From IMG/VR virus record IMGVR_UViG_3300037199_000067, positions 1-56,423 of that record: a stretch of DNA of 56,423 nucleotides; one strand, written 5' to 3'. Shown in pieces: positions 1-56,423 of the stretch (position 1 is the stretch's first letter; the number at the start of each line of letters is the position of its first letter). A model generated the notes under the pieces. The model saw only the letters and a program-made list of their open reading frames with translations. It ran no database searches and had not been told where the DNA came from. A program made the position numbers and the translations under genes. Source of the DNA: a virus (lineage: Duplodnaviria; Caudoviricetes).

Positions 1-127
1 GGCGACATCGTGGCCATCGTGAGCGACGACACGTTTGAACCAAATCCGGATTGGGAAAACGCTACCCATGGAATTGACTTTGGAAATCGCAGCCCACTGA
101 ACACAACTGACATCCAAACGGACAGCG
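1..127. repeat. Terminal direct repeat, identical to 56297-56423 (circular assembly overlap)
   Basis: GGCGACATCGTGG...CAAACGGACAGCG is present at both ends; 127 bp is a common assembler k-mer; the GroES frame continues across the join. Confidence 0.97.
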
Positions 128-189
128 CCAAGGCGGTTGGCTCCGGCGTCTGGTTAGACATCACGAACAACAACAAAACACATATATGA
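1..189 (+). CDS. groES: 3' part of GroES/cpn10 co-chaperonin (gene starts at 56036 and wraps around)
   Basis: Frame 1 reads GDIVAIVSDDTFEPNPDWENA...NKTHI*; stop TGA 187-189 overlaps the next ATG at 186. Confidence 0.85.
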   Translation, partial: GDIVAIVSDDTFEPNPDWENATHGIDFGNRSPLNTTDIQTDSAKAVGSGVWLDITNNNKTHI

Positions 190-452
190 AACACGCAAGA
201 CCAGACTACAATCGAATCCAAGACCCAGCGGTGCAAGACCCGAAACTGCTCAAGGAAGGCTCGACTCCAATAGCCGAAGATGAGCCGGTGTTCCTGCTCC
301 GCGCCCAAGACAAAACCGCCGCCGAAGTTGTGCGCTTTTGGGCGTATCTACAAACGCAGCAAGCCGGATGCTCCGTGCTGGCGGTTGACATGGCACACCG
401 TCACGCGAACCTCATGGACGCTTGGCCTAAACACAAAGTGGCTGATGTCTAA
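186..452 (+). CDS. Hypothetical phage protein (88 aa)
   Basis: ATGA coupling to groES; EDEPVFLLRAQD motif seen in small phage proteins. Confidence 0.75.
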   Translation: MKHARPDYNRIQDPAVQDPKLLKEGSTPIAEDEPVFLLRAQDKTAAEVVRFWAYLQTQQAGCSVLAVDMAHRHANLMDAWPKHKVADV

Positions 453-609
453 CCAAGGAATTGATATGCCATCAGCATCACCATCATCGGGCAGTTGCAA
501 CTACCCACAAACCAAGGTGGACCAGACGCCACGGTACGACCGGCGCAGCAGGAAGCGCAAGGCATCGCGCCCCGTGGCCCGAAAAATGAACAAGGTAAAA
601 TACCTCTGA
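445..609 (+). CDS. Small basic hypothetical protein (54 aa)
   Basis: ATG 445 overlaps the end of the upstream gene; TGATG coupling to the next gene. Confidence 0.55.
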   Translation: MSNQGIDMPSASPSSGSCNYPQTKVDQTPRYDRRSRKRKASRPVARKMNKVKYL

Positions 610-824
610 TGGCTGACGTGCCCACATTGCCGACGTACCCCAAGCCCAAGCCCCGGCCCGCCGCCACGTTGCCGAACACGATTCCGGTCCTCAATCACCC
701 AAAACAGGGTGCACCGTTGCAGAAGCTGGTGGGTAAGATGTTCAAGGGAAAGATGCCCAAGATCGGCCTGAAGCATTCACCAAAGGGGCCACGGAAACGG
801 AAGAACCAAGTGAATTTCTATTGA
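609..824 (+). CDS. Small Pro/Lys-rich hypothetical protein (71 aa)
   Basis: TGATG overlap at 607-611; ends 3 nt before the next ATG. Confidence 0.6.
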   Translation: MADVPTLPTYPKPKPRPAATLPNTIPVLNHPKQGAPLQKLVGKMFKGKMPKIGLKHSPKGPRKRKNQVNFY

Positions 825-827
825 TTT

Positions 828-1169
828 ATGAGCGAACCCACAAAAATACTGCACCCCACGCCCAAGATGGTTTTCATGTCATCTGGGAACAATGTATCAG
901 CCCATCGCAAGATGCTCGAAAGCCCGGAGTTCCAGCGGGCCATCGACTACGCCAAGTCGCACTACACCCGTGCGCTCCATGCGTCGGCTCCAAACAACCT
1001 GGATTCACCCAACTTCGCCAGCGCGGCGGCCATGTCATTCGAGCGCATCCAGGGCATGGAGGATTTCATCAGCATCCTGATGACGCTCTCCGAGACGCCT
1101 CCGCCGCTGCCCGAGCGCGCGCGTGGTGGTGACAACCTTGAGCAGCCGCCGCAGCCTCGGAGGAACTAA
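828..1169 (+). CDS. Hypothetical protein preceding the scaffold
   Basis: TTTATG start; tight operon packing. Confidence 0.75.
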   Translation: MSEPTKILHPTPKMVFMSSGNNVSAHRKMLESPEFQRAIDYAKSHYTRALHASAPNNLDSPNFASAAAMSFERIQGMEDFISILMTLSETPPPLPERARGGDNLEQPPQPRRN

Positions 1170-1172
1170 ATT

Positions 1173-2456
1173 ATGCCCCCAGCACCCGCCGCCCCGCCGC
1201 CGGCAGCGCCACTCGCGCCGCCGCCTCCGCCGCCCGCGCCCACGACCACCATCCGGGTGTCGGAGATGCCGGGCACGCCCACGCCCAACGCTCCGCCGAA
1301 GAAGGGTAGTGTGCGCGACAGCATGTTCAAGAAGCTGCGCGAGAAGGCGACCACCGGGCCGCCGATGGATGATGCGGAGCCAACACCCACGCCCGAGCCG
1401 CGAGCGCCATCCACGCCATCGAACCAGCCCGAACCGGAGCCGGAGCCAGCCACTGAGCCAACGCCGGCGGAGCCAACCGCAGCGACTGACCCCAAGGCCG
1501 CTGCCGACCCCAAAAAGGGCAAGGTGAACCCGTGGAAGCTGGTGGACGAGTACAAGGGCAAGATCGCCAAACTGGAGTCTGAGGTAGCCGAGGCCGGAAA
1601 ACGCGGTATTCCGAAGCCCGAATGGGAAGCCGTTCAATCGAAACTCACCAAGGTCGAGGCTCGTGCCAAGGAGCTGGAGGAGGAAATCAAGTACGTCAAC
1701 TACACCAAGAGCGAGGAGTACAAGGTCAAGTACGAGGAGCCTTATGTGAAGGCATGGGGCCGCGCCATGGGTGAGTTGAAGGAGCTGACCGTGGAAGACG
1801 GACAAGGCAACCAGCGTCCGGTCAGTCAGGACGATTTGCTGGAACTGGTCAACCTGCCGCTGGTCAAGGCCAAGCAGATGGCCACCGAGAAGTTCGGTGA
1901 ATTCGCCGACGAGGTGATGTCTCATCGCAAGGAAATCCGCAAGCTGCACGACGAATCCGCCGCCGCTCTGGAGCAGGCCCGCAAGGCCGCCGGCGAGCGA
2001 GAGACCGCCACCGGAGCCCAACAGAAGGAAATGCAAAGCTCAGTGCTCCAGGAATGGAACCGCTCGAACGAGGAGATTGTCTCGAACGAGAAGTACGGCA
2101 CCTACTTCAAGCCGGTCGAGGGCGACGAGCAGGGCAATCAACGGCTGGCCAAGGGATTCGAGCTGGCGGACCGCGCCTTCTCCGAAAGCCCGCTGGACCC
2201 CCGACTGACACCCGAGCAGCGCAAATCCATCGTCCAGCGCCATGCCGTAGTCCGTAACCGCGCTGCCGCATTTGGCCGGCTTGTGCATCAAATCGGACAG
2301 AAGGAAGCCCGCATCGCCGAGCTGGAGAAGGAACTGAGCGGCTACCGTGGCAGTGAGCCGGACGCGGAAGGCAGACGCCCAGCGCCAACCAGTCAGGCAG
2401 CCGGCGGCACCAAGATGGATGGCGTGCTGGCGGATTTGAGGAGACGGGCGAAGTAA
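1173..2456 (+). CDS. Putative capsid scaffolding protein
   Basis: Pro/Ala/Glu-rich N-terminus, long coiled-coil-like charged helices, basic C-terminus; directly upstream of the major capsid gene. Confidence 0.7.
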   Translation: MPPAPAAPPPAAPLAPPPPPPAPTTTIRVSEMPGTPTPNAPPKKGSVRDSMFKKLREKATTGPPMDDAEPTPTPEPRAPSTPSNQPEPEPEPATEPTPAEPTAATDPKAAADPKKGKVNPWKLVDEYKGKIAKLESEVAEAGKRGIPKPEWEAVQSKLTKVEARAKELEEEIKYVNYTKSEEYKVKYEEPYVKAWGRAMGELKELTVEDGQGNQRPVSQDDLLELVNLPLVKAKQMATEKFGEFADEVMSHRKEIRKLHDESAAALEQARKAAGERETATGAQQKEMQSSVLQEWNRSNEEIVSNEKYGTYFKPVEGDEQGNQRLAKGFELADRAFSESPLDPRLTPEQRKSIVQRHAVVRNRAAAFGRLVHQIGQKEARIAELEKELSGYRGSEPDAEGRRPAPTSQAAGGTKMDGVLADLRRRAK

Positions 2457-2625
2457 GTACTAATAAAGGACAAATTAGTACCAAATTAGTATTTGGGATT
2501 GATGCGGGTGATCAAACGCCACTCGGATAAACATATACCCAGCGCCTGAGAACATCATAGAGCGGGCGTAAATCCTCAGTCGAGTACAGCGGCTGGGGAT
2601 TTTTAGTTGCGTTGGAAAATTAGAT

Positions 2626-2654
2626 TTGACAGACCTACCTCCAGGTGTTAAAGC
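2626..2654 (+). promoter_or_regulatory. Sigma70-type promoter for the capsid gene
   Basis: TTGACA (2626-31), 17-bp spacer, TGn-TAAAGC (2649-54). Confidence 0.6.
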
Positions 2655-2660
2655 ATGAAC

Positions 2661-2838
2661 GTCGGCTATCCGACTCTCCCCGGTGAATTCCGGCGCTGCC
2701 AGCCAGTAGCGTAAGAAAATTGGTAAGCCCATCGGTGGGCCATAGAAGTTCTTCTTCAAACCGATTCACGCAGTCAATGTCGCAATGTGCGACCAACAAA
2801 ATGAATCGACACAAACAAATTGAAAGAAAGAGTTTCTT
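2661..2838 (+). ncRNA. Highly structured capsid 5' leader / candidate ncRNA
   Basis: Serial hairpins GTCGG-CTAT-CCGAC, CCGG-N6-CCGG, CGCTGC-N6-GTAGCG, GCCCA-TCGG-TGGGC, and CGATTCA...TGAATCG enclosing GTCGCA-ATG-TGCGAC. Confidence 0.45.
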
Positions 2839-4425
2839 ATGTCATGCCCAGGAAGTATAATCCAAGCTTGTGATTTTCCACAATTTTTAGTAGACCAGAC
2901 GCCCAAGTTTGACGAACTCATCATGGAGGATATTCGTCCAACCGATGGCTGGCTCCTCAACGTCTCGACTGGCACTACGCCCATGGGCACGCCGGTTGAA
3001 ATCACGCAGGACCGCTTCCGTTCGGTCTGGCCCAATACCACGAAGGTGTGGACGAAGGTTCAGGCCAATGGTCCGGGTTGCGTGGGCAGTCCGTGCGACC
3101 AGCCTGAGCACCAGATTGGCTGGGGCGCAGACCGTCTGACGTACTTCGCCGAACAGCAGACATGGGGCACGCCGCTGTTGTGCTACGACCAGGACATGCA
3201 CATCACGCACGCCGAGCAGCACATCTCGCAGATCATCAGCGAAATCCTGCGCCCGGCCACCACGGCGATTTCCAACAATTTCCTTCGCAAACGCGCCCTT
3301 TTGTGGGCCAAAAACCACTGGGTGGCCAATGGCTCGTTCGGTAACGCGACCACCAACCAGTTCACGTTCCAGTGGGTCAACCCCATCACCGGACTGTTGA
3401 GCGGTCCCAATGGCGACGAGGAAGGTTACTTCTACTGCTCGGCCTCCCCGACCAACGTGTACCTGCTGGTTCCGCAGATGTTGCAGAACCGCTTCAGCCC
3501 GTTGATGCGCGTGGGTTACGCCGGCAAGAATCCTTTCAAGGAAACAGCTCCGTTCATCGAGCTGGTCACCGACATGGACACCTGCTGGTCCCTGGACAAG
3601 CTGGGCGGCCAGTCGGGCGGTGGCGGTGGCGTGGGCGGCGATTACCCGTCCGTGCTGGGCAACTGGCGCTTCACTGAGTGGGGCGCGGCCAACAACTACT
3701 GGCGCTACGGTTTCAGCGGCCAGATGGGCAATTACATGGTCCGCGTGGATGAAATGGGTCTCCGTTTCAACTACGTCGGCGACCTTGGCCCCTCGGCGGC
3801 CCCGAACCGCTACCAGTACCAGATTGTGCTGCCCTTCCGGAACAACATCACGACCGGCGCGGGCGGCGCGGCTGGCCTTGGCTCCGACCCCAATCCGGAC
3901 TTCGATCAGGCACAGTTCTGTGTGTCCTTCATCACCCACAAAAAGGCGATGGAACTGCTCGTTCCTGACGCGCGGCCCCTCAACCCCGAGATGCCCTTTG
4001 GTCACCGTGATTTCGGTGGTCGCTGGCGCTTCGCGATGAACAACCTTGGCGCTGACAGCAACGGCACGGTCATCAGCAACAAGTGGGAAAACAAGGGCCA
4101 GTTCATTTCGTGGTTCAAATACTACGTCCGCCCGCTCCATTACGAGTTCATGGAAGCCATCTTCCACATGCGCGAACAGTTCTGCATCCCCTTGTTCGGC
4201 ACCTGTAATCCGAGCCCCGGATACCCGACGCAGTATTACAACAGCGCGCTGCCGAGCTGCCCGCTGCCCAGTGGCTGGCCCTCGAACAGCGGACCCATCC
4301 CGGTGCCCACGACGAGCGACACGTTCGACAACGTCACCGAGAAGATTGTCACTGGGGACACCGCGCCGAACACCGCGTTCCAGACGCTGCCGCCGTTGGC
4401 TCCTGGTAACCCGCTGGACCAATAA
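2839..4425 (+). CDS. Major capsid protein (putative, 528 aa)
   Basis: Follows the scaffold, has its own promoter, strongly biased codon usage, suitable size. Confidence 0.7.
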   Translation: MSCPGSIIQACDFPQFLVDQTPKFDELIMEDIRPTDGWLLNVSTGTTPMGTPVEITQDRFRSVWPNTTKVWTKVQANGPGCVGSPCDQPEHQIGWGADRLTYFAEQQTWGTPLLCYDQDMHITHAEQHISQIISEILRPATTAISNNFLRKRALLWAKNHWVANGSFGNATTNQFTFQWVNPITGLLSGPNGDEEGYFYCSASPTNVYLLVPQMLQNRFSPLMRVGYAGKNPFKETAPFIELVTDMDTCWSLDKLGGQSGGGGGVGGDYPSVLGNWRFTEWGAANNYWRYGFSGQMGNYMVRVDEMGLRFNYVGDLGPSAAPNRYQYQIVLPFRNNITTGAGGAAGLGSDPNPDFDQAQFCVSFITHKKAMELLVPDARPLNPEMPFGHRDFGGRWRFAMNNLGADSNGTVISNKWENKGQFISWFKYYVRPLHYEFMEAIFHMREQFCIPLFGTCNPSPGYPTQYYNSALPSCPLPSGWPSNSGPIPVPTTSDTFDNVTEKIVTGDTAPNTAFQTLPPLAPGNPLDQ

Positions 4426-4488
4426 TCCAGCACGAATCGAATTGCGCCGGCGCTCCATGTGGGGCGCCGGCCAATCTGAAAGGACACC

Positions 4489-4791
4489 ATGCCAGACGAC
4501 GATTTCAGCGACGGCCCGGCGGACGCTCCTGCGCCGCCCCAGGGCGACGATTCCGACCCCAAAGCCGAAGGAGACGATTCAGCCACCGGACTGCTCCCCA
4601 AGTCAGTCCTGGGTGGCAAGGAATTGAAGCCGGGCGACGAGTGCACCCTCCAAATCGTGGCCGACCACGGCGACGAGTACGAGGTCAAGTACGCCGATCA
4701 GGGCGCTGAGGAGCCCCAAGACCCGGATGGACCAGGCAGCAGCCCACCGGCGGCTCCGGGTGGTGGTATGGAATCAATGTTACAGGACTGA
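4489..4791 (+). CDS. Acidic hypothetical protein (100 aa)
   Basis: Clean ORF in the structural operon. Confidence 0.7.
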   Translation: MPDDDFSDGPADAPAPPQGDDSDPKAEGDDSATGLLPKSVLGGKELKPGDECTLQIVADHGDEYEVKYADQGAEEPQDPDGPGSSPPAAPGGGMESMLQD

Positions 4792-4794
4792 TGA

Positions 4795-5085
4795 ATGCCC
4801 AAGCAACGCTCAGCTTTCAAACTGCCCGTAAGGCCGGGTTTAGTGCTGCCACAATCCGTTGCCAGGGACTTTAACCGCTCATCTTTCAGGGATTACCTGA
4901 CTTCCGACCAGCGCCGGATTATACGGTTGCAGTTGCTGCTTCAGATACTCCAGAGGCTCAATCCGGGGTATTCACTGAACATGACAACGCTCATGGCATC
5001 GGCGCAGCAGTACTTCGTGCTGTCAGCAACCAACAAAACCCTGTGCAAGCTGCAACTGCTTCGGCAGATAGCAATGTGCACCTGA
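4795..5085 (+). CDS. Hypothetical virion protein, LQLL-repeat paralog 1
   Basis: Two RLQLLLQI/KLQLLRQI motifs shared with the next three genes. Confidence 0.6.
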   Translation: MPKQRSAFKLPVRPGLVLPQSVARDFNRSSFRDYLTSDQRRIIRLQLLLQILQRLNPGYSLNMTTLMASAQQYFVLSATNKTLCKLQLLRQIAMCT

Positions 5086-5088
5086 TTT

Positions 5089-5685
5089 ATGGCCAAATGC
5101 GATGTACCAACTTTGGTTTCGAGAACCTCGGGTTTCGCCAACATGCTCACGCCTGGGATGCGCCCGCTGGCCAGGGTCGCGCTGCTGACCTCGATTCTGC
5201 AAAGAACCCAGCCCTCTTTCACTCCCAATCTGGCTACCATCAATAGCCTGCTCGCCAGCGCGAAGTGCTTCACCTGCCTGTCTCCGGGTGAGCAGCAGGT
5301 GATGAAGGTGCAGTTGCTTTGTGAGATTTTGAATGCCCCAGGAGTTCCCGGCGGCACAGCCCCAACAGTGTCTATCGCTGACCCATTTAACAACGGAAGT
5401 TCCACGGTGTCATTCTTGGGTACACCAACTGATAGCTCAATGACGGTTGTATTGGTGCAGGCCGGTATTATAGGAACTCCAGGATTGCAGTTGGTCAAAG
5501 TTCTTTATGGCGGAACCTATGGCAGCGCCAGAACGGTGAGTGTCACCCCGCTGTTCACACCGCCAACCGGAGTGGTGATTGTGGTCCAAAACAACACCAA
5601 TACCGGATTCACCATCACTGCCAATATCGGCGTAGGTGACTCGATTCCAGTCGGCACCTACCAGTTCGCAATAACCACCTCCTGA
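5089..5685 (+). CDS. Hypothetical virion protein, LQLLCEI paralog 2 with beta-rich C-terminus
   Basis: MAKCDVPTL...CFTCLSPGEQQVMKVQLLCEI. Confidence 0.7.
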   Translation: MAKCDVPTLVSRTSGFANMLTPGMRPLARVALLTSILQRTQPSFTPNLATINSLLASAKCFTCLSPGEQQVMKVQLLCEILNAPGVPGGTAPTVSIADPFNNGSSTVSFLGTPTDSSMTVVLVQAGIIGTPGLQLVKVLYGGTYGSARTVSVTPLFTPPTGVVIVVQNNTNTGFTITANIGVGDSIPVGTYQFAITTS

Positions 5686-5689
5686 TCTC

Positions 5690-5947
5690 ATGGCCACCTG
5701 CGACATCAACACCCTGCTGGCAAACGCCCAGATATTCTCCGGTCTGACTCCGGGGATGTGGGACGCCATCGAGCTGCAACTGCTCTGTGAGATTTACAAC
5801 TCGCAGTTGGTGACTGTAAGCATCAATGTCGCTCCGGATTACATCAACTACGCCGGGCCGCCGGTGCTGAATCCTCCGAGCCTCCAAAACATCGTGGTGG
5901 ACTCCGGGGGCAGGCAATGGCAGTATTACAATGGCGGTTGGCACTGA
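5690..5947 (+). CDS. Hypothetical virion protein, LQLLCEI paralog 3
   Basis: MATCDINTLLANA...IELQLLCEI...VVDSGGRQWQYYNGGWH. Confidence 0.75.
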   Translation: MATCDINTLLANAQIFSGLTPGMWDAIELQLLCEIYNSQLVTVSINVAPDYINYAGPPVLNPPSLQNIVVDSGGRQWQYYNGGWH

Positions 5948-5951
5948 TTTT

Positions 5952-6221
5952 ATGGCTATCTGCAACATACAAACCCTACTGGCGAACGCCTCCTGCTTTA
6001 ACTGTCTGAGCGAAGGCGAACTGGCGGTCATTGAACTTCAGCTCCTGTGCGAGATACTGAGCGCCGGAGGGACTGGAAGCGGGGGCGGCGGCATTCAGGG
6101 ATTCTCTGGAAATTACGGCGGCGGTCAGCCGACCTCGACGCCGACATCAGGAAACATAGGGTACGCCGTTGACACCAGCAATGGTCGCCAGTGGGTGTAC
6201 TACTCGGGAGCATGGCATTGA
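5952..6221 (+). CDS. Hypothetical virion protein, LQLLCEI paralog 4
   Basis: MAICNIQTLLANASCFNCL...IELQLLCEI...AVDTSNGRQWVYYSGAWH; TTTATG start. Confidence 0.75.
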   Translation: MAICNIQTLLANASCFNCLSEGELAVIELQLLCEILSAGGTGSGGGGIQGFSGNYGGGQPTSTPTSGNIGYAVDTSNGRQWVYYSGAWH

Positions 6222-6223
6222 TT

Positions 6224-8365
6224 ATGAAAAAACTGATTATCTCACTGATGGTGCTGCTGGGGCTGTCGGCCTCGGCGCAGAACTACTATGTCGGCCAGTT
6301 CAGTGGGCTGGACGTTGGCAACACAGGAATTGTTAATCAGGCCGGCCAAACCATCGACCAGCGAGCCACCACAGCGGCGGCGAATGTGGTTTCAACCGGG
6401 GCAGTCGCCTCGGTGTATGGCCAAAGTTCAGCGAGTTCCAACTTGGTCGGTCAGGCATTTCTAAGTAATTACAATATAAAATACAGAGCGAATGGCGGTA
6501 GGCCCATTATGGCGTTTACCGGAGAGGCTTCTTCCCCAAATCAAAGTTACACCTCAACAACAAATCAGCTTATACCTGCAATTCAACTGGGCTATGTGGC
6601 CGCCGGGTACAACACCTATTTAGCAGACGAGCAAGACCTAGTAGCCCACACCAACATTGGTGGAGTGGTTTTTCCGTTAATCACTAATTCATTTCCGAGT
6701 GCTGGCGAAGTTGGGGGAGTTGGTTATCTTCCACTCATCAATAATTTCCTAAAACCCAATGGAATAACTGGATTTGGAGTGCTGTTTGAAATCGGCCCGT
6801 CGGCAGCAGCTGGCATTGGAATGGCTCCCTACTGGGACAGAGACGTGATGTACGCCACTACAAACTGGGGGGTGTCTGTTTGGTCGTTGTATATGGATGA
6901 AACAAACTACAATCCATATTGGTACGACATGGAGCGCACTTTGCAAGCGATTGAAGCAACTGGGAGCAACTGTTATATTTTCACCGGCGGATTTGTTGGT
7001 GTTCGCAATTTTGGATTGCCTAATGGAGAATTAACAAATATCAACTACTTTTCACCATCCTACTTTGCCCCTTATGTGAATTGCCAAACAGTAGGAAATG
7101 TAGACCCGACTTCGTATCAAAATTTCTTTAATATTTGGTTTACATATGTAACCCCCTATCTCGCTCTGGAAGCGCCGGGATATTCAATTTCAGAAACGTA
7201 TTGCTTAGGGTGGGGTAGCGGTGTGCCGGAACAATGGGGTACGATGTTCCAAATGGAAGCACTCACAGAATCGCCTTTAGTTCTTTCCATTGCTGGGAGT
7301 TGGAATCATTACGGCGTGAACACGGCATGGTTGCCTCAAGACGCAGCCCTGATTGCCATAGATCAAAACGTAAACCGACCACCTATAACCAATCCGCTAA
7401 ATACCAATGGTGTTACGTTCTGGGTAGGTGCGGCAACCTTTGATGCCGTTCCGAATACTTGGTATGTTGGAGTTTGGAATACCAATACCTACTCAACAAA
7501 TTTAGTGACAGTTCCATTATCCGCTTTAGGACTTTACGGATACAGCACAAATCAACCGACAACGATTTGGGATGCCACCATGCAGGCAACGGCGGGATAT
7601 GTCACCAATGGTCTTTGGACCATGACGAACAGCATGAATGGTGGTTCGGGCTACAATACAAACCTGTCGGCTGGTGATGCGACGGTCTATGTGCTGAAAC
7701 GGGGCTTGGTTTCAGACTGGTCGGGCGGAACTTCGACCATGACCAGTGGTCATCCATTGGCAACCTTCTCACCTGGAACCCAGAATAGTTCCTATGCGAT
7801 TGGGTTTAACCGCGATTACTGGTTGTGTACAACAACCTCTGGATATACAAATGTGGCAGTCTCGTCCTATGGAGGAATCACCCCAACCAACTTCATATCG
7901 ACGGCTTTTACCAACATGAGCCTGACCTATACGACATGGCCTGCAACCAATTTCACAACAGCTTTTAGTTGCTATGATGGATTTTACTTACCTGCCACTT
8001 ACACGATGACATTATCTGCTTACACCAACGGAGTTCTTGCGACAAGCGTAACAGTACCCGGTTCCACCGTATCACAGGGGGCCAGTTCCAACCTCACGGT
8101 GAACCTTACGGGCGTCACGACGCTAACCCTTACCGAATCCGAGAATGCGGCAATGCAGGGCGGTGGCGGCATCCCGATTGCTTTAGTTAATCCGGTATTG
8201 CAATCGCCGTACTCGACGGTTTATCAAGGGAACAATGTTGTGGCAATTCCAACCTACTTTCCTGTTACTGGAATGACCACCAACATCCAATTTACGGATG
8301 GTTTGATTAGCACCAATACCCTGTATTTCACAAACGGGGTTTTACAGGGCGTAACTAAACCATGA
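6224..8365 (+). CDS. Signal-peptide protein with degenerate GH27 (alpha-galactosidase/melibiase)-like barrel and NPCBM-like C-terminal domain
   Basis: Signal MKKLIISLMVLLGLSASA; GH27-like motifs in correct order (PIMAF, GYNTYLADE, FPS..GFGV, NWGVS, APGY, ESPLVL, LIAIDQ); C-terminal LTVNLTGVTTLTL...ALVNPVL; visibly AT-richer than flanks. Confidence 0.55.
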   Translation: MKKLIISLMVLLGLSASAQNYYVGQFSGLDVGNTGIVNQAGQTIDQRATTAAANVVSTGAVASVYGQSSASSNLVGQAFLSNYNIKYRANGGRPIMAFTGEASSPNQSYTSTTNQLIPAIQLGYVAAGYNTYLADEQDLVAHTNIGGVVFPLITNSFPSAGEVGGVGYLPLINNFLKPNGITGFGVLFEIGPSAAAGIGMAPYWDRDVMYATTNWGVSVWSLYMDETNYNPYWYDMERTLQAIEATGSNCYIFTGGFVGVRNFGLPNGELTNINYFSPSYFAPYVNCQTVGNVDPTSYQNFFNIWFTYVTPYLALEAPGYSISETYCLGWGSGVPEQWGTMFQMEALTESPLVLSIAGSWNHYGVNTAWLPQDAALIAIDQNVNRPPITNPLNTNGVTFWVGAATFDAVPNTWYVGVWNTNTYSTNLVTVPLSALGLYGYSTNQPTTIWDATMQATAGYVTNGLWTMTNSMNGGSGYNTNLSAGDATVYVLKRGLVSDWSGGTSTMTSGHPLATFSPGTQNSSYAIGFNRDYWLCTTTSGYTNVAVSSYGGITPTNFISTAFTNMSLTYTTWPATNFTTAFSCYDGFYLPATYTMTLSAYTNGVLATSVTVPGSTVSQGASSNLTVNLTGVTTLTLTESENAAMQGGGGIPIALVNPVLQSPYSTVYQGNNVVAIPTYFPVTGMTTNIQFTDGLISTNTLYFTNGVLQGVTKP

Positions 8366-8940
8366 CCCTCCTTCGCACCATCCTTCTGTCTTGTTTCCTT
8401 TGCGCTTCGGCGTGGGGGCAGGGCTGGTTGCTGGTTCAGCCGCCGGTTCACGGCCCGGCGATTACGTTCATGGACGGCACCGGCCAGCAGGCTCCGGGCG
8501 TGTTGACCAGCTTCTCCATGGTTAGAATCACCGACGACCAGGGCACGATAACCGGGGCGACGGTGGTTTGCGTCTCGCCGGACATGGGCCGCGTGTGGAT
8601 TGCGCCGCTGCATCACGTTGGGAATGACTTACTCGTCTCCACGGACAATTACAGCGATGGCGCTACGGTGGTTTATACCAACAGCCTCACCGGGGCGGGT
8701 CTGGAACTGAGCACGCCGGACGGCTCGCCCGTTGTCTGTCAGGTCAAGGAGACGTTGCAGGATTTGACGTGGCTCGCGGAGACGAATCCATCGCCATGGT
8801 GCGTCCCGTTCAGCGCACCATCACAGTTTTTCAACCTGTCGCCAAACGTCACCGCCAAGTGGTTTGTCAACTCGCTGGCGACTGAACAGCCCGTGGACAC
8901 CAACACAGACGAAACGGCCAGTGTGCCGCCGATGCCATGA
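8362..8940 (+). CDS. Secreted hypothetical protein
   Basis: ATGA coupling; signal-like N-terminus ending ASAWG. Confidence 0.65.
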   Translation: MTLLRTILLSCFLCASAWGQGWLLVQPPVHGPAITFMDGTGQQAPGVLTSFSMVRITDDQGTITGATVVCVSPDMGRVWIAPLHHVGNDLLVSTDNYSDGATVVYTNSLTGAGLELSTPDGSPVVCQVKETLQDLTWLAETNPSPWCVPFSAPSQFFNLSPNVTAKWFVNSLATEQPVDTNTDETASVPPMP

Positions 8941-9179
8941 AGAACAAATACAACCTTGTTCACCGTCCCGCGCTCAAGCGAATGACGGTCATTGCCCAAT
9001 GGCTCATGTCGGGAAAGCCGTTCAGCGCGACGACCATCTGCAACGAGCTTGAGCTGGCGTGGCCGCACACGATTCACCGGGACATCGACTTTCTGAGAGA
9101 CCAACTCGGGTACACGATTGAGTGGAACTTTTCACGGCGGACTTACGAGGGCCATCCCCCAAGGGAGAGGATTTTGTGA
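8937..9179 (+). CDS. Stand-alone winged HTH resembling the N-terminal domain of WYL-family regulators
   Basis: RPALKRM..I...SGK...ATTICNELE...TIHRDIDFLRDQLGYTIEW...RRTY; no WYL domain follows. Confidence 0.7.
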   Translation: MKNKYNLVHRPALKRMTVIAQWLMSGKPFSATTICNELELAWPHTIHRDIDFLRDQLGYTIEWNFSRRTYEGHPPRERIL

Positions 9180-9210
9180 AACAGTTATTCAAACGGAAAG
9201 GGATGAAGGG

Positions 9211-9525
9211 ATGAGCGACACGGAATCCAAATCCAGACCGTCGATGGAGTTGAGCAACCACCTCCGGGTGACCCTTCCGATTGTTCTCTCCTTCATCGGA
9301 CTGGCCGCCATGGGCACCATGGAGTGGGCATCGCTCCGGGGTGACGTGTCCGACCTTAAAAAGAGCCAGTGGACGGTCACCGACCAGCTTCAGTGGACGC
9401 TGGAGTTCAAGTCCTCAAATCCCGGAATCGTTGTTCCAATACCTACAATTCGAGGCGTGCCATCCACGTTTGATGCACTGTCGAAGATCAACACTAATTC
9501 GGTAGCATCCACCTCGAGGCCGTGA
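9211..9525 (+). CDS. Single-TM membrane protein (lysis module candidate)
   Basis: LPIVLSFIGLAAMG hydrophobic helix followed by a short coiled coil. Confidence 0.6.
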   Translation: MSDTESKSRPSMELSNHLRVTLPIVLSFIGLAAMGTMEWASLRGDVSDLKKSQWTVTDQLQWTLEFKSSNPGIVVPIPTIRGVPSTFDALSKINTNSVASTSRP

Positions 9526-9857
9526 ACATCCTGATGTTAAAATCTTCCATGGTGTTAATCTTTGCGTTCTCAATTTTCGGTGCCATCGCCAATGAACTTT
9601 TGCCACCCAACAGTGGTCAGGTGATTCTCACAGAGTTGGGGCAGATTGTGATTGCCTGCATCAGTGGGTATTGTCTGGTCAAGGTCACCCAGTTGAAAAC
9701 CCACATCAACAGTCGGATGGACGAGCTGCTAAAATTGACTGGTGACATGGCGCGCGCCGAGGGCGTGATTCAGGGAGTCAAAAACGAGAAGGCCGATGCG
9801 GCCCTGATGGCCAAGGGTGCGGCCAAAGAAACAGATGGACATTCGTCCGCTAACTGA
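9522..9857 (+). CDS. Two-TM membrane protein, holin-like
   Basis: GTGA coupling; two hydrophobic segments and a charged C-terminus. Confidence 0.5.
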   Translation: MNILMLKSSMVLIFAFSIFGAIANELLPPNSGQVILTELGQIVIACISGYCLVKVTQLKTHINSRMDELLKLTGDMARAEGVIQGVKNEKADAALMAKGAAKETDGHSSAN

Positions 9858-9871
9858 TATAAGTTAAACCT

Positions 9872-10306
9872 ATGAAAAAGATGCTCACCATCGCAGGTCT
9901 GTTTCTTCTCGTCTCAACCTTGCTCGTCCAAGCGCAAGCGCCGGCAATTCTGACCATCACCAACGGCAGCAACATTGAGACGGTGAGCAATGGCGTCGTA
10001 ATCGCCACCACTCCGATTGTGACCCCTACCGCTGCGGCGTTCAGTGTTGCCAGCTCCCTTGGCATTCCTGACTGGGTGGTTTCATTGATACCGCTTAAGT
10101 ACATCCCATGGATTGCGCTTCTGCTGTGGCTTCTGCCTTACGCTGGACGCGCGTGGCACGCTTACCAGCAGGATGGTGGTGCGAAAGGCATTGCCGCCGC
10201 AGTCGCTTTCGGAACCAATGTCCCGGTCGCCCTCAAGGTTCAGTCAACTGGACAGCCAGTAGTCCCGACTGTTCCGGTCAATCCCGGAACTCCACCCAAG
10301 GTTTAA
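9872..10306 (+). CDS. Membrane/secreted hypothetical protein
   Basis: Signal peptide plus internal TM segment WIALLLWLLP. Confidence 0.65.
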   Translation: MKKMLTIAGLFLLVSTLLVQAQAPAILTITNGSNIETVSNGVVIATTPIVTPTAAAFSVASSLGIPDWVVSLIPLKYIPWIALLLWLLPYAGRAWHAYQQDGGAKGIAAAVAFGTNVPVALKVQSTGQPVVPTVPVNPGTPPKV

Positions 10307-10308
10307 TT

Positions 10309-10497
10309 ATGCTCACACTCGTCATCACCCTCATCGTCATCGGCGTATTGCTGTGGCTTCTGAACGCATACGTTCCCATGGACGCCAAAATCAAGACCAT
10401 CATCAACATCGTCGTGGTCATCTGCGTGGTCATCTGGCTACTGAACGCTTTCGGAGTCTGGGGCCACGCCCATGACGTGCCGGTGCCAAAATTATGA
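10309..10497 (+). CDS. Small two-TM membrane protein (Thivi_2564-like)
   Basis: MLTLVITLIVIGVLLWLLNAYVPMDAKIKTIINIVVVICVVIWLLNAFG. Confidence 0.75.
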   Translation: MLTLVITLIVIGVLLWLLNAYVPMDAKIKTIINIVVVICVVIWLLNAFGVWGHAHDVPVPKL

Positions 10498-10928
10498 ATA
10501 TAAAGTATTACATCATAGCAGCCTGCTTGACGGTTTTCATTGTGCCGACACTGGTCTTCATCGACGGCTGCGCCACCGTCAGCCCCACCTCCGACCCTAT
10601 CGTGGTCCACGCCGAGCAGGTTGAGGCATCCGCCGATGCCGCATTCCAACTCGTCGTCAGCGTGGACAATTCCGACAGGGGGTTCTGGCTCACCAACGCG
10701 CCGGCCTTCCACAATTTCGCTGAGTGGCTTCGGGCTCCAGTGCCGATTCCTGGGAACACGAACGAGCCGCGCGGTCTGGGTATGATTCTGCTGGTCGATA
10801 ACGCCAAACTGGCCTACGAGACCAACAGCGCGATGACCAACGTGCTGGCGACCACCTTGGCCGATTTGCAGACCGCATTGAATCAGGCGTCTGCGTGGTC
10901 CACCATCGTCCAAACCCCCACCCCGTAA
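10494..10928 (+). CDS. Lipoprotein (possible spanin-type)
   Basis: Hydrophobic signal ending in lipobox-like FIDGC. Confidence 0.6.
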   Translation: MNIKYYIIAACLTVFIVPTLVFIDGCATVSPTSDPIVVHAEQVEASADAAFQLVVSVDNSDRGFWLTNAPAFHNFAEWLRAPVPIPGNTNEPRGLGMILLVDNAKLAYETNSAMTNVLATTLADLQTALNQASAWSTIVQTPTP

Positions 10929-10932
10929 TTTT

Positions 10933-11184
10933 ATGGCATCAATTCTCGCCTTGCTCCCCCAGCTCATCGCTCTGATTCCCGTAATCAGCACCGGCGTCGG
11001 TGAGCTGATTGCGTTCATTTCGACCATCCGCACCGCCGCCCAGCAGAGTGCCCAGTGGACTCCTGAGCTTGAGGCCGCTTTCATCAATGCAGTTCTGGCC
11101 AAGGGAAGCACGGACGCATGGAAGACTGACGCGCAGGTGGCAGCGGCCAAGGCTGCGGCGCCCCCGGTCACGCCGGCCCCGTAA
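10933..11184 (+). CDS. Hydrophobic hypothetical protein (83 aa)
   Basis: TTTATG start; operon packing. Confidence 0.65.
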   Translation: MASILALLPQLIALIPVISTGVGELIAFISTIRTAAQQSAQWTPELEAAFINAVLAKGSTDAWKTDAQVAAAKAAAPPVTPAP

Positions 11185-11274
11185 TGGGTAGAATTCCCCA
11201 TTGAATTTTCAACGCCTTGGAGTACCGTCATGGGAACGTAGCGGCTGGCTTTGTCAGACTCGCTCCAACACACA

Positions 11275-11874
11275 ATGAACGAACACGAACTCTTACGCGC
11301 AATCCACCGATTGCTGGAGGAGAACAACAAAAAACTGGATAAAATTATGAGCGTACTATCTGACCTGCAAGCCGCCGTAGCGGCACTTCAAACCGCCGTC
11401 GCCACCGAAAGTTCAGCCGTATTGGCTGCCATCGCCGACATCAACAGCCTTCCCGCATCTGACGCGCAACTGGTGCCTTTGACCACTGCGATCACCGCTG
11501 CGGTAACCGCCATCAACGCAAACGCTGCGAGCCTGACCGCCGCCGTCGGCGCCGTAACTGGCCCGCCCGTGGTCTCTCCGGCGATTGCTGCAATCCCCGC
11601 TGTGACCATTTCGCTGGCCGCAGCTCCGGGACTGGCAACCGTGCCGCTGTCCGGCATCACCTCCACCGCCCCGAGCCCGAGCATTTCCGTGGTCGCTGTT
11701 GCGAGCGACAATGGGGCCGTCATCTCGGCCCCGGCTGTGGTTTACACCAGCCCCTCCGCCACTGGTTCTTTGACGTTCACTCCTGTGGCCGTTGGAACCT
11801 CGACGGTGACGGTGACTGTGAGCGATGGTGTTGGCTCGGCCACCCAGACGTTCGTGGTCACGGTGACTGCGTAA
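11275..11874 (+). CDS. Ala-rich coiled-coil protein with C-terminal Ig/cadherin-like domain
   Basis: C-terminus GSLTFTPVAVGTSTVTVTVSDGVGSATQTFVVTVT; TTGAAT-16-TACCGT promoter-like site upstream. Confidence 0.7.
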   Translation: MNEHELLRAIHRLLEENNKKLDKIMSVLSDLQAAVAALQTAVATESSAVLAAIADINSLPASDAQLVPLTTAITAAVTAINANAASLTAAVGAVTGPPVVSPAIAAIPAVTISLAAAPGLATVPLSGITSTAPSPSISVVAVASDNGAVISAPAVVYTSPSATGSLTFTPVAVGTSTVTVTVSDGVGSATQTFVVTVTA

Positions 11875-11892
11875 GTTTTAGGTGTTCAAATC

Positions 11893-11923
11893 AGCCCGGC
11901 ATCAGAGATGGTGCCGGGTTTTT
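11893..11923 (+). terminator. Intrinsic terminator between convergent genes
   Basis: CCCGGCATC-AGAGAT-GGTGCCGGG followed by TTTTT. Confidence 0.75.
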
Positions 11924-13747
11924 CTATGCGTGGGTGAGGTCGCCGGATTTCCACAAATTCCGGCTGCGCTCCTCAAGCTCCCGTTTCCAATCCTGCTTCG
12001 CCTTGGATTCCTTCTTGTTGACCATGCTGTCGATGACGAAGCCCAGCCGCTGCGCGCCAAGGCAGCCGATGGCCACGGCGTCAGCCAGGTCGGGTGAGCG
12101 GCCAATCTTCTCTTTCATCTTCCACTTGGGCTCAACCTCGATGCGGTTGGCTCCCACGGTGGTCCACTCGCGCGCGCAGAACTCGCGCATCACGGCGTCG
12201 GTCAGACCCCGAAACTGGCCGGCCTCGACGATGAGCCGGACGCTGAACCAGACCTCGGTGATGAACTTCGAGTAGTATTTGTTGCAGGGCACCTGAATCT
12301 GAGCCGACACCATGCGCTCGGTGGGATTGCCACCGCAGTCGATGGGATTGCAGCGCGGCGACCACAGGCGGGCGAAGGCACTGACCAGCGTGGTCCGCAT
12401 CCCCGAGTCGTAGAAGAAGTTCTCTGGCGGGATTCCGCGCGTGGTGCACTGGGACTGCACGAAGCTGACAATCTGCTCCTCCGGCTCGCCACCTTGCAGG
12501 ACATTGATGGGCACCACGGCGGTATCCACGAGTGCCAGAATCTGGCGCTGCTGCTTCCCTGGCGGTGCCTGTGAAATGAGGTTTCCAATGATCTCGCCGC
12601 CGTCCAGCGTCTTGGACTCCAACCCGAACTGAATCTCGCCAAAGATGCAGCGGTCGCCGCCCGCGCCACGGTAGGCCGCGTCCAGGAACGCCACGCGCGT
12701 CCGCAGGCTGTTGAGCCACATCGGATGCTCCATGGCCCCGCCCTTGCGGCAGAGCTGTGAGGTGAGCACGCGCCGGCTGCCTTGCCCGCGCGGCATCATG
12801 CCCTGGTTCATCATCGTGAACTGGAGGCTGTCCCGACCGTACTGCTCAATGTCGCGGTTGATGGCCTCCTGGGTGATGAGCGGGATACCCAGCTTGCCGT
12901 CCAGATTGGGCGAGTCGGTGCCCACAAGCTGGATGCAGACGCCATTCGTGCGCCGCGTGGGCCACGTCTTGGTCTTGGGGGTCTGGTCAATGCCTCCATC
13001 CCATCCGCCAAGCTCGAAGGATGGCTCGCACAGGATGCCCAGCGCGTCCGTGGTCTCCTTGGGATTACCAAGCCCCACCAGTTTGAAGTCCTCGTTCTTG
13101 TCGAGGTTGGAGATGGCCATGAGCACCGCCGGCGGCAGCATCTGCAACTCGTCAAATACGCAGCGGATACGCTTGTTCTTGATGCCGATGAACTCAGAGA
13201 TGCCCTTGAAGTCGCCGCCGCTCAAGCACGGGACTCCAACAATCCCATTGCGAAAATCACGGCCATCCTTGGCGTCATCTTTACCTTCGGTGACAATCCT
13301 CATCCGACCGTCAATGGCGTGGCCCGGAAGGTACGGGTGTCGCAGGCGCGCCAGCCGGTGGTACTTCTTGATTTCACCAAAGATGCGGTCCTGCATACGC
13401 TCCTTAGTGGTCGAGCAGACCAGTACGGTGGTGCATTCCGGGAAGCAGTAGTAATCCGCGAGAACGTCAGTAGCCGAACTGCAAGTTTTTCCGGTGCTGG
13501 CGGGACCCATCACGCCGATGGTTCGATGGGTCAGATACATCTCCAATTGAAGCTCGTTCCATTTATGCCAGAGCTTCTCAGTGGGCCACAGCAGTTCCTC
13601 CAGCCGACGGAAGTGCCAGAGCATTCCATTGCCAATGGCCTGTCCCTGCTTGCCGAGGCAACCCCGGCGAATCATGGAAATCTCGATTTGGACGTTGGTT
13701 ATGCCCCCCGGCCAACGAAGGCCATACTTTTCTTGTTGAATCGGCAC
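11924..13747 (-). CDS. terL: Terminase large subunit
   Basis: Walker A GPASTGKT, Walker B CVFDE, motif III GLGNP, nuclease motifs FLDAA..GGD and GRSPDLADA. Confidence 0.85.
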   Translation of the reverse strand: MPIQQEKYGLRWPGGITNVQIEISMIRRGCLGKQGQAIGNGMLWHFRRLEELLWPTEKLWHKWNELQLEMYLTHRTIGVMGPASTGKTCSSATDVLADYYCFPECTTVLVCSTTKERMQDRIFGEIKKYHRLARLRHPYLPGHAIDGRMRIVTEGKDDAKDGRDFRNGIVGVPCLSGGDFKGISEFIGIKNKRIRCVFDELQMLPPAVLMAISNLDKNEDFKLVGLGNPKETTDALGILCEPSFELGGWDGGIDQTPKTKTWPTRRTNGVCIQLVGTDSPNLDGKLGIPLITQEAINRDIEQYGRDSLQFTMMNQGMMPRGQGSRRVLTSQLCRKGGAMEHPMWLNSLRTRVAFLDAAYRGAGGDRCIFGEIQFGLESKTLDGGEIIGNLISQAPPGKQQRQILALVDTAVVPINVLQGGEPEEQIVSFVQSQCTTRGIPPENFFYDSGMRTTLVSAFARLWSPRCNPIDCGGNPTERMVSAQIQVPCNKYYSKFITEVWFSVRLIVEAGQFRGLTDAVMREFCAREWTTVGANRIEVEPKWKMKEKIGRSPDLADAVAIGCLGAQRLGFVIDSMVNKKESKAKQDWKRELEERSRNLWKSGDLTHA

Positions 13748-13797
13748 TGTAAGGTTTTAGTTGTTTTTTCCTTACGCGAGCATACAGTAACTCCAGC

Positions 13798-15144
13798 ATG
13801 AGTACCATAGGTGATTGTTCTTGCGAATGCGCCACTCCGGCTCCCGTCAACATTCCTGGACCGTCTGGTGGTCCAGGGCAAGCCGCCCTATCCATCACCA
13901 CTGCGCCGTTCGTGATCGCCACACCAAGTGCCATCACGCTGAACGTGGACAACTGCCAGTGGATGAAGGCGGGAATTTATATTCTCATCAGCGATGGCAC
14001 CAATGACGCGCTGTGTCAGGTTCAGAACACCCCGGTTTTCCCATTCACCCAAGTCAGTGTGCTTGTGATTCCTCAAGACAGTTCAGCCATTGGCAATACC
14101 ATTAACACTGGTGCTGTTGTCATCCCAGGTGCGCTTAACGGCAGCAATGGATGGACCACACTGACGCAGGCCCTGACCATACCGAACCTGTCCAGTCCAA
14201 ACGTAAACATTAACGTAGGAGACGCGAACTGGGCGGCGGCTGGCCAAATCATCATTGTAGCTGACAGCTCTGGAACTGGAAACTTTGGTCACTTTCAGGT
14301 CACAAGCGCCGTTGGAACCATGATATCCGCAAACTTCCTGAACCTGATTGGAGACGCTGTTCCAGGAACAGTTCTGCCTATTTCGGCCAAAGTTTCACCG
14401 AGTGGAAACGATGGTATCGGTGCGTATGGAACCACCACTGCAAACTTCGTGCTGCCAGCGGCAAATGGCAGTGTGACGGCCACGGTAAAGTCTTCGGCCA
14501 TGTTTGTCGTGGGAGAGTACGTTCTGGCCAGCGACGGCACCAACATCGGTAATCTCAAGGTCACAGCGGTATCATCGCCAACCACTGTTACAATGACATG
14601 GTTGGACCTCACTGGAGATTCAGTAACTGGCACCACCATCCTTTCGGGAGCGAAGATTATTCCAGTTGGCCAGCCGGCAGCAACGGTCAACGCGGTCGTA
14701 TCCGATGCTGCTGGGTACACCACCACAGGAATTGTAACTGGAGCCAACTTCGGACCCGCCGGCGGTTGGAACATACCAGCCGGAACACTGGTTAATCCGG
14801 GCGACTCCATTTCGATTGAGGTCTGGATTCTGTGCGCGGTCAATGCCGGCAATAAAACCTACGTCCTGAACTTTGGAGGGACTCCGATATTCACATTTGG
14901 ACCCGCCGGAGTGACGGTGAATACGGTCTTCAAAATCGCCGCCACGATTGCGCTCAAGACCATCAGCCCTTACGCCCAGTTGGCTCTGGTCACCAACATC
15001 GAGGCTACTGTCACCACGTCAACCCAAGTTTCCACCGCCGTAAACACCAGTGTGGCCACGTCGCTGACCATGACCATCAGCCAGACCGCAGGTACGGACA
15101 GCTCGACCCTCCTTTACATCCGAGCCACAGCAACCCCGGTTTAA
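13798..15144 (+). CDS. Tail fibre/spike-like structural protein with three tandem beta-rich repeats
   Basis: Repeat TT..F..P....V...V....W...G..I...DG......V......GD...GT.I..GA.V.P; Thr/Gly/Val-rich. Confidence 0.6.
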   Translation: MSTIGDCSCECATPAPVNIPGPSGGPGQAALSITTAPFVIATPSAITLNVDNCQWMKAGIYILISDGTNDALCQVQNTPVFPFTQVSVLVIPQDSSAIGNTINTGAVVIPGALNGSNGWTTLTQALTIPNLSSPNVNINVGDANWAAAGQIIIVADSSGTGNFGHFQVTSAVGTMISANFLNLIGDAVPGTVLPISAKVSPSGNDGIGAYGTTTANFVLPAANGSVTATVKSSAMFVVGEYVLASDGTNIGNLKVTAVSSPTTVTMTWLDLTGDSVTGTTILSGAKIIPVGQPAATVNAVVSDAAGYTTTGIVTGANFGPAGGWNIPAGTLVNPGDSISIEVWILCAVNAGNKTYVLNFGGTPIFTFGPAGVTVNTVFKIAATIALKTISPYAQLALVTNIEATVTTSTQVSTAVNTSVATSLTMTISQTAGTDSSTLLYIRATATPV

Positions 15145-15151
15145 TTTCGAT

Positions 15152-17890
15152 ATGGCCGCATCCGAGCCAACGTACATCTACGATGCGGTTCTCTCCTTTG
15201 AGGGTGGCGTGGACAGCGGCAAGGCTCCCCTGTTGCTGGCCAAGAACCAGCTCGCCTGGGCCATCAACTGCACGGTGCGCGGTGACTTCGTTACCAACCG
15301 ATCATCCTATCGGAAAATCAATCTTTCCGGCGCTCCCATTCCAGCCGGATTGTTTCAGGAGGCCGCCTACTATCAGCCTGACACGCTACCAGAGCGTATG
15401 TTCGCGGCGATTGGAGGACAGTTCATACAGTTCGTTCCGGACCAGTTTGGCAACGCAGTGGCTTCAAACCTCACTGGAACCACCGGAGGTCAACTGGCCA
15501 GCTCACCGCAGGAGTGGATGTGGCAGGCGGAGAACTTCCTCATCTGGAACGATGGAGCAAACCTGCCACTGTTTTACGACGGAGCCATGATTCGACGGTC
15601 GCTGGGTAATTCGTACCAGACCTACGCCATCATCCCTAACACCGCCCCGATTGCCGCACCGGCGATTGGCTCCTCCATCGTGCTTCCACTATCAGGACCA
15701 CCATCCTCCGTCTTCGGACAGACCGTGCTGCTTAACGGCGCGTACTACACCGTGAGCGCATTCAATTCTGGGAGCAGTCTGGCTAATGGTAACGCGCTGC
15801 TTACACCGCTATTCGACACTGCTGGGGATGTTCACACGACCGGGTCTCAGATAAATTCCATACCCTCACAGTTGGCGGTTGGCCTTGGGTATGGACAGTT
15901 GGACCCAGCTACCATCAGCGTGACAGTGGATTACATCAACAACATCACCCAAGGGATGCTGATTTACCTGCCGGGACAAACCCAGCAGTATGTTGTTGAG
16001 CTCATCACCGGAGCTAACTCTTTTTTTATTCGCGCCCCCAATTTCGGCAACATCACCATCGTAAACGCTGTCCCTAATGGAATCATCACCAACGGACAAC
16101 CCACCCGCAGCACGATTGTGGGGACGCTCTCTGCTCCGTTCACAGCTCCGGCAGTTGGTAGCAACGTCGCGGCCACCCTGGTCAGTAATTACACCGGGAC
16201 ACCCGGTGCTGACGTGTGGATTGGTGGCAGTCACTACATCATCTTCCCAGCCAACACGCCCAATGCGGTCACACTGACCAATGTGGATGATGTCACGGCT
16301 GGCAATGTAACCACGGTCACCATCACCGGCTCCGGCACGATCACACTTCCGGCTCTCAAGGGTGAGCTGGCAACCACCACCAACGGCTCCGAGTTGATTC
16401 CCGTGCAGTCCACAGCCAACCTGATTGTGGGCCAGCAGATTCGGATAAGCGACGGCACGCATGTGGGCACGTTCTCGATTGCCGCCATTGTGGACTCGGC
16501 CACATTGCAACTGACCTGGCAGCAGGCCGTCGGGGACTCGGTGACGGGAACGGTCATCGCTGCTGCCTCTCCGATTGTGTTCACCGGGCTTATCAATGGC
16601 CTGACCATCCAGTCGTTGCCAGAGTTGCCGGCGGGGCGCATGGGCACCTACGGACTGGGAAGGATTTGGCAATCCGGCACTGATGGCATCACCTACATGG
16701 GCGGAGACATCGTGGGTTACAGCTCTGGAAGCGCGGCGTACAATTTCCGTGACGCAGTGCTCAAGATGACCGCCAACAACACTCTGCTCACCGGATTCTT
16801 CCGGGTGCCGGGCGGGGCGGGACAGATCACGGGCATGATTTTCCCAGCCCAACTGGACACCAGCCTGGGCCAGGGGGCGCTCCAGATTTTCAGCCAGCGA
16901 GACATCTTCTCCTGTAACGCTCCCATTGACGCGACTGCCTGGCAAACCACCACCAACCCGCTGGTCACTGAATCCCTGAAGGGTGAAGGCGCGGGCAGTC
17001 ACTGGTCCATCGTGCTGTCCAACGCGGACATCTTCTTCCGCTCTTCAGATGCCCAGATTCGCTCACTGCTGCTGGCCCGGCTCGACTTCAACAAGTGGGG
17101 CGACACACCCATCAGCTACGAGGTCAGCCGCACCATTAACAACGAGAACTTGAGCCTGGTTAATTTCATGAGCGGCGCGGTGTTCGACAACCGGATGCTG
17201 GAAAGCGCCACGCCAACGCAGGGCACGCTCGGGGTGTACCACAAGGAAATCATCGCGCTAAACTTCGACACCATCAGCTCCATCGCCCAGAAGTCGCCGG
17301 CGGTTTATGACGGAGTGTGGCACGGCCTCAACACGCTCAAGCTGGTCACCGGGTTCTTCTCCGGGGTGCAGCGCACGTTCGCCTTCTGCCTGAACACCAC
17401 CAGCAGCCAGATTGAGCTGTGGGAAATCATGACCACGGCCAATTCGACCGGGTACGATAACGGCACCACGCCCATCACAATGCAGTTTGAGACGCCTATT
17501 TTCTTTGACAGCGTGAAGGGCAAAAGCCCGTTCGACCTGTGCCGGCTGACTGACGGTGAGATGTACGCCGATTCCATGCAGGGCATCGTAAACTTCAAGG
17601 TGGAGTACCGGCCTGACTACGACCAGAACTGGCACTTGTGGAATTCATGGTCGATCAATGCAGGCGCAACGCCCACCTACCGCACGCGCATGGGATTTGG
17701 AATTCCCGCCGTGGATGGCAACACCGCCATGCAGCGGCCATCGAAGGATGCGTACTTTTTCCAGTTGCGGGTCACCATCTCTGGACCATGCGTGGTGCGC
17801 GGAATCCGGCTTAAAGCCAGCATCCTGCCGTCGCCCGACATCGCGCCACTGATTCAGGTGCCCGCCAGCCCGGTTCCAGTCACCCCGTAA
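15152..17890 (+). CDS. Podovirus tail nozzle / DNA-stabilisation protein (T7 gp12 / P22 gp10-like) with inserted repeats
   Basis: N-terminal SFEGGVDS...P.LL..NQL..AIN; beta-propeller-like body; C-terminal FFQLRVTISG; position before internal virion genes. Confidence 0.6.
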   Translation: MAASEPTYIYDAVLSFEGGVDSGKAPLLLAKNQLAWAINCTVRGDFVTNRSSYRKINLSGAPIPAGLFQEAAYYQPDTLPERMFAAIGGQFIQFVPDQFGNAVASNLTGTTGGQLASSPQEWMWQAENFLIWNDGANLPLFYDGAMIRRSLGNSYQTYAIIPNTAPIAAPAIGSSIVLPLSGPPSSVFGQTVLLNGAYYTVSAFNSGSSLANGNALLTPLFDTAGDVHTTGSQINSIPSQLAVGLGYGQLDPATISVTVDYINNITQGMLIYLPGQTQQYVVELITGANSFFIRAPNFGNITIVNAVPNGIITNGQPTRSTIVGTLSAPFTAPAVGSNVAATLVSNYTGTPGADVWIGGSHYIIFPANTPNAVTLTNVDDVTAGNVTTVTITGSGTITLPALKGELATTTNGSELIPVQSTANLIVGQQIRISDGTHVGTFSIAAIVDSATLQLTWQQAVGDSVTGTVIAAASPIVFTGLINGLTIQSLPELPAGRMGTYGLGRIWQSGTDGITYMGGDIVGYSSGSAAYNFRDAVLKMTANNTLLTGFFRVPGGAGQITGMIFPAQLDTSLGQGALQIFSQRDIFSCNAPIDATAWQTTTNPLVTESLKGEGAGSHWSIVLSNADIFFRSSDAQIRSLLLARLDFNKWGDTPISYEVSRTINNENLSLVNFMSGAVFDNRMLESATPTQGTLGVYHKEIIALNFDTISSIAQKSPAVYDGVWHGLNTLKLVTGFFSGVQRTFAFCLNTTSSQIELWEIMTTANSTGYDNGTTPITMQFETPIFFDSVKGKSPFDLCRLTDGEMYADSMQGIVNFKVEYRPDYDQNWHLWNSWSINAGATPTYRTRMGFGIPAVDGNTAMQRPSKDAYFFQLRVTISGPCVVRGIRLKASILPSPDIAPLIQVPASPVPVTP

Positions 17891-17934
17891 AACAAGTTGA
17901 AATAATAGCCAAAGGGCATAACCTTGCTGTTGAT

Positions 17935-18963
17935 ATGCCGCTGCTCACGCTTGGTGAATGTAAAAGCTCACTGCCGATAACGACGGTGATTGGAGCATCG
18001 ACGAGTTCTCCTGATTTTGTTTCCCGAGTAAATGGAGCCGTCCGCCAGCTCATGCGGCGCGGAAGCTGGTGGGGCACGGTCCAGCCCATCGCCGGCTGCA
18101 TCTACGACGGCTGCCTGGTCTGGCCGCGCGCCGTGTCCGCCGTGCTGGCGATGAATGTGAACCACCGTCCGTTGACGCTGGCCAACCGCTGGTTCCAGTT
18201 CATGCCGTGGGACGGGATGGCTCAGAACCTCTACCGCAACTTCAAACACAAACTTCATCCATGGGTCTCCGATGCCGACGGCTCACTTCCGGTGTACCGG
18301 CAAATCCCCGGCGGGATGGCTCTTTGGATTCGGTTCTACGTTGATAACTTGGCCGACATTGGGAAGACTATCACAGTTTACGGACTGGACGAGAACAACC
18401 AGAACGTGCGAACCCGATGGCCTGACGGAACCACCCGTGACGGCGTGGTGATTTCCATTGGCAGTAACATTCAAGGCACGCTGACGCCGTACAGTCAGAC
18501 GCCATTCGCTTTTCAAAAAGTGACCCGCATCCTGAAGGATGTCACACTAGGCAACGTGCGGATGTACATGCTGGACTCCAATGGGATTCAGTCGGACATG
18601 GCCGTGTACCAGCCCCAGGAGACCAGCCCGGATTATCCGCGCAGCCGCATTCGTGGATTCAGACAGGGAGCGTGCGGGTTGCAGCAGGTTGAGGCGTTGG
18701 TGAAGCTGTCATTCATCCCGGTGGTCAATGACAGCGACGTGGTGCTCATCGAGAACATCGACGCGCTGGCCGACATGATTCAGTCCAAGATTTACGCTGA
18801 GGCGGGCAACACCGCTCAGGCCATGGCGTTCGAGCAGATGGCCTTCCGGGAACTCAACTACCAAATGCGCGAGCGGTTCCCGGACGAACAGTTCATTGTC
18901 AACTTCCGGCCATTCGGCAATGACGCCTTGAGTGGTGGTCGTGTAAACATTGGAATGATTTGA
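17935..18963 (+). CDS. Head-tail adaptor / tail tubular protein A-like
   Basis: N-terminal helix FVSRVNGAVRQL; C-terminal helical pair; position. Confidence 0.5.
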   Translation: MPLLTLGECKSSLPITTVIGASTSSPDFVSRVNGAVRQLMRRGSWWGTVQPIAGCIYDGCLVWPRAVSAVLAMNVNHRPLTLANRWFQFMPWDGMAQNLYRNFKHKLHPWVSDADGSLPVYRQIPGGMALWIRFYVDNLADIGKTITVYGLDENNQNVRTRWPDGTTRDGVVISIGSNIQGTLTPYSQTPFAFQKVTRILKDVTLGNVRMYMLDSNGIQSDMAVYQPQETSPDYPRSRIRGFRQGACGLQQVEALVKLSFIPVVNDSDVVLIENIDALADMIQSKIYAEAGNTAQAMAFEQMAFRELNYQMRERFPDEQFIVNFRPFGNDALSGGRVNIGMI

Positions 18964-18985
18964 AACCCTCAACCAACTAAAATTT

Positions 18986-19429
18986 GTGTCATCCCTCTTT
19001 GGCTCAAGACCCAACTACGCGCAGGTTCAATCGCCCTACCAGGAAGTGGCTGGCGTGTACAAGGGGCTGCCACAGCTCACGCAGGGCGCGGGCAATTACA
19101 CGGGTCAGTTGCTTTCAGGTGTGCTACCGTCTGATGTCTCTGAGGGAGTCAAAAACGAGAGCGCTGCATGGGGCCTGACCAGCGGTGCCGGCAATGCAGA
19201 AGGCGGCAACAGCCTCACCGGCAATTTCAGCCTGAAGGATTTGGGATTAACCTCACTTCAGGAGCAGCAGCAGGGATTTGGTGACTATCTCAATTTCCTG
19301 AGTGGAGTTGGGGCGCAGCAAATGACCCCTGAAGACCAGATAACGATTGCCGAAGGGGAGGCCCAGCCCAATCCAAACGCAACTGGGTACGCAAACCTCG
19401 CCGGAAACGTACTGGGCGCAATTCTTTGA
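18986..19429 (+). CDS. Putative internal virion/ejection protein
   Basis: GTG start; Gly/Gln-rich with hydrophobic C-terminus. Confidence 0.5.
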   Translation: MSSLFGSRPNYAQVQSPYQEVAGVYKGLPQLTQGAGNYTGQLLSGVLPSDVSEGVKNESAAWGLTSGAGNAEGGNSLTGNFSLKDLGLTSLQEQQQGFGDYLNFLSGVGAQQMTPEDQITIAEGEAQPNPNATGYANLAGNVLGAIL

Positions 19430-19432
19430 TTT

Positions 19433-20170
19433 ATGCCCTATACCGTGCAGCCATTCAACCTCGCCAGTGCCTTTGGCGCGGGCCAGGAAATCAAGCAGCG
19501 CCGCCAGCAGATGGCGGAGGCGGAGTCCCGGCTGGCCACAGAGAAGCAGCATATCGAGGTGGCCGACCAGATTGAGAAGCAGCGCCAGCAGATCGCCGCG
19601 CAGACGGCTGCCCGCCAGTTCTCCGCTCGCAACCGGGTACAGGCCAAGATTCAGGCTGGCATGGACCCCGGAAAAGCGTATTTGTCGGAGCCTGATTTGT
19701 TTCCCACAGCGACCGGACTTGGGCCGTTTGCCACTTCGGTTGAAAAGGCGAACACACCAGTGCCACCACCTGCCCCGCTGTACGATTCCAAAGGTAACAT
19801 CATCGGTTACAGCGGAGCACACACGCATTTCATTCCTGCGCCAAGACAGGCCGCCGCCCCGAGACCGTCTCCAGAGGATTATAGCACTGTGACTTCAAAA
19901 TACCCAGCGGTCCCTGGAGTACCCGCACAAGCGGCAGTCCCGCCGTCGGGACATTTGTGGTGGGCACAGCCCGGATCACCAGCGCAGGCGGCCATCCCCG
20001 GACAGCCCGAGCGCACCGTGACCCAGCGCATCCCCATCGCACCACAGGGTGGCGACCAAACCAACCAGGACGAGGATGAATACACCTACCCCGCGCCGCC
20101 GGGAGCCACCAACGCGATGCCTGATAAATCTTTCAAGGTTGGCAGCTTTACGGTAACACCAATCCAGTAA
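19433..20170 (+). CDS. Putative internal virion/ejection protein
   Basis: Gln/Ala-rich coiled coil followed by Pro-rich tail; TAATG coupling to the next gene. Confidence 0.6.
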   Translation: MPYTVQPFNLASAFGAGQEIKQRRQQMAEAESRLATEKQHIEVADQIEKQRQQIAAQTAARQFSARNRVQAKIQAGMDPGKAYLSEPDLFPTATGLGPFATSVEKANTPVPPPAPLYDSKGNIIGYSGAHTHFIPAPRQAAAPRPSPEDYSTVTSKYPAVPGVPAQAAVPPSGHLWWAQPGSPAQAAIPGQPERTVTQRIPIAPQGGDQTNQDEDEYTYPAPPGATNAMPDKSFKVGSFTVTPIQ

Positions 20171-23100
20171 TGCCCGCTTTTGAAGTCACTGCACCAGATG
20201 GGAAAAAGTTCAGAATCGAGGGCGACCATGGTCCCAACGAAGCTGAGTTGCAGGACATTTATTCCAACCTGACCAAGAGTGCGGGGGCACCCGCGCCATC
20301 AACTCCCGCTCCACCAGCAGCACCACAAGCTGCCGTTCCCGCTCCACCAGCTCATGATGTTCCAGATGAGGCAAAACTGAGTGAGTGGCATCCGTCGCTC
20401 TGGAGCCGGTTCAGAAACAGCAGTATTGGACACAAAATCCTCGGCCCAACTCCAGAGGAACAGAGTCTGATTCAATCCGGTCAGGGTGGGCTGGCTGGAC
20501 CGCCCGGTGGCAATGCCGGAATCCTTCCGATTCTTTCACAGACACCTATCGGTCCCGGAGCGGAGTCGAAACTCGGAAAGGCCATCCTTGGCTACTACAT
20601 CGCCGCCTACGCCAAGAGCCAGCCGCAGCGCGTGAAGCAGATTTACCACGACCTGAAGACGGGCAATACGCGCGGCGCATACGGTGGAATGATTGAGGAT
20701 TTTCTCGGCGCGGGCATGACCGCCGGTGCCGCTCACGGTTTGATTTCATCGTTCCGAACACCAGCAACCAAAGGAGGTCCAAATGCCAGCAGTCAGCAAA
20801 AAGCAGCAGCGGTTCATGGCGATGTGCAGCCACAATCCGGGCCGGGCCCAAGGGAAGTGCCCGCCGAAGAAGGTGGCGGAGGAGTTCAGTCACAAGCCGA
20901 AGCGTTCCTGGACCAAAAAACACAAGTATCTGTAAACCCGTACCGCCTTGAGCGGACCGAGGATGGCAAGTACGTCATCACCAATCCAGCCGGCGAGGTT
21001 GAGGGCCAGCCCCATGACACCATCGTGGACGCCAAGGTGGCCCTCGACAAGCTCACCAGCCGCGCCGGAAAAGGTCAAAAAACGGCAACTGAGCCCGGCT
21101 CAATCACCGACGAGCCGATAGAAACTCCTGAAATGTACGCTGCGAGAGGCACCTACATTGACAGTGAGGACATGGTAAAGGCGTATCCACACCTGACCAG
21201 ACCGGAGGCGGCAGCGATAATCGCAAAGGTGCGCGGTGTTAAGAATGTTGCTGGAGCGGACTTACAGAAGGGTGCGGTCAAATCCATCACCGAGGACAGC
21301 GTTGAGCAGCTACCGGCGGATGAGCAGGTGAAGCTCAAGCACGGCGATGGTATCAAGTATGGCCTCACTCAAGGCGCAGGCGATGTGGAGCGGCTGCAAC
21401 AGAAGTACAACAAGGCCAGCGAGGAGATGAAGGCAGCTGCCGCAAAGGGAGACCAGGCGGCAATGCATGCCGCTTTTGGAAAACTGAACTTCTACGGTGG
21501 CGCGCTCATGGGTGCCACCCGTGGGACGCATCCGATTTCCGGCACTAACTACTCGCGGTATGTGGCCGAACATGGAGAGCCAGAGGCAGAACCTGGCGGT
21601 GTTGAATCCGAGCTGCCAGACGAACAACAGCAACTGTTCGATCACGAACGAAAGTCGGTGGACGTGCCGGTGGACATGCGCGAGCTGACCCCTGAAGAGG
21701 AAGAGGCGGCAGCAGGCAATCCATTCCTTCGTAATCTGCTCGGCAACGTCGCCACCATTGACCGTAAGAACGGCAAAATCGTCATCAACTTCAAGGAGTT
21801 CAAGGCGTGGCTGGACAACATCCCGAAGCATCAACAGCAACTGGCTATCCGGTCGGTGCTCAGTGAGGAGCGCATCCATCTGGCGGTGGATGATGCCTCC
21901 GCCAAGGCGTTCTACGATTCACAGACCGGGCTGGAGCAGGCCATTGGTAAGCGGCGGTATTTCGGACCAATTAGGAATGCGGAAGACCAAGCTGCATTCG
22001 ACAAGATGACGGATACACAATGGGGCCACGAGGCGCTCCGGTTCCGGTTACAACAGCTCACCCGCATGACGCCGCGCGAGATTGCAGAGGCGACGGGCCG
22101 CGAGAAGTGGACAGTCAAATCGCTCACCGCATTGGAATCCGTAATCCGTGGAATCCGGCAGAAGCTGGGCACCAAGGCTAGCGCCGAGGCCAATGCTATC
22201 CTCGACAAGATGGAAGCCAATCTCCGCATCGGTCACATCGCCCGCAGTGGGGCATCGCCAGCGGCCATCCAGAAGTCAGTGGAGCAGGTCAGCGAGGACG
22301 AGGCCGACAAGATTGAAAAGCAGGCTCAAATGTACGCCGAGTCCGGCGATGCCCAGTCGGCCAATGAGCTGATGCAGATGGCCAAGAATCTGCGCCAGTC
22401 GGCTCAGGAACAGTCTTTCCCGGCGGCCCGGCCCAAGAAGCGCACCGAATCGCTCTGGCAGGAGAAGTTCATCCTGCCGGGCATGGACACGCAGCGCGCG
22501 GCGGGCGGAACACTTGCGGTGCCTCCGGGCGGCGGCGAGACCCAGCCTGTGGCACCGACTGAGAGAGCCTCTGCGGAGGCGTCAGGCGCGCTGCCACGGC
22601 TCACAGGAGCTGCCTTGGAGGCTCGAGGCACCACATGGGTGCAGAAGGGCATTTCAGACGCTCTGGGGGCCATTGCGGAGGGAAAAACAGCTCCCCTGCC
22701 GACGTTCAAGGACTTTGCTGACTTCATGAAGCGGCAGCAATCTGAAGTTAAGCCCGGCCAGCTACATGAAATGTGGGCAAAAGCGGTGGGTGATTCTCTG
22801 GAAAAGGCTCCCGGTGAAGTCCTTGCAGGTTTGGTGAAGGCGACATGGGGTCGGCAGACGACGGAAGCGTCGTCGGTGGGCAAGAAATCCTTCTTTCGTG
22901 GCGTCATTTCCGGTGCCCAGAAGATTGTGGACAACCCGCCGCCGGGCGGGTTCAATCTGGAGTATGTGCCCGACCGGACAGCCGCCGAGCTGCATCAGGA
23001 TGAGCGGCGATCAGCAGGCTTGATACGCCAGCGCGAGCGCGTGATTGGCGCGCTGTACAACAAGCTGGTGCGGCCAACGATGCCAGACATCCGGCTGGAC

Positions 23101-26100
23101 GCAAAAACCACAACACCTGACGACCTGCGGTACGGTGGTGGCAAGCTGATTTCAGCGGTGCAGGACTTCGACCAGAGCGCCGAGCACAATGTGGAGCTGC
23201 TGGGGCGTGACCTTGTGGATGAAGCGCGGCGGTCATCGCGCGACCCGGTTACGGCCACCAAGCGGCTGACGGCCATTATGGACCGCAAGAGTGGCGAGGT
23301 GTACCTCGTGGGCACCTACAAACACCCCACGCGCGGCACAGTGCTCGTTGACCCGCTCTCGCCACAGAACCAGCACACGCCACTGGAGTCCATGCTCAAG
23401 CGGTATCGCGTCATCCAGTCAGTGCTGCGTGACCATCCCGTGCAAGGGTTCAAGGAACATTTCAAATCAATCACCGATTACAATGAGGCATTTGGCAATG
23501 AGGCAAAATCCCGTTACAACCAAGAGACCAGCTACGACCCAGCCACTGTTCCCGAAGCTCAGTTCATGGAGGAAGCTGGCGGTCGAATCGAGCGCGGTTC
23601 GGGAGGTTCCTTCCAAGGGCCACACAAAGAGCTGGTCCAGGAGAGCGGAGAAGGTTCTTTGGAAAAGAGCGGTCGGACGGCGATGACTGAGCCCGAGGCG
23701 CAGGCGATGATTGACCATGTGTTCAACGAGCGCGGCACGATTGATTCCGCCGACGATGTGCGCGAGGCGATGCTGGCGCTCAAGGATTCACCCAACCGGC
23801 AGGCGCTGTCCGGGTTCACCAAGCTGGCGCGCGGAATTCAGGCGAAGAATCCGGACATGTCCGCTGATGAGCTGCTGCGCGCAGTCGCCCAACGAGTTTA
23901 TGAAAACCACACCCAAGCAAAAAGCCTCGAAGAGTTCACTCGAACAACGCTGGCGGACAGCGGTGCCAAGGCTGGCGAAGCTGCTGAAACTGAAGCCCCC
24001 TCGAAAACCAGCCGCGAGCTAACGATGCTCAACCGGCTGCCGCCCACAGCCACCCGTGGTCAGGTGCTGCCACCGGGAGAACAGCCGCCCACTGAGGGAT
24101 TCGCGCCGGGAACTGAACCTCAAATCCTGACACCAGAGGAGCGGGAATACATTCGCACCCGCGATTGGGGCGAGGCTTCCACACCCGGTGGCGCAAGAGG
24201 GTTGGTGAACCGCCTTCGTGGAGAATCAGTAAGCGGCAGACGGTTCAATCCCCGCCCGCCTCAGCCGCCTCCGCAAAAGGGTCAGGTTCATTATTTCCCA
24301 TCAGAGGGCGAGTGGACGCCCGGCGCGCGGCGCAAGCCCACGCCTGCCGAGCAGTACCGCGCCCAAGCCCGCAAGCTGAGTGACGACCTGTTCCGGCTCA
24401 ACACTCAGTCACAGGCCGACGTGGAGGATGCCTTCCCGGAAATTGCCAAAATCCGGAAGGAGTACGACGAGCTGCCGCCGTCCGCTCCGGAGAACGTCTT
24501 CCGCAAGATTGAGGATGAGGTGGTGACCGGCCATTCGGACGTGAAGCTCACGCCGAACGAGCAGTCGCTGTTCGACCGGGCCGCCGCCATCCATGCCGAG
24601 AACGAGGAGATGTGGCAGCACCTCAAAGACCTGGAGATTCCAGTGTCTGAGAAGACCATTTTCCCACGCATGGCGCAGGACGTGAACAGCATCTTTGCGC
24701 GCGTGGTGCGCGGCGTGAAGCGTTCCATCACCGAGGGCACGATCCTCTCCAAGTCGGCGTGGTTCACCAAGCATCGCGTCATCAAGGCTATTGTGGACAG
24801 CGCGGGCAACCGGCGCATTGCCGCCATCGTGGCCGGCGAGAAAGGCGGCAAGCTCATCGCCTACGACCAAGGCAAGGGCACCGACATGGGGCCGTTCGCA
24901 TGGAGTGACATCGTGAAGCGGCAGGAGCTGCTCGATAAGGAGCTGGAACCCATTCTGAAGGAAGCGGACGAGCTCACCAATGAGCGGAACATTCTGGAGC
25001 GCAGCGAAGCCCGAGCGGCGGTGTCCAAGCGGCGCATCGCCAACATCAACAAGCGGCTGGGTGAGCTGTGGCACGAGAAGCAGGGCATTGAGGAAAACTA
25101 TCCGCTGGACGACCTTGAAAACCGCGTGTGGGCTGACAGCAATGGCAAGCAGTGGCGCCTGACCGACGCGACCACGACCGAGATCGAGCACAACATGGAC
25201 GTGCGGTATTACAAGGAACCGTTCTCCGTCCTGACCGCTCAGAATTTGAAGCTCAAGCAGATGCTGCGCTCCGCTGAATGGCTGGAGCAATTCAAGACCT
25301 CGCCGCAGTTCTCGCAGATTGCCCGGCGCTGGGATGAGCGGAACATTCCGCCGGGCTGGAAGCGCACCGAGTTGCCGCAGCTCCGCAACTTCGTGTTCGA
25401 GCCGCGCGTGGCCGATGTGCTAAACCAGTTCCATGAGCGCAGCAAGGGTCAGACGCCGAACATCCTTACAGCCACCAACCGGCTGCTGATGAACGCCGTT
25501 TTCTTCGACAATCCGTTCCTGCACAGCCCGAATCTGGCCGGCTGGTGGATGACCTCGCGCGGGGCGTGGGCGTGGATGAACCCAATGGCGTATCCGGGGC
25601 TGATGAAGACGGGCTTGCGCGCGTTCCATGATGTGGTGGAGAAGTCGCCGGAGTACGTCAACTACCTGCGGGCGGGCACGCCGTTGCAGAACACGCGGGC
25701 GCGGCAGTTCACGGAGAATATCACCAAGCTGCTGCACGACCAGTTGGCTGAAGACCCCTCGCTGGCCAAGCGCATCAGCAACTTTCTGGGGTACGCCAAT
25801 CCCATCAAGTTGTCGCAGACCCTGGGCCACGCCGCCACGAGCGGACTGCACGACATCCTGACCCTGCAACTCATTTACGAGGCGCAGGCGCGCGACCCGA
25901 AACTCAAGCCGCACGAGGCGATTCAAAAGGTGTCAGCTATCATGCCCGACTACCGGGTGCCGGCGCGAGTGCTGGGCTCCAGTTGGATTTCCAAGATTGT
26001 CACCAAACCCAACGCCGTGTGGTTCGGTGCGTACCATTACTCGGAGGGCAAGGCGTTCATGAACATGGCGAAAGGTTTGGTTGGTAGGGGAGACCTGTCG

Positions 26101-26916
26101 CGCGCAGAGGCTCTGGACAAGATTGCCGCCACTGCGCTCTTGATGGCGGTGGCGTACCCGCTCATGGATGACCTGCTAAAGAAGGTGACTGGGCGCAAGG
26201 ACCTCATGTTCCGGCGCGCGGGACCATCCACGATGCCCACCGCCGTCATGGATGTGATGAGCGGGAAGCGCACGCCGGAGCAAGTGGCCCCGAGCTTTGT
26301 TTCGCCAGCCGCCGCGACCGTGGCGGGCATCAGTCTGTTCTTCAACAAGAACCTGATGTTCGGTGGGCGCGGGTTGCCCATTTACAACTGGCGTCAGGGG
26401 GCGGGTGAGTCCGCCAAGCGCGTGGCCGGGTTCGCCGCGCAGTCGCTCAATCCAGTGCAGCTCTACCGGGACATCGGCAGTGGCCGTTACAACTGGGACC
26501 AGATATTTGAGAACCTCGCTGGCATCCGTAAGGATTACAGCACTGAGTCGGGCGCTCAGGTGTATGGCTGGGCGTATGACTGGGCTAAGCGCACGAACAA
26601 TCAGCGTCTGCTCAACCAATTCGAGCAGCGTTCCAATGAGGTGTTTGCGCCATCGAAGTACGAGAAGTTGAAGAACGAGCTGGGTGAAGACAGCAAGAAC
26701 AAGGCGCTGGTGGAGATTCGCCGGCTGTTGCAGTCGGGCACCACGCAGGAAGAGATGGAGCGCGAGTTGCGTCCGTCCGCGCATCCACTGTCTGGCTTGA
26801 AGGAAACCGAAGAGCCGTTCGTGCAGTCTCTCAGCCCAAGCCAGCGGCAGACCTACGAGGCGGTCATGGCGCGGCGTGAGAAGGTGTACCGAAACTTTTT
26901 GGAGTGGACGCAGTAG
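20170..26916 (+). CDS. Giant internal virion / DNA-ejection protein (2248 aa, large-polyvalent-like)
   Basis: Last gene of the structural arm; helical; zincin-like VLSEERIHLA segment; membrane-like C-terminal region. Confidence 0.75.
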   Translation: MPAFEVTAPDGKKFRIEGDHGPNEAELQDIYSNLTKSAGAPAPSTPAPPAAPQAAVPAPPAHDVPDEAKLSEWHPSLWSRFRNSSIGHKILGPTPEEQSLIQSGQGGLAGPPGGNAGILPILSQTPIGPGAESKLGKAILGYYIAAYAKSQPQRVKQIYHDLKTGNTRGAYGGMIEDFLGAGMTAGAAHGLISSFRTPATKGGPNASSQQKAAAVHGDVQPQSGPGPREVPAEEGGGGVQSQAEAFLDQKTQVSVNPYRLERTEDGKYVITNPAGEVEGQPHDTIVDAKVALDKLTSRAGKGQKTATEPGSITDEPIETPEMYAARGTYIDSEDMVKAYPHLTRPEAAAIIAKVRGVKNVAGADLQKGAVKSITEDSVEQLPADEQVKLKHGDGIKYGLTQGAGDVERLQQKYNKASEEMKAAAAKGDQAAMHAAFGKLNFYGGALMGATRGTHPISGTNYSRYVAEHGEPEAEPGGVESELPDEQQQLFDHERKSVDVPVDMRELTPEEEEAAAGNPFLRNLLGNVATIDRKNGKIVINFKEFKAWLDNIPKHQQQLAIRSVLSEERIHLAVDDASAKAFYDSQTGLEQAIGKRRYFGPIRNAEDQAAFDKMTDTQWGHEALRFRLQQLTRMTPREIAEATGREKWTVKSLTALESVIRGIRQKLGTKASAEANAILDKMEANLRIGHIARSGASPAAIQKSVEQVSEDEADKIEKQAQMYAESGDAQSANELMQMAKNLRQSAQEQSFPAARPKKRTESLWQEKFILPGMDTQRAAGGTLAVPPGGGETQPVAPTERASAEASGALPRLTGAALEARGTTWVQKGISDALGAIAEGKTAPLPTFKDFADFMKRQQSEVKPGQLHEMWAKAVGDSLEKAPGEVLAGLVKATWGRQTTEASSVGKKSFFRGVISGAQKIVDNPPPGGFNLEYVPDRTAAELHQDERRSAGLIRQRERVIGALYNKLVRPTMPDIRLDAKTTTPDDLRYGGGKLISAVQDFDQSAEHNVELLGRDLVDEARRSSRDPVTATKRLTAIMDRKSGEVYLVGTYKHPTRGTVLVDPLSPQNQHTPLESMLKRYRVIQSVLRDHPVQGFKEHFKSITDYNEAFGNEAKSRYNQETSYDPATVPEAQFMEEAGGRIERGSGGSFQGPHKELVQESGEGSLEKSGRTAMTEPEAQAMIDHVFNERGTIDSADDVREAMLALKDSPNRQALSGFTKLARGIQAKNPDMSADELLRAVAQRVYENHTQAKSLEEFTRTTLADSGAKAGEAAETEAPSKTSRELTMLNRLPPTATRGQVLPPGEQPPTEGFAPGTEPQILTPEEREYIRTRDWGEASTPGGARGLVNRLRGESVSGRRFNPRPPQPPPQKGQVHYFPSEGEWTPGARRKPTPAEQYRAQARKLSDDLFRLNTQSQADVEDAFPEIAKIRKEYDELPPSAPENVFRKIEDEVVTGHSDVKLTPNEQSLFDRAAAIHAENEEMWQHLKDLEIPVSEKTIFPRMAQDVNSIFARVVRGVKRSITEGTILSKSAWFTKHRVIKAIVDSAGNRRIAAIVAGEKGGKLIAYDQGKGTDMGPFAWSDIVKRQELLDKELEPILKEADELTNERNILERSEARAAVSKRRIANINKRLGELWHEKQGIEENYPLDDLENRVWADSNGKQWRLTDATTTEIEHNMDVRYYKEPFSVLTAQNLKLKQMLRSAEWLEQFKTSPQFSQIARRWDERNIPPGWKRTELPQLRNFVFEPRVADVLNQFHERSKGQTPNILTATNRLLMNAVFFDNPFLHSPNLAGWWMTSRGAWAWMNPMAYPGLMKTGLRAFHDVVEKSPEYVNYLRAGTPLQNTRARQFTENITKLLHDQLAEDPSLAKRISNFLGYANPIKLSQTLGHAATSGLHDILTLQLIYEAQARDPKLKPHEAIQKVSAIMPDYRVPARVLGSSWISKIVTKPNAVWFGAYHYSEGKAFMNMAKGLVGRGDLSRAEALDKIAATALLMAVAYPLMDDLLKKVTGRKDLMFRRAGPSTMPTAVMDVMSGKRTPEQVAPSFVSPAAATVAGISLFFNKNLMFGGRGLPIYNWRQGAGESAKRVAGFAAQSLNPVQLYRDIGSGRYNWDQIFENLAGIRKDYSTESGAQVYGWAYDWAKRTNNQRLLNQFEQRSNEVFAPSKYEKLKNELGEDSKNKALVEIRRLLQSGTTQEEMERELRPSAHPLSGLKETEEPFVQSLSPSQRQTYEAVMARREKVYRNFLEWTQ
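20783..20935 (+). CDS. Nested +1-frame small basic protein (50 aa)
   Basis: AAGGAGG-TCCAA-ATG; MPAVSKKQQRFMAMCSHNPGRAQGKCPPKKVAEEFSHKPK resembles a common small phage protein type. Confidence 0.6.
   Translation: MPAVSKKQQRFMAMCSHNPGRAQGKCPPKKVAEEFSHKPKRSWTKKHKYL
23900..24022 (+). CDS. Possible second nested +1-frame basic peptide (40 aa)
   Basis: TTTATG start context typical of this genome; MKTTPKQKASKSSLEQRWRTAVPRLAKLLKLKPPRKPAAS. Confidence 0.3.
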   Translation: MKTTPKQKASKSSLEQRWRTAVPRLAKLLKLKPPRKPAAS

Positions 26917-27718
26917 TGACGTTGCGCCAGACGAACCCTTTTACCATATCTTCGAGCATCTCACTCGTACCTCCGAAAGATGTAAACTCCCTGACATCCT
27001 TGCAGGGCAGCGTCATCACACAGCACGGTATCTGCGCGTGACGCACTAGCTGCTCTGCGCCTTCAAGGCCGGGCTTGTCATTGTCAGCGATGATTACAGC
27101 GCGGCGGATGTGCAGCCGGTCGAACAGGGTCTTGAGGTGGTACAGACCACCTGAGCAGGATGGCCTGCCGACGGCGTACAAGCCGATGGAGCGCGCGGCT
27201 GCTGTGTCGGTGGCACCTTCGACTATCCATGCTATATCCTCTGACTTGCAGTACGGAAGGAATATACCGGCGCGCGAGCCGCGCACAGACCACTTTTTAC
27301 CGTCGTTGGCTCGGAGGCGGATTCCGATGATTTTACCAAATCCATCCCTCATTGGAAATGCGGTGGCGTGGTATTCTTTGGCCCGGCACACGCCCATCTC
27401 CAGCAGTGCTGATGCCTTTACTCCGAGGTTTTGTGCCAGCGAGGAAATATAGGCAGCGCTGGTTTCTTTAATCCACCCCTTCACCATCCCCTCCGCATCA
27501 ATCTCAACCTTCGGCTGCTCACGTTTTACTGGGACTGGTGTGCTGTGACCGTTCAGCTTGTGGATGTAGCCAACCTCGCCTGACTTGAACGTCTTGGGGC
27601 GCTCACTGACTGAACGCATACATATTACTGTGCCGCCATCACTGGAGAGCAGACACCATGTGTCGTGGCCACACTGAGGGCAACGGTTCTGCCGCGTGAC
27701 TCGAATCCATTCGCTCAT
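26864..27718 (-). CDS. DNA primase (Zn-finger + TOPRIM)
   Basis: CPQCGHDTWC...C; IVEGATD; IIADNDKPG. Confidence 0.85.
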   Translation of the reverse strand: MSEWIRVTRQNRCPQCGHDTWCLLSSDGGTVICMRSVSERPKTFKSGEVGYIHKLNGHSTPVPVKREQPKVEIDAEGMVKGWIKETSAAYISSLAQNLGVKASALLEMGVCRAKEYHATAFPMRDGFGKIIGIRLRANDGKKWSVRGSRAGIFLPYCKSEDIAWIVEGATDTAAARSIGLYAVGRPSCSGGLYHLKTLFDRLHIRRAVIIADNDKPGLEGAEQLVRHAQIPCCVMTLPCKDVREFTSFGGTSEMLEDMVKGFVWRNVTTASTPKSFGTPSHAAP

Positions 27719-28032
27719 AAATTAACAGCCCATCTTGTGACCAGCCGCTTTCTTAGGTTCCGCGCCAACCAATCCATCCCGTGCGGTTGTGAGGCGCGGC
27801 CAAAAGTCTCGGCGATGATCTGGTTCAGCCGCCGGCCCTGGCGCAGCTTGATCTCAAACCCGCAACCTGAAACATGGTCGGTCACATGGATGGTTTTGAG
27901 TAGCAAGCCGGGTTCAGGACGGGGAATGTAATCAGGTGGGTTCTCTGTGCGCTTGCGTGCCTTAGCAGCATGAGCAAGCATCGAAGTACGATGGTCCCAC
28001 GCCTTGAACTGTTTACGGCGACTTAATCTCAT
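27715..28032 (-). CDS. Basic hypothetical protein
   Basis: ATG at 28032 lies within the palindrome AATCTCATGAGATT; stop overlaps the primase start. Confidence 0.55.
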   Translation of the reverse strand: MRLSRRKQFKAWDHRTSMLAHAAKARKRTENPPDYIPRPEPGLLLKTIHVTDHVSGCGFEIKLRQGRRLNQIIAETFGRASQPHGMDWLARNLRKRLVTRWAVNL

Positions 28033-28186
28033 GAGATTTAGATAATGCGTTGTTGGGCAGCCGGGCGGCGCGTTTGGATTTCTTCGGGCGACCACCGAGT
28101 TTTGCGTTCCGGCGCGCAGCGGCGGTTTTGGCTTTCGACTTCGCCAGACCGCCGAGGCGTCCGAGAGATTGAGCAGCGGGGTTCAT
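28013..28186 (-). CDS. Small basic KGG/AT-hook-like protein in cassette 1 (57 aa)
   Basis: MNPAAQSLGRLGGLAKSKAKTAAARRNAKLGGRPKK; ATGA coupling. Confidence 0.7.
   Translation of the reverse strand: MNPAAQSLGRLGGLAKSKAKTAAARRNAKLGGRPKKSKRAARLPNNALSKSHEIKSP
28040..28058 (+). other. attI/attG-like cassette insertion site of array 1
   Basis: AGATAAT-GCGTT-GTTGGGC; GTTGGGC is the complement of the R'' box GCCCAAC of attC1. Confidence 0.6.
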
Positions 28187-28566
28187 ACAAATTCGGCGCA
28201 GTAGCGACCGATGATCTTGTCCCAAGTTTGCTCCTGCATCTTTACCGTGTATCGGTTCGTGAAGGTGTCCCACTTCGCGGCGAGTTCTTTCGCTGCGTCC
28301 AGCGCGGTGCGGCAGGTGTTGATCCGGGCGGCGAGCGCATTGGCTTCGCGGGTGGCTTCGGCCTTGGTGCATCCGAGCGCGCCGATTGAGCCGACATTCA
28401 GGGCGTCAGATTTGCGGAACTTGAAGTCCACGCTGATGAAGTAGCGGTGCGGCGTGTGGGCATATCCGGCGTCCAGTGCTTCATGGACGCGCACGACCAT
28501 TGCGCCGGGGACGATGCCCACTGTCTTGAATCCGCTGACCGCCTGTTGGATGTCGTTTGTTGTCAT
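28183..28566 (-). CDS. Hypothetical protein in cassette 1 (127 aa)
   Basis: Leaderless start 6 nt after its own -10 box. Confidence 0.75.
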   Translation of the reverse strand: MTTNDIQQAVSGFKTVGIVPGAMVVRVHEALDAGYAHTPHRYFISVDFKFRKSDALNVGSIGALGCTKAEATREANALAARINTCRTALDAAKELAAKWDTFTNRYTVKMQEQTWDKIIGRYCAEFV

Positions 28567-28572
28567 ACTTAG

Positions 28573-28601
28573 AGATTAAACCCAAGCGGTTAGGTTTGCA
28601 A
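28573..28601 (-). promoter_or_regulatory. Promoter internal to cassette 1
   Basis: TTGCAA-17-TAATCT-6-ATG on the minus strand, with an AT-rich UP-like tract. Confidence 0.65.
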
Positions 28602-28632
28602 GATTTATTTTCATTTATTTTCAGACCGGCCC

Positions 28633-28731
28633 GCCCAACAAGCGCACGGAGCCAACGCCTATTGGCGTCGTCAGTCCGCTTTCGCGGGCGGGAGTCGTTG
28701 GTGCGGCGTGGCTCATGCGCGGTCGTTAAGC
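28633..28731 (+). other. attC: attC site 1 (99 bp)
   Basis: GCCCAAC...GTTAAGC; arms GCGCACGGAGCCAACGCC / GGCGTGGCTCATGCGC with extra G and A on the left arm. Confidence 0.85.
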
Positions 28732-28950
28732 GGCTTCAGTTATGATTCCGATTACCTTTGGTTCGCCGATGATTGTCACGCGGCCATGCTCGCCGGGCTT
28801 TAATGCCGCGATGAGCGTTCCGCGCGCCGATTCCGCAGCCTGTTTGTAAAGCTGCCCGATGGAGCATTCCCCACCCCATGATGATGCTTCAACCTCGACG
28901 GTGAGTTGCACTCTTGCTTTTGCGTGGACTGCTAGTTGTTGTTTTTCCAT
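28726..28950 (-). CDS. Hypothetical protein in cassette 2 (possible longer GTG start at 29040 inside attC2)
   Basis: MEKQQLAVHAKARVQLTVEVEASSWGGECSIGQL...; stop TAA coincides with the GTT core. Confidence 0.7.
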   Translation of the reverse strand: MEKQQLAVHAKARVQLTVEVEASSWGGECSIGQLYKQAAESARGTLIAALKPGEHGRVTIIGEPKVIGIITEAA

Positions 28951-28974
28951 ATTTTTTTTAGTTGCTATTCGCTC

Positions 28975-29083
28975 GCTTAACAAGACATCGGAGCTAACCG
29001 GCGGTGTCCTTTGCGGTCGGATATTTGTTTCAGTGTTCACAGTTATTTTTATTCGCGCCGGTTAGCTCGATTTTTCGTTAGGC
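28975..29083 (+). other. attC: attC site 2 (109 bp)
   Basis: GCTTAAC...GTTAGGC; arms ATCGGAGCTAACCGGCG / CGCCGGTTAGCTCGAT. Confidence 0.88.
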
Positions 29084-29343
29084 GACTTCGGTTCTTGGTT
29101 TTCGGTCGCCAATTCATCCATTAACGCCTCATTCAGCGCCGCCGCGTCTCTGGCGATACATTGCGCCGATGACACCATGCCTTTGTCCTCGCACAGTTCT
29201 TGCGCGACCGCAGACATTTGGTGCATCCAGTTTTTGAGCGCGTCGAGTGTTTTTTCAGAAAGCCGCACTACCTCGAATTGCAGTTTCGGTTTCGCCGGCA
29301 TCATGCTGCCGTGTTCCAGTGCGTTTTGGTCTAGTTCGTCCAT
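29062..29343 (-). CDS. Hypothetical protein in cassette 3 (93 aa)
   Basis: CTTATG start; reads into the right arm of attC2 (PNEKSS*). Confidence 0.7.
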   Translation of the reverse strand: MDELDQNALEHGSMMPAKPKLQFEVVRLSEKTLDALKNWMHQMSAVAQELCEDKGMVSSAQCIARDAAALNEALMDELATENQEPKSPNEKSS

Positions 29344-29351
29344 AAGTCGTC

Positions 29352-29477
29352 GCCTAACAATGCGCTGCTGCCAATGAGCACTGTCCCCACAGCTTGGCAA
29401 CGTCGCTTTTAATCTGGTTGGTTGGTTTCATTTTTCTGCTCCCTGCCCAGTGCTCAAGGCAGAGCTAATCGTCCGGC
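29352..29477 (+). other. attC: attC site 3 (126 bp, R' core GTC instead of GTT)
   Basis: GCCTAAC...GTCCGGC; arms GCTGCTGCCAATGAGCACTG / CAGTGCTCAAGGCAGAGC. Confidence 0.8.
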
Positions 29478-29719
29478 GGAATTTTTATCCAGTCACATTC
29501 GAGCATCAGCCCGTAAGAGCCGGTCAGCATCTTTCCGCAGCGGATACATGGACATTCCACGCCAGTTGGTGTTCTGCGGAGTTCGTTCAGGTGGCATCCA
29601 TGCCGACAGAGTTTCTGACGTATCCACCGAACAAGACGCTGATGCAGACCACCGGCGGGCGTCTCCCGTGAATCGGTAACGTCCCTTGCGCTCGTGAGTT
29701 GGTCGGTCGGTGGCTGCAT
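29465..29719 (-). CDS. Cys-rich hypothetical protein in cassette 4
   Basis: LCRHGCH...VECPCIRCGK; ATG lies inside the right arm of attC4. Confidence 0.55.
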   Translation of the reverse strand: MQPPTDQLTSARDVTDSRETPAGGLHQRLVRWIRQKLCRHGCHLNELRRTPTGVECPCIRCGKMLTGSYGLMLECDWIKIPPDD

Positions 29720-29734
29720 AGCTATTCGTTACTC
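29626..29734 (+). other. attC: attC site 4 (109 bp)
   Basis: ACCGAAC...GTTACTC; arms GCTGATGCAGACCACCGGC / GTCGGTGGCTGCATAGC with extra G and A. Confidence 0.88.
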
Positions 29735-29950
29735 CCCGCTCCTTGGAGCCGGGTAGCCAGCCACACGGTTGCTGATTTCCTGAACCTTACCAACCACAGC
29801 GCGTGCCGCGACCAGAATCTGATGCGCTTCATTAACTGGAACGTCATCACCGTCATCGAGTGTCTCCAGCCATTGAAGCCTATCCTTTACGTGTCGATTG
29901 GATTCCAGTGCCTCAACGGCAAGGTCGTGTATTTCGTTGGTGACTTTCAT
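29729..29950 (-). CDS. Hypothetical protein (73 aa)
   Basis: ATGA coupling; its TAA stop forms the right boundary of the cassette array. Confidence 0.65.
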   Translation of the reverse strand: MKVTNEIHDLAVEALESNRHVKDRLQWLETLDDGDDVPVNEAHQILVAARAVVGKVQEISNRVAGYPAPRSGE

Positions 29951-30295
29951 AATTGTTCAATCGTGAGTAGCGCCCCCTCCTGTCCCGGCAGCACTTTCTC
30001 CGCCCGGATTCGTAACTCGGCAATAACTTTCCAGTTGTCGTCGGGCGGCAATGAGGCAATCAACGAGGACAGCTGTTGCATTGTCAATGTCACGCGCCCG
30101 CTCGTCGGAGATGCGGAGAGTAACTGACACACGAAACTGTTTACGCATTCCTTTTTCCACTGGCGGTTGTTTTTGTTGACGACGGCGTACATGCTGTTTT
30201 TCAGGGCTGGCACATGCCCCAGTCCCTTGACCTCCAAAATAATGGGGGTTGAGTTTTCGGGTATCATTGCTGGCATTTGGAAACTCCGGTTTCAT
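29947..30295 (-). CDS. RusA-like Holliday junction resolvase distributed over two overlapping frames
   Basis: Frame 30295-29957 has RARDIDNATAVLVDCL; frame 30276-29947 has GHVPALKN and PDDNWKVI...EGALLTIE. Confidence 0.6.
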
Positions 30296-30627
30296 CGGTG
30301 CAACACCACGCCTTCATCAGTGCCACAGAACGCCATTGGCTTGGTGGCGAAATCTGCCAGAGCTTCCTTGAGCGCGGGCAGCCGGTTGTGCTCAATCAGG
30401 AACGCGCTCCGGCGACAGGCGTTGGCCTTTTTCTTCTCGAAGTTGCCTTGGTCGCGGAAGTATTCCTGCTCGCCGCTGGTGTTCGCCGGGTTGTTGGCCT
30501 TGTCGTAAAGCTCGCGCATCCTGACTTCGATGGCCTCGGCTTTCTTGAGGTGGGCCTTCATCTTGCGCTTGTATGTGATGATTTCCGCCTCGATCTCGAA
30601 GCGTTTACTGAATCGTTTTTGTGTCAT
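30292..30627 (-). CDS. Hypothetical protein (111 aa)
   Basis: ATGA coupling at both ends. Confidence 0.7.
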   Translation of the reverse strand: MTQKRFSKRFEIEAEIITYKRKMKAHLKKAEAIEVRMRELYDKANNPANTSGEQEYFRDQGNFEKKKANACRRSAFLIEHNRLPALKEALADFATKPMAFCGTDEGVVLHR

Positions 30628-32288
30628 AAAGTTTGTGGTTGTGGCCGTTTCCAGCCGTTCGCTTTCAAATCAGTGATGAGCCGAGATGCTTCCTCGCGCT
30701 TCATGGTCTTGGTCTCGTAGCCGTGCCTTTTTAGAAGCGCCGCTTGCTTCAATGAGCACAGGCCATCGCCCCAGCGATGGAAAAGTTGGGCGATGATTTG
30801 CTTGCCCTGTCCGAATGTCAGTTCGTCAGGATTTAGCCCCTGCTTGGCCAGTAGGTTTCTCTGTTTCTCGCTCAATGTCCGGCCAGCGTCCCAGCCGCGC
30901 TCGCGTTGCGGTGTGATGTCCAGCGCGTCAAACGGATTGATGCGGCTGCTCGTATAGGTTACGCGTGCGACGACCTTACGCTTCCGGTCTTCGGCAATCT
31001 TGCGCCGGCGCTCTTCCTCCTTGCGGAGATTGTCTTCCTCCTCGGCGATTACATCCACCATGCGGAGACTGCCTTGGGTTTCCTGAACCCGCTTTACGGC
31101 GCGCTCCAGAACCTCATCGCTGACGTTTCCACCGAGTATGTCCGCAGTCGACATTAACTTGTGCTTGCCGCTGTTCCCGACGAAATCGACTATCAGGCAC
31201 GAACGCTTGGCACTGGCGGCAATCGCGGCCTTGCGGGCATCCGCATCAATCAGGTCGTCCACAACACCGGGCAGTGGCCTCATTGATCGACCGCAACACT
31301 GAGCATACAAGCTCCGGCTCTTGGTGGGCCGGGCCATCACAATCACTTCCACTCCGGGGTCGTCAAATCCCTCAGACAGGCAGTTGCAGTTGCAGACCAC
31401 CTGAATGTGTCCGTCCTTGAACTGCGTAAGCAGGTCGCGACGCTTCTCCTTGTCAGTGGTTCCGCACACCCAGTCGGCCATACCTTCGCGGTGGCGGTTG
31501 AAGATGCTGCACACCATTTCCGCCTGCTTGACCGATGAGGTGAAAACAATCGCTCGCTTTGTGCCGATGATTTGGATGGACGCGCCGGCCACGCCTTGCA
31601 TGTTCTTTTCCATCTCCATCACCGCCGCCAGCTCGGCCCCATTCAAGTCACCGCAGGTCGTCTTGATGTGCGAGAAATCCAATCCATCAATCGAAACCAT
31701 CTGCTGGTCGATGGGAACCAACCAGCCGTCGCTGATGGCATCCAGTATCTCGTAGTCGAATGCGACTGACTCGAAGATTTGGCCCAACGCCTGCTCATCC
31801 GTGCGGTCGGGCGTGGCGGTGCAGCCGAAGATTTTCAGGTCAGGATTGCCTTCCAGAAAATGCTTGATGACATGCCGGTAACTGGGAGCCGTGGCCCGGT
31901 GGGCTTCGTCTATAACAATGCACCCGAAGTCCATGGGGTCGAATCTGCGAACCCTCTTTTTCTCAAGCTCTCCGGAGATGAGTGTTTGGATAGAAGCAAC
32001 CACAACTGGTTGGCGGAAGAATCCGTTGGTGGAGGCTGCCAGTTCCGCTTTTTCGATGTCGCACTCCAGCCCGGCGACACGATGAATCTTCTCTCGGGCC
32101 TGAAACAGCAGCTCCTCACGGTGGGCTATGACCATCGTTCGCTTGGGCATCATCTTGGAAATAATGCCAGAGAACACGACGGTCTTGCCTGTGCCCGTCG
32201 GCATCACGACCAGCGTGGAGCGTTTGTCTTTCCACTCCTCGAACGTCTGGTCGATGGCCTTCTGCTGATATGCGCGCTGCGAAATCAT
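30624..32288 (-). CDS. SF2 DEAH-box helicase (IRC3-like)
   Basis: MPTGTGKT, DEAH, TATPDR, LSEGFDDP, QCCGRSMR. Confidence 0.92.
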   Translation of the reverse strand: MISQRAYQQKAIDQTFEEWKDKRSTLVVMPTGTGKTVVFSGIISKMMPKRTMVIAHREELLFQAREKIHRVAGLECDIEKAELAASTNGFFRQPVVVASIQTLISGELEKKRVRRFDPMDFGCIVIDEAHRATAPSYRHVIKHFLEGNPDLKIFGCTATPDRTDEQALGQIFESVAFDYEILDAISDGWLVPIDQQMVSIDGLDFSHIKTTCGDLNGAELAAVMEMEKNMQGVAGASIQIIGTKRAIVFTSSVKQAEMVCSIFNRHREGMADWVCGTTDKEKRRDLLTQFKDGHIQVVCNCNCLSEGFDDPGVEVIVMARPTKSRSLYAQCCGRSMRPLPGVVDDLIDADARKAAIAASAKRSCLIVDFVGNSGKHKLMSTADILGGNVSDEVLERAVKRVQETQGSLRMVDVIAEEEDNLRKEEERRRKIAEDRKRKVVARVTYTSSRINPFDALDITPQRERGWDAGRTLSEKQRNLLAKQGLNPDELTFGQGKQIIAQLFHRWGDGLCSLKQAALLKRHGYETKTMKREEASRLITDLKANGWKRPQPQTL

Positions 32289-33268
32289 TTCTTCTGCGCG
32301 GCCCTTTCACGCACACGTTTGAATTCCGGAGGCAGTACGTCGAACTTGAGCTTGCTTATCACGCCACGGCCTTTGCAGGTCATGCACTTTTCGGGTAGCT
32401 GGCCTTGGCAGTAGGGACACACTGCGAATGGCATCGCGTGCGTGAACGTGGTGTAAATCATCTTCAGGTCGGACAGCGCGGTCGGCCTGATTTCCGCTTG
32501 GTAGAGCTTGTCGCCCTCTTTTAACGCCCGCTCCAAGTTGGAGGAGATGCGGCTGATGGTGGTGAGGATGTCCTGAATCTCTTGCCGACGATTCCAATAA
32601 ACAAGAGCCTTCGGTGGCACCTTGTAGCCAGTCTGGTCGAGCACGACAGGTTCCTTATCAGGAACGGCAGGGGTGCCTGCGGACGGAACTGAACTTTTAA
32701 CTTTAACGTCATTAATTGGTGTTTCTTGTGCCTCAGGGTTCGTTTTCCGAACCCTGCCGGTCTTTTTTGAGTCGTACCGTTTTCCATCTGCGCCGGTTCT
32801 TTTGTCAGTCTGTGGAATCAAGTTGTCGGCTTCAAGCTCTTTCCTAACCTCTCTTACAAGGTCGTCACCAACAGCGGACAGTTCTGCAATCTGCACATTT
32901 GACAACTCCCGGAATGAAGAGAGAGCCGCAATCACTCCAGCTCGCTTGTCGGCATTGGAGCGTCGAAGGCCATGGCTCAGATTCGCCTTGAGCGCGAATT
33001 GTAGGCAGTCCTGATAGGTGCCTTGGAAAACATCAAACGTCGCGCTGGTTGTTCCAGCAGTGAGCATGGCAGTAATCCGGTGGAGCCCATCAGCTATCAG
33101 GAAGTGACCTTGCTCAACCTCAAACAGCACAGCCCTCGGCATGCTCACCTTGCGTTTGTAGGCCGCGCAGTATTCCGATGCGACCTCTTCATGCAATTCT
33201 CCCCTGACCTTTGGGGAACCATTGATGTCGATTTTTGACGGCGACAGGACTTTTAGATTTGGTTTCAT
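32285..33268 (-). CDS. ParB-like N-terminal domain protein with C-terminal Zn finger
   Basis: LIADGLHRITA, AN..HGLRRSNADKR, HTH, CPYC...CMTCKGRG. Confidence 0.75.
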   Translation of the reverse strand: MKPNLKVLSPSKIDINGSPKVRGELHEEVASEYCAAYKRKVSMPRAVLFEVEQGHFLIADGLHRITAMLTAGTTSATFDVFQGTYQDCLQFALKANLSHGLRRSNADKRAGVIAALSSFRELSNVQIAELSAVGDDLVREVRKELEADNLIPQTDKRTGADGKRYDSKKTGRVRKTNPEAQETPINDVKVKSSVPSAGTPAVPDKEPVVLDQTGYKVPPKALVYWNRRQEIQDILTTISRISSNLERALKEGDKLYQAEIRPTALSDLKMIYTTFTHAMPFAVCPYCQGQLPEKCMTCKGRGVISKLKFDVLPPEFKRVRERAAQKK

Positions 33269-33486
33269 AGGTTTGAATCGTTCATTCCCTCATAGACATC
33301 CGCCGCTTGGTGGATGGCTGTGGCTACGATTTGGTTGTCAGACAGCCTCATCGGTGGCTTTACCCGCATGTAGGTGTTGAGTGCGGCTTGAAGTCTTTGA
33401 AAGGTGTCCTTGGGCACCCTGACCGTGAACCGTTTTATGTTTTTCCCAGTTCTTGGAACGGTATCAATAGTGATGCGTTTTGGCAT
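33265..33486 (-). CDS. Ribbon-helix-helix (Arc-like) regulator
   Basis: KRFTVRVPKDTFQRLQAA...LSDNQIV; own TTGACA-17-TAAACA promoter at 33496-33524. Confidence 0.6.
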   Translation of the reverse strand: MPKRITIDTVPRTGKNIKRFTVRVPKDTFQRLQAALNTYMRVKPPMRLSDNQIVATAIHQAADVYEGMNDSNL

Positions 33487-33520
33487 AGTGATGATTGTTT
33501 ACCCGAAACGCACCACCATG

Positions 33521-34663
33521 TCAACCTTTATTCTTCTTCAGCGACGGATCGTCCTGCGCGACCTCCACGTTCTCGCCGACGATGGCTTTTATTTCATCAT
33601 CCAGTTTCTTGCCCTTGAGTTTGGTGACTTCAGCCACGGCCTCCTTGAATTTGGTGTTGCCGACGTTGAGGCAGGCCATGAACTGTTCGATGGTGCCGCC
33701 CTTGGTGGCGAACACGTCGAAGATGGCCTGTGGGTTGAGGTATTTCGTGCGGTTCTTGCCCGGTGCGAATCCCCAGCCGGGTATGGCTTCAGGGTGCTCC
33801 TTGAGCAGCTTCTTCAGCTCGTCCTTGCACTCCTCCAGCCATTTCTGGGCGACGGGCAGGCGGTCAAGGAACATGGCGCGCATCTGTGGCGACCACATGG
33901 CCACTGGGTTCTCGTTCAGCGCGGCGACCATCTGGTCATCCACAATCACCATGCGACCGGCGAACAACTGGTACTCCTTGCAGGTGCCCTTGGCGCGGCA
34001 GTATTTGCACTGCGCTTCGCCGGGCACACGCTTCGCATCTGGCTGGTTGCTGGCGTTTACGCGCGCGTACATTTCCTCTCGGGCGCGCAGGATGTGCTCG
34101 CGGGTGTACACGCACAGCTCGGCGTCCCAAGTGACCAGCGGCTGGATGACGGCGGTGGCCACTTCCTGCAACATGGGCGTGTTCCAGTCGAACAGACAGA
34201 CCTGATCGCGCAGTTGCTGGTTGCTGGGTGCGCTGGGCTGATTTCCTTGAAGCGTTTTGTACTCCACGATGAGCGCCTTGACCCCTTTTCGGTGCGCTGA
34301 ATCAATCTGGCCGCTGTGCATCAGGCCGTCAGCCCACTTTATCCAGAAGCGCCGCTCGCGCACTGGATTGGGTTTGAGGTTGGTGACCTCCGGCCCGAAG
34401 TATTTGATGAGCAGACGGCCCTCAATCTCGTTGCAGGCGTCGTAGGTCTCGGTTTCTTCCAGCGTCAGACCGGCGGGGTCTTGCTTGGCCAGAGCCTTGT
34501 GGATTATGTCGCCATGGTCTGACCATTCCTGCACGTCCTTAGATGGTAGTTCTGGCATCCCGCGCTGGGCAGCGTGTCTCCCAGCACATAAAAGGTCAGC
34601 AGCGGCGTTACTGGCAGACGTGAACTGTCCACGGTCTTGGGTTTCTTCAGTTGGTGTAGTCAT
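33521..34663 (-). CDS. PD-(D/E)XK / Cas4-like exonuclease (DUF2800-like)
   Basis: HGDIIH, SGQID, LIVEYKT, NQQL, PGEAQCKYCRAKGTC; adjacent to RecT. Confidence 0.8.
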   Translation of the reverse strand: MTTPTEETQDRGQFTSASNAAADLLCAGRHAAQRGMPELPSKDVQEWSDHGDIIHKALAKQDPAGLTLEETETYDACNEIEGRLLIKYFGPEVTNLKPNPVRERRFWIKWADGLMHSGQIDSAHRKGVKALIVEYKTLQGNQPSAPSNQQLRDQVCLFDWNTPMLQEVATAVIQPLVTWDAELCVYTREHILRAREEMYARVNASNQPDAKRVPGEAQCKYCRAKGTCKEYQLFAGRMVIVDDQMVAALNENPVAMWSPQMRAMFLDRLPVAQKWLEECKDELKKLLKEHPEAIPGWGFAPGKNRTKYLNPQAIFDVFATKGGTIEQFMACLNVGNTKFKEAVAEVTKLKGKKLDDEIKAIVGENVEVAQDDPSLKKNKG

Positions 34664-34665
34664 AA

Positions 34666-35766
34666 TTACGGATTTTTGATTCGGTTTGCGATGTCAGCGA
34701 ACTGGCCGTGCAGCATATCCAGCACTTCAGGTGACTCCTCAGCAATCTGGTCGAGCGTCTTGGCATCTTCCGTGGAGCCGATTTCGTTCATGAAGTCCAC
34801 GAACTGCTTTTCCTGCATCCCGGCGTCCTTGATAAGCTGTTTGACCTTGTCGAGCATGGTCAGCGGCTCTTCGACGAGCGTGGGCTTGGCCTTCGCAGCC
34901 TTGGGTTTGGCAACCTCCGGTTTTTCAGCTTTTCCGGCGGGTGGGGGGGTGTCCTTCACGACTTCAGCCTCCATAACGGGCTCTGCTGGAGCCTGCGTGG
35001 CCGCTGGGCCATCGAAGACCGGCTTGGAAGGTTCTGAACCCGGATTGTCCACATATGCCACCTCGCCCGTGTCAGCGTCGATTATGGCCCCGTCGTCAAC
35101 CTTGAGTGCTTGCTGCATCTGGATGGACTTCGGCCCCCAAATCTTCAGCAGACTCTTCAGGACGGTTTTCAGAGCCATCCGGTCGCGGCTGGTGACCCAC
35201 AGACAGGTCGCTTCCTTCGCCTTGTCACCCCTCGCCGCGCGGTACGCCTTCGAGTAACGCAGGGCGTGCGCTTCGATCTGCTCGGCTGTCCAGTATTCCG
35301 CGCGCTCAAACCCGTTGATGAGTTTGAATTTTGAAGCGTAGCCGATAACTGGCTCGTTGGGATGGTTGGAGTTGAGTGTCATCTCGCCAGACAGCTCGTC
35401 GTAACTTTCCAGTTCGCCTTTGTGGACGACTTTCCAGCCAAGGTTTTTGTACTGGCCCGAGCGCTGCGCCAGTTGAGCGAAGCCAGCGTACCCGATTTGG
35501 AACTGTGCCTTCTCGCCATAGGGCACGATGTGGGCCTGCCCCAGATTCGGGTCAATAGACAGGTCGAGCGCAGCCGCCGTGAGCGCTGCCCCGATGACGG
35601 AGTTTGGCTCGCATTTGGAAAGCTGCCAGCTCTGGGACACGATTTGCACCAGTGCGGCTGCAAACTGCGGGGCTCGCTGTCCCATGATTTCCTTGAGTCG
35701 GTTCTTCACCTCGTCGCGTTGTACGATGTCCTTCAGTGCTTTGGATTTTATCAGTTCATTTGCCAT
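34666..35766 (-). CDS. recT: RecT-family single-strand annealing protein
   Basis: AAALDLSIDPNLGQAHIVPY..AQFQIGYAGFAQLAQRSGQY; MALKTVLK. Confidence 0.9.
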   Translation of the reverse strand: MANELIKSKALKDIVQRDEVKNRLKEIMGQRAPQFAAALVQIVSQSWQLSKCEPNSVIGAALTAAALDLSIDPNLGQAHIVPYGEKAQFQIGYAGFAQLAQRSGQYKNLGWKVVHKGELESYDELSGEMTLNSNHPNEPVIGYASKFKLINGFERAEYWTAEQIEAHALRYSKAYRAARGDKAKEATCLWVTSRDRMALKTVLKSLLKIWGPKSIQMQQALKVDDGAIIDADTGEVAYVDNPGSEPSKPVFDGPAATQAPAEPVMEAEVVKDTPPPAGKAEKPEVAKPKAAKAKPTLVEEPLTMLDKVKQLIKDAGMQEKQFVDFMNEIGSTEDAKTLDQIAEESPEVLDMLHGQFADIANRIKNP

Positions 35767-35895
35767 AATGTTTTAGTAAAAGAATGCCCCGGCGAGCCCG
35801 CCTGTGAGACGGTTGGAGCGGCGGACAGACAGTGTTAACGCCGTCGCCGGGGTAAAGGTTAGATGTTCGCAGTCCAGTCATTTTCTCCAAGAGTG

Positions 35896-35924
35896 ATTAT
35901 TTGCAAAGTTGCAAATGTTGTCAA
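35896..35924 (-). promoter_or_regulatory. recT promoter overlapped by a TTGCAA-N2-TTGCAA operator-like site
   Basis: TTGACA (35924-19), 17 bp, AATAAT; 35898-35917 matches 46532-46551 and 47085-47104 at 19/20. Confidence 0.65.
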
Positions 35925-35927
35925 TGA

Positions 35928-36362
35928 CTATCTGCGTTTGGGCACGATTGATTTCAGGTTGGCTAACCCTCGCGCTTGGGCCTCGAAGTAAGGCAGTGAG
36001 TGCCTTATGGCTTGCCGAACGGCGAGGTTGGGGTTTTTGAAATGGTCGGTGGTTGATTGAAAGCCACAACTGCCGTGATAGCAGTTCTTGCTGTCACCAT
36101 CGGCCATCATGCACCAGAATGTAAGACCCTGAATGTCGGTTGAGTTGTGAAGCGAAAGGCCGCACAGTTTGTTTGTCAGGCACCAGTGCCAGCCCATATT
36201 CTCCCAGACTCGAACCTTCCAGCCTTTTGTATCCATAAAGGCGAGCGTTTCCTCCGCTTCCAGCTTTGCGCGGTCGTAAGCCTCCACCGTGCAGCCGTGG
36301 CCACAAGCAGTCGAACAGAACGTCCGACCGCGCCGAACTGGTTTCCATGATAATTTACTCAT
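35928..36362 (-). CDS. Hypothetical protein (144 aa)
   Basis: FCSTACGHGCT; WKVRVWENMGWH. Confidence 0.75.
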   Translation of the reverse strand: MSKLSWKPVRRGRTFCSTACGHGCTVEAYDRAKLEAEETLAFMDTKGWKVRVWENMGWHWCLTNKLCGLSLHNSTDIQGLTFWCMMADGDSKNCYHGSCGFQSTTDHFKNPNLAVRQAIRHSLPYFEAQARGLANLKSIVPKRR

Positions 36363-36706
36363 ACCCTTGGTACTCCCGGCGCTGCCAGCCGTGCGAACTT
36401 GGCTGCCAGCTTGGTTCTCACTTCACGCGAAGCAAATGCCTACGTGGCGGCAATCATCTGCTTGGCCAATGGGCTGGTGGCGTTCCGGTAATCATGCCGG
36501 AACTTGATGTTTTTGCCCAAGCTGTGCTGGGCCTTCAGGATGGCGTACTGCACGCGCGACTGGGTGATTCCCAGCTCTGCGGCAATCGCTCGCGTGGTGA
36601 ATCCCTGCATCGCGCGCATCGCTATTGTGCGCGTCAGGGCGTCCGTGTAACACACGGTGTGGCGGCAAAGTCGCCGCGCCTTCTTTTCCATTTCGGTGGT
36701 GCTCAT
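36359..36706 (-). CDS. Sigma70-region-4-like HTH protein with in-frame TAG at 36440-36442
   Basis: GFTTRAIAAELGITQSRVQYAI; the frame continues past TAG to a TGA overlapping the next ATG. Confidence 0.55.
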
Positions 36707-36909
36707 GATTTTCCTGTGGTTAACGCCATGCCCATCGCCACGGCGTGCAGATTGCAGCCGCATTGCGGGCAGAAGTTGACAGCCACTTCGAGCTGCTTCT
36801 TCTTGCGCGTGTAGGTTCTTTTCTGGTGCTTCTGGCCGGCGTGAATCCTCATCGCGGCCACACTGGAGAACTCCCGGTCGCATCCAGGTTCTTCACATTT
36901 TACTTTCAC
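36703..36909 (-). CDS. C2H2 zinc-finger protein with extra CPQCG knuckle
   Basis: CEEPGCDREFSSVAAMRIHAGQKH. Confidence 0.7.
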   Translation of the reverse strand: MKVKCEEPGCDREFSSVAAMRIHAGQKHQKRTYTRKKKQLEVAVNFCPQCGCNLHAVAMGMALTTGKS

Positions 36910-36929
36910 TGTCTTCCTTTGGTTGATGG

Positions 36930-37172
36930 TTATTGGAACAAACTGCCTTGGTTTTTGGCCTCTTTCTTCGCACGCGCGTCCGCCATGGCCTTGAGGCGGA
37001 CTGCGTATTTGAAGGCGTCATCGGCGGGCAACTGCCACCGCTTCTTGCGCCCGTACTCGCGGAACTCGATCAGGTCGCCGACGCGCAAGGCCACCACAAT
37101 GCGGCGCTCCTTTTTGTAGAGCACCGAGTAGCTGCCGCGCGTCAGGCGTCGCACACCGTTGAAGGCGGTCAT
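36930..37172 (-). CDS. Hypothetical protein (80 aa)
   Basis: ATGA coupling to the JAB gene. Confidence 0.7.
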   Translation of the reverse strand: MTAFNGVRRLTRGSYSVLYKKERRIVVALRVGDLIEFREYGRKKRWQLPADDAFKYAVRLKAMADARAKKEAKNQGSLFQ

Positions 37173-38350
37173 AGGTCATCGCCCCACTTGGGGTCTTGCT
37201 TGCCCACCTGTTCGTCCTTTTTCTCACCGAGCTCCTGATCGCTGCGGCGCATCTCATCCATGATGTCATCAGGAATCACGCTGTAATCCTTGCAGACCTG
37301 GAGGACCAGCGAGACGGGTTCGTTGCCGCTCATTTCCTCGATGGTTTCCTCGCACTCAGTCACGGTCAGGTTGTACGCCGCGAAGTATTGCAGCAGCTCC
37401 TCCATGGCGTCGTGGGCACGCACAGCCAGCGGGTCGAGGTTGTCAGCGCCCTTGGTGCGGCGATGCTTCACCTGATTGCCATTGACCTTGGGGGTCACTT
37501 GCGGGCTGCCGTACTTAAACGGCGACTCCACCCATTCGCCCTTGACGAGCTGATGGCGCTTGCCGCCGAACCAGCTGTACTCGCCTTCCTTCCAGCCAAT
37601 GCCATGGCCTGATTGATTCATCGCGTAGCCGCTGTAATCATCCGAAACCATGCTGGTGACTTCCCGCTTGAGCATGTTGGCCTTCCATTGCTCGGGGAAT
37701 TCCACGGTGGACGGTGTGCACATCTGCCGGCGCGCGAGCAGGTCGGCGCCATTGCCCGGCAACATGGCCCGCACTTCCAGCGGCAGGTTGTCCAGCACGG
37801 TGCCGATGTCCCAGAACACGCTCATGTCCGGCTCGAACATGTCGCCCTGGTGGTACAGCCGGGCGTGCAGCGAGTGTTGCGGCTTGCCCATGTCGCCCAC
37901 GGTGATATGCAGTCCGCCCACGTTCTTCTCATCACTCTCGTCGGTGCCGCTTTGGAACGCGGCAATGTCGCAGTGATGATGCACGGTGCCCCAGGCGGTC
38001 CAGTCGGCATCAGTCTCACCGAACAACTCGGCCCGTTGCTTCTTGGCTTCGTCGTTGGAGACTTCCTTGGTGGACAATCCCCAGTCGGCTGACTGCGGGA
38101 ACGCCCACGCGCGCCACGTTGCCAGCTTGGGATTGACGAACAGGCGCACCTGCGCCTCGCTCTTGTGGGTGTCAAAGCTCCACTTGAAGAACGAGAGCAC
38201 CTGGCTCCAGACTTCGTGTGGAATCTTCGGGCCGACGTAGTTGAGATCACCGCTGCACTCGGCCACTTTGTAGCGCAGTTCGGTGGTGAACAGTCCCGCG
38301 CCACCGGGCTTGCGGGACAGTTCGGATATGCTGTTTTTTATCAGTTTCAT
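37169..38350 (-). CDS. JAB/MPN metallo-isopeptidase
   Basis: N-terminal SEAQ glutamate; GTVHHHCDIAAFQSGTDESDE (HxH..S..D); GLHITVG. Confidence 0.85.
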   Translation of the reverse strand: MKLIKNSISELSRKPGGAGLFTTELRYKVAECSGDLNYVGPKIPHEVWSQVLSFFKWSFDTHKSEAQVRLFVNPKLATWRAWAFPQSADWGLSTKEVSNDEAKKQRAELFGETDADWTAWGTVHHHCDIAAFQSGTDESDEKNVGGLHITVGDMGKPQHSLHARLYHQGDMFEPDMSVFWDIGTVLDNLPLEVRAMLPGNGADLLARRQMCTPSTVEFPEQWKANMLKREVTSMVSDDYSGYAMNQSGHGIGWKEGEYSWFGGKRHQLVKGEWVESPFKYGSPQVTPKVNGNQVKHRRTKGADNLDPLAVRAHDAMEELLQYFAAYNLTVTECEETIEEMSGNEPVSLVLQVCKDYSVIPDDIMDEMRRSDQELGEKKDEQVGKQDPKWGDDL

Positions 38351-38377
38351 TGTGTCTTTTTCTCCTGTTGGTTTTGG

Positions 38378-39254
38378 TTACTCCCCTTCCAGCTCTCGCA
38401 AGCGGTCAGGGTTATTGTTGAGAAGGTAATCGCGGATGCGCTCAATCAGTCGGTCGTCGTTGTAATCTACATCCCGGCCTTCACCGTCTCTGGTTTCAAA
38501 GTCCGAATACTCATACCCGTCATAGTCCGGGTCGCATGAAAGTCCCTCACTTGCCGCCTCGCGGATGCTGTCGCGCAAGTTTGAAACCACATCTTCCAGA
38601 GATTCGGCATCAAACAGTGCGCTATCGAGGTCAGCGACCATGATTGGCACTGAGCCTGAGCCGGAAGCGTTGCACACCCAGCGGGCAGGTGCCTGATTGT
38701 CTTTCTGACACGGCAGCATCAATCCTGAACGCTTCAGTGGGTCTGGCAGCACGACCTGCTACTGACGGATACACCTGACTCGGCACGCCCCTGCCTGCTT
38801 TTGGTGTGATGTTCATTTCCACCCATTCCTTGATGGCCTCAAAGGTCTGGTGCTCATCTGGTATGGGTATTTTGAGCTGGCTCAAAGCGTGCGCCCGAGC
38901 CACTGGATTGGTTGGCGCGACCTTGAGCAGCTCAATGACTGTGTTGCTCATGGCCTGCTCCAGTTTGCACTTGCGAGCGATGCCCGGCAGCTCTGGCTCT
39001 GCTGGCGCAGAGACTATTTGCTCACCATCGGGCACTTCACGGAACAGGTGGATTTCGGCGTTACCTGATGGATGGCAGTCGTCTATAAGTGTCCAATTTC
39101 CGTTGTAAACATAAGCCTCTTCAATGGGTAGTGTAGAGCCCCACATCGGTTCCCCCCAATACCCACTCGGACTCCAAATCAGGAATGTAGCGTTTGGGCC
39201 TAAACCCATGACGTTGGCTTCTGTGCATGGTAGTCTCTCAATTATCTGTCTCAT
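38378..39254 (-). CDS. Hypothetical protein of the Ubl operon, apparently split by a +1 frameshift near 38684
   Basis: ORFs 39254-38631 and 38752-38378 overlap; removing one C from TGCCCGC joins SERQSGTC to RWVCNASGSG. Confidence 0.5.
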
Positions 39255-39936
39255 TTGATTTTCCTTTCTCCAGTTGGTCTTTAATGCGGTGGCTTTCCAG
39301 TTTTGAAAGGTTGGCCACGAACTTAAACGGAAGCATGGGCATGGTCTCCTTGCTGAGCTCTGATGCCTTGATGCCCCACAGTACGAACAGGTTTTGCGCC
39401 AGTGCGGCGGCGCTGAAGTTTGCGCTCACGAGCTGGCGATTCTGCTGCTGGGCTTCTCCGGTACAGCCGGCGCTTGCGCGACGCGGGTCGCCGCTGCGGT
39501 CGGTGGCTATGATGGGATAATACACTCGCGGGTCGAGCGGTGTTTCCTTCCACGCGCGCCGATAATAGTACGCCTCAGATGACGTACTCTCATTGGCGGC
39601 GAAGATGGCTTGGCATCCGTACTGGTCGCAACTGTGCAGCACAGCCATCCGCGCCGGGTTGTTGTCCACACAGCAGAATATCCAGTCCGACGGGTCGTGC
39701 TCGATGGAGCCGGTGCCGTAGAACTCTGCGATGGCTTGGCAGCCGTACTTCTCAGCCAGTGCGGTGGCCTTGTTACTGCCCACCTGCTCAGGTGTGAACA
39801 ACTGGCGATTGAGGTTTTTGGTTTCCAGCGTGTCACCGTCCACGAGGATGATTTCCTGGGGCGAGCGCAGCAGGCACAGCGATGGAGCGAGCCATGAGCC
39901 CACGCCGCCGCAGCCGATGATGTAGTGTTTTCTCAT
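39238..39936 (-). CDS. E1/ThiF-family ubiquitin-like activating enzyme
   Basis: IIGCGGVGS, VDGD.LE.KNLNRQ, CVDNNPAR, candidate catalytic Cys in AGCTG. Confidence 0.92.
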   Translation of the reverse strand: MRKHYIIGCGGVGSWLAPSLCLLRSPQEIILVDGDTLETKNLNRQLFTPEQVGSNKATALAEKYGCQAIAEFYGTGSIEHDPSDWIFCCVDNNPARMAVLHSCDQYGCQAIFAANESTSSEAYYYRRAWKETPLDPRVYYPIIATDRSGDPRRASAGCTGEAQQQNRQLVSANFSAAALAQNLFVLWGIKASELSKETMPMLPFKFVANLSKLESHRIKDQLEKGKSNETDN

Positions 39937-39940
39937 AAGG

Positions 39941-40498
39941 TTAAAACAGTGTGTCTTGGTTTTTGATTGCTTGAGAGATTTTGTTCGTGGATGCGCTGAG
40001 GTTGTTGGCAGCCCTCAACGTCGCCAGTGCTACGTCCACCACCGAGTCGAACCTGTCGAGTTCCTCGGCGTCAATTAATGCCCGCACATGCGGCGAGCGA
40101 ACCAGTAGCGCGGCCACGGTTGATTTGTTGATTGAGCCTAGATTATCAGGCACTGAGATGGCGCTCGAAGCCAGAATAGCTTTGAGCACCTGCGGGTCGA
40201 TGACCTTCTTCACTGGCGCCATCTTGCACTCATACGCCAGCCGCTGCATGGGTGGCATGGCGGCCAGCTCTTCAGCGGTGTGCGTCCTGAACGTGATGGC
40301 GATAAATTCAGGAGCCCAGTGTCTCGTAATCGAAAAGTTCACTTCCTCTGCTGTTTCCTGGGTGGTTGCGCTGGACGCAAAAGTCCCACCGCGTGTGAAA
40401 AACCGACGCGCCTGTTCATTGAAAACAACAAACGTGTCGTTCGGCCCCAGCCTCTCTCTGGCCTCACCCAGCGTCATGCGTTCAAGTTCAATTCTCAT
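39941..40498 (-). CDS. Hypothetical protein of the Ubl operon
   Basis: N-terminus MRIELER...LGPNDTF resembles that of the gene starting at 39254. Confidence 0.7.
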   Translation of the reverse strand: MRIELERMTLGEARERLGPNDTFVVFNEQARRFFTRGGTFASSATTQETAEEVNFSITRHWAPEFIAITFRTHTAEELAAMPPMQRLAYECKMAPVKKVIDPQVLKAILASSAISVPDNLGSINKSTVAALLVRSPHVRALIDAEELDRFDSVVDVALATLRAANNLSASTNKISQAIKNQDTLF

Positions 40499-41193
40499 AA
40501 CACGATGTGGTTGAAGATGGCCTGCGAGACTTTGAGGCTGTTTTCCTGCCAGGTGCCCAGACTTGGCAACTGCTCAAATCCCTCCTTGTTGGGCTTGAAG
40601 CGGAACAGCGCCTGCGTCTCCTCTGGTTTATTGTCGAGGTCGCCCTGCCATTGGCCCAGCACGAGCTGGTCGAGGTTCGCCTTGATGGCTTCCTGCACGG
40701 TGGCAAATGAGCTGTCCATGTCGCCGGCGCACAATTCGCAGGTGTCGAACAGATTGCCCAGCGGCAGCCGGTACGCGTGCTTGGCACCGTCGTAAGCCAC
40801 GAGCCACTGTTTGCCGCGTTCACAGTTTCCAATGTTGCTTTTGACGGCGCACAGCAGCTTCAGCAGCATTCCCTCTGGCGGCGTCCACTTCATGGCGATC
40901 ACCGGCTCTTCCTTGGCGCTGAACTTGGGGTACAGCACGCCATCGCTGATTTTGAAGTGGGTTTTGAGCGGCAGATGCGGCAGCTCAATCGTGTAGAAGT
41001 TGTCGTTCGGTGTGAACACGCCGTGCACCGCTCCCCAGTCGGGAATCTCGAACAGGTTCAGCGCCCTGCGGCTCACGTTGGCTGCCAGGGTTTCGGCCAC
41101 TTGCTCACCAATGTCCAGCAGGTCGCTGGTGATGGTTCGACGCTCGATGTTGCCGTCTTCGAGAATCACAGTTTCGGTTTTTGTTGTACTCAT
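40495..41193 (-). CDS. Prokaryotic E2-like conjugating enzyme (PRTRC-B / family D-like)
   Basis: YRLPLGNLFDTCELCAG matches the UBC-type P..N.....xC.G active-site motif; lies between Ubl and E1. Confidence 0.65.
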   Translation of the reverse strand: MSTTKTETVILEDGNIERRTITSDLLDIGEQVAETLAANVSRRALNLFEIPDWGAVHGVFTPNDNFYTIELPHLPLKTHFKISDGVLYPKFSAKEEPVIAMKWTPPEGMLLKLLCAVKSNIGNCERGKQWLVAYDGAKHAYRLPLGNLFDTCELCAGDMDSSFATVQEAIKANLDQLVLGQWQGDLDNKPEETQALFRFKPNKEGFEQLPSLGTWQENSLKVSQAIFNHIVL

Positions 41194-41214
41194 GGTAGGT
41201 TATTAAAAGCAAAT

Positions 41215-41240
41215 GGCGGGCAGGATTGCTCCCGCCCGCC
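41215..41240 (-). terminator. Hairpin/terminator directly after the Ubl gene
   Basis: GGCGGGCGGGA-GCAA-TCCTGCCCGCC followed by ATTTGCTTTT (minus strand). Confidence 0.65.
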
Positions 41241-41257
41241 GTGGTTTACGGTTTGTT

Positions 41258-41479
41258 TTACGCCTTCTGGTTCGCTGCCGTTTCCACGACCACCGTGGCA
41301 CCGTCAGGAATCAGAGTGTCGTCCGTCATGGCGACGCCGTTGATGAGCAGGTTGATGTTGTCACCGTACCCGAGCAGTGCTCGCAGGTTCGGATTGGACC
41401 GAACGGCGCCGATGGTGGTCGGCTGCTGATTCGACAGCTCGCTCGAATCCACGCCGTATTTGACTCTGTAACTTATCAT
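41258..41479 (-). CDS. Ubiquitin-like (beta-grasp) protein, 73 aa, C-terminus ANQKA
   Basis: YRVKYG...TTIGAV...LGY..NINLLING...DTLIPDGATVVV; first gene of the E2/E1/JAB block. Confidence 0.8.
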   Translation of the reverse strand: MISYRVKYGVDSSELSNQQPTTIGAVRSNPNLRALLGYGDNINLLINGVAMTDDTLIPDGATVVVETAANQKA

Positions 41480-41622
41480 TTGTTTTCTCCATTTTGTTTC
41501 CCCTGAGCGACCTGATGTCGCGGGTTGGTTTCAGCGCAGAGCAAGGGTTGCGCTGTGTGCAGCAGTCCAACTATCCTGACCGCACAAGTCTGCCTTGCGA
41601 ACGGCAAAGCAGAGTTGAAGGG

Positions 41623-41907
41623 TCAATGTGGGTATTTTTCGGTGTTCTTCTTGGCCTGAAGCAGCTTGAGGGCGAGAAGCATGTGGTGGGTTTGACCCTG
41701 ACTCGCCAGCACTTTTTCAAGTGTGCCGACGGCTTCGTTGATAAAATCAACAGGTGCGGCCACAAAGATGGAAGAAACCAGCAAGCTCATCCTCCTGTCT
41801 GGGTGAGTTGTCATAATCGCAGCGGCGATGTTGCCGGCCTCTTCGCACGACAATTCCAGTGTGAATATGGGCCTTTCGCCCTCTTTTTGGGTGGTGGTTA
41901 TTTTCAT
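41623..41907 (-). CDS. Hypothetical protein
   Basis: ATGA coupling. Confidence 0.6.
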   Translation of the reverse strand: MKITTTQKEGERPIFTLELSCEEAGNIAAAIMTTHPDRRMSLLVSSIFVAAPVDFINEAVGTLEKVLASQGQTHHMLLALKLLQAKKNTEKYPH

Positions 41908-42143
41908 GCGATTATCTCCATGTATTTGGCGTACAGCACCCAAGCCAGATACTCGGGCAGCGCGCCTTTGGCTTCCAGTTCGTCCCTGAACTGCTTCAGG
42001 TATTCGGTCAGCTCGGACACGATGCGACCGTCTGGCGAATCGTCTAGGATGCGCTCAACTTGTTCGATTTGCGCTTCGTCGAGCAGGTCGCCAATCGTGA
42101 CGGTCTTGGCCACGAATTCCGATTTGGGTGTGAGTTTTTTCAT
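41904..42143 (-). CDS. Hypothetical protein
   Basis: MKKLTPKSEF...; ATGA coupling. Confidence 0.65.
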   Translation of the reverse strand: MKKLTPKSEFVAKTVTIGDLLDEAQIEQVERILDDSPDGRIVSELTEYLKQFRDELEAKGALPEYLAWVLYAKYMEIIA

Positions 42144-42334
42144 GTGAGGTTTACTGGCTCTATCCAGCGGGCGGTTTTGTGTTTGCATCGCGGGCATCTG
42201 GCCGGCGAATTGTTGTCCAGCCCGAGCAATACGATGCGCTCGCAGCGGTCGCAATACCAGCCGCCGTTTTGTGCGAACTTCCGGAAGCTGGGCAGCAACA
42301 GGTAGTTTGTGTCCTGATGGACTTGAGTGGCCAT
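42140..42334 (-). CDS. Zn-ribbon protein
   Basis: CDRC...CPRC; TGATG coupling. Confidence 0.65.
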   Translation of the reverse strand: MATQVHQDTNYLLLPSFRKFAQNGGWYCDRCERIVLLGLDNNSPARCPRCKHKTARWIEPVNLT

Positions 42335-42537
42335 CACAAGCACGCAGGCTGCCGTTCCCAGGCCAGCTCAATGGGGTTGATGGGGATATGCTCTTTTCGC
42401 GCCAGGATGACCTGTGGCGCGTCGAAGACGAATTCGGCCCTTATGGAGCGAATGTCGCCTGTGGGCGTTGCGGTGATGCCACGGATGTGCGCGTTTGGGG
42501 CATCCAGCACTGTCTCTGGCTTCAATAATTTGCTCAT
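42334..42537 (-). CDS. Hypothetical protein (67 aa)
   Basis: Operon packing. Confidence 0.55.
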   Translation of the reverse strand: MSKLLKPETVLDAPNAHIRGITATPTGDIRSIRAEFVFDAPQVILARKEHIPINPIELAWERQPACL

Positions 42538-42583
42538 GTCTGTTCTTTCTCTGTTGTACAGCTTGTGGTTGATGAAATAAAGT

Positions 42584-42613
42584 GGGCTGCCCAGCCCGAA
42601 GACTGAGCAGCCC
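42584..42613 (-). terminator. Stable hairpin with cUUCGg loop, probable terminator
   Basis: GGGCTGCTCAGTC-TTCG-GGCTGGGCAGCCC followed by ACTTTATT. Confidence 0.65.
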
Positions 42614-42657
42614 GTTGCCGTCGTGCGCCAGCTCCTTATTCCGGCGCGCGAATCATT

Positions 42658-42888
42658 TTAGTGCTTGGCCCCCAGGACCGCTTCGCCAGTGAGATCGGGC
42701 GAGGGCAGTTCAGCCAACTGCTTGCGCCAGCCGCAGATGCTATGCTCTTGCAGCCGGATGTTTTCCTGCGCTTGCAGGATGGAGCGAATCAGGGTGATGG
42801 CCGTCTGACGGCTCGGCGTTACCAGTTGTCCAGCCGGCGCGCCTTTGCCGTCAGCTTCAATCAGTGCCTGTACTTGTTTTGTGTCCAT
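42658..42888 (-). CDS. Hypothetical protein (76 aa)
   Basis: ORF with A-rich upstream region. Confidence 0.6.
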   Translation of the reverse strand: MDTKQVQALIEADGKGAPAGQLVTPSRQTAITLIRSILQAQENIRLQEHSICGWRKQLAELPSPDLTGEAVLGAKH

Positions 42889-42901
42889 TTTCTGTTTTCT
42901 C

Positions 42902-43411
42902 CTATGCTCCCGAACGGCTCTTCGCCACGCGGGAAAGTGGTGGACTGAACGGGAATCGAACCCGCGATAATTCGGTGTTAGGGCAAAGCTCGATTTCAGT
43001 GCTACTCAAGCTCGCACCGACCCGGAATTTTCCTTCACGAGTCCAGACGTGGAGTGCGCCGGATTTTATCGCCATGTCGCTTCGGTATTGGCCGAGCGTG
43101 TATTCTTTGGCGTGGCCGTATGTTTTCGCTGCGGGCATTTTCCATTCGATGTCATCGGAGCAGCACGAGCAGATTTCCACCGGCTTTTGTTTCCTCACGC
43201 CGATTATCGCCATCATCGCCCAGCCAGAGTCATGCTTCTTTCCAGTGCTGACGATTAGGAGCGAGTCGTATCGCGGGCTATCGTCATCCCATTTCCGATG
43301 GGGCAGCGCGAGGAGGGCGGCACGCGGCCACTCGTTGACGCTTTGCCCTAACCAATCGGTGCAGCCAACAGCCGCCGCGCTTTTCCGTTTCGTTGCGTTT
43401 TTCTTCTTCAT
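42902..43411 (-). CDS. Hypothetical cassette protein (169 aa); start codon inside the attC loop
   Basis: CTTATG start in attC5; YDSLLIVSTGKKHDSGWAMMAIIG core. Confidence 0.7.
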   Translation of the reverse strand: MKKKNATKRKSAAAVGCTDWLGQSVNEWPRAALLALPHRKWDDDSPRYDSLLIVSTGKKHDSGWAMMAIIGVRKQKPVEICSCCSDDIEWKMPAAKTYGHAKEYTLGQYRSDMAIKSGALHVWTREGKFRVGASLSSTEIELCPNTELSRVRFPFSPPLSRVAKSRSGA

Positions 43412-43465
43412 AAGTTTTCAGTGTCGGCCACGCCACTCCCCGGCGGCTGTGGCTGACCTTTTTCG
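42978..43465 (+). mobile_element. Single integron cassette (488 bp)
   Basis: 5' core GTTAGGGCAAAGC is the exact 13-bp reverse complement of GCTTTGCCCTAAC at its attC. Confidence 0.88.
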
Positions 43466-43471
43466 TTATCC
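43346..43471 (+). other. attC: attC site 5 (126 bp)
   Basis: CCCTAAC...GTTATCC; arms GGTGCAGCCAACAGCCGCCG / CGGCGGCTGTGGCTGACC with extra G and A. Confidence 0.9.
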
Positions 43472-43590
43472 GGCGACTAGGCCACTAGCCACTTATCCAG
43501 CCCATTGTGCATCACATTGAGGCACAAAGAGAAACGCAGTCATGTTGGCTGTCCATGCTGCGTTTGTGCTTTGTGTCCAGGGCCTGATGA

Positions 43591-44055
43591 TCAGGCTTCG
43601 ATGGCCTTTTTGCCTTTGACGCTTTCTTCAGCGCGTTCCAGGAGCGCCATGCGTTCGTCTTCGGGCAGTTCGGCCAGCGCTTTGACAATCTGTTCGCTGG
43701 TCACTGTCCGTTTGTCCGCAACGCTCATGAGCGCCAGCGTGAACCGTTTGACGCCGGCTTTGTTGCGGGTCACTGCGACCCGCGCGCCCGTCCATTCGGG
43801 CGACGCCGCCATCTTGAGCGCTTCACCGATGCCGATTTCCTTGATGCGGTTGGACGTGGCAAGGATCGCCTCATCCAGCGCGCTCGATTTGGTCGGCAGT
43901 TGCAACCGTTTGGCCATGTCGCGCCGGCTTTCCAGCGTGAGGGACAGGCCAACGACCTGTTTGTCGGCATTTTGCCGCGTCTTCTGGACGAAGCCAACGT
44001 CCAACGTGCCCGGTTGCGTGAATTGGAACAGTTCCAGTGTGTTATTTGTGTTCAT
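43591..44055 (-). CDS. Hypothetical early protein
   Basis: Clean ORF MNTNNTLELFQF... Confidence 0.7.
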   Translation of the reverse strand: MNTNNTLELFQFTQPGTLDVGFVQKTRQNADKQVVGLSLTLESRRDMAKRLQLPTKSSALDEAILATSNRIKEIGIGEALKMAASPEWTGARVAVTRNKAGVKRFTLALMSVADKRTVTSEQIVKALAELPEDERMALLERAEESVKGKKAIEA

Positions 44056-44149
44056 CTGTCTTTTCTCCATTGCCGCAGCATAATTGCCACGGGGAGCAAT
44101 GCGATTGCTTCCGCTCGACCGTCAAAGCGAACCGACCGGAAGCATCACA

Positions 44150-44323
44150 TCAGACAGGTTTCACGTCATCAGGCACCATCTCAAACAGCCACCGAGGCTG
44201 ATTTGCCAAGCCCCAGCGTATCTGTTCATCACTCAAGGGCATCGGCAACGCCTTGCGCTTTACCCGCGCAGGACGCTTGCTGACACGCTTGCGCGCATCT
44301 TTCAAGTCAATCGTGTATTGCAT
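44150..44323 (-). CDS. Possible small basic protein (57 aa, below the ORF-track cutoff)
   Basis: MQYTIDLKDARKRVSKRPARVKRKALPMPLSDEQIRWGL... Confidence 0.4.
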   Translation of the reverse strand: MQYTIDLKDARKRVSKRPARVKRKALPMPLSDEQIRWGLANQPRWLFEMVPDDVKPV

Positions 44324-44415
44324 ATCATGTCACCATCCTTCCAACCATAAAGCGAGTGATACTCAGGAATAACCACTTGACGACTCGAATAATCCATGGC
44401 AAAACCAGTGGAGGC

Positions 44416-44721
44416 ATGAGTTATCCAGCCGCATATGTCCAGATGCTTTCTTTCCAAGAGCTTGCCGCTGAACGGGCGAGAGACGCCAGCAACGCCGACA
44501 CCGCAAAGCTCATGCTGGCTTGGGAGAAACTCGAACGTCTGAAGCGCGAGATGCGAGGCATCCCACCACTCAAGGCAATCGACTCACCCAAGTGGCCACG
44601 CCGCGCGCGCGCCAAGCTCATCGACGCCGGCGACGCTGCAATCGAAATCGAGAGCAAGGAATCTATTTCGACCCCGACCGTGACCGCACCGCCCACGCCG
44701 CCAGCCCCCAAGGCGACCTGA
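44416..44721 (+). CDS. Hypothetical protein, lone plus-strand gene
   Basis: GGAGGC-ATG with TTGACG upstream; helical basic protein. Confidence 0.6.
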   Translation: MSYPAAYVQMLSFQELAAERARDASNADTAKLMLAWEKLERLKREMRGIPPLKAIDSPKWPRRARAKLIDAGDAAIEIESKESISTPTVTAPPTPPAPKAT

Positions 44722-45275
44722 CAACTGTTTGGGACCCACTCCCACACGATCACCCGTCACCCCGGTCTTCATCTGGTTGTGCAACTGCGTCAAAATTGAA
44801 AAAGGGTGGTGATGGGGTAAAACTCTCCTCGCGAATGCCTGGTCTGGGTACACCGCCGCCTTGCCCGTTTTCTTGGGCACATTTTTAACGCTTCCCCATC
44901 AGTCAGTTACGATGTTTCAGGACAGGCTGTGCTTGGCGCAGGACAAGGTGGTGGCTGCGTAGAAGTGCATGGTGCCTGTCCGCCATGGGGTAATTAACCC
45001 CAAACCTTGTGGCGGCTGTATGTGTTTTCTCGGGGTGCTTGTTGGGCACTCCCTCTGGAGTTGATCTCCAGTCCCCCGCAGGGGATTCCGTTTGTACTTG
45101 ATGGGAGAGCGCCCTGAATCGCTTGTGTAAACAGGGCTTTGGAAATGAAACGGGCTCCCTTGTTCAAGGGGAGCCCTGGAATGACTTTCGCCAGTTCTGC
45201 CGCATACGCCTGAAAAGACGCGCAGCATATTGTTTGAACTTACCAAAGTCATTCCGCTGCTACAAAACCACAGGT

Positions 45276-45503
45276 TCAGAATCCTGTCAACCTCTTTTTA
45301 TTGGCGAACCCGGACGGCAGGGTTGCCTCCACCTTGCGCCAGTGGCCAGCCACCTCAGGGTGCCAGCGGCAGTTCCAACACAGTTTCTTTGGGACCCATG
45401 ACTGTTTTGACCCTGAAACACCCTTGTCGGCAGTGCTGAAAAGATGGGCCTTTTTGGTGCCATTTACCCAGAACAGGGTGAGCCTGACCGCATCGGAAGT
45501 CAT
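45276..45503 (-). CDS. Hypothetical protein (75 aa)
   Basis: ATGA coupling to the XRE gene. Confidence 0.5.
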   Translation of the reverse strand: MTSDAVRLTLFWVNGTKKAHLFSTADKGVSGSKQSWVPKKLCWNCRWHPEVAGHWRKVEATLPSGFANKKRLTGF

Positions 45504-45760
45504 GTTTTGTACCTGAACAGAGGCACTGAGGCCGGCTTGGCCGCCAGCACATTGTGATACGCCGTGACCATGCCGCTCTGCCACGTCCGGTGGCCGGCCT
45601 CAAGCTGTGAGAGAAACGACGTGGAGATGTGCAGCGCCCGCGCCATCTGCACGCCAGTCATGCCGGCAGCCAGCCGCTTCTTCTTCAGGTTCTGGCCCAG
45701 CACCCGGTCGTCCTGCTCCACCCCGGAGCCGTTGCAGCAATGGCAGTGTTTACTCATCAA
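45500..45760 (-). CDS. XRE/Cro-like HTH regulator with CxxCxG knuckle
   Basis: LKKKRLAAGMTGVQMARALHISTSFLSQLEAG. Confidence 0.85.
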   Translation of the reverse strand: MMSKHCHCCNGSGVEQDDRVLGQNLKKKRLAAGMTGVQMARALHISTSFLSQLEAGHRTWQSGMVTAYHNVLAAKPASVPLFRYKT

Positions 45761-46223
45761 TCCGTCTGATGTTGGATGGCGCCGGCAATGCCTTGAATTT
45801 GCGCTCCTTTAGGAACTCGTAGTACGTCTGGTTGCCGTCCCAGATGTAGGGCAGAAACACCTGCATTGGCTCCATTTGCTTGAGTTTTATCATGGAAACC
45901 TGCACCTGAACCCAGTCCTGAACGATCTTCCACGCCGTCCGGCCAGCCTGCTCCAGAAAGTCTTCCTCGGTCAGCTTTGGCCGGGTCCGGCTGGTGACGT
46001 AATCCTTCCACAAGTACGCGTGCACACCGGCCACGTTCGCCGGCAGCTTGACCAGATGCTTGCCGGTCCCGTTGCCCATCTCGATTTCGAACATCAGCGC
46101 GACCACCTGCCCGGACTCCACCTTCTTCATAATCCCGCTGGCGCCGGCCTCCATCAGATACTGCTCGATGTAGTTGATGGTGGTGGCTGAGGCGATTCCA
46201 GAGGTGTAGTTTTTAAGATTCAT
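45750..46223 (-). CDS. Conserved phage hypothetical protein (157 aa)
   Basis: LKNYTS...QAGRTAWKIVQDWV.VQ...QVFLPY. Confidence 0.75.
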   Translation of the reverse strand: MNLKNYTSGIASATTINYIEQYLMEAGASGIMKKVESGQVVALMFEIEMGNGTGKHLVKLPANVAGVHAYLWKDYVTSRTRPKLTEEDFLEQAGRTAWKIVQDWVQVQVSMIKLKQMEPMQVFLPYIWDGNQTYYEFLKERKFKALPAPSNIRRIDE

Positions 46224-46512
46224 TCTGTTTCTCCCGCTCAGCGATCATGGCGTCAGCAAAAGAATACTTCAACCTGGCAATCTCTGCGTGAATCTCTTTC
46301 TCGTGTTTGGTAATGAAACGTACTCGATTTGCCAAAACTGGCTCATCAAAGTCTGGGAACAAATTATAGACAGCATCTCCTACTGGAATGTTGTTTTCAG
46401 CCGCAAACCAGTCGCGCAGGGACATGCCTAGCTCTGAGTGACTGTGTCTTCCACATCCATCATGGCCACGAGGTCTAGGAAACGCTGGCCCACCGTCATT
46501 CTTATTGCTCAT
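46213..46512 (-). CDS. Conserved small phage protein (GGPAFP...GMSLRDWFAA...ADAMIAER type)
   Basis: Characteristic motifs; leaderless start 7 nt after TAGGAT. Confidence 0.8.
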   Translation of the reverse strand: MSNKNDGGPAFPRPRGHDGCGRHSHSELGMSLRDWFAAENNIPVGDAVYNLFPDFDEPVLANRVRFITKHEKEIHAEIARLKYSFADAMIAEREKQNES

Positions 46513-46663
46513 GCCTGCCATCCTACAAAAGCATTCGCAACTTTGCAAATATTATTTCTTGTTTCCGGTCACGCGGCGTGGTACACGTTGGTCATGGCAA
46601 AACTCAAGAGCCGTCAGATTCAAGTCCCTGGAGGGTTCCATTTTGCTCTACCCGAACTCAAGT
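46506..46663. repeat. Copy 1 of a 158-bp direct repeat (divergent promoter pair plus 5' end of the late gene)
   Basis: Near-identical to 47059-47216 (offset 553). Confidence 0.95.
46520..46587. promoter_or_regulatory. Back-to-back leaderless promoters
   Basis: Minus: TTGCAA-17-TAGGAT-7-ATG; plus: TTGTTT-17-TACACG-6-ATG; repeated at +553. Confidence 0.65.
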
Positions 46664-46668
46664 ATTAA
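46594..46668 (+). pseudogene. Truncated duplicate of the N-terminus of gene 47147
   Basis: MAKLKSRQIQVPGGFHFALPELKY*. Confidence 0.75.
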
Positions 46669-47065
46669 AGAAATCAGGGTGTTTTTGGGTTATGTGGTCA
46701 GCCAGTTGCCTGAAAGTCCGGTTGCAGCACGGACACACTCCAGCCGACGTCCGGCGCTTCATTCTGGTAACCACGCCCCTGGTGGCAGTCAGGGATGCCT
46801 CAGCGGCGTCCTTGGCAGACTTCTGGCGAGTGCACTCGGCGGCCTCCCACGCAAGCTTCTTCTCCAACTCCTTGATTCGCTTCTGGTCGTCGGATTCCTG
46901 CCACATGGTGCCCTTACCGCACGCCGGGCAATAAACCGACCCTTTGGCATCCATGACCACCCGCCGGTACAACTCGCCGGCGATTCCAAATCGAACGCCG
47001 CAGGTGTAGCACGACACCACCCGGAAGGTTTCAGTGATGGTTTCTTGAAATGTAAACATGCTCAT
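46658..47065 (-). CDS. Zn-finger/coiled-coil protein inserted between the repeats
   Basis: CYTCG, YCPACG, CPCCNRTF...H...H. Confidence 0.75.
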   Translation of the reverse strand: MSMFTFQETITETFRVVSCYTCGVRFGIAGELYRRVVMDAKGSVYCPACGKGTMWQESDDQKRIKELEKKLAWEAAECTRQKSAKDAAEASLTATRGVVTRMKRRTSAGVCPCCNRTFRQLADHITQKHPDFFNT

Positions 47066-47216
47066 GCCTGCCATCCTACAAAAGCATTCGCAACTTTGCA
47101 AATATTATTTCTTGTTTCCAGTCACGTAGCGTGGTACACGTTGGTCATGGCAAAACTCAAGAGCCGTCAGATGCAGGTGCCCGGTGGATTCCATTTTGCT
47201 CTACCTGAACTCAAGT
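47059..47216. repeat. Copy 2 of the 158-bp direct repeat
   Basis: See copy 1. Confidence 0.95.
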
Positions 47217-47839
47217 GGACCGCCCCGGCGTTCGCCTCCTTCGACACCATCGTCAATCAGGTCCAGCAACTGATTCAATCCAACCCGGACATCGCCGCCC
47301 AGAAAGGCTGGCCGACTTCGCGTGTGGCCATCGAGAACTGGGTGGACTCCTACAACGCCACCGTGTGCGAAATGAACGGCTGGACGCAGTACATACTCGA
47401 AGGCGGCGGAGGCTCCGACCCCCCAAAAACGGTTCCCCCGAACCGAAAGCTGGCAAGTGTTGCGGGGGCCGTTAGGAAAGCCGGGAGCGGCGCGGCGGTC
47501 CTCCTGGAGTGGGAGAAATCCGGACTGCCGCCAGTGGCACCGGAAGTGGCGGCGTCGCGCGCCGCCGTGTGCGTGGCCTGTCCCAAGAACGGCTCCGCTC
47601 GCCTGACCGACTGGTTCACCGTCCCGCTCTCCGAATACATCCGCAAGCAACTGGGCCGGCTCAACGAGATGAAACTGGCCACGCCCTCCGACGACAAGCT
47701 GGGCACTTGTGAAGTGTGCCTCTGTCCGCTTCCTTTGAAAGTTTGGTGCCCAAGTGAGCTGGTTCAGAAGCACCTGAGCGCCGAGGTGAAGGCTGGTCTC
47801 CCATCGCACTGCTGGATTGTCAATGAAGCCAAACCTTAA
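47147..47839 (+). CDS. Cys-rich hypothetical protein, first gene of the late arm
   Basis: CVACPKN...CEVCLCPLPLKVW...HCW. Confidence 0.75.
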   Translation: MAKLKSRQMQVPGGFHFALPELKWTAPAFASFDTIVNQVQQLIQSNPDIAAQKGWPTSRVAIENWVDSYNATVCEMNGWTQYILEGGGGSDPPKTVPPNRKLASVAGAVRKAGSGAAVLLEWEKSGLPPVAPEVAASRAAVCVACPKNGSARLTDWFTVPLSEYIRKQLGRLNEMKLATPSDDKLGTCEVCLCPLPLKVWCPSELVQKHLSAEVKAGLPSHCWIVNEAKP

Positions 47840-49226
47840 GGATGTCACCCTGCTCTGCGTGGACACCACAGAGCGTGCCGACAAGGCGATGGACGCTTTC
47901 CAGAAGTCCTCCGCGCAATGTGATTTCGGGGCGTACAAATTCCTGAATGACAGCAGCGTTGGTGGAGACTGTGCTCGCATCCCCAAGCTGGAAGGGTTGG
48001 AGGCGTACAGCCGTTTCTGTATTACGAAAATGGCCGAGCACGTCCAGACCAGCCATGTGCTGCTCATCCAGTCCGACGGGTATGTTCTCAACGGCGATGC
48101 GTGGACGGATGAGTTCCTGAAGTACGATTACATCGGCGCGCCATGGCTGCCATCTGGCGTGGTCGGCAACGGCGGGTTCTCGCTGCGGAGCCTCAAGCTG
48201 CTGATGGAATTGAGGAATATGAACCACATCTTCATTGACTCGCCACATCCAGAGGATTCCTACATCTGCATCAAGCACCGCGCTCGATTGGAGGCTCTTG
48301 GAATCAAGTTCGCGCCCTACGAGGTGGCCCGGCATTTCGCCTTCGAGGGCCGCTCGTGGAATAATGGCGTCGAATGGACCGGCGTGCCCACCCACTGGAG
48401 CGGCCAGTTTGGATTCCACTCATGGCTGACGCCGCTGCCCAAGCACATCCCGCATCCGCACATCTTCCACCACACCGGCGACTGGGGTGATGTCATCTAC
48501 TCGCTACCCACCGTGAAGGCGCTGGGTGGCGGCGTGCTGTTCCTGTCGGACGACAATCGCTTTCCATTCCCGAGGCCCAGCCGTGAGCGCGTGACCGCCG
48601 AGTGGGTGAACAACATCACCCCGCTGCTGATGGAGCAACCCTACATCGAGCGCGTTCACTACACCCATGGCCTGCCCTTCTCGACGGATTACGACCTCAA
48701 CAAGTTCCGGCTGCCCTGGAGCAAGGACGGCCCAGACGCCACCGCTCCCATCTGGAAGCTGCACCTGAAGGCGTTCGGCGTGGATTACCCGGAGGACCAG
48801 CCGTGGTTGACGGTAAGGAATCCGATCACAGTCCCTGAGCGCCCCATCATTGTGTCGCGCTCCACTCGCTACCGGAATCTGCATTTTCCGGCGATTCATC
48901 TGGCCCGCGAGTACGGCGACAAGATGCTGTTCGTGGGCACTGAAAAGGAGTTCTTCGAGCACCGCGAGTTGATGCGCTCGGTGGGCAAGAAGGCGGAATG
49001 GTATCCGACGGAGAACCTACTGGAGCTGGCCCGAGTCATCGCCGGCGGCAGGGTTTTTATTGGGAATCAGTCCGCTCCGATGGCCATTGCCATGGGCTTA
49101 AATAAGCGGGTGATTCAGGAGTGCTGGCAAGGCAATCCAAATTGCCTGTTCCGGCGGCCCAACGTGATTTACTGGGGCATCAACAGCGTGGACTACTACC
49201 AGAAGATACCAGAGGGGTGGCTGTGA
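47823..49226 (+). CDS. Glycosyltransferase fusion (DUF5672-like + GT9/GT-B-like)
   Basis: IQSDGYV...YDYIGAPW...VGNGGFSLRS...PED; HTGDWGDVIYSLP; LARVIAG..FIGNQS. Confidence 0.8.
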   Translation: MKPNLKDVTLLCVDTTERADKAMDAFQKSSAQCDFGAYKFLNDSSVGGDCARIPKLEGLEAYSRFCITKMAEHVQTSHVLLIQSDGYVLNGDAWTDEFLKYDYIGAPWLPSGVVGNGGFSLRSLKLLMELRNMNHIFIDSPHPEDSYICIKHRARLEALGIKFAPYEVARHFAFEGRSWNNGVEWTGVPTHWSGQFGFHSWLTPLPKHIPHPHIFHHTGDWGDVIYSLPTVKALGGGVLFLSDDNRFPFPRPSRERVTAEWVNNITPLLMEQPYIERVHYTHGLPFSTDYDLNKFRLPWSKDGPDATAPIWKLHLKAFGVDYPEDQPWLTVRNPITVPERPIIVSRSTRYRNLHFPAIHLAREYGDKMLFVGTEKEFFEHRELMRSVGKKAEWYPTENLLELARVIAGGRVFIGNQSAPMAIAMGLNKRVIQECWQGNPNCLFRRPNVIYWGINSVDYYQKIPEGWL

Positions 49227-49915
49227 ACCTGACCGCAGTAACGGCGACCTGCGACCGGCCCGAAGCCTTCATGCTCTGCCAGATTTGGATGGCACGGCAG
49301 ACCAAGGTACCCATGCAGTGGATTGTGCTCGACGACGGTCTCCGCCCCGCCAAATGCGTGCTGGGTCAGGAGTACATGCACTTCGCAGGCTGGCGTGGCC
49401 ACTGGAGCCTGAGCCAGAAAATCAGCCACCTGTGCAGCTCCGGCATGGTCAAAGGCGACGCCGTGGTGTTCTTCGAGGATGACGACTGGTACGCCCCCGG
49501 ATGGCTGGAATTCTGCGACCGCGAGCTGGAGCATTATGCAATGGTGGGAGAGGGCAACGCGATTTACTACAACGTGACGTACCGACGATGGTTCGGCCAT
49601 GGCAACATGGGCCACGCTTCCCTGTGCTCGACCGCCATCCGCAAGACCGAACTGCCCGCGTTACAGGAGCAGTGCAAAGACCCCAACCCCTTCCTCGACT
49701 CGCGCACCTGGGAGCGGCTGCAATGCTCAAAGCGCGTGTTCAACAACGAGCCACACAGTCTGGTTGTGGGCATCAAAGGGATGCCCGGCACGCCCGGTTA
49801 CGGCCAGGGCCATGGACCGCACGACCCCAGCTCGAAGGATGATTACGACCTGACCGTGCTCAAATCACTGGTCGGCGAGGATTACAAGGTGTACGCTACC
49901 TTCTGGAATTTATGA
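49223..49915 (+). CDS. GT2-family glycosyltransferase
   Basis: TATCDRP, WIVLDDG, FEDDDWY. Confidence 0.8.
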   Translation: MNLTAVTATCDRPEAFMLCQIWMARQTKVPMQWIVLDDGLRPAKCVLGQEYMHFAGWRGHWSLSQKISHLCSSGMVKGDAVVFFEDDDWYAPGWLEFCDRELEHYAMVGEGNAIYYNVTYRRWFGHGNMGHASLCSTAIRKTELPALQEQCKDPNPFLDSRTWERLQCSKRVFNNEPHSLVVGIKGMPGTPGYGQGHGPHDPSSKDDYDLTVLKSLVGEDYKVYATFWNL

Positions 49916-50139
49916 TGGAAATTGGAACATGGGAAGTCGAGTCCCGAAAGGTGATGACTGGCTCCGACTGGCAAATGGGGGCGGCGAGCATGATACGGAA
50001 CATGATGTCGGCCCTGGAAATAATGGAGCATCAGGTCATCGCGGAACACATTCCATTCACAACCTCGCTTGCCCAGAGGCGTGAATGGCTCACCGCCTGC
50101 CTTTACTCGTGCAACATGGAAAACTTCAAGGCAAAATGA
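49912..50139 (+). CDS. Hypothetical protein (75 aa)
   Basis: ATGA coupling at both ends. Confidence 0.55.
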   Translation: MMEIGTWEVESRKVMTGSDWQMGAASMIRNMMSALEIMEHQVIAEHIPFTTSLAQRREWLTACLYSCNMENFKAK

Positions 50140-50699
50140 GCGAAGTCGCCAAAGCGCACGGAGCCAACTGGCTCAGGCACATCGGCCATCTGGCGGGCAC
50201 GCCGGCGCGCGGTCTGGAAATCGGAACCTTCAAGGGTGAGAGCGCCGTGTGGATGTGCCAGAACATCTTCACCGGGCCGGACGCGGAGTACCTGTGCATC
50301 GACCCATTCACCGGCAACAAGGAGCACGAGGTCGGCCACATTGACTGCTCGAATCTGGAAGCCGAGGCCCGCGCCGCGCTGGCTCCGTTCCCGAAATGTA
50401 AAATCATCAAGGGGTATTCCCATGACGAGCTGATGCAATCCTTCGACTGTGAGCGGTTCGACTTCATCTACATCGACGGCAGTCACTGCGCGGGCGACGT
50501 GATGTTCGACTCCTTTCTGGCGTTCAAGATGCTCAAGATCGGCGGCATCCTGTGCTGGGACGACTACGAGTGGAACGTGTTCATGGAGCCGCTCGACCGG
50601 CCCAAAATGGCCATCGACACGTTTCTGGCCATGTGGGGGTGGAAGCTGGAAGTCATTCACAAAGGTTGGCAGGTGATGGTTCGCAAGCTGCATGAATAG
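50136..50699 (+). CDS. Class I SAM methyltransferase (Methyltransf_24-like)
   Basis: LEIGTFKGES, CIDPF, FDFIYIDGSH, GGILCWDDY. Confidence 0.9.
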   Translation: MSEVAKAHGANWLRHIGHLAGTPARGLEIGTFKGESAVWMCQNIFTGPDAEYLCIDPFTGNKEHEVGHIDCSNLEAEARAALAPFPKCKIIKGYSHDELMQSFDCERFDFIYIDGSHCAGDVMFDSFLAFKMLKIGGILCWDDYEWNVFMEPLDRPKMAIDTFLAMWGWKLEVIHKGWQVMVRKLHE

Positions 50700-51444
50700 T
50701 ATTGAGGTCCACATCCTGTGCTGCGACGAGGCTCCCATCCTCAAGTACGCGCTGCGGCACTACGCCACGTTCGCATCGAGCATAACGGTGCACGACATGG
50801 GCAGTGCCGATGGCAGCATCGAGGTGGCGCACGCCGGCGGTGCCATGGTCCGCAACTGGGATTCCAACAATCAGGTGGACGACCGGGTGAACATGCGGAT
50901 TAAAAACGAGTGCTGGCGAGGCACCGACGCCGACTGGGTGATGTGCGTGGACGCCGACGAGTTGATTTGGTTCCGTCAAGACCCGGACGTGGTGCTGACC
51001 AACTACCTCCTGAGAGGTGTGCCGCTGATTCGCCCGCGTGGCTACGAGATGACCTCCGAGGAATACCCCACCACCGAGCATCAGATTTATGACGAGGTGA
51101 AGTACGGCGCACGCGACGACCACTGGTACGCCAAGCCGTGCATCTTCAGCCCGCTGCTCGTGCGTGAGGTGAACTTCGCCCCCGGCGCGCACGATGTGGC
51201 GGCGACCCTCAAGGGCGGCGAGGTGCTGCGCGGTGAGGTGCAGCCCATCGCCGACGCGGTTTACCTGTTGCATTTTCACCAAATCGGCCCTATTGAAAGG
51301 ATTGCAGAAAAGTACGACCGGACGCGCTCGCGGATGTGCCAGGCCAACGTCGAGCACCGCTGGGGAAACTTTGAACCCGGAATCAAACATGCAACCGACA
51401 AGCGCAACGCCATCAACTCCCGGCTGGAAAGGGTCATACCGTGA
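50692..51444 (+). CDS. GT-A/GT2-like glycosyltransferase
   Basis: VHDMGSADGS, DWVMCVDADEL, LLHF. Confidence 0.8.
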   Translation: MNSIEVHILCCDEAPILKYALRHYATFASSITVHDMGSADGSIEVAHAGGAMVRNWDSNNQVDDRVNMRIKNECWRGTDADWVMCVDADELIWFRQDPDVVLTNYLLRGVPLIRPRGYEMTSEEYPTTEHQIYDEVKYGARDDHWYAKPCIFSPLLVREVNFAPGAHDVAATLKGGEVLRGEVQPIADAVYLLHFHQIGPIERIAEKYDRTRSRMCQANVEHRWGNFEPGIKHATDKRNAINSRLERVIP

Positions 51445-51683
51445 CTGCTGAAGCAGGAGACGAGCTGGTAAAAAGATTATTGTCTCAGTTGAGTGAACAC
51501 TTCGAGACGGCGCAAGTGCTTGTTTCATGGCAGGAAGAAGGTCGGACTAGAACGGTCTATCGAGGGTCTGGAAACATGCACGCCAGAAACGGTATGGCTC
51601 GTGACTTCCTTGATTGCGGAACCGCAGAGGAATCTGCTAAATTCATTACTCAGGCCCTGAAAGAGGATGGAGGCCAACAGTGA
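51441..51683 (+). CDS. Hypothetical protein (80 aa)
   Basis: GTGA coupling; GSGNMHARNG. Confidence 0.65.
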   Translation: MTAEAGDELVKRLLSQLSEHFETAQVLVSWQEEGRTRTVYRGSGNMHARNGMARDFLDCGTAEESAKFITQALKEDGGQQ

Positions 51684-53992
51684 AATTTGAAGACGCTGCC
51701 GCTGTGGAGGCTATTTGCTACGACATCCGCCTTGCCGACTATCCTCGCGGCAAGAATCGTCAACGGATTAACGACCTGTTCAACGGGGTCCCACCCTTCA
51801 GCGAGGAGGATGCGGAGAAGAACAACATCACCATCAACGTCAATTTCCTGGAGGGCACCGTGCTCTCCCACGACGCGCGCGCGCAGTTCTACGGCGCGTT
51901 CCTCCGGCCCGGACAATACTTCAGCGCGACCACCGACATGGGGCCTACGCACAAGCGTGACATCATCAGCCAGACGGTGACTGGGCAGATGAACAAAATC
52001 ATGAAGCGCAACATGATTTACTTCGAGACCTTCCGCAGCAAGTTCGCCATGGACGTGCTGCACGGCATCGGGCCTGCGGCTTGGCGCAACAAGCACCAAT
52101 GGTGCCCGCGCGCGGTCGGCGTCGAGGACGTGGGCATCCCGGCCAACACGCTGCTCACGATGGAGAACCTGCCGTTTTTCTACATTTACCGGAGCTTCAC
52201 TCTGCCCGAACTCATCAAGCTGACGACGGGACCGCAGGTGGATTCAGGGTGGAACAAGGAGTTGGTAAAATCGTGCATTGAGTGGCTGGATAAAGAGAGC
52301 AGCGCGCTGATGGGCAGCAACTGGCCGGAGGTCTGGAGCCCTGAGAAGATGTCTGAGCGCGTGAAGGGCGACGGCGGATTCTACGCGACCGACCAGGTAC
52401 CCACGGTGGACTGCTTCGACTTTTACTTCTGGAACGACGACGACAAGGTGCAGGGCTGGAACCGGCGCATCATCCTGGATTCGTGGTCCACCCCGCAGGC
52501 CAGCGGAGGCGTGTACAAGATGGACCGCAACAGCAAGACCGACTTCGCCCGCAACCAGTTCCTGTTCAATTCCAAAACCCGCAAGTACGCAGACAAGATT
52601 TCCGAGCTGCTCAGCTTCCAGTTTGCCGACCTGTCGGCGGTGGCCCCCTTCCGCTACCACAGCGTGCGCTCACTGGGATTCCTGGTGTACGCCGTGTGCC
52701 ACCTCCAGAACCGGATGCGCTGCAAGTTCAACGAGTCCGTGTTCGAGGGGCTGATGAATTACTACCGCGTCAAATCCATCGACGACGTGGACCGCGCGCT
52801 CAAGCTGGACCTCATCAACCGGGGATTCGTCGATGAGACCATCCAGTTCGTGCCTCAGGCCGAGCGGTGGCAAATCAACACTGAGATGATCGAACTGGGC
52901 ATGTCTCAGAACTCGAACCTCATCCAGAGCAACGGCTCGCGGTTCACGCAGCAGCCCATGAACAGCGACGGCGGCGGCCAGCGCAAGACGAAGTTGCAGG
53001 TGATGTCCGAAATCCAACAGACCACCGCGCTAGTGGCCAGCGCCTTCAATCAGGCGTACCAGTACCAGGAGCAGGAGTACCGCGAGATTGCGCGCCGCTT
53101 CTTCATCAAGAACTCCAGTGACCCCGAGGTGGTGGCGTTCCGGCTGGCCTGCCTCAAGCGCGGCGTGCCCCAGAGCGCCTTCAACATCGACGCCTGGGAC
53201 CTGCAAGCCACGCGCGTGATGGGCTCTGGTAACCAGACCATGGAGATGGCCATCGCCCAGCAACTGCTCCAGATGCGCCAGCTATTCGACCCTGAACCGC
53301 AGCGCGAGATTCTGCGCGATGTAACCTTTGCGGTTACAGGGGACCCGGACAAGGCCGCGCGCTGGGTGCCCGACCAGCCGTTGAAGATTTCCGACTCCGT
53401 GCACGACGCTCAGCTCAGCATGGGTGTGCTCATGCAGGGGCTGCCCATTGCAGTCAAGACCGGCCAGAACCATCAGGAGTGCGTCAAGGTCGCGCTGGCC
53501 GAGCTGGGTATGCTCATCCAGAACGCGGAGAAGTCCGGCGGCATGGCGAGTCCGCAGCAGATTCAGGGCTTCCAGATGGTCGCGCAGTACGTCGGGCAGC
53601 ACCTGAAAATCCTGTCCGAAGACAAGGAGAACAAGCAGTTCGTGGCTGCCGCCGCCAAGGAGCTGTCCAAACTGATGAACATGGTGCGCGCGTTCGCCCA
53701 GCGCCTTCAGGAGCAGGCCAAGAAACAGCAGCAGAGCGGCGGGCAGATGCCGCCCGAGGTTCAGGCCAAGCTCGCCGCCACCGTCATCAGCGCCAAGAGC
53801 AAGGCCGCCATCTCCGAGAAGTCGCACGCCCAGAAGACCGCCCAGCGGCAGGTGTCCTTCGAGATGGAGGAGAAGCGCAAGCAGGAGGAGTTCGCCAACG
53901 ATCAGCGGCTCAAAAACATCGAGGCCATCCATGAGCACAACCGTAACCTGCTGGCTTCCATGGGTGAGGACAACAAATCGGAGGGTGAATAA
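51680..53992 (+). CDS. Portal protein (putative, P22-like with Gln-rich C-terminal barrel)
   Basis: 770 aa; N-terminal R.RIN.LFNG.PP; long C-terminal coiled coil; upstream of scaffold/capsid on the circular map. Confidence 0.7.
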   Translation: MKFEDAAAVEAICYDIRLADYPRGKNRQRINDLFNGVPPFSEEDAEKNNITINVNFLEGTVLSHDARAQFYGAFLRPGQYFSATTDMGPTHKRDIISQTVTGQMNKIMKRNMIYFETFRSKFAMDVLHGIGPAAWRNKHQWCPRAVGVEDVGIPANTLLTMENLPFFYIYRSFTLPELIKLTTGPQVDSGWNKELVKSCIEWLDKESSALMGSNWPEVWSPEKMSERVKGDGGFYATDQVPTVDCFDFYFWNDDDKVQGWNRRIILDSWSTPQASGGVYKMDRNSKTDFARNQFLFNSKTRKYADKISELLSFQFADLSAVAPFRYHSVRSLGFLVYAVCHLQNRMRCKFNESVFEGLMNYYRVKSIDDVDRALKLDLINRGFVDETIQFVPQAERWQINTEMIELGMSQNSNLIQSNGSRFTQQPMNSDGGGQRKTKLQVMSEIQQTTALVASAFNQAYQYQEQEYREIARRFFIKNSSDPEVVAFRLACLKRGVPQSAFNIDAWDLQATRVMGSGNQTMEMAIAQQLLQMRQLFDPEPQREILRDVTFAVTGDPDKAARWVPDQPLKISDSVHDAQLSMGVLMQGLPIAVKTGQNHQECVKVALAELGMLIQNAEKSGGMASPQQIQGFQMVAQYVGQHLKILSEDKENKQFVAAAAKELSKLMNMVRAFAQRLQEQAKKQQQSGGQMPPEVQAKLAATVISAKSKAAISEKSHAQKTAQRQVSFEMEEKRKQEEFANDQRLKNIEAIHEHNRNLLASMGEDNKSEGE

Positions 53993-54309
53993 TGACGCGA
54001 GGGGGTCCACGTTATCATCCGCCCACACTTGAGTCCCTGAAGGATATCTCTGACATTCAGATTCTCAAAGCGGTCCGGATACTTGCTGGAACGCACCCAG
54101 CCCCAGATCGCACAGACCTCGTTATGATGGGGTACAGCCAATCCTTTGTGAATGACATGACCGACCGACAGGTCAGGAAGGTTGACCTGAAGCCTATCGC
54201 GGTCGGCATTCTTCACAAGTCAATCTCGGCACTCGTAAGCGAGCACAGACCAAAGGAACAAAATGAAGATAATCCTGGAGACCATTCCGCACGACAAGCA
54301 ACGGTATGA
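53992..54309 (+). CDS. Hypothetical protein
   Basis: TAATG coupling. Confidence 0.45.
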   Translation: MTRGGPRYHPPTLESLKDISDIQILKAVRILAGTHPAPDRTDLVMMGYSQSFVNDMTDRQVRKVDLKPIAVGILHKSISALVSEHRPKEQNEDNPGDHSARQATV

Positions 54310-54649
54310 AACCATCGGTGACTGGATTATTGGGCCCGACGGCACCATCCGCATCCTTGTTTCCGAACTGGGCAATGACGACTACAATTTTCTCGTCGCC
54401 CTCCACGAACTGGTTGAGGTCAAACTTTGCCAATCCCGTGGCATCACCCAGGAGCAGGTCGATAAGTTCGACATCGAGTACGAAAAGCAGAGGGAAAAGT
54501 CGTTGACCTTGGATGTTTCTGAGCCCGGCGACAGCAAGCTCGCCCCGTACCGACGGGAGCATTGTGCGGCCACCGGAATTGAGCGAATAGCGGCCTCTGA
54601 ACTGAACGTCTGCTGGGCGGATTATGAGACCGCAATCCATTCGCTTTAA
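54263..54649 (+). CDS. HExxE-motif metalloprotein-like hypothetical protein
   Basis: QRYETIGDW, VALHELVE, EPGD...APY..EH..AT..E. Confidence 0.7.
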   Translation: MKIILETIPHDKQRYETIGDWIIGPDGTIRILVSELGNDDYNFLVALHELVEVKLCQSRGITQEQVDKFDIEYEKQREKSLTLDVSEPGDSKLAPYRREHCAATGIERIAASELNVCWADYETAIHSL

Positions 54650-54651
54650 CC

Positions 54652-55932
54652 ATGAAGCATCACTCCGAAATCACCGCTGTGGTTGTGGACTTCGGCCTGT
54701 TCCCGCACGTTGCGCGCCGGCTGGCTCGTGATTTTTCAAAAGTTTACTACTGCACGCCATGGGAGGGAGCTTTCTCAGTCATCAAGGACGCCGTGGTCGG
54801 CGACGGGTATCCGGAAATCCAGTGGATTGAAAGCGTGTGGGATGCTCGGGACGCCGATTTGTTCGTTTTCCCGGACATCGGCCTGGCCTCGCTCCAGATG
54901 GAGCTGGTGCGCCAAGGCAAGGCGGTGTGGGGTGCGCGCCACGCGGACGGTCTGGAAGCGCGCCGTGGCCTGTTCCTGAAGGAAGTGGAGGCTGCCGGTC
55001 TTCCAGTGGCCAAATACACCGTCAAGCGCGGCATAACCGAGCTGCGCGCGTTTCTGGAGGAGAATTCCGACAAGTTCATCAAGGCGTCCACCTACCGGGG
55101 AAACTTCGAGACGTTCCATTTCCGGTCCATGGCTCAGGACGGTGTGGTCATCGACTCATGGGCGGTGATGCTTGGGCCCCTCAAGGAGATGGTCAAATTC
55201 TACATTCTGGACCCGATAGACTCTGTGGTGGAGGACGGGGCCGATACCTGGTGCGTGGACGGCCAGTGGCCGCAGACAGTCATGCACGCCATGGAAAACA
55301 AGGACAAGAGCCTGCTGGCCACGTTCTGCAAGATGGACGAACTCCCTGAGCCGGTCAGGCTGGTGAATGAGAAGTTCGGCCCGATTCTGGAGAAGTACGG
55401 CTACCGATCATTTTTCTCAACCGAGGTTCGCATCACCGAATCTGGAGAAGGATTCTTCATCGACCCCACCTGCCGCGCCGGCAGCCCGCCGTCACAACTC
55501 CAGACTGAGATGATTGGGAACCTCGGTGAAATTGTCTGGGGTGGCGCCAATGGTCAGGTAATCGAGCCCGAGAGGGTCACGAAGTTTGGTGTTCAGGCCA
55601 TCTTCCACGTCGCCCGAGATGACTGGGAGGTGCTCAAAATACCTCCAGAAATCGAGCAGTTCGTGAAGGTGGGGTTCTCCTGCATGGTGGACGGAAATAT
55701 CTGCGTTCCCCCGGACAAGGAAGGCGTCTGTGAAATTGGCTGGGTGCTGGGACTGGGCGGCTCGATTCAGGAGGCCATCGACCACCTCAAGGAGAACGTC
55801 GAACAGATGCCCTGTGGCGTCGAGGTACGAATCGACACGGTGGATGAGCTGCTCAAACAGGCCAAGGAAGTGAAGTTTACGGACGAGGTGATTCCGGAGT
55901 CTATCCGGCGAAATGCGAACAATTGTTCGTAA
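54652..55932 (+). CDS. ATP-grasp ligase (PurD/GARS-like fold)
   Basis: FVFPD, LE.RR...K, FIKAS, FSTEVRI, FIDPTCRAGSPP. Confidence 0.7.
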   Translation: MKHHSEITAVVVDFGLFPHVARRLARDFSKVYYCTPWEGAFSVIKDAVVGDGYPEIQWIESVWDARDADLFVFPDIGLASLQMELVRQGKAVWGARHADGLEARRGLFLKEVEAAGLPVAKYTVKRGITELRAFLEENSDKFIKASTYRGNFETFHFRSMAQDGVVIDSWAVMLGPLKEMVKFYILDPIDSVVEDGADTWCVDGQWPQTVMHAMENKDKSLLATFCKMDELPEPVRLVNEKFGPILEKYGYRSFFSTEVRITESGEGFFIDPTCRAGSPPSQLQTEMIGNLGEIVWGGANGQVIEPERVTKFGVQAIFHVARDDWEVLKIPPEIEQFVKVGFSCMVDGNICVPPDKEGVCEIGWVLGLGGSIQEAIDHLKENVEQMPCGVEVRIDTVDELLKQAKEVKFTDEVIPESIRRNANNCS

Positions 55933-55965
55933 ACGCGGGTTGATTCGCAGTTACTTACCACAAAA

Positions 55966-55985
55966 ATAGGTACTATAGTACCTAT
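55966..55985. promoter_or_regulatory. Perfect 20-bp palindrome upstream of the groES promoter
   Basis: ATAGGTACTATAGTACCTAT; TTGACA follows at 56001. Confidence 0.55.
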
Positions 55986-56000
55986 CGGATACCATTGTTC

Positions 56001-56029
56001 TTGACAGCTCCAAACATCCCTGTTACAGA
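56001..56029 (+). promoter_or_regulatory. Leaderless promoter of groES
   Basis: TTGACA-17-(TGn)TACAGA-6-GTG. Confidence 0.55.
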
Positions 56030-56035
56030 TGGCTC

Positions 56036-56423
56036 GTGCGACCAATCGGCAATAAAATCCTCATCGAGCCCGCTCCCATGAAGGAGTGTTCCGCCGGCGG
56101 CATTGTTACCCCAGAGCAGTACCGTACTCGGGACATAACGTGGGACGGGCTCGTGGTCGCGCTGGGCTCTGGTGATCGGACACGCAAAGGCGTCCATGTG
56201 CCATTCGAAGTCGCCGTTGGCCAGCGCGTGATGGTCAACCGCTACAACGTGGCCGTGCATCACATTGACGGCAAGGAGATGTGGCTGGCCAAGCCCGGCG
56301 ACATCGTGGCCATCGTGAGCGACGACACGTTTGAACCAAATCCGGATTGGGAAAACGCTACCCATGGAATTGACTTTGGAAATCGCAGCCCACTGAACAC
56401 AACTGACATCCAAACGGACAGCG
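56036..56423 (+). CDS. groES: GroES/cpn10 co-chaperonin (149 aa across the circular join)
   Basis: VRPIGNKILIEP...SAGGIVTP...GLVVALGSG...PFEVAVGQRV...IDGKEMWL...DIVAIV. Confidence 0.88.
   Translation, partial: MRPIGNKILIEPAPMKECSAGGIVTPEQYRTRDITWDGLVVALGSGDRTRKGVHVPFEVAVGQRVMVNRYNVAVHHIDGKEMWLAKPGDIVAIVSDDTFEPNPDWENATHGIDFGNRSPLNTTDIQTDS
56297..56423. repeat. Terminal direct repeat of 1-127
   Basis: Exact match. Confidence 0.97.

Follow-up and report, generated by a model that had tools for sequence, protein, structure and literature searches.

Integrons are bacterial gene-capture devices, and attC clusters in phages have been read as a vehicle for bacterial cassettes. The locus at 28053-29728 raises the question of whether its attC-type hairpins, which lie among small genes running in the opposite sense, are integron cassettes, and how they came to lie in a phage genome with no candidate integrase. 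In our judgement it is quite probable that the phage carries five genuine cassettes, a four-cassette array (28053-29728) and a lone one (42978-43465), which were inserted by a reaction of the integron-integrase type and have their genes on the attC bottom strand.

Phage genome and insertion loci

The window, that is, the whole stretch of DNA analysed, is the complete phage genome of 56,423 bp with terminal repeats present. The two insertion loci contain the following features.

27715..28032, minus strand: phage gene of 105 aa (ORF list), lying downstream of the array; 20 nt separate its ATG from the insertion point
28033..28052, no strand: remnant phage intergenic spacer, 20 nt; its last base is the G of the left G/TT junction
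28053..28725, plus strand: cassette 1 (body and attC1) with two overlapping antisense genes; its start TTGGGC is the complement of R''1
28726..29077, plus strand: cassette 2; its start TTAAGCG is the complement of R''2 (8-nt run), and the homologous cassette in contig L007 has the same start
29078..29471, plus strand: cassette 3; perfect 10-nt inverted repeat, 29077-29086 / 29349-29358
29472..29728, plus strand: cassette 4; its start fits R''4 at 5/7 positions only
29729..29950, minus strand: phage gene upstream of the array (ORF list); its stop codon, TAA, is formed by the TTA at the right junction
42978..43465, plus strand: cassette 5, a lone single-cassette insertion; 13-nt run, 42977-42989 being complementary to 43340-43352

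Cassette 5 is additional to the four cassettes described in the earlier sequence-only reading.

Searches of the entire 56,423-bp record gave no candidate for an integron integrase (TIGR02249) or a tyrosine recombinase (PF00589), in agreement with the sequence-only reading, which had noticed none of the latter. The intI, attI and Pc that adjoin the array of a complete integron are lacking, the genome having no attI, Pc or IntI. With four attC sites inside 1.1 kb and no integrase, the locus belongs to the CALINs, which are defined by at least two attC sites close together without a nearby integrase.

In silico excision of 28053-29728 leaves 20 nt from the TAA of the gene at 29729-29950 to the ATG of the gene at 27715-28032, which is the gap of about 20 bp that had been expected on removal of the array. 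The 105-aa product of the latter gene had no Pfam or PHROG match. G/TT is read on the plus strand at both ends of the array, as predicted if a secondary GTT site was the target of an IntI-type insertion, and also at both ends of the cassette 5 insertion. Each of the two insertions terminates in a whole attC and holds a whole number of cassettes, and flanking homology is absent at both. The search for an empty site, proposed earlier as a check, was negative: IMG/VR held no exact copy of the predicted junction, and no relative with an empty site was found. Primase and helicase queries retrieved no phage relatives from IMG/VR, and 4 kb of the phage DNA had no match in INPHARED.

Anatomy and recognition of the attC sites

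Five attC sites were delimited.

28633..28731, plus strand: attC1, 99 nt, GCCCAAC...GTTAAGC; R2 29.2 bits, E 3.5e-5; R1 10.3 bits, E 5.3; folds
28975..29083, plus strand: attC2, 109 nt, GCTTAAC...GTTAGGC; R2 29.3 bits, E 3.2e-5; R1 20.1 bits, E 0.015; fold z -3.2
29352..29477, plus strand: attC3, 126 nt, GCCTAAC...GTCCGGC; R2 12.9 bits, E 0.73; absent from the R1 list; folds
29626..29734, plus strand: attC4, 109 nt, ACCGAAC...GTTACTC; R2 11.2 bits, E 2.1; absent from the R1 list
43346..43471, plus strand: attC5, 126 nt; R2 29.4 bits, E 3e-5; R1 17.3 bits, E 0.082; fold z -2.1 and -2.8

On the left arm RYYYAAC is followed by a spacer of 5 nt, then by 3 bp and an extra G, and then by 6 bp and an extra A; the right end is GTTRRRY. 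RYYYAAC fits four of the five R'' boxes, attC4 (ACCGAAC) having one purine within the pyrimidine run. Among the R' boxes, GTTRRRY fits those of attC1 and attC2; that of attC3 is degenerate, with GTC for GTT, and this site may be inactive for that reason. In attC4 (G/TTACTC) and attC5 phage DNA completes the box after GTT, as expected at the end of an array. The right spacer of attC1 has 7 nt. Extra G and A bases on the left arm had been described earlier: the G at position 16 is present at all sites, and the A at about position 23 is extra in attC1, 3, 4 and 5 but paired in attC2.

Two self-built covariance models, neither of them IntegronFinder's and neither containing window sequence, were used: R1 was made from 11 known attCs and R2 from 44, and the training of R2 includes sites chosen by R1, so that R2 is not fully independent of R1. 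At E<=10, R1 gave 6 matches in the window, with attC2, attC5 and attC1 at ranks 1, 2 and 6, on the plus strand and with exact ends; neither attC3 nor attC4 was listed (3/5 sites found). R2 gave 15 matches at the same threshold and placed the five sites at ranks 1, 2, 3, 5 and 9, all on the plus strand, and it matched none of the five on the minus strand. Under R2, attC1, attC2 and attC5 reach about 29 bits (E about 3e-5), and attC3 and attC4 are non-significant (E 0.73 and 2.1). The comparison with an attC model that had been proposed thus favours the sites, R2 matching all five, three of them at E about 3e-5, and R1 3/5.

An arm-alignment scan returned 5 candidates in the window versus 2, 1 and 0 in three shuffled windows, where no candidate scored >=11. 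Its match at 42712-42831 was rejected as an attC, since it lies inside a gene and is absent from both models; a weak hairpin at 42900-42995, with no model match, was rejected as well. The attC1-attC4 hairpins all fold from their R''/R' boxes on either strand; among them the fold z-score is significant for attC2 only (-3.2 and -3.4), attC1, 3 and 4 folding no better than shuffles. Of the four attC hairpins with cores first reported, the anatomy and the plus strand are upheld; the GTC of attC3, the purine in R'' of attC4 and the weak scores of both depart from that description.

Cassette starts and cassette genes

The R'' box is complementary to the start of its own cassette at 7/7, 7/7, 7/7 and 5/7 positions in cassettes 1-4 (contiguous runs of 7, 8, 10 and 2 nt) and to the adjacent R' at 5/7, 6/7, 5/7 and 3/7. 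When cassette 5 is included, complementarity to the own start is 7/7 in four of the five cassettes, with runs of 7-13 nt. That each cassette begins with the complement of its own R'', as had been stated, is true of cassettes 1-3 (7-10 nt) and not of cassette 4 (5/7, run of 2). The open reading frames are the following.

28013..28186, minus strand: c1b, small basic protein, 79 homologue clusters; reads over the cassette boundary into phage DNA
28183..28566, minus strand: c1a, 127 aa, 26 representative clusters, codon score 0.37; ATGA overlap with c1b
28726..28950, minus strand: c2, 74 aa, 50 homologues, phrog_15409 at E 4.9e-11; its TAA stop coincides with bases 1-3 of the cassette
29062..29343, minus strand: c3, 93 aa, codon score 0.31 versus -0.29 for the plus-strand ORF; stop inside attC2, with 13 coding nt beyond the boundary
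29465..29719, minus strand: c4, candidate ORF, 84 aa; start inside attC4, residues 1-30 being attC4
42902..43411, minus strand: c5, 169 aa, 51 homologue clusters; start in the attC5 loop, reading 73 nt beyond the boundary

Homologue families for c1a, c1b, c2 and c5 and codon statistics for c3 support the coding of these five genes on the minus strand, antisense to attC. The attC top strand is the plus strand, which puts the genes on the bottom strand and each attC 5' of its gene; this polarity had been recognised correctly in the sequence-only reading, both models agreeing on the plus strand. In a classical cassette a gene without a promoter lies on the attC top strand and is followed by attC on its 3' side; none of the five has this layout. 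In cassette 4 the codon scores are -0.06 per codon for the minus-strand c4 versus +0.02 for the plus-strand ORF 29450-29671. The assignment of all cassette ORFs to the minus strand is accordingly kept for c1a, c1b and c2 (homologues) and c3 (codons), and not for cassette 4.

Four ORFs traverse the swap point in a single frame (xA/C) and stop beyond it, and two, c4 and c5, begin within attC. The protein alignments are conserved up to RLPN in c1b and ELCPN in c5 and then have divergent tails, which part directly after the AAC codon; in c1b this codon, AA/C, spans the swap point. Pfam, PHROGs and NCBIfam gave no protein function: c1a matched no family in the three collections, the sole family match was that of c2 to phrog_15409 (unknown function), and an Atlas search with c5 gave no result.

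The same cassettes in other contigs

DNA similarity to cassette 1 in other viral contigs begins at 28049-28052 (at 28052 in L154, L152 and L155), similarity begins at 42978 in the viral contig L145, and five contigs of run X7 have a match starting at 28053. The cassette 1 body (28052-28621) is 94% identical in L154, where it is joined to an unrelated attC and the c1a copy is 99% identical. The attC4 core is 91-97% identical in L205-L207, which are themselves arrays, and has different flanks there, and one contig of run X5 matches from 29076 after 124 unlike nt. The units thus have the R''-complementary start of gene cassettes and occur in varied contexts with breaks at G/TT. Cassette bodies and attC cores also re-assort, which would not be expected from a simple one-crossover model. 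The helicase was not found in five viral records having cassettes in common with the phage, and the comparisons support the view that these cassettes are common to other, unrelated phages.

The same cassettes have IntI neighbours that exceed the TIGR02249 cut-off. L007 and G305 are real integrons that share the arrangement seen here. Contig L007 has an IntI of 320 bits and 3 attCs opposite in strand to a c2 homologue and a methyltransferase. The viral contig G305, with at least 7 attCs, bears an IntI of 286 bits, and G303 and L066 bear IntI or IntI-like genes of 229 bits each, which leaves the host, the source proposed earlier, as only one candidate supplier of the enzyme. The idea of a phage-specific cassette pool is likewise not supported, a c2-type cassette directly adjoining IntI in one Verrucomicrobiia MAG contig. 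IntI over the cut-off is present in 87/301 sampled genomes of the phylum of this MAG, the candidate host phylum. In these genomes c1a and c3 were each found in 0/301, and searches with c3 gave no homologue.

More distant relatives gave fewer sites. No convincing attC accompanied the c2 homologues in six IMG/VR contigs (best of 4 matches, E 0.36). Matches at E<=0.5 numbered 13 (10 minus and 3 plus strand) and came from 8 of 79 metagenome loci of c1b relatives, most of these distant relatives being without attC; at E<=0.1, 12 of 58 viral loci gave 31 matches (23 minus in 7 loci and 8 plus in 5 loci). An ORF-length census counted 45 sense, 4 antisense and 28 not assignable in bacterial arrays, for which it is usable, and 3 sense, 2 antisense and 18 not assignable in viral and metagenome arrays, where the heuristic is uninformative; for this reason an all-antisense layout is not claimed for the latter.

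Origin of the cassettes

The proposed mechanism is a reaction between a folded attC and a double-stranded GTT site, which would lead to insertion into an intergenic spot of an integrase-less phage. IntI would be the agent, provided in trans by the host, which probably belongs to a phylum rich in integrons (Verrucomicrobiota, for example), or by a co-infecting IntI-encoding phage, and the sites are presumably still active. The cassette genes are co-directional with the minus-strand gene block of the phage and could be read by phage transcription; no sigma-70-like promoter was detected within 27600-30300. Circular junctions, a further check suggested earlier, were seen in none of the contigs of the runs, nor was an array-spanning joint, and rare forms would not appear in contigs. 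Cassette 2 is nearly uncovered in run X5 and 28948-29732 is uncovered in run X3, and a coverage hole proves nothing.

Entry of the array as a block, through homologous or illegitimate recombination with an attC cluster of a host or phage and with no integrase acting on the phage DNA, is unlikely. Such routes are suggested for phage attC clusters by Qi et al. in the available part of their article (PMC9892861), and the apparent shuffling of bodies and attC cores, for which one crossover does not account, would fit them. Against this stand the two separate insertions, with both junctions of each exactly at G/TT, the whole number of cassettes in each and the absence of flanking homology.

Quite unlikely, too, is a reading on the minus strand as ordinary sense cassettes, in which attC comes after the gene and the recombined strand is the classical 'top'. 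A hairpin does follow every gene on that strand. Breaks at AA/C inside R''1 (28638), seen in 4 contigs of run X2, 1 of run X5 and at the end of similarity in L159, agree with this view, as do the outer R-box bases that differ on both sides of the attC4 core. Yet R1 and R2 put the sites on the plus strand and match none of them on the opposite one; c1 and c5 would be left without attC, phage DNA coming directly next with no minus-strand match; in L145, L155 and L159 the R'' arm still adjoins the c5 and c1 bodies at their 5' side; and the attC top strands of L007 and G305 are directed away from intI, as in classical integrons.

It is hardly credible that the hairpins merely look like attC and serve the phage as terminators or regulatory stem-loops, or another recombinase as its sites: the fold energies of attC1, attC3 and attC4 are indeed no better than those of shuffles, but the sites were found by a model of known attCs alone, the four terminator-like sites (4.7 on average in shuffles) are all on the plus strand and none coincides with attC, the Rfam search gave 0 matches, and the same cassettes adjoin IntI above the TIGR02249 cut-off.

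Insertion of cassettes with antisense genes by an integron-type integrase is therefore the reading that we prefer. A wider proposal is made only tentatively, and we consider it possible rather than probable: phages of soil, peat and freshwater bacteria may have a mirror-image integron system, in which the bottom strand of attC carries the gene, the preceding attC can give the start codon and leader, the next attC gives a fixed-frame stop, IntI is own or borrowed, and bodies and cores are swapped separately at both R boxes. If this is true, unrelated phages could trade early genes as plug-in units. Reversed cassettes in unrelated phages, some beside a phage-borne IntI, point to the use of integron chemistry for the phages' own accessory genes. 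They bear on two open questions, the origin of cassettes and how strand choice sets gene orientation, and their layout, with attC before the gene and a fixed crossing frame, offers natural substrates for testing both.

Comparison with known systems

The sites resemble classical class 1 attCs in their R''/R' boxes, 5-nt spacer, extras at 16 and 23 and length of 99-126 nt. The extras are C16/A23 in the aadA1 attC and G16/A23 in that of estX, and the present sites have G16/A23 in the same register. As in classical cassettes, R'' is complementary to the cassette's own start. Unlike in classical cassettes, the genes are antisense to attC, with attC 5' of the gene; the ORFs c4 and c5 start in attC, four ORFs cross the swap point, and attI, Pc and IntI are lacking in the genome.

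Toxin-antitoxin cassettes are often reversed. Cassette 1 is like them in that it pairs two genes, overlapping by 4 nt, of which the small c1b is conserved and the upstream one variable. According to the available part of one report, toxin-antitoxin cassettes of chromosomal integrons have their own promoter (PMC13108822); cassette 1 differs from them in that no toxin or antitoxin family match and no promoter were found.

Clusters of attC without integrase are already published for phages, virulent ones included (Qi, Rajabal, Ghaly, Tetu and Gillings 2023, PMC9892861). In the portion of that article available, 5/6 tested phage attCs recombine with IntI1, and the cassettes of TJE1 and PH101 have one shared orientation, 'most typical' of bacterial arrays. 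The present phage is like these CALINs in having at least two attCs and no IntI. It differs in its clean G/TT insertion at two loci and in its genes on the attC bottom strand, an antisense layout that the same portion does not describe and that our literature search did not find described.

The attG sites, secondary genomic insertion sites of integron integrases in E. coli chromosomes, are a parallel for the insertion step. As far as the available text goes, they share with our loci cassettes outside attI and attC, a double-stranded target and a single cleavage, the target here being a phage genome instead of the E. coli chromosome (10.1101/2022.09.11.507474). The 'reverse' or 'unusual' integrons of Treponema denticola, Blastopirellula marina and others are described as those in which the integrase gene is the inverted part (PMC6557892). 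Like them, L007, L066 and G305 have intI and cassette genes co-directional; unlike them, going by that description, the inverted parts here are the genes inside the cassettes, with the attC top strand directed away from intI in the usual way.

attC sites of the phage genome

The virus record of 56,423 bp has direct terminal repeats and is rated 100% complete. The sequence-only reading had seen no tyrosine recombinase, and this holds for the complete record, in which both the integron integrase family (TIGR02249) and the general tyrosine recombinase family (PF00589) are without a match. The four hairpins placed by that reading at 28633, 28975, 29352 and 29626 were confirmed in the sequence, all of them folding from their end boxes.

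The covariance model check that had been proposed was made with two models of our own. R1 was built from 11 known attCs, taken from class 1 cassettes and from the integron of Shewanella phage M16-3, the latter described by Qi et al. 2023 (PMC9892861), and was run over the whole window, on both strands, with filters off. R2 comprises 44 sites, none of them from the window; its site choice rests on R1, which leaves some dependence between the two models. R1 gave 6 matches at E<=10, including attC2, attC5 and attC1, with attC3 and attC4 absent from them; its second-ranked match, attC5, had escaped the sequence-only reading. The same model also detected attCs adjoining integron integrase (IntI) genes in genomes from the phylum to which a Verrucomicrobiia MAG, described below, belongs. 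R2 gave 15 matches at E<=10, among them all five attCs on the + strand, with match ends equal to the ends drawn by eye and no minus-strand match at the five positions. Of the five + strand sites, three reach E ~3e-5, and attC3 and attC4 are weak.

Recombination sites (attC) in the phage genome and their model scores
28633-28731, + strand, attC1: R2 29.2 bits, E ~3e-5; R1 10.3 bits, E 5.3, rank 6
28975-29083, + strand, attC2: R2 29.3 bits, E ~3e-5; R1 20.1 bits, E 0.015, rank 1
29352-29477, + strand, attC3: R2 12.9 bits, E 0.73, rank 5; missing from the R1 matches
29626-29734, + strand, attC4: R2 11.2 bits, E 2.1, rank 9; missing from the R1 matches
43346-43471, + strand, attC5: R2 29.4 bits, E ~3e-5; R1 17.3 bits, E 0.082, rank 2

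Among attC1-attC4, attC2 alone has a fold more stable than those of its shuffles (z -3.2). Read along the + strand, these four sites open with the 7-nt outer box R'' and 5 nt of spacer; two left-arm stem segments of 3 bp and 6 bp follow, each with an extra base after it (G and A respectively, the A being paired in attC2). Beyond the inner stem and the loop, the matching right arm leads through 5-7 nt of spacer to the box R'. Reference attCs (aadA1, aadA2, cmlA1, psp, estX and the qacH region) were fetched from the sul3-type class 1 array of phage P1 MH445380; the top strands of aadA1 (C16 and A23) and estX (G16 and A23) carry their extra bases in a register identical to that of the window sites. 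The right end of attC3 is GTC, against the expected GTT, and that of attC5 is G|TTATCC, the bar marking the crossover (swap point).

In attC1-attC4, R'' complements the start of the left-hand cassette at 7/7, 7/7, 7/7 and 5/7 positions, in uninterrupted runs of 7, 8, 10 and 2 nt, and is less complementary to its R' partner in the same hairpin (5/7, 6/7, 5/7 and 3/7 positions). The claim that each cassette begins with the complement of its own R'' therefore stands for cassettes 1-3 and is weaker for cassette 4. At cassette 5 the complementarity extends over 13 bases, 42977-42989 matching 43340-43352 without a mismatch.

Insertion loci

After in silico excision of 28053-29728, which holds cassettes 1-4, a TAA and the ATG that follows it are 20 nt apart, in agreement with the gap of about 20 bp foreseen. 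Cassette 5 (42978-43465) is a lone cassette in a separate intergenic region, between genes 42658-42888 and 43591-44070, and its junctions are of the same type as those of the array. The stop of gene 43591-44070 is separated from attC5 by a long inverted repeat at 43480-43590, which resembles a terminator of this gene. Elsewhere, a single ORF of 2,248 aa occupies 20170-26916 on the + strand, with the primase gene just beyond its end.

Coding strand and structure of the cassette genes

Five predicted ORFs in four cassettes (c1a and c1b in cassette 1, c2, c3 and c5) are on the attC bottom strand, since c1a, c1b, c2 and c5 have homologue families (79 homologue clusters for c1b, 26 for c1a and 51 for c5; 50 homologues for c2) and c3, for which no homologue was found, has a codon score of 0.31 versus -0.29 for the opposite-strand ORF. 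The proposal that all ORFs of the array run antisense to attC is borne out for c1a, c1b, c2 and c3; the codon score does not decide the strand of cassette 4 (minus ORF -0.06, + ORF +0.02).

The alignment of c1b is conserved through ...RLPN, with every tail different afterwards, and that of c5 through ...ELCPN, where tails also diverge; the final conserved N of both is an AAC codon spanning the swap point. Of the five boundary-adjacent ORFs, four run across this point, which breaks them between codon positions 2 and 3, and the TAA stop of c2 falls exactly on it. The ORFs c4 and c5 start inside their own attC.

Genes of the c1b type are always preceded by a differing ORF, with a 4-nt ATGA overlap (window 28183-28186; contigs L066 4001-4004, L067 744-747 and L069 1448-1451). 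In contigs of metagenome run X5 the gene upstream of c1b is missing, with joints from 28186 to 28558 and from 28180 to 28573. On these observations we read c1b and its leader as a conserved framework that accommodates changing genes at one position. Distant c1b-like genes have same-strand attC matches at five viral loci (L198 2501-2682, L176, L177, L202 and L158), and L198 has its attC immediately 3' of the gene, the classical sense layout; the c1b family therefore occurs in both layouts.

The cassettes in bacteria, viruses and metagenomes

A 2.8-kb contig of the Verrucomicrobiia MAG (L007) encodes an IntI of 320 bits (cut-off 265), with three attCs directly 5' of it on the opposite strand (R1 E 1e-5, 3e-4 and 0.017). 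The intervals between them hold, antisense to the attCs, a c2 homologue (62% identity) and a methyltransferase gene; the former shares a conserved cassette start and R'' flank with its phage counterpart. A 64-nt stretch of this contig is repeated (1-64 and 1142-1205). One copy adjoins the start of intI, with only some 15 nt to the ATG, at the putative attI crossover, and the other closes the contig behind the methyltransferase cassette, so that the same cassette start seems to be present twice in this small integron. In the phylum of this MAG, 87 of 301 sampled genomes had an IntI above the cut-off, and the crude longest-ORF test of the neighbouring arrays assigned 45 cassettes as sense and 4 as antisense, with 28 unclear; the viral arrays could not be resolved by this crude test (3 sense, 2 antisense, 18 unclear). 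The 45 to 4 ratio makes the antisense layout a minority in the sampled bacterial arrays, yet it is that of all strand-resolved cassettes of this phage.

Among viral contigs, L154 carries the c1a-c1b body with 94% DNA identity over window 28052-28621. Similarity to cassette 1 begins at 28052 in L152 and L155 and at 28049 in L157 and L153, and similarity to cassette 5 begins at 42978 in L145. The attC4 core (window 29627-29731) recurs with 91-97% identity in L205 (569-669), L206 (1989-2091) and L207 (1990-2092), inside arrays of 2 to 7 attCs, where the sequence on either side is different, as are the four outermost bases of each R box. On its minus strand this core has an open frame of 30 codons starting with ATG. 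The flanking genes and helicase of the phage were not found in the viral contigs sharing cassettes.

Five cassette-sharing viral records comprised one with an IntI above the cut-off, one with an IntI-like gene and three with none, one of these three being a complete, terminally repeated genome of 58.7 kb. The IntI of G305 (286 bits; loci L146/L203) has at least seven attCs upstream on the opposite strand, and the IntI-like gene of G303 (229 bits; locus L204) has an attC just upstream, also on the opposite strand; both are candidate phage-borne integrons. In addition, the c1b cassette of L066, a phage-like contig with genes for RecT, a nuclease and replication, is immediately followed by an IntI-like gene (229 bits).

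The same array is present in X2, another permafrost run. In the lake run X7, matching begins at 28053 in five contigs and ends at 28728 in two, and one 347-nt contig of X5 matches 29076-29298 exactly after 124 unlike bases. Summed contig depth in X2 reached about 70,000 at 28016-28269 and about 7,000 at 28524-28650, versus about 80 over the rest of the phage, with peaks at the same two regions, at a lower level, in X5 and X7. The c1b sequence with its leader is far commoner than the phage itself in these samples.

Proposed mechanism

The above results establish the site family, its polarity, the junctions and the mobility of the units. Insertion would proceed by IntI recombination of the folded bottom strand of a single- or multi-cassette circle, with a GTT on the phage + strand, and the IntI may be supplied by the host or by another phage. 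The first target would lie just past the stop codon of gene 29729-29950, and the second between genes 42658-42888 and 43591-44070. The cassette genes are co-oriented with the minus-strand genes of the phage because they lie on the attC bottom strand in this insertion orientation. Such co-orientation is compatible with expression by read-through; a search of 27600-30300 for sigma-70-like sites found no promoter-like site at the array.

A cassette body is not always accompanied by the same attC core. The cassette 1 body of L154 is paired with an unrelated attC, still keeping the inverted-repeat rule, and several contigs break at 28638, which is AA|C inside the R'' of attC1. This could mean either that the attC cores are repeats spread through the whole pool, with R boxes particular to each cassette, or that the opposite strand takes part in crossovers as well.

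Relation to known systems

Our full-text literature searches returned no description of phage cassette genes systematically antisense to attC. The bare finding of phage attCs lacking an integrase is already published, since Qi et al. 2023 (PMC9892861) report phages with 17 integrase-less attC clusters and 3 complete integrons, and IntI1 activity on five of six phage attCs. In 'reverse integrons', as described in PMC6557892, intI is co-directional with the cassettes. According to a preprint (10.1101/2022.09.11.507474), IntI1-3 insert cassettes outside attI in E. coli.

Follow-up and report, generated by a model that had tools for sequence, protein, structure and literature searches.

Introduction

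Disruption and splitting of tRNA genes have been described before, as have tRNA mimics and tmRNA. Intron-borne open reading frames (ORFs) occur in tRNA genes, with group I introns as the bacterial form and with split and intron-containing tRNAs in archaea, and some tRNA introns carry homing-endonuclease genes. Minihelices with a G3:U70 pair serve as substrates for charging by AlaRS and for cleavage by RNase P. In engineered 'tRNA scaffold' RNAs, a foreign RNA replaces the anticodon arm, and in integron cassettes the ORF is immediately followed by attC, an imperfect palindrome of some 60-140 nt. Two further precedents come from published work. First, irregular allo-tRNAs have been described in soil Acidobacteria and in phages, with 12-bp acceptor branches arranged 8/4 or 9/3, a long D stem and a tetraloop (PMC5389517); some of these have G3:U70, are charged with Ala and insert alanine (PMC5389517, Mukai et al. 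2017), and one allo-tRNA pseudogene overlaps a transposon ORF (PMC5389517). Second, integrated elements commonly leave tRNA gene fragments (van der Gulik et al. 2023, PMC9897764).

Here, we report a phage locus in which the two ends of a tRNA-like gene enclose a protein gene, an arrangement of which a narrow search of the literature found no description. The locus had been noticed from its sequence, and the original prediction held that an attC cassette splits a tRNA-like gene which precise excision would rebuild. The two halves and the split stand, the pieces being separated by approximately 490 nt that carry a protein gene; the attC site, the recombinase and the restoration of a tRNA do not.

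Results

The phage genome and its setting

The window analysed in this study is the whole of IMGVR_UViG_3300037199_000067. This virus record is complete at 56,423 bp and is bounded by direct terminal repeats of 127 bp, and near-identical DNA is present in peat and permafrost metagenome runs. The phage, a peat virus of the lytic type, has genes for RecT, a DUF2800 nuclease-like protein, a superfamily-2 helicase and a ThiF-family protein. Searches of the complete 56.4 kb genome with PF00589, PF00239, PF01797, PF01844 and PF00078 gave no match; control genomes gave positive results in the PF00589 search. ARAGORN calls neither a tRNA nor a tmRNA in the whole window, and nothing was found with Rfam at gathering scores.

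The genes surrounding 42937-43503 are all on the minus strand, and the GC content of this segment (0.564) is in line with the 0.573 of the genome. A promoter scan returned no promoters, and terminator-like sites are not commoner than in shuffled sequences. No GenBank phage matched 42000-44500 by blastn, and the closest relative found via the neighbouring 159-aa gene is locus L002 in a 56.7 kb genome (G001) that lacks both the unit described below and any tRNA.

Anatomy of the unit

The features of the locus are collected in Table 1. Read on the minus strand, the unit is 566 bases long between its predicted RNA ends at 43503 and 42938, and it is with these ends that the alanine identity features of the original prediction, namely, G3.U70, A73 and an encoded CCA, are found. 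The proper T-arm and the long D-like stem foreseen with them are likewise in place, the former canonical and the latter folding into eight base pairs closed by a UGGC loop. The acceptor consists of seven pairs, including G3.U70 and G7.U66, plus an optional eighth A.U pair that competes with the last pair of the T-stem, and the residue preceding G1 is a T. The T-arm is the sole convincing one in the 56 kb genome, and the 3' tRNA-like fragment has no second copy there.

Table 1. Features of the tRNA-like unit and its flanks, in window coordinates.
Feature	Position	Strand	Evidence
Whole unit: 5' tRNA-like piece, 5' UTR, ORF body, 3' tRNA-like piece	42937..43503	minus	presence/absence polymorphism in contigs
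Acceptor-stem 5' strand GGGCTGG; 43496 a possible 8th pair	43497..43503	minus	sequence, ensemble pairing
D-like hairpin, 8-bp stem, UGGC tetraloop	43473..43492	minus	fold
Linker and 5' UTR, including GATAA at 43466-43470	43412..43472	minus	no nucleotide homology to L003/L004 upstream of 43417
15-bp stem, 5' arm in the 5' UTR and 3' arm in the ORF's first codons	43441-43455 (5' arm); 43362-43377 (3' arm)	minus	inverted-repeat search, fold
ORF, 169 codons	42902..43411	minus	homologues, AF2 model
3' arm of a perfect 13-bp long-range pairing with 43340-43352	42977..42989	minus	both arms coding (WLGQS, ELCPN)
T-arm GCGGG / TTCGATT / CCCGT	42949..42965	minus	sequence, Rfam tRNA match
Acceptor 3' strand TCAGTCC 42948-42942, A73 at 42941, encoded CCA 42940-42938	42938..42948	minus	sequence
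Upstream flank, retained in the unit-less variant; terminator-like hairpin after the 159-aa gene	43504..43578	minus	contig of run X4
Downstream flank, retained in the unit-less variant: the ORF's last 11 codons, stop, next gene's ribosome-binding site	42895..42936	minus	contig of run X4

The tetranucleotide CTAG occurs only 14 times in the genome against about 211 expected, and two of the 14 lie inside the D-like hairpin. The 16-nt core of this hairpin also turned up in three viral contigs, in unrelated contexts that we attribute to chance. An IS200/IS605-like element, with subterminal hairpins at both ends, was considered and rejected, as PF01797 is absent and the right-hand 'hairpin' is a textbook T-arm.

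Folding and tRNA-finder results

In the ensemble of the full 566-nt RNA, acceptor pairs 1-6 form with a probability of about 0.99 and pair 7 with 0.74, and the acceptor is retained in both the minimum-energy and the centroid folds. For an 8/4 branch the ensemble is nearly balanced, with 0.43 for pair 8 against 0.47 for the competing fifth pair of the T-stem. The fold of the unit as a whole is not unusually stable (z = -1.5).

Of the features of a canonical tRNA, the 7-bp acceptor stem, the discriminator, the CCA and the consensus T-loop are present, and an anticodon arm with a 7-nt loop and U33 is absent. ARAGORN makes no tRNA or tmRNA call for the window, for the joined sequence or, starting from 43503, in intron mode, and at a lowered threshold only a permuted call on the opposite strand. 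The Rfam tRNA model matches the 3' piece only, with 17.6 bits (gathering score, 29), and chose an internal acceptor partner at 43002-42996. The Rfam tmRNA models were silent, those for tRNA-Sec, group I and other introns, and ribozymes gave no match at E up to 10, and no bulge-helix-bulge was seen by eye at the junctions.

The rebuilt tRNA of the original prediction results from joining the sequence at two G|TT crossovers, and the arithmetic of that join is right (42977|42978 and 43465|43466). The joined sequence is, however, no cloverleaf and is not called by ARAGORN. The GATAA-CACCGAA-TTATC stem-loop on which its anticodon arm depended is missing from the minimum-energy fold of the join and has a probability of 0.05 in the full RNA, and the loop so made has an A at position 33 and is built from ORF coding sequence.

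Presence and absence of the whole unit

We compared the contigs of four metagenome runs to 42300-44200. A DNA contig of run X4 (171 nt, depth 69.2) matches 43578-43504 and 42936-42895, with four other letters at the joint; the form that contains the unit is represented in this run too, by a contig with a depth of 23.7. The unit-less variant thus lacks exactly 42937-43503, that is, from the predicted 5' end to one base beyond the CCA. The same contig also skips the next gene after 42895, a 76-aa ORF; since the six filler letters at this second joint are those of window positions 42539-42544, the second deletion is 42545-42894. The empty site is represented by one contig in one of the four runs, contigs being assemblies from which rare variants drop out.

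This indel bears on whether the two tRNA-like pieces belong together, and it is an independent test of it, as the reader who first noticed them was unaware of it. Complementarity of the acceptor strands by itself is weak evidence: 100 of the 112,834 7-mers in the genome can pair with TCAGTCC, or about one per 1.1 kb of one strand. Yet there is just one pairing-capable 7-mer in the 1.5 kb upstream, and its position is precisely that of the indel boundary, the chance of finding one within ±3 nt of a fixed point being 0.006; the genome's only T-arm/CCA stops 1 nt short of the other boundary. Because the indel boundaries coincide with the predicted RNA ends, we regard the two pieces as belonging together, one at each end of a single unit.

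It could be argued, instead, that only the 3' piece is tRNA-derived, as a fragment left at an attachment site, and that the 5' half is a chance complementarity beside an unrelated hairpin. The abundance of 7-mers able to pair, the internal partner chosen by the Rfam model and the frequency with which integrated elements leave such fragments (PMC9897764) speak for this. Against it, the 5' 7-mer lies at the boundary itself and is one that natural tRNA-Ala genes pair with this 3' strand, the phage has neither an integrase nor a second copy of the fragment, and the exact 3' end, searched as 22-24-mers, is absent from viral_contigs and genome_contigs. We therefore regard this reading as quite improbable. 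That the ends of the unit coincide with those of the predicted RNA, with the CCA encoded, may also recall the retro-insertion of a processed RNA; PF00078 is absent, and nothing else supports such an event.

The same contigs bear on the excision by which the original prediction would restore a tRNA. The only deletion observed takes both halves along with the insert, and the joint expected from precise excision, 43466|42977, was not found in the contigs of the four runs, from which rare variants drop out. On these contigs, we reject mobility of the inner 488 nt alone. The uninterrupted allele that the prediction called for was found neither in viral_contigs nor in the contigs of the four runs; in viral_contigs, a search with the same flanks gave no match at a gap of 66-96 nt, nor an empty site at a gap of 0-30, and no second split unit with this acceptor was found at a spacing of 520-549.

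Across the contigs of the four runs the unit shows a single low-depth difference: in a contig of run X3 (depth 2.7), one change breaks the G53:C61 pair. Contigs of the RNA run X5 cover parts of the region, with breaks near 43425-43436. They are uninformative, because contigs cannot show RNA ends and because the same breaks occur in the DNA runs.

The nested ORF and its protein family

Residues 1-148 of the ORF product, encoded down to about 42972, are 72-75% identical to the homologues at loci L003 and L004 and 49% identical to that at L005. The family was found in 39 loci besides the window, three of them viral and 36, retrieved with a profile search, from metagenomes; its members have 109-174 residues and share an invariant KHDSGW motif. 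AF2 models the product as an all-beta protein (pLDDT 86.5). It has no match in Pfam, only weak PHROG hits, no PDB sequence match below E = 0.25, no Foldseek match at E <= 0.001 in PDB or BFVD, and no usable match in the Atlas. The ORF is thus a real gene, of a widespread and otherwise free-standing phage protein family.

At the nucleotide level, homology to L003 starts at 43417 and homology to L004 extends down to 42972. The homology of the ORF thus spans 43417-42972, and therefore just 48 nt of the insert are non-ORF. The tail of the ORF is read from the 3' tRNA-like piece and the adjoining 34 nt of flank and terminates with TAG (42902-42904); the unit itself contains no stop codon, and the reading frame crosses the T-arm and the CCA. 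None of the other 39 loci of the ORF family has tRNA-like ends around the ORF, in so far as they can be seen (in L041 the ORF runs off the end of the locus, and its 3' side is outside view), and ARAGORN calls no tRNA in the 41 loci L001-L041, which comprise these 39, the window's own (L001) and L002. A T-arm regular expression run over the same 41 loci retrieved the window copy and two opposite-strand matches that lack a CCA (L010 and L030), which we judge to be chance.

These homologies speak against the attC cassette of the original prediction. According to it, a cassette would have landed at an anticodon simple site, and excision at G|TT would switch the locus between an RNA and a protein. 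There is indeed a GTTA at both junctions, and a 13-nt inverted repeat ends in ..CCCTAAC / GTTAGGG... However, this is the sole matching inverted repeat, its arms lie 350 nt apart, and both are coding sequence inside the conserved ORF, where they also occur in homologues that have no tRNA context. What had been taken for an anticodon loop, CACCGAA, is coding sequence too (..CPNTEL; codons for N-T-E) and common to the homologues, and the right-hand G|TT, proposed as a crossover at the stem/loop junction, falls within ORF-derived sequence, given that the homology to L004 extends past it. The tyrosine or serine recombinase that would act on such sites is missing from the phage genome (PF00589 and PF00239), a host-encoded enzyme being possible, the join is not a tRNA, and the whole-unit joint is the only one in the contigs of the four runs. 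We consider this reading hardly credible.

An ORF amid a tRNA-like gene also recalls the tRNA introns that carry homing endonucleases, and the insert could then be an intron, of group I or of the bulge-helix-bulge kind, whose removal from the RNA by splicing would yield a mature tRNA. The intron core is absent, as neither group I nor any other ribozyme model gave a match at the permissive threshold above and no bulge-helix-bulge was seen, and the 48 nt outside the ORF leave little room for one. In addition, ARAGORN in intron mode found nothing from the 5' end of the unit, the ligated product would have no standard anticodon arm, and the other genes, e.g. RecT, are bacterial-phage-like, which together make splicing very improbable.

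Much the same holds for a giant tmRNA-like RNA, whose alanine-charged domain would deliver a long internal frame to stalled ribosomes. The topology matches, with G3.U70, A73 and CCA at ends that surround an ORF, and this ORF starts 93 nt from the 5' end of the unit with no Shine-Dalgarno sequence visible by eye. Nevertheless, the tmRNA models of ARAGORN and Rfam are silent, save for the permuted opposite-strand call at the lowered threshold, the ORF begins with ATG and is homologous to ordinary free-standing genes, and the RNA contains no stop codon. To this possibility, too, we assign very little credence.

Relatives of the acceptor

A pattern made of the acceptor strands and the T-loop only was matched by 21 viral loci and at least 120 cellular loci. 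Among the matches listed, ARAGORN called a tRNA-Ala in 103 of the 120 cellular ones, and the end TCAGTCCACCA is common to the unit and a tRNA-Ala of Terriglobia (L087). The acceptor is thus of the tRNA-Ala type. The 5' piece, with up to three mismatches, was found in none of 401 sampled Acidobacteriota genomes, and it is also absent from the three genomes behind loci L087, L105 and L134.

Among viral contigs, the acceptor mostly frames RNAs other than cloverleaves. ARAGORN calls six of the 21 as tRNAs, one of them as Ala, and the folds of the 15 uncalled RNAs consist of an acceptor, a T-arm and one or two odd hairpins and lack an anticodon loop. About 10 of these 15 form one near-identical family, and six loci submitted from the viral acceptor-match set gave no Rfam family at gathering scores. 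Alanine-type mimics devoid of an anticodon thus seem to be a phage theme.

Such company lends some weight to the possibility that the unit works as a tRNA-like bracket, in which the two strands of an alanine-type acceptor/T-arm minihelix enclose the mRNA. RNase P could cut at 43503/43504, and trimming to the CCA and charging by AlaRS could follow; the bracket would then stabilise, mark or regulate the message; in a variant, the RNA could be a tRNA-Ala decoy that tolerates a large central insert. Several observations fit: the ends pair almost invariably in the full-length ensemble and in both predicted folds, G3.U70, A73 and CCA are intact and preceded at G1 by a T, the boundaries of the unit are those of the predicted RNA, 15 of the 21 viral RNAs with this acceptor have no cloverleaf, and a CTAG-rich hairpin is retained in a CTAG-depleted genome. 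On the other hand, this is a single instance, as such ends were not seen at the other 39 ORF loci and viral_contigs gave no further split pattern at a spacing of 520-549; the ORF has no stop inside the unit, and RNA trimmed to the CCA would be a non-stop message; the change in the X3 contig, though at a depth of 2.7, breaks G53:C61; and the whole-unit fold is not unusually stable. On balance, we deem a working bracket rather unlikely.

Discussion

A gene nested in a putative tRNA-mimic frame

The explanation that we prefer, and to which we would give about an even chance of being correct, is that a gene became nested in the tRNA-Ala-mimic frame of a dispensable phage module, with no restoration of a tRNA. 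The frame would be a tRNA-Ala-derived, non-cloverleaf mimic made up of acceptor, A73, CCA, T-arm and D-like hairpin, and a foreign, otherwise free-standing phage gene with 48 nt of its own leader would occupy the anticodon and variable region. The simplest account of the clean boundaries would be that the mimic first came as a working, tightly bounded gene; phage mosaic joints tend toward the borders of functional units. The gene would have lodged within it by illegitimate, not site-specific, recombination, and this insertion would have removed the gene's own C-terminal tail and stop codon. We read this as an accident of illegitimate recombination because of the lost tail and stop, because there is no target duplication beyond the 4-nt GTTA, and because recombinase, intron core and attC are all missing.

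Under the same explanation, translation would now run through the T-arm and the CCA and end 34 nt outside the unit, and the ends of the transcript would be expected to pair as before. On general grounds, it is plausible that RNase P cuts this RNA and that its 3' end is trimmed to CCA. Such processing and full translation would be mutually exclusive, because the trimmed message would have no stop codon. Phage variants would differ solely by having or lacking the whole module, and neither splicing nor excision would restore a tRNA.

We infer that the frame came first and the gene second, and that the frame no longer decodes. Against this order, no uninterrupted allele of the frame was found in viral_contigs or in the contigs of the four runs. 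Against a relic, all stems of the frame are perfect, and the few differences observed fit a working RNA, or a very recent event, equally well. Boundaries that coincide with the RNA ends would follow if the two ends were required jointly; a dead relic does not account for them, unless the frame was a working gene when it arrived, ahead of the ORF. The unit is known from one lineage, which offers no covariation.

It is tempting to speculate further, as a long shot, that this is a natural 'tRNA-scaffolded' message, whose alanine-accepting minihelix ends would make an mRNA a substrate of RNase P, the CCA enzyme and AlaRS, and which would be a member of a wider, undescribed set of phage tRNA-Ala mimics. 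If so, the ends might protect the mRNA, mark self against host defences directed at tRNA or mRNA, or feed ribosomes in a tmRNA-like manner. If the frame is only a wreck, the locus would still illustrate neatly how the accessory modules of phages are assembled and how, once formed, they come and go as a block. Either way, phage RNAs that combine a tRNA-Ala acceptor and a T-arm with no cloverleaf, and that matched no Rfam family in the six loci submitted, merit a study of their own.

Comparison with known systems

The nearest described kind is that of the allo-tRNAs, in a comparison of descriptions that implies nearness rather than membership. The likeness includes the long D stem with its tetraloop, a possible 8/4 split, G3:U70 (in some allo-tRNAs) and a setting in soil or peat, and the reported pseudogene that overlaps a transposon-related ORF resembles the present nesting (PMC5389517). 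In contrast to allo-tRNAs, the anticodon arm and long variable arm of the unit are replaced by some 490 nt with a complete protein gene, and the tRNA-Sec model does not match it at E up to 10. The tRNA fragments of integrated elements (PMC9897764) are similar in that the 3' portion of a tRNA, T-arm and acceptor, lies beside unrelated genes, whereas the unit has a matching 5' acceptor strand, exists in a single copy and has no integrase encoded with it.

With integron cassettes, the unit shares a promoterless-looking single gene and GTT at the proposed junctions, but its ORF is not followed by a palindrome of attC size, the phage encodes no IntI, and its repeat arms are coding. Like tRNA genes with ORF-bearing introns, it consists of two tRNA-type parts separated by an ORF; unlike them, it has neither a ribozyme core nor a bulge-helix-bulge, nor the space for one, and its rejoined product forms no cloverleaf. 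The likeness to tmRNA (SsrA) resides in two ends that make up an alanine-type domain (G3.U70, A73, CCA and T-arm) around a reading frame. This frame, however, has 169 codons, an ATG and free-standing homologues, with no tag, no stop inside the RNA and no detected pseudoknots, and ARAGORN and Rfam do not recognise the unit as a tmRNA.

Finally, like the engineered 'tRNA scaffold' RNAs, the unit carries a foreign RNA within an intact acceptor/T-arm frame; those are a laboratory design for small RNAs, whereas the unit is natural and its function putative. We know of no natural mRNA counterpart of such scaffolds. If the frame works, this would be the first natural case known to us of an mRNA in a tRNA-like scaffold, and it would tie the tRNA mimics of phages to the processing or stability of mRNA, or to ribosome rescue.

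RNAs with a tRNA-Ala acceptor in viral contigs

Viral contigs encode RNAs that combine a tRNA-Ala acceptor (G3.U70) with a standard T-arm, and that have neither a cloverleaf nor an anticodon loop (see table). When the acceptor strands and T-loop of the tRNA-Ala-like unit were used as a pattern, ARAGORN was silent on 15 of the 21 viral matches, versus 5 of the 120 cellular matches among those listed. No Rfam family match was found, at gathering scores, in the six non-cloverleaf viral loci searched. These RNAs may form a class of phage tRNA-Ala mimics that has so far gone undescribed.

Within the unit itself, one contig from metagenome run X3 (depth 2.7) carries a G>T change that would disrupt the T-stem pair G53:C61, and which may be a sequencing error. 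The CTAG tetranucleotide is strongly depleted throughout the genome: base composition predicts about 211 sites and 14 are observed, of which the 16-nt D-like hairpin holds two.

The enclosed ORF, its leader and neighboring genes

Together with homologues at loci L003-L041, the ORF defines a widespread family of small phage proteins (109-174 aa), in which KHDSGW is invariant, and DDI.W and SST are conserved. Its structure model is confident and all-beta, and no relatives of the family were found in Pfam, PDB or BFVD. A 15-bp stem with one bulge, formed between the 5' UTR and the ORF, encloses the start codon; as no Shine-Dalgarno sequence is visible, this stem may control translation.

The X4 metagenome contig, which lacks the whole unit, is also missing a 76-aa gene. 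This second gene-sized indel runs from directly before the start codon of that gene to directly before the ribosome-binding region of the next. Elsewhere, the genome encodes a very long ORF in the presumed structural region, as well as a ThiF-family (E1-like) protein and a 73-aa ORF that by eye resembles a small ubiquitin-like beta-grasp protein; the latter two may constitute a phage ubiquitin-like conjugation set.

Coordinates of features in the genome, and non-cloverleaf viral loci
Feature	Position or locus	Strand	Detail
Very long ORF	20170-26916	+	2,248 codons
ThiF-family gene	39238-39936	-	
73-aa ORF	41258-41479	-	two genes from ThiF-family gene
Second indel	42545-42894		
76-aa gene	42658-42888		
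G>T variant	42953		
ORF, part shared with the family	42972-43411	-	
Stem, ORF arm	43362-43377		codons 12-17
Stem, 5' UTR arm	43441-43455		
CTAG sites in hairpin	43477, 43485		
Non-cloverleaf RNAs	L045, L048, L050, L051, L056, L059, L060, L061, L065		80 nt each
Further non-cloverleaf RNAs	L046; L047; L049; L057/L062; L063
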